Of a DNA stretch of 18,060 bases, positions 1-18,060 are shown piece after piece. Position 1 is the first letter of the stretch. Each line of letters begins with the position of its first letter. The notes below the pieces were generated by a model. It worked only from the letters and a program-made list of their open reading frames with translations. It ran no database searches and had not been told where the DNA came from. This DNA comes from a candidate division WOR-3 bacterium. Lineage in GTDB: Bacteria; Hydrothermota; Hydrothermia; LBFQ01; DSFT01. Location: assembly GCA_965649115.1 (NCBI GenBank), contig CBFGJN010000041.1, forward strand, positions 1-18,060, written 5' to 3'. The translations under genes and the position numbers were made by a program.

Positions 1-2
1 TT

Positions 3-1718
3 CCATCAATTGGCGGAGAGCATCTAAATTATGATGGAAACTTTTCTTTTGAAAATTTAAGGTATATTCCAGAAAGTTTTTATGAGCAAAGCAACAAAGG
101 TAAAATAAAAAAGTTTGATATTTTAACTGTTAAAGATGGTGCTACCACTGGAAAAACTGCTTTCGTAGGTGATGATTTTCCTTTCGAAAAGGCTATGGTT
201 AATGAGCACGTATTTTTATGTAGAATTATAGATGGTAGAATATACCCAAAATTTGTTTTCAGATTTCTAATGAGTAAAGAGGGGCAAAATAGGATATTAA
301 AAACAAAAGGGGGGACTGCACAAGGAGGAATTAATAAACGATTTTCTAAGTTAGTAAAAATCCCCCTCCCTTTTCGCAATGGCAAGCCCGATTTAGAAAC
401 TCAAAAGAAAATCGTTGAATACATTGAGGCAAACTTTTCAATAATTGATAAAATTTTGGAGAAGAAAAAGAGGGAACTTCAAAAACTTGATGAACTCTGG
501 GAAAGCGTTTTGGAGAAAGCGTTTAAGCCAAAAGAGGGTGAGGAGTGGAGGGAGGTGAGGTTGGGGGAAGTAATTGTAGAGAAGCCAAAATATGGGCTTA
601 CTGCAAAAGCAAATGATAAAGGGAAATTTGTTTTTTTTAGGATAAGTGATATTGATGATAGAGGAGAGATTAAAAGTGATAATTTTAAATTTGTGGATTT
701 AGACATTTCGGAAAAGGCGAAATATGAGATTAGAAAAGGGGATTTGTTATTAGCCCGTAGTGGTTCTGTTGGTAATTTTTTTATAGCATTTAAAGACTAT
801 CCGAATTGGGTTTATGCTTCGTATTTAATACGATTTAGATTAGATTTAAACAAAGTTGATTTGATGTTTGTTAAGCATTTCTTATCTTCACAAAGTTTTA
901 AAAAGTGGGTTTCGTATCAAAAAAGACCCGGAGCGCAGCCAAACATTAACGCAAAAGAATATTCATCTCTCAAAATCCCCCTCCCTTTTCGCAATGGCAA
1001 GCCCGATTTAGAAACTCAAAAGAAAATCGTTGAATGCATTGAGGCAAACTTTTCAATAATTGATAAAATTTTGGAGAAGAAAAAGAGGGAACTTCAAAAA
1101 CTTGATGAACTCTGGGAAAGCGTTTTGGAGAAAGCGTTTAAGCCAAAAGAGGGTGAGGAGTGGAGGGAGGTGAGGTTGGGGGAGATTGTTAAAATTGAAC
1201 AAGGCAAAGCAATTGCTTTGAATAAATTAAAAGGAGATGGATATCCTGTGTATGGGGCAAATGGGATTATCGGTTATTGGAATGATTACATGTATAAAGA
1301 TCCTCAAGTTTTAATTGCATGTAGAGGGTCTACTTGTGGAATTCCTAATTTTTCAAACCCTTATTCTTGGATAAACAATAATGCTATGGCTTTAATCCCG
1401 ATGAATAGTCATTCTTTTAACAAAAAATTCTTGTTTTATTTTTTAGAACTTTTATGGATAAGTCAACGTATATCAAGGGTTATTACTGGGACAGGACAAC
1501 CTCAAATAACTAAAACGAACCTCAAAAACCTCAAAATCCCCCTCCCCTTCCGCAATGGCAAGCCTGACATTGAAAAGCAAAAAGAAATAGCGCAATATCT
1601 TGACGGCATTTATGAGAAGATCAAAACCTTAAAGGAGAAAATCCAAAACCAGATAAACCAACTTGAAGAGTTAAAAGAGAGCATTTTAAATGAAGTATTT
1701 AATCAAAAATTTCAATGA
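3..1718 (+). CDS. hsdS: Type I restriction-modification specificity subunit with at least 3 TRDs (5' end outside the window)
   Basis: The frame of ORF 195..1718 is open back to the window edge (PSIGGEHLNYDG...DILTVKDGATTGK). TRD-type ends (GGTAQGGIN, PGAQPNIN, GTGQPQIT) are each followed by KIPLP and a coiled-coil conserved region, the first two ending in EWREVRLGE. Confidence 0.93.
   Translation, partial: PSIGGEHLNYDGNFSFENLRYIPESFYEQSNKGKIKKFDILTVKDGATTGKTAFVGDDFPFEKAMVNEHVFLCRIIDGRIYPKFVFRFLMSKEGQNRILKTKGGTAQGGINKRFSKLVKIPLPFRNGKPDLETQKKIVEYIEANFSIIDKILEKKKRELQKLDELWESVLEKAFKPKEGEEWREVRLGEVIVEKPKYGLTAKANDKGKFVFFRISDIDDRGEIKSDNFKFVDLDISEKAKYEIRKGDLLLARSGSVGNFFIAFKDYPNWVYASYLIRFRLDLNKVDLMFVKHFLSSQSFKKWVSYQKRPGAQPNINAKEYSSLKIPLPFRNGKPDLETQKKIVECIEANFSIIDKILEKKKRELQKLDELWESVLEKAFKPKEGEEWREVRLGEIVKIEQGKAIALNKLKGDGYPVYGANGIIGYWNDYMYKDPQVLIACRGSTCGIPNFSNPYSWINNNAMALIPMNSHSFNKKFLFYFLELLWISQRISRVITGTGQPQITKTNLKNLKIPLPFRNGKPDIEKQKEIAQYLDGIYEKIKTLKEKIQNQINQLEELKESILNEVFNQKFQ
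357..568 (+). repeat. 212-bp direct repeat, copy 1 (HsdS conserved region)
   Basis: Matches 972..1183 at offset 615; the only difference I found is A421 vs G1036 (Tyr/Cys). Confidence 0.95.
972..1183 (+). repeat. 212-bp direct repeat, copy 2 (HsdS conserved region)
   Basis: Near-identical to 357..568. A third partial copy (ctcaaaatccccctccccttccgcaatggcaagcc) lies at 1530..1564. Confidence 0.95.
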
Positions 1719-1745
1719 GATTTCTATAAGTTTTTGATAATCAAT

Positions 1746-1820
1746 TGCCTTGCCCAATAATTCTGAAAATATGATTATTTCTTATTTTTATCTTATTTCT
1801 CCATTAAAACCCCCTTCAAA
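1746..1820 (-). mobile_element. Degenerate fragment of the MITE family (one TIR plus internal remnant)
   Basis: tgccttgcccaataattctg matches the element end at 12931 (tgccttgtccaataattctg); ccattaaaacccc matches the interior of that copy. Confidence 0.7.
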
Positions 1821-1839
1821 TAAAAGGCTTGATTTTAAG

Positions 1840-3849
1840 TTAATTTTTTGAAACTAATCTCTTGATAGTATCTCTATAAACTAATGCTCTTTCAAAATCC
1901 CACTCTTCGGCACATTTCTTCATTCTATATTCAAGTTCAGCAATAACTTCAATTTTATTTTTATTTTTTAATAATTCTTCAACTTCTCTTTTAACTTCAT
2001 CTTCAATTGTTTCAATTGTCTTTTTTGTGAAAATTCTTTCATCTGCTACTGATGTAATTTTTAAAATTTGATCAATGGATTTTTTAATTGTTTTTGGAAC
2101 AATTCCATGTTTTTGATTATATTCAATTTGAATTTTTCTTCTTCTTTCAGTTTCTTCAATTGCTTGTTTCATTGCTTCTGTTATTTCATCTGCATATAGG
2201 ATAACTTTTCCTGCTGAATTTCTTGCTGCCCTTCCAATTGTTTGAATTAGAGCAGTATAACTTCTTAAAAATCCCTTTTTATCAGCATCTGTTATAATTA
2301 CAAGAGAAACTTCTGGTAAGTCTAAACCTTCTCTTAATAAATTAACTCCTACAATTACATCTATATTTCCAAGCCTTAAATCTCTTAAAACTTCAACTCT
2401 TTCAATTGCATCAAGTTCGGAATGTAAGTACTTTGCTTTTATCCCTACATTTATTAAAAAATCTGATATTTCTTCACTTGTTCTTTTAGTTGTTGTTGTA
2501 ATTAAAACTCTCTCATTCTTTTCAATTCTTTTTCTAATTTCATTTATAATATCATCAATTTGATTTATCGTTGGTCTTACTTCAACTTCTGGATCAACAA
2601 TTCCCGTTGGTCTTACTATTTGTTCTACAACATCATTATTTACTAAATTCAATTCGTATGGTCCAGGTGTAGCACTCATAAAAATTACTTGATTCCATAA
2701 ACTTTCAAGTTCTTCAAATTTTAATGGTCTATTATCTAGGGCAGAAGGTAATCTAAATCCAAATTCAACAAGTTTTTCTTTTCTTGTTCTGTCTCCATTG
2801 TACATAGCTCTTAATTGTGGAATTGTTACATGACTTTCATCTATTACTAATAGAAAATCTTTTGGAAAGTAATCAATAAGTGTCCATGGTCTTGAACCAG
2901 GAGGTCTTAATGTTAAGTGTCTTGAATAATTTTCAACACCTGGACATGTTCCTGTTTCTCTTAATAATTCCAAATCAAATTTTACTCTTTGTTTTAATCT
3001 TTGAGCTTCTAAATATCTTCCTTGACTTTCAAAGTACTTCAATCTTTCATTTAGTTCTTCTTCTATATTTTTTAAAGCAATTTTTAATTTTTCTTCTGGT
3101 GTTATAAATGGACTTGCAGGGTATAAAGCATAAGAACTAACACTTTGAATAATTTTTCTTGTTAATTTATCTCTAATTGTTATTCTTTCTAAGTAATTGT
3201 CAAAGAATTCAAGTCTAACAAAAATTGCTTCTTCATAAGCAGGTTGAATATCAATTATTTCACCACGAACAGAAAAACAACCTCTTTGTAATTCAATATC
3301 ATTCCTTTTATATTGCATGGAAAGTAGCGTTTCAATTATTTGTTTTCTTTTATATTCTTTACCTGTTTCAAATAATATGAAAAATTCTCTAACATCATTT
3401 GGATCTCCAAGAGCATAAATACATGAAACACTTGCAACGACAATAACATCTCTTCTACTAAATAAACTTGCAATTGTTCTAAGTCTCAATCTTTCAATAT
3501 CATCATTTATATCTGCTTGCTTTTCAATATATGTATCTGTTTCGGGAATATAAGCTTCTGGAATGTAATAATCATAATATGAAATAAAGTATTCAACAGC
3601 ATTTTCAGGAAATAATTGTTTTAATTCACCATATAATTGTGCTGCTAAGGTTTTATTGTGAGAAATAATTAATGTTGGTCTATTTAGTTCTTTTATAACA
3701 TTAGCAATTGTGAATGTTTTTCCTGTTCCCGTTGCCCCAAGTAAAACAACATATTTTTCCCCTTCTCTAATTCTTTTAACAATTTCTCTTATTGCTTTTG
3801 GTTGGTCTCCCGCAGGCTCATAGGGAGATTTTAGTTTAAAAAGGTTCAT
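1840..3849 (-). CDS. uvrB: Excinuclease ABC subunit B
   Basis: PAGDQP, Walker A GATGTGKT, HNKTLAAQLY, YYDYYxPEAY, DESH, GFRLPSALDNRPL, NLLREGLDLPEV, QTIGRAARN and a C-terminal UVR-like segment; 669 aa. Confidence 0.99.
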   Translation of the reverse strand: MNLFKLKSPYEPAGDQPKAIREIVKRIREGEKYVVLLGATGTGKTFTIANVIKELNRPTLIISHNKTLAAQLYGELKQLFPENAVEYFISYYDYYIPEAYIPETDTYIEKQADINDDIERLRLRTIASLFSRRDVIVVASVSCIYALGDPNDVREFFILFETGKEYKRKQIIETLLSMQYKRNDIELQRGCFSVRGEIIDIQPAYEEAIFVRLEFFDNYLERITIRDKLTRKIIQSVSSYALYPASPFITPEEKLKIALKNIEEELNERLKYFESQGRYLEAQRLKQRVKFDLELLRETGTCPGVENYSRHLTLRPPGSRPWTLIDYFPKDFLLVIDESHVTIPQLRAMYNGDRTRKEKLVEFGFRLPSALDNRPLKFEELESLWNQVIFMSATPGPYELNLVNNDVVEQIVRPTGIVDPEVEVRPTINQIDDIINEIRKRIEKNERVLITTTTKRTSEEISDFLINVGIKAKYLHSELDAIERVEVLRDLRLGNIDVIVGVNLLREGLDLPEVSLVIITDADKKGFLRSYTALIQTIGRAARNSAGKVILYADEITEAMKQAIEETERRRKIQIEYNQKHGIVPKTIKKSIDQILKITSVADERIFTKKTIETIEDEVKREVEELLKNKNKIEVIAELEYRMKKCAEEWDFERALVYRDTIKRLVSKN

Positions 3850-4414
3850 TATCCTCTTCAGGAATAGTAAAATGAATAGGAATATCTATAAATTTTTTTA
3901 AAAATTCTCTCATTTCCTCAATTTCTCTTTTTTCCTCTTCGCTAAGCTCATCTTCATTATTTATAATTTTTACATTTTTAAGACGAATAACAGGAATATT
4001 TTCGTTTTTATGCTTTGTTCCATTCACTCGTTTCTTTAAATCTTTCCTTGTTTTCATATCTTTTTTGAATCGCTTATAGTGATTTAATAAAGCTTTTACA
4101 TTATAAAAATAAAAATTAACTATTTCCAAGAATTTTTCTTTTTTATCTTCATTATAGTCCTTATCACTAATTAAAAATTCAACCTTACCATAAAAAAAAT
4201 TAGAAAATGGATTTTGGAATTGATGAGTAGTTTCAACATTCAAATGTTTTTTTAGTTCTTCTTCAAATTTTTTTAATAGATCTTCAAAAAAAGAAAACAA
4301 AAATTTATTTTTTTTATTTGAGCGTACCCATACTTCAACTTGGAAAATCCAAAATTCAGACTTTAAATGAAATTGTTCTGCTTTTATATTTAATTTAACT
4401 TCACTATTTGTCAT
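3836..4414 (-). CDS. Hypothetical protein (192 aa), overlaps the uvrB start by 14 bp
   Basis: Fills the tkt-uvrB gap on the same strand; a -10-like TAAAAT lies 7 nt before the ATG; no family recognised. Confidence 0.75.
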   Translation of the reverse strand: MTNSEVKLNIKAEQFHLKSEFWIFQVEVWVRSNKKNKFLFSFFEDLLKKFEEELKKHLNVETTHQFQNPFSNFFYGKVEFLISDKDYNEDKKEKFLEIVNFYFYNVKALLNHYKRFKKDMKTRKDLKKRVNGTKHKNENIPVIRLKNVKIINNEDELSEEEKREIEEMREFLKKFIDIPIHFTIPEEDNEPF

Positions 4415-4421
4415 TCTTAAA

Positions 4422-4427
4422 ATTTTA
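4422..4427 (-). promoter_or_regulatory. Putative -10 box of a leaderless promoter
   Basis: Minus strand reads cttTAAAATtttaagaATG (7-nt spacer); no Shine-Dalgarno. Confidence 0.6.
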
Positions 4428-4445
4428 AAGCAAAGGACGAAAGTA

Positions 4446-6443
4446 TTATTTTATTTTATCTCTAATTGCTTGAAGTATTTTATTAGCAATTTTTTCGGGT
4501 GTGAAACCAAAATAATCAAAAAGAACTTTATATGGTGCTGATTTTCCAAAAGTTTCCATACAAATTTTTAATCCATCCAAACCTACAAATTCCTCCCAAC
4601 CAAAACCACTTAGTGCTTCAACAGAAACTCTAAGGACATTTTTTAAATCTTTTCTTAAAATATAATTTTTATATTCTTCACTTTGCTTTCTAAATAATTC
4701 AAATGAAACCACATTAACTAATTTCACCTTTATATTATTTTGCTTTAAAATTTCTGCTGCTTTTAAACTTGGATAAACTTCTGAACCACTAGCAAAGATA
4801 ATAACATCTGGATTTTCTTCTTCAATAACAACATAAGCACCATAAATTAAATTGTCAACATTTAAATTTTCAATAACAGGAACATTTTGTCTTGTTAAAA
4901 TTAATGCTATTGGTCCTTCTTTGTAATTTATAGCAAATTCAAATGCCTTAATTGTTTCATTTGCATCAGCAGGTCTTAAAATTATTAAATTTGGTATTGC
5001 TCTTAATCCTGCAAGTTGCTCAATTGGTTGATGTGTAGGTCCATCTTCTCCAAGACCTATTGAATCATGAGTAAAGATATAAATTACTGGAAGTTTCATA
5101 AAAGCAGAAAGTCTAATTGATGGTTTCATATAATCCGAAAAAATAAGAAATGTTCCACAAAAAGCCCTTAAATTATATAAACTAATTCCATTCACAATTG
5201 CTCCCATTCCATGTTCCCTAACACCAAAATGGATGTTTCTTCCAAGTGGATTCTCTGCTAAAAAATCTCCAAGTTTTGGAACATATGTTTTATTTGATGT
5301 GCTTAAATCAGCAGAACCCCCAATCAAGAAATCTAAATCTTCCCATATTGTTTCAAGTGCTTTCCCAAGTGCATTCCTTGTAGCAACTTCGCCCTTAAAT
5401 TTTCCAATGTTTTTTAATTTTTCCGTTATATACTCTGGAATTCTTTTGTTTATAAAAATTTCAAATTTTTCTTTCATTTCTGGAAAATTTTTGAAATACT
5501 CATCTAATGATTTGTTCCAATTTAATTCTAATTCTTCACCTTCTCTAACTTTTCTTCTCGTCCAATTGAGAACTTCTTTTGGAACTTCAAATGGCTCATA
5601 ATTCCAATTGAAAAATTTTCTTGCATATTCAATCTCTTCAATTCCAAGAGGTTCTCCATGTGCTTTTTCACTACCCATTTTATTTTTAGTTCCATATCCT
5701 ATTATGCTTCTTACTTCAATAAATTTTGGTTTTTCAGTAATACTTAATGCTAATTTTATTGTTCTTTCCAATTCATCTAAATTATTTACATCATTAACTG
5801 AAAAGACCTCAAAATTAAATGCTTTAAATCTCATTTTTACATCTTCACTCCAAGTTAAACTTGTTTTTCCATCAATTGTAATTCCATTATTATCCCAAAA
5901 TATTATTAAATTATTTAGTTTAAAGTGTCCTGCCAATGAACAAACTTCATAGCTGATGCCTTCCATTAAATCCCCATCACTAACAATTACATATATATTG
6001 TGGTTAAAAATTTTAAAATTTTCTCTATTAAAATAATTGCTTAAATACTTGTAAGCAATAGCCATACCAACAGCATTTCCTATTCCTTGCCCAAGAGGTC
6101 CTGTTGTTGTTTCAATACCTATGTTTAAATCATATTCGGGATGTCCTGGTGTTTTACTATTTAATTGCCTGAAATTTTTTATATCCTCAATATCTAATTC
6201 ATAACCATAGAGATAAAGTAATGAATAAAGTAATGCACTTGCATGACCACAAGATAAAATGAATCTGTCTCTATTTAACCATTTTGGATTTTTCGGGTTA
6301 AATTTTAAAAATCTATCAAAAATTATATATCCAAGTGGGGCAAGTGCAAGAGGTGTTCCTGGATGGCCACTTTGCGCTTTTTCAACGGCATAAATAGATA
6401 AAAATCTAATTGTGTTTATTGTTAATTCATCTATGTTTTTCAT
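4446..6443 (-). CDS. tkt: Transketolase
   Basis: SGHPG, NRDRFILSCGHAS, TPGHPE, TTGPLGQG, DGDLMEG, GGSADL, FGVREHGM, THDSIGLGEDGPTHQP; 665 aa. Confidence 0.99.
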   Translation of the reverse strand: MKNIDELTINTIRFLSIYAVEKAQSGHPGTPLALAPLGYIIFDRFLKFNPKNPKWLNRDRFILSCGHASALLYSLLYLYGYELDIEDIKNFRQLNSKTPGHPEYDLNIGIETTTGPLGQGIGNAVGMAIAYKYLSNYFNRENFKIFNHNIYVIVSDGDLMEGISYEVCSLAGHFKLNNLIIFWDNNGITIDGKTSLTWSEDVKMRFKAFNFEVFSVNDVNNLDELERTIKLALSITEKPKFIEVRSIIGYGTKNKMGSEKAHGEPLGIEEIEYARKFFNWNYEPFEVPKEVLNWTRRKVREGEELELNWNKSLDEYFKNFPEMKEKFEIFINKRIPEYITEKLKNIGKFKGEVATRNALGKALETIWEDLDFLIGGSADLSTSNKTYVPKLGDFLAENPLGRNIHFGVREHGMGAIVNGISLYNLRAFCGTFLIFSDYMKPSIRLSAFMKLPVIYIFTHDSIGLGEDGPTHQPIEQLAGLRAIPNLIILRPADANETIKAFEFAINYKEGPIALILTRQNVPVIENLNVDNLIYGAYVVIEEENPDVIIFASGSEVYPSLKAAEILKQNNIKVKLVNVVSFELFRKQSEEYKNYILRKDLKNVLRVSVEALSGFGWEEFVGLDGLKICMETFGKSAPYKVLFDYFGFTPEKIANKILQAIRDKIK

Positions 6444-6454
6444 AAAGTTCTAAA

Positions 6455-6460
6455 ATTTTA
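6455..6460 (-). promoter_or_regulatory. Putative -10 box for tkt (very short leader)
   Basis: Minus strand reads attTAAAATtttagaactttATG (11-nt spacer); no Shine-Dalgarno. Confidence 0.5.
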
Positions 6461-6570
6461 AATGTTATGAAAACTTTTTTTAAATTATAGAGAATAGGGT
6501 GTGCGGGAAAAAAAGAGAAGAATTTTTAGAATTTAAAAAATATGTTGAAGTTCAATAATTCAAACCAAAA

Positions 6571-6738
6571 ATGGAAGATGTAGATAAGAAGTTAAACAAA
6601 AGAATAGATGACTTAACAACATATCTTTGGATATTTATGGGGTTTATTACGATTTTAATAGGATTTACAATTGGGTTTGGTTTAAAACCTGTTGAAGAGA
6701 AAAAAGCAGAAATTGAATTGATTAAGAAAATGTTATAA
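6571..6738 (+). CDS. Small coiled-coil plus single-TM protein (55 aa), possibly a truncated remnant
   Basis: MEDVDKKLNKRIDDLTTYLWIFMGFITILIGFTIGFGLKPVEEKKAEIELIKKML; not in the supplied ORF track. Upstream in-frame sequence looks coding (REEFLEFKKYVEVQ*FKPK) but has a stop at 6556. Confidence 0.5.
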   Translation: MEDVDKKLNKRIDDLTTYLWIFMGFITILIGFTIGFGLKPVEEKKAEIELIKKML

Positions 6739-6784
6739 TTTTGGGTCTGTAGCCCCCCGAGGCAAAAATAAGGCACCCTTTTAT

Positions 6785-6991
6785 TGCTTTGTCTAATAAT
6801 TATTGTTAAGTGATTGATAATCAATTACTTATAAAAAATTCATTGAAATACTTGAAATAATGGGGGGATTAAGGGGGGCTTTGCCCCCCCCCATAGCCTA
6901 AATATGGGAATTTGTAAGCCGAAGGCTTAATTACAGGGTGGGCGGGAAAAATAAGAAATAATCTATATTTTCAGAATTACTAGACAAAGCA
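6785..6991 (+). mobile_element. MITE-like element, full copy A (207 bp)
   Basis: TIRs tgctttgtctaataatt / aattactagacaaagca (16/17). Flanking 9-mers cccttttat (6776-6784) and tccttttat (6992-7000). No coding capacity. Confidence 0.9.
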
Positions 6992-7013
6992 TCCTTTTAT
7001 TATCTTTGAACTT

Positions 7014-7019
7014 TAAACT
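7014..7019 (+). promoter_or_regulatory. Putative -10 box of a leaderless promoter
   Basis: cttTAAACTtttaaagATG (7-nt spacer to ATG 7027). Confidence 0.55.
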
Positions 7020-7026
7020 TTTAAAG

Positions 7027-8790
7027 ATGCACAAAAGGATAATAGCTACTGATTGCGGAAGTACGACTACGAAAGCTATACTTATAGAAAAGCGAGAAGA
7101 CGGTTATAGACTTGTAGCAAGAGGTGAAGCTCCAACAACTGTTGAAAAGCCATTTGAAGATGTTACAATTGGTGTTAGAAATGCAATTAGTGAAATTGAA
7201 GAATTAACAAATAATAAATTTTTAGAAGATAGTAAAATAGTTAATGTTGATGCTTATGTTTCAACTTCTTCTGCTGGCGGTGGTCTTCAAATGTTAGTGA
7301 TGGGTGTTGTAAAAGAAATGACTGCTGAAAGTGCAGCAAGGGCTGCTCTTGGGGCTGGTGCTATTGTAATGGAAACAATTGCTATAAATGATGGTAGATT
7401 ACCTCATCAAAGAATTGAACTAATTAGAAAATTAAGACCTGATATGATTTTGTTAGCAGGTGGGACAGAAGGGGGAACAATTAAACATGTAGTAGAATTG
7501 GCACAACTTATAGTAGCTGCTGAACCTAAACCAAGATTTGGTTCATCTTACAAAATGCCTTTAATTTATGCTGGTAATAGCCAAGCTGTAAAGGAAATTG
7601 AAAAAATTTTAAAGGAAAAAACTGCTTTATATGTAGTTGAAAATATAAGACCTCAACTTGAAGTAGAAAATTTAGAACCTTCAAGAGAAAAAATTCACGA
7701 ATTATTTTTAGAACATGTTATGCAGCAAGCACCTGGTTATAATAAACTTATGGAGCTTGTAAGTGCTCCAATAATGCCAACACCTGGTGCAGTGGGTTTA
7801 TTAATTGAAAAAGTTGCAAAAGAACAAAATATAGAAGTCCTTGGAGTTGATATTGGAGGAGCAACAACTGATGTTTTTAGTGTTTTTAAAGGTAAATTTA
7901 ATAGAACTGTTTCTGCAAACCTTGGAATGAGTTATTCAATTGCAAATGTTATGGTTGAAGCTGGTATTGAAAATATAAAAAGGTGGATTCCCTTTGAAAT
8001 TGATGAATATGAACTAAGAAATAGAATAAGAAACAAAATGATAAGACCAACTACTATTCCTATGACATTAGATGACTTGATAATTGAACAAGCTATTGCA
8101 AGAGAGGCTTTAAAGCTTGCTCTTGAGCAACATAAGTTATTTGCCACTGAATTAAAAGGTATTCAAGTTAGAGGTGATATTACAAGGGCTCTACAACAAC
8201 AAATTGAAAGAACTCTTGTAAATATGATGACATTAAATTTGATAATTGGTTCTGGTGGTGTCCTATCTCATGCTCCAAGAAGAAGTCAATCATTTTTAAT
8301 GATGATAGATGCTTTTCAACCCGAAGGTATTACAAAATTAGCAGTTGATAGTATATTTATGATGCCTCATTTAGGAGTTCTATCTACAATAAATGAGAAA
8401 GCTGCATTTGAAGTGTTTGAAAGGGATTGCTTGATAAAACTTGGAACATGTATTGCTCCAAAGGGTTTAGAAAAAGATGGAAAAGTTATACTTAAAGCGG
8501 AGATTCATTATGATAATAAAACGGAAAGTTTAGAACTTAAATTTGGAGAATTGAAAGTTTTTCCATTGCCTGCTAATAAAAAAGCAAAAGTTGTTTTGTT
8601 TCCCCAAGCTGGTTTTGATGTCGGTGAGGGTCCTAATAAAAAAGTTATACAGGAGGTTGAGGGGGGTGTAGTTGGTATTGTATTTGATGGAAGAGGAAGA
8701 CCTTTGAGTATTAGCAAGGAAAAGTTAATTGATTGGTTCATTTCAATTAAAGCTTATAATGAGGAAAAATTAAAGGAAATTATAAAATGA
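7027..8790 (+). CDS. glmL: Glutamate mutase L (GlmL/MutL)-family ASKHA ATPase
   Basis: DCGSTTTK and DIGGATTDV phosphate motifs, APTTVE, SSAGGGL, AALGAGA, LAGGTEGG, RTVSANLGM, IGSGGVL. Start moved to ATG 7027 from TTG 7006. Confidence 0.8.
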   Translation: MHKRIIATDCGSTTTKAILIEKREDGYRLVARGEAPTTVEKPFEDVTIGVRNAISEIEELTNNKFLEDSKIVNVDAYVSTSSAGGGLQMLVMGVVKEMTAESAARAALGAGAIVMETIAINDGRLPHQRIELIRKLRPDMILLAGGTEGGTIKHVVELAQLIVAAEPKPRFGSSYKMPLIYAGNSQAVKEIEKILKEKTALYVVENIRPQLEVENLEPSREKIHELFLEHVMQQAPGYNKLMELVSAPIMPTPGAVGLLIEKVAKEQNIEVLGVDIGGATTDVFSVFKGKFNRTVSANLGMSYSIANVMVEAGIENIKRWIPFEIDEYELRNRIRNKMIRPTTIPMTLDDLIIEQAIAREALKLALEQHKLFATELKGIQVRGDITRALQQQIERTLVNMMTLNLIIGSGGVLSHAPRRSQSFLMMIDAFQPEGITKLAVDSIFMMPHLGVLSTINEKAAFEVFERDCLIKLGTCIAPKGLEKDGKVILKAEIHYDNKTESLELKFGELKVFPLPANKKAKVVLFPQAGFDVGEGPNKKVIQEVEGGVVGIVFDGRGRPLSISKEKLIDWFISIKAYNEEKLKEIIK

Positions 8791-9344
8791 TACCTATTTT
8801 AAAATCGCTTTTAATTCCTGGTTGGTCTCAATTTGATTTTGATAAAAGAAGTGCTTATCTTATGCTTTCTTCTGAAATTTTTTTGATTTCAACATATTTA
8901 TTTAAAACAAAGGAGGTAAATTTAATTGAAAGTCAATATAAGATATGGGCTTACAATTATTCAAATTGTGATAATTTCTCTGATAGTAGAATTTACCAAA
9001 TTATTGAAGATTTTTATAATAAGGAATTTTTTTTAATAAATCTTTACGATGAAGCAAGAAGAAGATATCCTGATGACCTTCAAGCACAGCAAAATTATAT
9101 AAATTTAAATAACATAAATGCCAATTGGCAGTGGAAAGATATTGAAACATTCTTTCATTACCAAGATTTAAGGTCAAATTATAGAAGAACCAAAGCATTT
9201 AGAGATATTATTGGTTTTACCATTATTGGCAATCATATTATTTCTGCTATTCATTCATTTTTATTTTATCCAAGAAATGATATTGAAATGAATTTTCTTC
9301 CTACTTATGATGGTTTTAAATTTCAAATTGTAAAGCATTTCTAA
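8787..9344 (+). CDS. Hypothetical, probably membrane-associated protein
   Basis: ATGA overlap with the upstream gene; N-terminal SLLIPGWSQ (SxxxPGxGQ-like motif) and hydrophobic segments. Confidence 0.8.
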   Translation: MIPILKSLLIPGWSQFDFDKRSAYLMLSSEIFLISTYLFKTKEVNLIESQYKIWAYNYSNCDNFSDSRIYQIIEDFYNKEFFLINLYDEARRRYPDDLQAQQNYINLNNINANWQWKDIETFFHYQDLRSNYRRTKAFRDIIGFTIIGNHIISAIHSFLFYPRNDIEMNFLPTYDGFKFQIVKHF

Positions 9345-10107
9345 TTACTTCTAACATTTCTTTGTGAAATTCTTCATTACAAGAACACAATAAATTACCA
9401 CTTTCAAAATAATTCTCTTTTCCTTCAAAATCACTAATAATTCCACCTGCTTCTTTTATAATAATTATTCCTGCTGCAATATCCCATTTGTTTAATTTAT
9501 ATTCCCAAAAACCATCAAATATCCCTTCTGCTAACATACACAAATCCAAGGCAGCAGAGCCAATTCTCCTTATTCCACTTGCATACTTACTAAAAGCTTT
9601 AAAAATTTTAACATAATCCTCAAGAATATCAAGTTCTCTATGAGGGAAGCCAGTTGCTAAAAATGAACCTCTTAAAGTTTTTCTTTTAGATGTCCAGATT
9701 TTTGAATTGTTTTTATATGAACCTTCATTTTTAACAGCATAATATAAATTTTCTTTAATTGGCTCATATACTACACCTAATATAATTTCATTTTTATATG
9801 ATAGGGCTATTGAAACACAAAAACTATCAAGACCTCTTAAAAAATTTTTAGTTCCATCAAGTGGATCTATGTACCATACATAATCGCTTTTACCAGTTCT
9901 ACCGCTCTCCTCGCAAATAATTTCGTGATCTTTAAAATGTTCAAGAATGTGGTTTTTTATGGCATTTTCACTTTCTATATCAGCTTTACTAACATAATCA
10001 TTATAGAATTTTTCATCAAATTCTATTTGTTTTTTAAAATAAAATTTAAGGATATTACCTCCAATATAAGCAGAAGTTATTGCAGTTTTAAGGAATGTTT
10101 TGATAAT
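9316..10107 (-). CDS. suhB: Inositol monophosphatase family protein (SuhB), ~263 aa, probable ATT or ATC start
   Basis: My translation of the open frame upstream of the tracked 77-aa ORF gives FLKTAITSAYIGG...DYVSKADIESE...ICEESG...WYIDPLDGTKNF...ATGFP...IRRIGSAALDL...WDIAAG. In-frame stop at 10138-10140. Confidence 0.92.
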   Translation of the reverse strand: MIKTFLKTAITSAYIGGNILKFYFKKQIEFDEKFYNDYVSKADIESENAIKNHILEHFKDHEIICEESGRTGKSDYVWYIDPLDGTKNFLRGLDSFCVSIALSYKNEIILGVVYEPIKENLYYAVKNEGSYKNNSKIWTSKRKTLRGSFLATGFPHRELDILEDYVKIFKAFSKYASGIRRIGSAALDLCMLAEGIFDGFWEYKLNKWDIAAGIIIIKEAGGIISDFEGKENYFESGNLLCSCNEEFHKEMLEVIRNALQFEI

Positions 10108-10112
10108 AAAAA

Positions 10113-10118
10113 ATTTTA
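10113..10118 (-). promoter_or_regulatory. Putative -10 box for suhB
   Basis: Minus strand reads gcttTAAAATtttttATTATCaaa, the same context as the other gene starts in the window. Confidence 0.55.
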
Positions 10119-10140
10119 AAGCGCATTGATGGAGTGTCTA

Positions 10141-10319
10141 TGCCTTGTCTAGTAATTCTGAAAGTCCTTATTTTTCTATGTTTTCTTACCCACTATGATA
10201 TTAAGCGGACGGCTTTAAAATAACCCAATCTTATGCCTTTGGGGGTAAAGCCCCCCATTAAAACCCACCTTTAATAAATTTTAATAAAATTTTTATAAAT
10301 CCATTTATTGGACAAATCA
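10141..10319 (-). mobile_element. MITE-like element, copy B (internally deleted, 179 bp)
   Basis: Ends tgccttgtctagtaatt / ttattggacaaatca. Flanking 9-mers gagtgtcta (10132-10140) and gtgtgtcta (10320-10328). Confidence 0.85.
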
Positions 10320-10334
10320 GTGTGTCTATTTTAT

Positions 10335-10467
10335 TATATTTTTCCCTCCCACCCTATGAATAAGCCTTCGGCTTATAAATACCCTTAAATAATGTTAAGT
10401 CCTTGAATATAGGGTGGATTGGAGAAATAAAGAAAAATAAATGATTTTAGAATTACTAGACAAAACA
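10335..10467. mobile_element. Two oppositely oriented MITE right-arm fragments (copy C)
   Basis: Reverse fragment cccaccctatgaataagccttcggcttataaataccc, then forward fragment atagggtgg...agaattactagacaaaaca ending at 10467. Confidence 0.8.
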
Positions 10468-10496
10468 GCCTGCCAACAATTTTCAACTTTAAAATT

Positions 10497-12026
10497 TTGA
10501 TACACTTGTTTATTCTTCCTTTCCATATTGATTCAATTTGGATTTTTAAGGATAGCTTAAATAAAGTTTTATTTATAAAAAGGGAAAATTTTAGTTATGT
10601 TTCTTCATTCACTAATGGAGTAGCAAGATTTAATATAAATGGAAAATGTAATTTTATGGACGAATGTGAGGGAGGTTATTGGGGAATAATTGATTACAAA
10701 GGAAACATATTATTAAATAATTTGGAGTGGGTAGGTGAATTCGTTGGTAATTATGCGATTTTCCAAAAAGGTTATAAATTTGGTCTATTAAGGAGGGATG
10801 GAAGAATAATTCTCCCTGCCAAATTAGATGAAATTATTATTGTTGATAGTAATTTTATTCTTTATAGAATTGGTAATAATTGGGGCATTGCAAATTCAAA
10901 AGGTTATGTTTTATATGAAGCTCAATTTAATAGTTTTATAAAAATTAATGATTCTTTATTTCTGGTTACAAAAGGTGGAGAATGTGATGTTTTTAACAGA
11001 TGTGAAGGTAATAAATTTGGAATTATCAATAAGAATGGGAATTTTTTAATTCCATTAAAATTTGATGGGATTGGTGAAATCAAGGACAGCTTTATTGAAG
11101 TTAGTTTAAATGACTTGTGGGGTTTGATGAAACTGAATGGAAAATTAATTATAGATATTAAATATGAAGATTTATTTTATTTATGTTCTTATGTTTGGTT
11201 TAAAGAGAATGGTAAATGGGGCCTTATGGACTTGAATAAAAAAATTTTAATAAAGCCTAAGTATTCTGCAATTAGTAGAATTGAAAATACAAACTTTATT
11301 AAAACGAAAATTGATGAAAAGTGGGGACTAATGAATTGTAAAGGAAAAGAAATTTTAAAAAACGAATTTGATAATATAAGTTATTTAAATGAAGGATATT
11401 TTATAATTGAAAAAAATAATTTGAGGGGTGTTGTTGATAGTGTTGGAAATTTGATTATTGATATAAAATTTAAAGATATAAGTTATGGGAATGGAAAATT
11501 CATTTTGTACGATGGTGATTATTGGAGATTTAAAAATATAAAGTTTAATTATTTAGAGTTTGTAAATGGTTTGCTTCTTGCCAAAAAAGATGGATTTTTT
11601 GGTATTATTGATACTAATGGTACTACTATAATTGACTTTTATTATGATAGTATTAGAGTTTTTAATAACTTCATTTTTGCTAAAAAATCAAATTATTGGT
11701 CATTATTTACTACGAAATTTGAAAAAATTTCTGAAAATATAGATAGTTTCGTTGTTTTTGAAAATTTTTTAAAATTTAGAAAGTTTGGAAAGTGGGGTTT
11801 AATCTCAAATAATGGTAATATACTGCTAAATGCTGAATATGATTATATTGATAGTTTAGATGCTAATGGACTTATTAGAATTGTTAAGGATGGATATTTT
11901 GGACTTTTCGATTTAAATAAGGGAATTATCTTGAAGCCAAAATATAAGTTCATTTATCGCTTTTATAAAAATGCCTATAAGCTTATAGAAGAAAATAGTT
12001 TTAATTATTTTATATATGAAAATTAG
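10497..12026 (+). CDS. WG-repeat-containing protein (start uncertain)
   Basis: Many repeats of the form K(W/F)G(L/I)(I/M)(D/N)xxGxxxxxxx(Y/F)D; two Cys-containing inserts (GKCNFMDECEGG, GECDVFNRCEGN). Confidence 0.88.
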   Translation: MIHLFILPFHIDSIWIFKDSLNKVLFIKRENFSYVSSFTNGVARFNINGKCNFMDECEGGYWGIIDYKGNILLNNLEWVGEFVGNYAIFQKGYKFGLLRRDGRIILPAKLDEIIIVDSNFILYRIGNNWGIANSKGYVLYEAQFNSFIKINDSLFLVTKGGECDVFNRCEGNKFGIINKNGNFLIPLKFDGIGEIKDSFIEVSLNDLWGLMKLNGKLIIDIKYEDLFYLCSYVWFKENGKWGLMDLNKKILIKPKYSAISRIENTNFIKTKIDEKWGLMNCKGKEILKNEFDNISYLNEGYFIIEKNNLRGVVDSVGNLIIDIKFKDISYGNGKFILYDGDYWRFKNIKFNYLEFVNGLLLAKKDGFFGIIDTNGTTIIDFYYDSIRVFNNFIFAKKSNYWSLFTTKFEKISENIDSFVVFENFLKFRKFGKWGLISNNGNILLNAEYDYIDSLDANGLIRIVKDGYFGLFDLNKGIILKPKYKFIYRFYKNAYKLIEENSFNYFIYEN

Positions 12027-12822
12027 TGGTTTTACTTTTTTGAGAAATGCTGTTTTAAATAATTATCCATTTTTGGCTTCCATTAAATCAATTTTACCAA
12101 TTGTTGATGAGTTTATTGTTGTTGTTTGTGATTCAGATGATGGAACATTAGAGTTAGTTAAAACTATTAATAATTCAAAAATTAAAATTATTCAAGCACC
12201 TTTTGTTTCAAGTGAAGATTGGGTTTATGCAAGATATACTAATTTAGCTTATTTTCTTTGTTCGGGAGATTGGTGTTTTTATATTCAGGCTGATGAAATT
12301 GTTCCCGAATGGGAACTTGAGAAAATTTATAATTGTATGGAAAAATTTTTTAAAGTTAAGGAAGTTGAAGGAATTTTATTAAATTATAGACATTTTTATG
12401 GAAGTTTTAGATATTATAGAATTGATAGAGGTTGGTATAGTAAGGAAGTTAGAATTATAAGGAATAACTTGAATATATATTCCTATAAAGATGCGCAAGG
12501 TTTTAGATTGTTAAAAGGCTCTAAATTTAGAAAATTAAATGTTGTTGATAGTAAGGCTTATATTTATCATTATGGTTTTGTTTTTAAAAATTTAAAACAT
12601 AGAATTTATAAAAATTGTAAAAAAGAATGGCTTTGTGAATACAACGATAAGCATCCAAAAGTTTTAGAAGATTATATTAAGAATTATAAAGATAATTTTG
12701 ACCCAAATAATTGTAATTATGAACTAAATTTTGAGAATTTTATAAAACTTTTTAAGGAATTCTTTGATAGTATAATCGGAAGGAGACTTTTTGAATATAA
12801 ACCTTATCGTGAAATTAAATAA
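12016..12822 (+). CDS. Glycosyltransferase family 2 protein
   Basis: SGFTFLRN, SIKSILPIVDEFIVV, SDDGT, GDWCFYIQADE (DxD-like), IYHYG. Confidence 0.88.
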   Translation: MKISGFTFLRNAVLNNYPFLASIKSILPIVDEFIVVVCDSDDGTLELVKTINNSKIKIIQAPFVSSEDWVYARYTNLAYFLCSGDWCFYIQADEIVPEWELEKIYNCMEKFFKVKEVEGILLNYRHFYGSFRYYRIDRGWYSKEVRIIRNNLNIYSYKDAQGFRLLKGSKFRKLNVVDSKAYIYHYGFVFKNLKHRIYKNCKKEWLCEYNDKHPKVLEDYIKNYKDNFDPNNCNYELNFENFIKLFKEFFDSIIGRRLFEYKPYREIK

Positions 12823-12823
12823 G

Positions 12824-12895
12824 CTGGGGCGGGAGGACTCGAACCTCCACTCGCGGCTCCAAAGACCGCTGTCCTGCCGATTAGACGACGCCCCA
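12824..12895 (-). tRNA. tRNA-Gln (anticodon TTG), CCA not encoded
   Basis: Minus strand TGGGGCG...GCGGT CT TTG GA GCCGC...GGAGG TTCGAGT CCTCC CGCCCCA G; complete cloverleaf with a U1-A72 pair. Confidence 0.97.
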
Positions 12896-12910
12896 AAGTA
12901 AAGCATTAAA

Positions 12911-12916
12911 ATTTTA
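12911..12916 (-). promoter_or_regulatory. Putative -10 box for tRNA-Gln
   Basis: Minus strand reads gcttTAAAATtttaatg, 15 nt before the mature tRNA 5' end. Confidence 0.55.
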
Positions 12917-12930
12917 AAGCATAAAGAAAT

Positions 12931-13135
12931 TGCCTTGTCCAATAATTCTGGAATTATTTATTTTTCTTTATTTTCCCACCCACCCTATATTCAAGGCTTC
13001 GCCTTTAAAATACCCATATTTCGGCTTTGGGGGGCGGAAGCCCCCCATTAAAACCCCCCTTAAATCAATAACTTCCTTAAAGCTTTTATAAATTATTGAT
13101 TATCAAGCATTTAACAATAATTACTGGACAAAGCA
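12931..13135 (-). mobile_element. MITE-like element, full copy D (205 bp)
   Basis: TIRs tgccttgtccaataatt / aattactggacaaagca; perfect 9-bp duplication taaagaaat at 12922-12930 and 13136-13144. Confidence 0.93.
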
Positions 13136-13144
13136 TAAAGAAAT

Positions 13145-13197
13145 TGCTGTTTATAATCTCCCTATTAAATCAAGAATTCCAATAAAATCTTTGAACA
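13145..13197 (-). mobile_element. Collapsed MITE remnant in tandem with copy D
   Basis: Starts tgctgt, ends aaca, contains ataatctccctattaaatcaa (element interior) and is followed by a third taaagaaat at 13198-13206. Confidence 0.6.
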
Positions 13198-13220
13198 TAA
13201 AGAAATTCATTTTCAAACTT

Positions 13221-13226
13221 TAAAAT
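13221..13226 (+). promoter_or_regulatory. Putative -10 box of the leaderless ispH promoter
   Basis: cttTAAAATtttgaaaATG (7-nt spacer to ATG 13234). Confidence 0.6.
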
Positions 13227-13233
13227 TTTGAAA

Positions 13234-14151
13234 ATGTCATTTAAAATATATTTAGCTAGACCGAGGGGTTTTTGTGCAGGTGTTGATAGAGCAATTGAAA
13301 TAGTTAGATTAGCAATAAAAAAATACGGAAAACCAATATATGTTAAACATGCAATTGTTCATAACAAATTTGTTGTTAAGGAGCTTGAAAAAGAAGGTGC
13401 TATATTTGTTGAAGATATAAATGAGATTCCAGATAATTCAATAGTTGTATTTTCTGCACATGGCTCACCTCCAAGTCATTATGAGATTGCTAAAAAGAAA
13501 AATTTAAAAGTAATTGATGCTACATGCCCACTTGTAAATAAAGTTCATAAGGAAGCTATTGAATTTGTAAAAAATGGATATTACATTATTTATGTTGGAC
13601 ATAAAAATCATGTTGAAGCAATAGGAATAAAGGGAGAGGCAGAAGACAAAATAGATATTATTGAAACAAAAGAAGAAGCATTAAATTATATTCCAAAATC
13701 TGAAAAATTAGCCTTATTAACTCAAACTACTTTAAGCGTTGATGATACAAAGGAAATAATTGATATTTTAAAAAAAAGATTTCCTCAAATTATCTTACCA
13801 AAGAAAGAAGATATTTGCTATGCTACACAAAACAGACAAGATGCAGTTAAAAGAATTGCTAAAATATGCGATGTTATTTTTGTTATTGGTTCAAAAGAAA
13901 GTTCCAATTCTAATAGATTAAGAGAAGTGGCAGAAAAATATGGCGCTAAATCTTATTTAATTGAAAGTTATGAATATATAAATGATAATTGGTTAAATAA
14001 TGTCAAGAATGTTGGAATTACATCGGGAGCATCAACACCTGAGATATTAGTTCAAAAAACAATTGATTACTTATTGGAGAGAGGCGGAGAGGAAGTTATA
14101 GAAATTGAAAATGCTATTGAAAGAATAAAATTTCAGCTTCCCAATATATGA
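13234..14151 (+). CDS. ispH: 4-hydroxy-3-methylbut-2-enyl diphosphate reductase
   Basis: PRGFCAGVDRA, IVHN, FSAHG, DATCPLV, QTTLS, DICYATQNRQ, SSNSNRL, GASTPE; all three Fe-S cysteines present. Confidence 0.99.
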   Translation: MSFKIYLARPRGFCAGVDRAIEIVRLAIKKYGKPIYVKHAIVHNKFVVKELEKEGAIFVEDINEIPDNSIVVFSAHGSPPSHYEIAKKKNLKVIDATCPLVNKVHKEAIEFVKNGYYIIYVGHKNHVEAIGIKGEAEDKIDIIETKEEALNYIPKSEKLALLTQTTLSVDDTKEIIDILKKRFPQIILPKKEDICYATQNRQDAVKRIAKICDVIFVIGSKESSNSNRLREVAEKYGAKSYLIESYEYINDNWLNNVKNVGITSGASTPEILVQKTIDYLLERGGEEVIEIENAIERIKFQLPNI

Positions 14152-14921
14152 GTGTTTTAACATTTAAAACAAAACTAAAAATTTTTATAATTAGTTTATT
14201 ATTCTTTTCATTTTTGATTGTATCAGCTATTGTTGTAGAATTTAACTTATTTAATTTAATTTTTGGCGTAGGTAGAATTTTTGATTTTTTATATGCTTTA
14301 ATGAAACCTAATTTTTCTTATTTTCCTATAATTTTCCAAAAACTTATGGAAACAATTAAAATTTCAATAATAGGAACTACAATAGCAGTTATTTTATCAT
14401 TCCCTTTTAGTTTTCTTGCTACAAATGTAGTTATGAAAAATAAAATAATTTATTATTTTTCAAGAATCTTTATGAACTTCATCAGAACAATACCAGATAT
14501 TGTTCTTGCATCAATTTTTGTTGCTATATTTGGAATTGGAGCTCTTCCTGGTATTTTAGCCATAAGCTTATTTTCTTTTGGAATAATAACAAAATTATTA
14601 TCAGAAGATATAGATGCTATTGACAAAAATCAGCTAGAAGGTGTAATTTCAACAGGTTCTAATACTATTCAAATGATTTATTTTGGAATAATTCCTCAAA
14701 TTTTACCAAATTTTATATCTTATAGTTTATATACATTTGAGGTAAATGTAAGAGTTTCAGTTGTTTTGGGTCTTGTAGGAGCAGGTGGAATTGGTCAAAT
14801 TTTGATAGAAAATATCAGATTAATGAATTATGAAAATGTTAGCATGATAGTTTTTATAACATTTTTAGCTGTTTTAATAATTGATACTACAAGTGAGAAA
14901 ATAAGGGAGAAAATTTTATGA
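14148..14921 (+). CDS. phnE: Phosphonate/phosphite ABC transporter permease PhnE
   Basis: RTIPDIV, FGIGALPGILA, KLLSEDIDAID, FEVNVRVSVVLGLVGAGGIG; ATGA overlap with ispH. Confidence 0.92.
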   Translation: MSVLTFKTKLKIFIISLLFFSFLIVSAIVVEFNLFNLIFGVGRIFDFLYALMKPNFSYFPIIFQKLMETIKISIIGTTIAVILSFPFSFLATNVVMKNKIIYYFSRIFMNFIRTIPDIVLASIFVAIFGIGALPGILAISLFSFGIITKLLSEDIDAIDKNQLEGVISTGSNTIQMIYFGIIPQILPNFISYSLYTFEVNVRVSVVLGLVGAGGIGQILIENIRLMNYENVSMIVFITFLAVLIIDTTSEKIREKIL

Positions 14922-15676
14922 GAAAGAGGAATTTTTTTATTTTGCTTGTTGTTATTATGGTTTATTATTGGGCTATAAGTTCAATAGATATTAATTTAAA
15001 TAGGATTGTAGAAGGTCTTCCAAGAGGTTTAATTATCATTAAAAGAATGTTTTTTAATTCTTTAAATTTACTATTTACGAATTTCTTTTTTGATATGTTA
15101 TTTGAAATGCTAAAAACTCTTGCAATTGCTTATTTTGGAACATTCATTGCATCTATATTAGCAGTTCCATTTGGTTTCTTATCTGCTGTAAATTTTTCAA
15201 GATATTCAAGGGTTTTTAAAGTTATCTTAAATTTCATTAGAACTTTTCCTGAAATTTTACTTGCTATTATATTTGTTAGTGTTGTAGGACCTGGGCCCTT
15301 TGCAGGTTCTCTTGCTATTGGAATTCATTCAATTGGTATGCTCGGGAAGCTATATACCGAAGCAATAGAGAATATAGATAAAGGAGTTATTGAAGCGGTA
15401 GATAGTGTAGGAGCAAATTTTTGGCAAAAATTCTTTTTTGGTATAATTCCACAAGTATTTGTTTATTTTTCTAATTATTCAATTTATAGATTTGAATTAG
15501 CTTTAAGAAGTGCTACAATTGTTGGAATGGTTGGAGCAGGAGGAATAGGAACTCAATTAATTTTAAAAGTTCAGAATAGAAGTTGGGAACAAGTTGGAAT
15601 TATCATAATTATTATAATAATTACCGTTGCTATTGTTGATTTTGTTTCATATCAAATAAGAAAAAGGCTTGTTTAA
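14918..15676 (+). CDS. phnE: Phosphonate/phosphite ABC transporter permease PhnE (second subunit)
   Basis: RTFPEI, VGPGPFAG, GMLGKLYTEAIENID, FELALRSATIVGMVGAGGIG; ATGA overlap. Confidence 0.92.
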   Translation: MRKRNFFILLVVIMVYYWAISSIDINLNRIVEGLPRGLIIIKRMFFNSLNLLFTNFFFDMLFEMLKTLAIAYFGTFIASILAVPFGFLSAVNFSRYSRVFKVILNFIRTFPEILLAIIFVSVVGPGPFAGSLAIGIHSIGMLGKLYTEAIENIDKGVIEAVDSVGANFWQKFFFGIIPQVFVYFSNYSIYRFELALRSATIVGMVGAGGIGTQLILKVQNRSWEQVGIIIIIIIITVAIVDFVSYQIRKRLV

Positions 15677-15689
15677 AAGGAGGTTAAAA

Positions 15690-16378
15690 ACAGTGTAAAG
15701 ATGGGCAAAAAAAGATTCAAGAAAGGATAAATAGTATAGCCGATAGACTTCTTGAATTTCTATTTCAAGTTTCAAGTAAGGATATAATAAGGAATGTTTA
15801 AAATCAATTTTGAAGGAAATAGAAAGCAATTTGCTCAAAAAATTGGAATTTAACTGAGAAATGTTTAAGGTCCGAGTTTAGAGCAATTGGTATTAAGGAG
15901 GCAATATTCATTTGTCCTGAAAGGATTTATAATCAAGATTATGCTGATATTTTGTTTGAAAAAGTTGTTATTCACGAGCTTGTTCATGCTTATATTAAAG
16001 AAAAATCCATATTACAAATATGATTTTGGCAGAGTTATTGAAGAGAGTTTAGCAAATGCTATTGCTTTTATTCACTTTAAAGGTTATGAAAGGAATGTTA
16101 TTTCAGAGTTCATAAATAATCAACCAGTGGAATATCAAGGTTGCTATTTTTGGTTAAAATTTTTAGACCAAACTATCCTTCAATTTCTTGAAATATGGAA
16201 AAGAAATGTTTATTTTTTAGATCATTTAAGGTATTTTGAAGATTGGCATTTTGAATTATTTCTTTTAAGAAGATTTAACGGTTATGTCCAAGCAATTTTA
16301 AGCCCTTACTTTCCTTGGCTTTTCCCGCCTCATTTGATTAATAGGAATATGGAACCAATTTATAAATTGCTTGCTTAG
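15690..16378 (+). pseudogene. Frameshifted HExxH zincin-like metalloprotein gene
   Basis: One frame gives IFICPERI...KVVIHELVHAYIKE (His at 15973). A +1 shift in the A5 run at 16001-16005 joins NPYYKYDFGRVIEESLANAIAF. More breaks lie upstream. Confidence 0.7.
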
Positions 16379-16389
16379 CCTATATTTTA

Positions 16390-16484
16390 TGCTTTTTCTA
16401 ATAAACAGGGGGGCAATGGGTATTTATAAGCCGTAGGCTTTAAACATAGAAAAATAAATGATTTCAGAATTACTAGACATAGCA
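16390..16484 (+). mobile_element. Internally deleted MITE copy E (95 bp)
   Basis: Ends tgctttttctaataa / aattactagacatagca; retains atgggtatttataagccgtaggctt. Confidence 0.8.
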
Positions 16485-16493
16485 CATCATTTA

Positions 16494-16697
16494 TGTTTTG
16501 TCCAGTAATTATTGCTAAATGCTTGATTATCAATGACTTACGAAAATTTCAATAAAACTATTGATTTTATGGGGGATTATAGGGGGGCGAAGCCCCCCAT
16601 AGCCGAAAAATGGGTATTTATAAGCCGAAGGCTTATTCATAGGGTGGGTGGGAAAAATATAGAAAAACATATGTTTCCAGAATTACTAGATAAGGCA
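16494..16697 (+). mobile_element. MITE-like element, full copy F (204 bp)
   Basis: TIRs tgttttgtccagtaatt / aattactagataaggca; perfect 9-bp duplication catcattta at 16485-16493 and 16698-16706. Confidence 0.93.
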
Positions 16698-16718
16698 CAT
16701 CATTTAAAACTTATCCTT

Positions 16719-16724
16719 TAAAAT
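16719..16724 (+). promoter_or_regulatory. Putative -10 box of a leaderless promoter
   Basis: cttTAAAATttcaatATG (6-nt spacer to ATG 16731). Confidence 0.55.
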
Positions 16725-16730
16725 TTCAAT

Positions 16731-17000
16731 ATGGCAAAGAAGAAAAAAATTAAAAAAGAAGAAAAGCCAAGAGTTGTAGAAATAAAAGCGTACGGTGATA
16801 CAAAAGAAGAAATTGAAGAATTTACAAGGAGGGAATGGGAGGCAAGGAAGGAAATAATGGAGAGAGGACATGACCCTGAATTTTGGAAAGAAGTTTATGA
16901 AGAATTTTTTAAAGAACCATTTCCTTACCCCGAAGAAAAGGATATGAAAAAAATAGATGAGATATTTGACAAAAAACACAAAGAATTTTTTGAAAAATGA
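16731..17000 (+). CDS. Small, highly charged hypothetical protein (89 aa)
   Basis: MAKKKK start, purine-rich coding-like composition, -10 box just upstream; no family recognised. Confidence 0.7.
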   Translation: MAKKKKIKKEEKPRVVEIKAYGDTKEEIEEFTRREWEARKEIMERGHDPEFWKEVYEEFFKEPFPYPEEKDMKKIDEIFDKKHKEFFEK

Positions 17001-17044
17001 TTGATATAAAAATAAAAAATAGAAAATAAGACCCTTATGGAAAC

Positions 17045-17234
17045 TACTTTGTCCAAGAAATGGCTTTAAATACTTAATTATCAAAAACTTGTAGTTGATT
17101 GTCAATGACTTGTAAAATTTTTAAGAAAACTATTGATTTAATGGGGAGTTTAATTGGGGGGCTTCACCCCCCAGAGGCATAAGAATGGGAATTTATAAGA
17201 AATAATCATATTTTCATAATTATTGGACACAGCA
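17045..17234 (+). mobile_element. Degenerate MITE copy G
   Basis: Ends tactttgtccaa / aattattggacacagca; internal ggggggcttcacccccc and gaggcataagaatggg; no clear TSD. Confidence 0.8.
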
Positions 17235-17467
17235 TATAATCTAACAAATTAAACAATAACTTAATTAAACAAATTCTAAAATACTTATAAAAAATCATTT
17301 TTATTAACTTGATAATTTAAAGGCAATTTTAACCCTTTAATTTTAATTTAAATAAAGACTTTTTTCTAATAAATCAAATTAATTTTATTTTAATTAGATA
17401 AATTAAGATAAAAAGCTAATAAATTGATAAATTGAAAATTTAATCATTTTTCAATGTAGAAAGGTAT

Positions 17468-17532
17468 AGCCTTTAAAATTCTCATATTTCGGTAGGGAGC
17501 TTCGCCCCCTAATAATCCCCCCAACTAATAAC
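17468..17532 (-). mobile_element. Internal MITE fragment H
   Basis: gcctttaaaattctcatatttcgg...gcttcgccccctaataatcccccc aligns with the interior of copy D. Confidence 0.65.
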
Positions 17533-17544
17533 TCCACTTTTTTC

Positions 17545-17748
17545 TGCTTTGTCTAGTAATTATTGTTAGGTCTTTGATTATCAACGACTTATAAAAATTT
17601 TAAGAAAATTATATATTTCACGAGGGGTTTTGAGGGGGGCAAAGCCCCCCAAGGCATAAGAATGGGGATTTATAAGGCGAAGCCTTATTTTCAGGGTGGG
17701 TGGGGAAAATAAGAAAAATAAATAATTTCCGAATTACTGGACACAGCA
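17545..17748 (+). mobile_element. MITE-like element, full copy I (204 bp)
   Basis: TIRs tgctttgtctagtaatt / aattactggacacagca; flanking 9-mers acttttttc (17536-17544) and aattttttc (17749-17757). Confidence 0.92.
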
Positions 17749-18060
17749 AATTTTTTCTTGTCTTAAAAAATCAAATTAAAATTTTTTTAAATTGATAAAT
17801 TATTAAATTTTATTTTTTAAAATAATTTTTATAAATTGACTTTTTAATTTGCTAAATTAAGGCATAAATTAAATAACTTATTGATTATCAATAATTTAGA
17901 CCTTGTCACAAACCCCCCTCTTTTTTAAAAATTTCCATTTTTCAAAACTTTAATTTTAATCAGGCAAATTAAAATTTAGTATTTATAAGGAATTTAGATA
18001 TATTTTAAGTTATTGGTTTTCAATAACTTATAAAATTTTTTATTTTAAAAGCTTATCAGA

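Follow-up and report, generated by a model that had tools for sequence, protein, structure and literature searches.

A repeated element in the genome of a candidate division WOR-3 bacterium raises the question of whether a mobile element can choose its target by measuring from a promoter. In the window, the whole 18,060-nucleotide stretch that was analysed, the original prediction placed element ends 22–24 nt upstream of -10-like boxes, with the right end facing the gene, at targets of 9 bp sharing no sequence; it took the target to be set by position relative to the promoter, and offered selection of the A-rich right arm as an alternative. The host is a hot-spring bacterium. Below, d is obtained by subtracting the position of the element's last base from that of the first T of TAAAAT, the promoter box motif is CTTTAAAATTT, and boxes were called at no more than one mismatch.

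The repeat family and its copies in the window

Genome-wide, a 206-bp model of the family gave 738 nhmmer matches, 208 of them full-length, which cover 5.2% of the genome as a whole and 42% of its non-ORF DNA. The terminal inverted repeats read TGCTTTGTCC... and ...GGACAAAGCA, and the right arm of the HMM consensus is A-rich. Among 189 full copies, 95 have flanking 9-mers that match at eight or more of nine positions (only 4 do after shuffling), and about half of the full-length copies are without matching 9-mers. The element had zero matches to Rfam families, and the ORFs of at least 50 aa overlapping copies in the window are all short (53–133 aa) and are taken to be chance frames. Terminal inverted repeats, a duplication of fixed length, short size, lack of coding sequence and high copy number identify the family as a MITE.

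The distances read by the original prediction in the window (d = 23 at 6991, 10141 and 10467, 22 at 16697, and 24 at the remnant end 13197) were all reproduced. A full copy at 6785..6991 (plus strand, model 1–206; nhmmer match and sequence) turns its right end toward glmL, and its flanking 9-mers, CCCTTTTAT (6776–6784) and TCCTTTTAT (6992–7000), are identical at 8 of 9 positions; the putative glmL promoter box CTTTAAACTTT (7011..7021, plus strand) has its hexamer T at 7014, and the ATG at 7027 lies 7 nt past the hexamer. On the minus strand, a near-full copy (10141..10319, model 7–206), flanked by GAGTGTCTA and GTGTGTCTA, directs its right end at 10141 toward suhB, whose box occupies 10111..10121 (minus strand, hexamer T 10118). 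Next to it are two partial pieces, one at 10325–10386 (minus strand, model 119–180) and the other at 10401–10467 (plus strand, model 140–206), the latter with its right end at 10467 facing a WG-repeat gene and that gene's box at 10487..10497 (plus strand, hexamer T 10490).

Between tRNA-Gln and ispH, a full copy (12931..13135, minus strand) has its right end at 12931 toward tRNA-Gln and is bounded by a target duplication, TAAAGAAAT, at 12922–12930 and 13136–13144; the tRNA-Gln box, preceded by TG (12909..12919, minus strand, hexamer T 12916), lies at d = 15. A third TAAAGAAAT (13198–13206) directly follows a stretch of 53 bp at 13145..13197 (plus strand), which on direct reading is probably the remnant of a second copy in opposite orientation and which nhmmer missed; its end at 13197 is 24 nt from the T at 13221 of the ispH box (13218..13228, plus strand), whose ATG at 13234 is 7 nt past the hexamer. 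Further on is a stack of two copies, in which a 5'-truncated distal member (16415..16484, plus strand, model 118–206) is followed by CATCATTTA (16485–16493) and then by a full promoter-proximal member (16494..16697, plus strand), with CATCATTTA repeated at 16698–16706 as the other half of its target duplication; the box of an 89-aa ORF follows at 16716..16726 (plus strand, hexamer T 16719, ATG 16731), and the flank of this ORF is partly alignable with the MITE-free genomes G003 and G004. Other copies in the window have right ends with no box downstream: a degenerate copy at 17093..17235 (plus strand; nhmmer 17093–17199, model 28–133; its right-end 17-mer extends to 17235), a full copy at 17545–17748 (plus strand, right end 17748) that overlaps a partial copy at 17460–17599 (minus strand), and a partial copy at 1746..1829 (minus strand, model 138–206, right end 1746).

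Spacing and orientation across the genome

Complete right ends numbered 458 in the genome; 7 lay at contig ends, 133 had another copy within 40 nt further on, and 318 were free. The histogram of end-to-box distances showed the sharp peak that had been predicted, and at one end of the element only: 188 of the 318 free right ends fell at d = 21–24 (135 at 23, 46 at 22, 5 at 24 and 2 at 21), where the chance level at non-ORF, non-MITE positions is 0.0065. A further 59 fell at d = 13–17 (31 at 15, 13 at 16, 8 at 14, 5 at 17 and 2 at 13; chance level 0.010), so that the copy 15 nt from the tRNA-Gln box, which had been called an exception, belongs in fact to a minor second register, 8 bp nearer the box than the major one. 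Of the rest, 13 lay at other distances and 58 had no box at up to one mismatch, 9 of which were recovered by a looser box search. The 131 free left ends showed no peak, with 4 at d = 21–24 and 5 at d = 13–17. The right end thus typically stops 19 nt 5' of CTTTAAAATTT, a distance of 22–23 nt to the first T in the hexamer. The 9-bp targets themselves are almost devoid of information (0.0–0.1 bit per position), as had been claimed from the window, and when the next 10 nt outward are included the values are 0.0–0.4 bit per position. We are highly confident that the element makes an orientation-specific choice of target, measured from the promoter, and cuts 9 bp with no sequence rule.

A 391-kb sample of a sister species (G002) gave a similar picture: among 42 right ends, 17 were at 22–24 nt, 11 at 13–16 nt and 12 in stacks, while 0 of 32 left ends in the sample were at those distances.

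The box is native to the host

In 538 of 845 boxes (ORF of at least 60 aa within 60 nt) the start codon lies 6–11 nt past the hexamer, in keeping with a native box, which is probably the promoter. Among 558 promoter-type boxes, 249 (45%) are occupied by an element, and the logo of the 309 unoccupied promoters lacks a -35 element. The orthologues of glmL, suhB, ispH and the small ORF in three same-genus genomes (G001, G003 and G004), in which the MITE was not found, retain the box with no adjoining MITE; the box is native to the host and was not carried in by the element. DNA 5' of the box was mostly unalignable between the genome under study and the sister species, even where both were occupied, and few true empty sites were visible.

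The autonomous insertion sequence

The original prediction called for the cognate transposase to be identified, and one of the IS5 family was assigned from its Pfam and NCBIfam matches and from its identity to fragments in the genome. This 300-aa DDE transposase, P0001, is a metagenome protein; the interior of the insertion sequence (IS) is unassembled in the genome under study (G000), and its sequence was taken from P0001 as near-identical, the N-terminal fragments at contig ends being 92–96% identical to P0001 and the C-terminal 14-mer identical. P0001 matched PF01609 (88.9 bits), PF13737 (73.5 bits) and NF033579 (245.5 bits, where the cut-off is 140, covering positions 2–288 of 289), and no Pfam or NCBIfam match fell outside IS5-type and related DDE_Tnp_1-type models. 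Its identity to named relatives, ISVa1 and ISAba10 among them, is only about 30%; a relative at 61% identity has, in L080, 922 bp between its ends. IS903-group traits are present, namely target duplications of 9 bp and, by comparison with the ISAba12 relatives tabulated in PMC6382973, GGCTTTGTTG-type ends, and we presume the element to belong to that group of the ISfinder subgrouping.

The ends of the IS, found at 16 and 10 contig ends, share with the MITE the first ~26 nt of the left end, which align, and the same spacing. Among its 16 right-end (IRR) junctions, 11 were at d = 22–23 and 3 adjoined another copy after 9 bp, while none of the 10 left-end (IRL) junctions had a box. On other metagenome contigs, 6 of 7 IRR junctions of related IS copies (61–88% identity) also fit, 5 at 22–23 and 1 at 15. 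The inner sequence of the IS right end is G-rich and not A-rich, and inside its left end there is a host-type box that serves its own transposase. Very probably, this insertion sequence of the IS5 family mobilises the MITE copies in trans.

Stacks and reuse of target sites

Within stacks, the spacer was exactly 9 bp at 90 of 133 junctions, the identical 9-mer often recurring, and these junctions contained only the spacer and no box. Out of 33 adjacent full-length pairs, 17 were alignable, with a median identity of 75%; since no aligned neighbours reached 95% identity, the stacks are not tandem duplications. Full-length copies made up 51% of 182 promoter-proximal members but 20% of 272 other stack members. 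Dissimilar copies, arranged head to tail, reuse one 9-bp site.

Alternative explanations

Near-random insertion, followed by survival of those copies that spare genes and promoters or by retention of the A-rich arm as a phased UP element, would draw on the compactness of the genome, in which only 206.7 kb lie outside ORFs of at least 100 aa, so that most insertions elsewhere would be harmful, and on the A-rich right arm of the MITE. Selection would predict a lower bound with a tail, yet precisely 22 or 23 nt separates 181 of the 318 free right ends from the box, and the whole range of 25–90 nt contains only 11; second and third copies could sit harmlessly within the first, yet the same 9-bp site is reused, and promoters are adjoined by one end of the element only. 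The UP-element proposal of the original prediction fits poorly, as the IS, G-rich inside IRR, keeps the identical spacing of 22–23 nt, and a hybrid promoter is disfavoured in that the -35-like TGGACA/TAGACA in the element end is 27 bp from the hexamer, too distant. We consider this explanation very unlikely. That the box is instead part of the mobile unit, the element importing its own outward promoter with a spacing that is internal, is more improbable still, to the point of being hardly credible, even though it would account for the constant spacing and the left end of the IS does contain a box of the host type. It is contradicted by the 9-bp duplication that separates the element end from the box, by the 19 nt between end and box, which vary by copy, by the boxless stack junctions, by the box in same-genus orthologues from genomes with no detected MITE, and by the absence of any element within 30 nt of 309 of the 558 promoter-type boxes. 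The box thus does not travel with the element; had it done so, the original prediction would have been refuted on that point.

It could also be supposed that the transposase is attracted to its own left tip, TGCTTT, so that the duplication adjoins either an existing left end, giving stacks, or a promoter reading TGCTTTAAAAT, giving the 15-nt class, the promoter being a mimic of the element end. The d = 15 layout (end, 9 bp, TGCTTTAAAATTT) is indeed that of the stacks (end, 9 bp, TGCTTTGTCC), TG precedes CTT in 17 of 31 cases at d = 15 against 40 of 188 at d = 21–24 (Fisher p = 0.0002), the flank of one d = 15 insertion (contig C15) is conserved in an empty site of the sister species, and duplications are intact in 12 of 26 full copies of the near class. 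The major class is left unexplained, however, as the flanks at d = 23 are unlike TGCTTT at positions 10–15; at the other near distances (13, 14, 16 and 17) TG was found in only 2 of 28, and the distal position of decayed members in stacks argues for arrival of new copies on the promoter side. As a general account this is unlikely, although attraction to element ends may contribute to the minor register.

Proposed mechanism

With target choice measured from the promoter as the preferred reading, the distribution of distances suggests that the spacing is set at insertion and not by later selection. The transpososome would be positioned so that IRR stops 19 nt upstream of CTTTAAAATTT in constant orientation. 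The promoters would have no -35 element and the genes would be leaderless or near-leaderless, and because of this an insertion at about -35 would disrupt neither the promoter nor the gene upstream. Because the duplication regenerates the 9-bp target, the site could be struck again, and repeated hits would build head-to-tail stacks in which older, more decayed copies are displaced from the promoter. A candidate guide, to which we give somewhat less than an even chance, is the box DNA itself, read by the transpososome; promoter-bound RNA polymerase/sigma is a possible guide that we hold more tentatively, and an insertion at about -35 would fall under sigma region 4 of the bound polymerase, which is awkward for this variant. 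It is conceivable, if still doubtful, that an IS5 transposase of ordinary size reads the promoter, either as sigma-RNA polymerase on -10-only promoters or as the CTTTAAAATTT duplex, and sets its cut at a measured distance of about two helical turns, a promoter homing that would be independent of the Mutator-like TnGBS enzymes.

Comparison with known systems

The IS5/IS903-type family is usually described as low in target specificity. Tn7 inserts at attTn7 via TnsD, a dedicated targeting protein, at a single site per genome and with a 5-bp duplication, and Ty3 is a retroelement that inserts at Pol III start sites guided by TFIIIB/TFIIIC. The present element resembles both in a site measured from a nearby recognised feature and in safe-harbour logic, and Tn7 also in fixed orientation; unlike them, it serves hundreds of sites with a transposase of ordinary size (positions 2–288 of the 289-position model).

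ISAba12, also of the IS5 family, and MITEAba12 share with the present elements 9-bp duplications and a short derivative that has no coding sequence and is mobilised in trans, and the present IS would, like ISAba12, be about 1 kb long with a single transposase gene; in the part of the report drawn on here, their ends are of the GGCTTTGTTG type against TGCTTTGTCC in our element, and duplications are intact in 40% against about 50% (PMC6382973). MITEAba12 is described there as preferring AT-rich targets, and that part of the report gives no rule of position or sequence (PMC6382973), whereas position relative to the promoter and orientation are fixed here.

The closest likeness in mode, though not in membership, is to the TnGBS ICEs, which together with ISLre2 and the ISKra4-group ISs carry prokaryotic Mutator-like DDE transposases (PMC3942029). 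According to the sections of that paper used here, TnGBS and ISLre2 keep a fixed distance upstream of many different promoters and a single orientation, the right inverted repeat being on the promoter side, and RNA polymerase is proposed as the guide by analogy with Ty3 (PMC3942029). Both systems thus have a DDE transposase, one-way insertion measured from the promoter and a proposed gene-sparing strategy. As far as those sections go, the differences are that the transposase superfamilies are unrelated (IS5 family here, with PF01609, PF13737 and NF033579, and Mutator-like in TnGBS); that TnGBS inserts 15–17 bp upstream of the -35 box, whereas our element stops 19 nt 5' of a -10-type motif and cuts at about -35 of promoters that lack a -35 element; and that the present system has an additional register, nearer by 8 bp, and a MITE derivative that makes up 5% of the genome and is present at 45% of box-type promoters.

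Among bacterial DDE transposons, the present element would provide a second case of promoter homing, one that evolved independently, and the combination of a small transposase with a simple motif makes distance measurement from a promoter testable in vitro. In this uncultured lineage, promoters could be located to the single base from the element ends. The elements spread through the genome without breaking genes; if the mechanism is true, MITE stacks would rebuild the upstream DNA of nearly half of the genome's promoters, and they may explain the rapid turnover of upstream sequence between the sister species.

A MITE family with 9-bp target duplications

The assembly under study (G000; 1.85 Mb in 99 contigs, 27.6% GC, completeness 94.5%, contamination 0.3%) contributes the window as the whole of contig C41. 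The repeats flagged in the window are copies of one element of approximately 206 bp, with terminal inverted repeats TGCTTTGTCC... at the left and ...GGACAAAGCA at the right. A profile made from 104 full copies gave, on G000, 738 hits covering 96.7 kb (5.2% of the genome); of the 206.7 kb of non-ORF DNA (outside ORFs of at least 100 aa), they account for 86.7 kb. Flanking 9-mers agreed at 8–9 of 9 positions for 95 of 189 full copies, compared with 4 of 189 after shuffling, and on the basis of the inverted repeats, the copy number and these matches the element is a MITE with a 9-bp target duplication. No Rfam family matched it, an Rfam scan of the window returning only the tRNA. Genome-wide, about half of the full-length copies have no matching flanking 9-mers, which suggests frequent recombination or turnover between copies.

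Right ends lie at fixed distances from a promoter-type box

Distance (d) was obtained by subtracting the coordinate of the last element base from that of the first T in the hexamer TAAAAT. The distances originally noted for four right ends in the window were all reproduced: d=23 at 6991 (glmL downstream), 10141 (minus strand, suhB downstream) and 10467 (WG-repeat gene downstream), and d=22 at 16697 (89-aa ORF downstream). Likewise, 24 nt separate the ispH box from the end of a 53-bp stretch (13145–13197) that adjoins the MITE copy at 12931–13135 and is followed by a third occurrence of the 9-mer TAAAGAAAT; because the MITE profile missed this stretch, we only infer that it is, as had been claimed, a remnant, left when a second, oppositely oriented copy entered the same 9 bp. 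For the right end at 12931 (minus strand, tRNA-Gln downstream) the noted distance of 15 held but its status as an exception did not, since d=15 is shared by 31 free right ends genome-wide. The box was absent downstream of three further right ends in the window (17748, ~17235 and 1746), and a sigma-70 consensus scan of the window yielded 74 sites, compared with 67.5 ± 7.8 in shuffled sequence.

Across G000, 458 complete right ends were found, comprising 7 at contig ends, 133 with another copy no more than 40 nt beyond (the gap being exactly 9 bp in 90) and 318 free ends. Searching downstream of the free ends for CTTTAAAATTT with at most one mismatch placed 135 at d=23, 46 at 22, 5 at 24 and 2 at 21, with a minor group at d=15 (31), 16 (13), 14 (8), 17 (5) and 13 (2); 13 ends lay at other distances and 58 had no box, although a looser search put 9 of these 58 at the expected distances. 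In the left-end control only 4 of 131 free ends fell at 21–24 and 5 at 13–17, and the chance of meeting a box T at non-ORF, non-MITE positions was 0.65% and 1.0% for the two intervals, respectively. The end-to-box histogram thus has the sharp peak that had been anticipated, at 22–24 for right ends and with no equivalent for left ends. The suggestion that the 9-bp targets share no sequence was also borne out: information over the nine duplicated bases and the next ten was 0.0–0.4 bit per position, and the cut site therefore has no consensus of its own. An AT-rich motif, aaattgataaatt(a/g)ttaaatttt, is common to the flanks of two boxless right ends (window 17786–17830 and contig C33 near 4111) and may be part of another repeat family.

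The box is a putative host promoter motif

Outside MITEs, G000 contains 2,052 boxes, of which 845 precede an ORF of ≥60 aa by no more than 60 nt; in 538 of these 845 the start codon lies 6–11 nt past the hexamer, the spacing that would be expected of leaderless or near-leaderless transcripts. At 247 occupied boxes, where ATT, ATC and ATA were also admitted as starts, a start was present within 12 nt in 213 and within 13–60 nt in 26. The glmL, suhB, ispH and small-ORF orthologues in three genomes of the same genus (G001, G003 and G004) retain the box with no MITE adjoining, and searches of G001 and G004 for the MITE found none. The logo of 309 unoccupied promoter-type boxes showed no -35 element, the sole other signal being a weak T-rich stretch directly before CTTTAAAATTT. 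Taken together, the box appears to be the host's own putative promoter motif.

The suhB-like gene (inositol monophosphatase family; window 9345–10104, minus strand) lacks an ATG, GTG or TTG close to its box; the frame starts ATT ATC, 5–8 nt past the hexamer, and the G001 and G004 orthologues have ATA at the matching place, so that it looks like a gene with a non-canonical start on a near-leaderless transcript. Elsewhere in the window, a perfect 212-nt direct repeat (357–568 and 972–1183, with a third copy of 74 nt and 77% identity at 1530–1603) lies inside a 5'-open ORF (3–1718) and resembles the duplicated conserved segments of a restriction specificity subunit. Reading frames at 15690–16380 are interrupted by stops, and an ORF there (15887–16378) encodes VIHELVHAY, which resembles HExxH; a metallopeptidase-like gene may have decayed here.

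The minor register

In the d=15 class the element end is followed by 9 bp and then TGCTTTAAAATTT, the same geometry as a stack junction with the next left end TGCTTTGTCC. TG precedes CTT in 17 of 31 cases at d=15 versus 40 of 188 at 21–24 (p=0.0002), and in only 2 of 28 at d=13, 14, 16 or 17. The near class and the far class retain intact duplications at similar rates (12 of 26 full copies and 47 of 83, respectively), making post-insertion deletion a poor fit as the origin of the former, and one d=15 flank is conserved at an empty site in the sister species G002. These two observations argue that the 15-nt register is a real one rather than the product of later deletion. The start-codon offset is identical in the two classes. 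A second TTTAAAA core 7–8 nt downstream (10 of 59 near versus 12 of 188 far; p=0.02) explains little.

An IS5-family partner follows the same rule

Two non-MITE sequences in G000, located ~100–126 nt from contig termini, share the MITE terminal repeat. One of them occurs at 16 contig ends and the second at 10, and together they represent the two extremities of one IS with an unassembled interior. Its left end (contig C93:1–236, locus L067, minus strand) carries a host-type box, GATTTAAAATTTT, 53–65 nt inside, with the transposase ATG, which opens 56 codons, 6 nt past the hexamer by one count and 8 nt on from the box by another; the IS is thus served by the kind of promoter at which it inserts. 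Querying with these 56 residues retrieved P0001, a 300-aa metagenome protein with 92% identity, whose last 14 residues equal the frame running into the IS right end in G000. P0001 matches PF01609 and PF13737, is ~30% identical to ISVa1 and ISAba10, and covers the IS5-family model NF033579 end to end (245 bits) with no additional domain. Clear sequence sharing between IS and MITE is limited to the terminal ~26 nt.

No match to PF01609 or PF13737 was obtained in G000, and pairs of element ends 500–4000 bp apart enclosed only host genes; the autonomous copy escaped these searches because its interior is unassembled and its ends stand alone at contig termini. DDE_Tnp_1 hits in a sister genus (G005, G006) were dropped, as the DNA around them shows a GC-rich translation bias and no element-type end was seen beside them. 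None of the metagenome contigs searched contained an exact match to a 43-nt IS pattern, and among 64 genomes of the class the 236-nt left end gave, outside G000, only terminal repeat-level matches.

Of 16 IS right-end junctions, 10 were at d=23, one at 22, and in three a further copy followed 9 bp on; a box was absent from all 10 left-end junctions. In a 391-kb sample of G002, whose genes are ~88–90% identical to those of the window, 17 of 42 right ends were at 22–24, 11 at 13–16 and 12 in stacks, with 0 of 32 left ends at those distances. Related IS copies (61–88% identity) on other metagenome contigs provided seven right-end junctions (five at 22–23, one at 15 and one abutting another element), and three of their targeted boxes are variants, CTTTATACTTT, CTCTATAATTT and CTTTAAACTTT, at which the hexamer distance is unchanged.

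Stacks and probable turnover at occupied promoters

In almost all of the G000 stacks listed, copies run head to tail and their right ends point to the promoter; often a single 9-mer recurs throughout a stack's junctions, as aataatata does three times on contig C19. Among 33 adjacent full-length pairs, 17 were alignable, with a median identity of 75% and none reaching 95%, which makes the stacks separate insertions rather than tandem duplications. Promoter-proximal members were full length in 51% of 182 cases versus 20% of 272 other stack members, and their best match elsewhere in the genome was slightly closer (88.8% vs 86.6%; n=33, p=0.04); both fit the arrival of new copies on the promoter side, in the regenerated 9-bp site.

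Comparison of 101 orthologous promoter pairs between G000 and G002 showed 39 empty in both, 12 occupied in both, 38 occupied only in G000 and 12 only in G002. Identity in the duplication zone was at chance level unless both were empty, and in the conserved examples listed of such pairs the upstream DNA overlaps a gene or tRNA. The divergent suhB and WG-gene boxes directly adjoin each other on G002 contig C83 (loci L011 and L019), where they form the spacerless palindrome aaattttaaagctttaaaattt; in G000 they are separated by ~20 bp, MITEs and ~21 bp. The missing 9-mers, unalignable duplication zones and abutting G002 boxes point to fast gain, loss and recombination here; they also left few clean empty sites for comparison.

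How the spacing may arise

Selection, acting alone, fits poorly as the source of the fixed spacing: it should produce a tail of longer distances, would not drive later copies into the same 9 bp, and cannot account for the shared behaviour of the G-rich IS end and the A-rich MITE end. The stack junctions contradict the idea that the box is a promoter brought in by the element, as do the same-genus relatives that yielded no MITE. A hybrid promoter with a -35-like hexamer in the element end was also rejected, the spacing being 27 bp, and flanks derived from old element tails accounted for only 3 of 188 cases. Targeting of element ends may contribute to the minor register but is incapable of generating the main peak.

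Insertion 15–17 bp upstream of -35 boxes is described for TnGBS, ISLre2 and ISKra4-group IS (PMC3942029), with the same orientation (IRR next to the promoter) but with Mutator-like transposases, which the present element lacks. ISAba12 and MITEAba12 share its end type and 9-bp duplication, although the target preference reported for them (PMC6382973) is for AT-rich DNA only. Searches of literature outside subscription journals brought up no account of insertion measured from a promoter, whether for an IS5-family element or for a MITE in bacteria.

Our conclusion is that the promoter motif sets where the transpososome sits: it would be placed by reference to the box with its right end proximal, and would make a 9-bp staggered cut centred ~20 bp from the hexamer. 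As the transposase has no extra domain, either the ordinary protein itself or a host partner must confer the specificity. Since sigma region 4 would occupy the position of the cut, direct readout of the box DNA seems somewhat more likely than guidance by bound polymerase.
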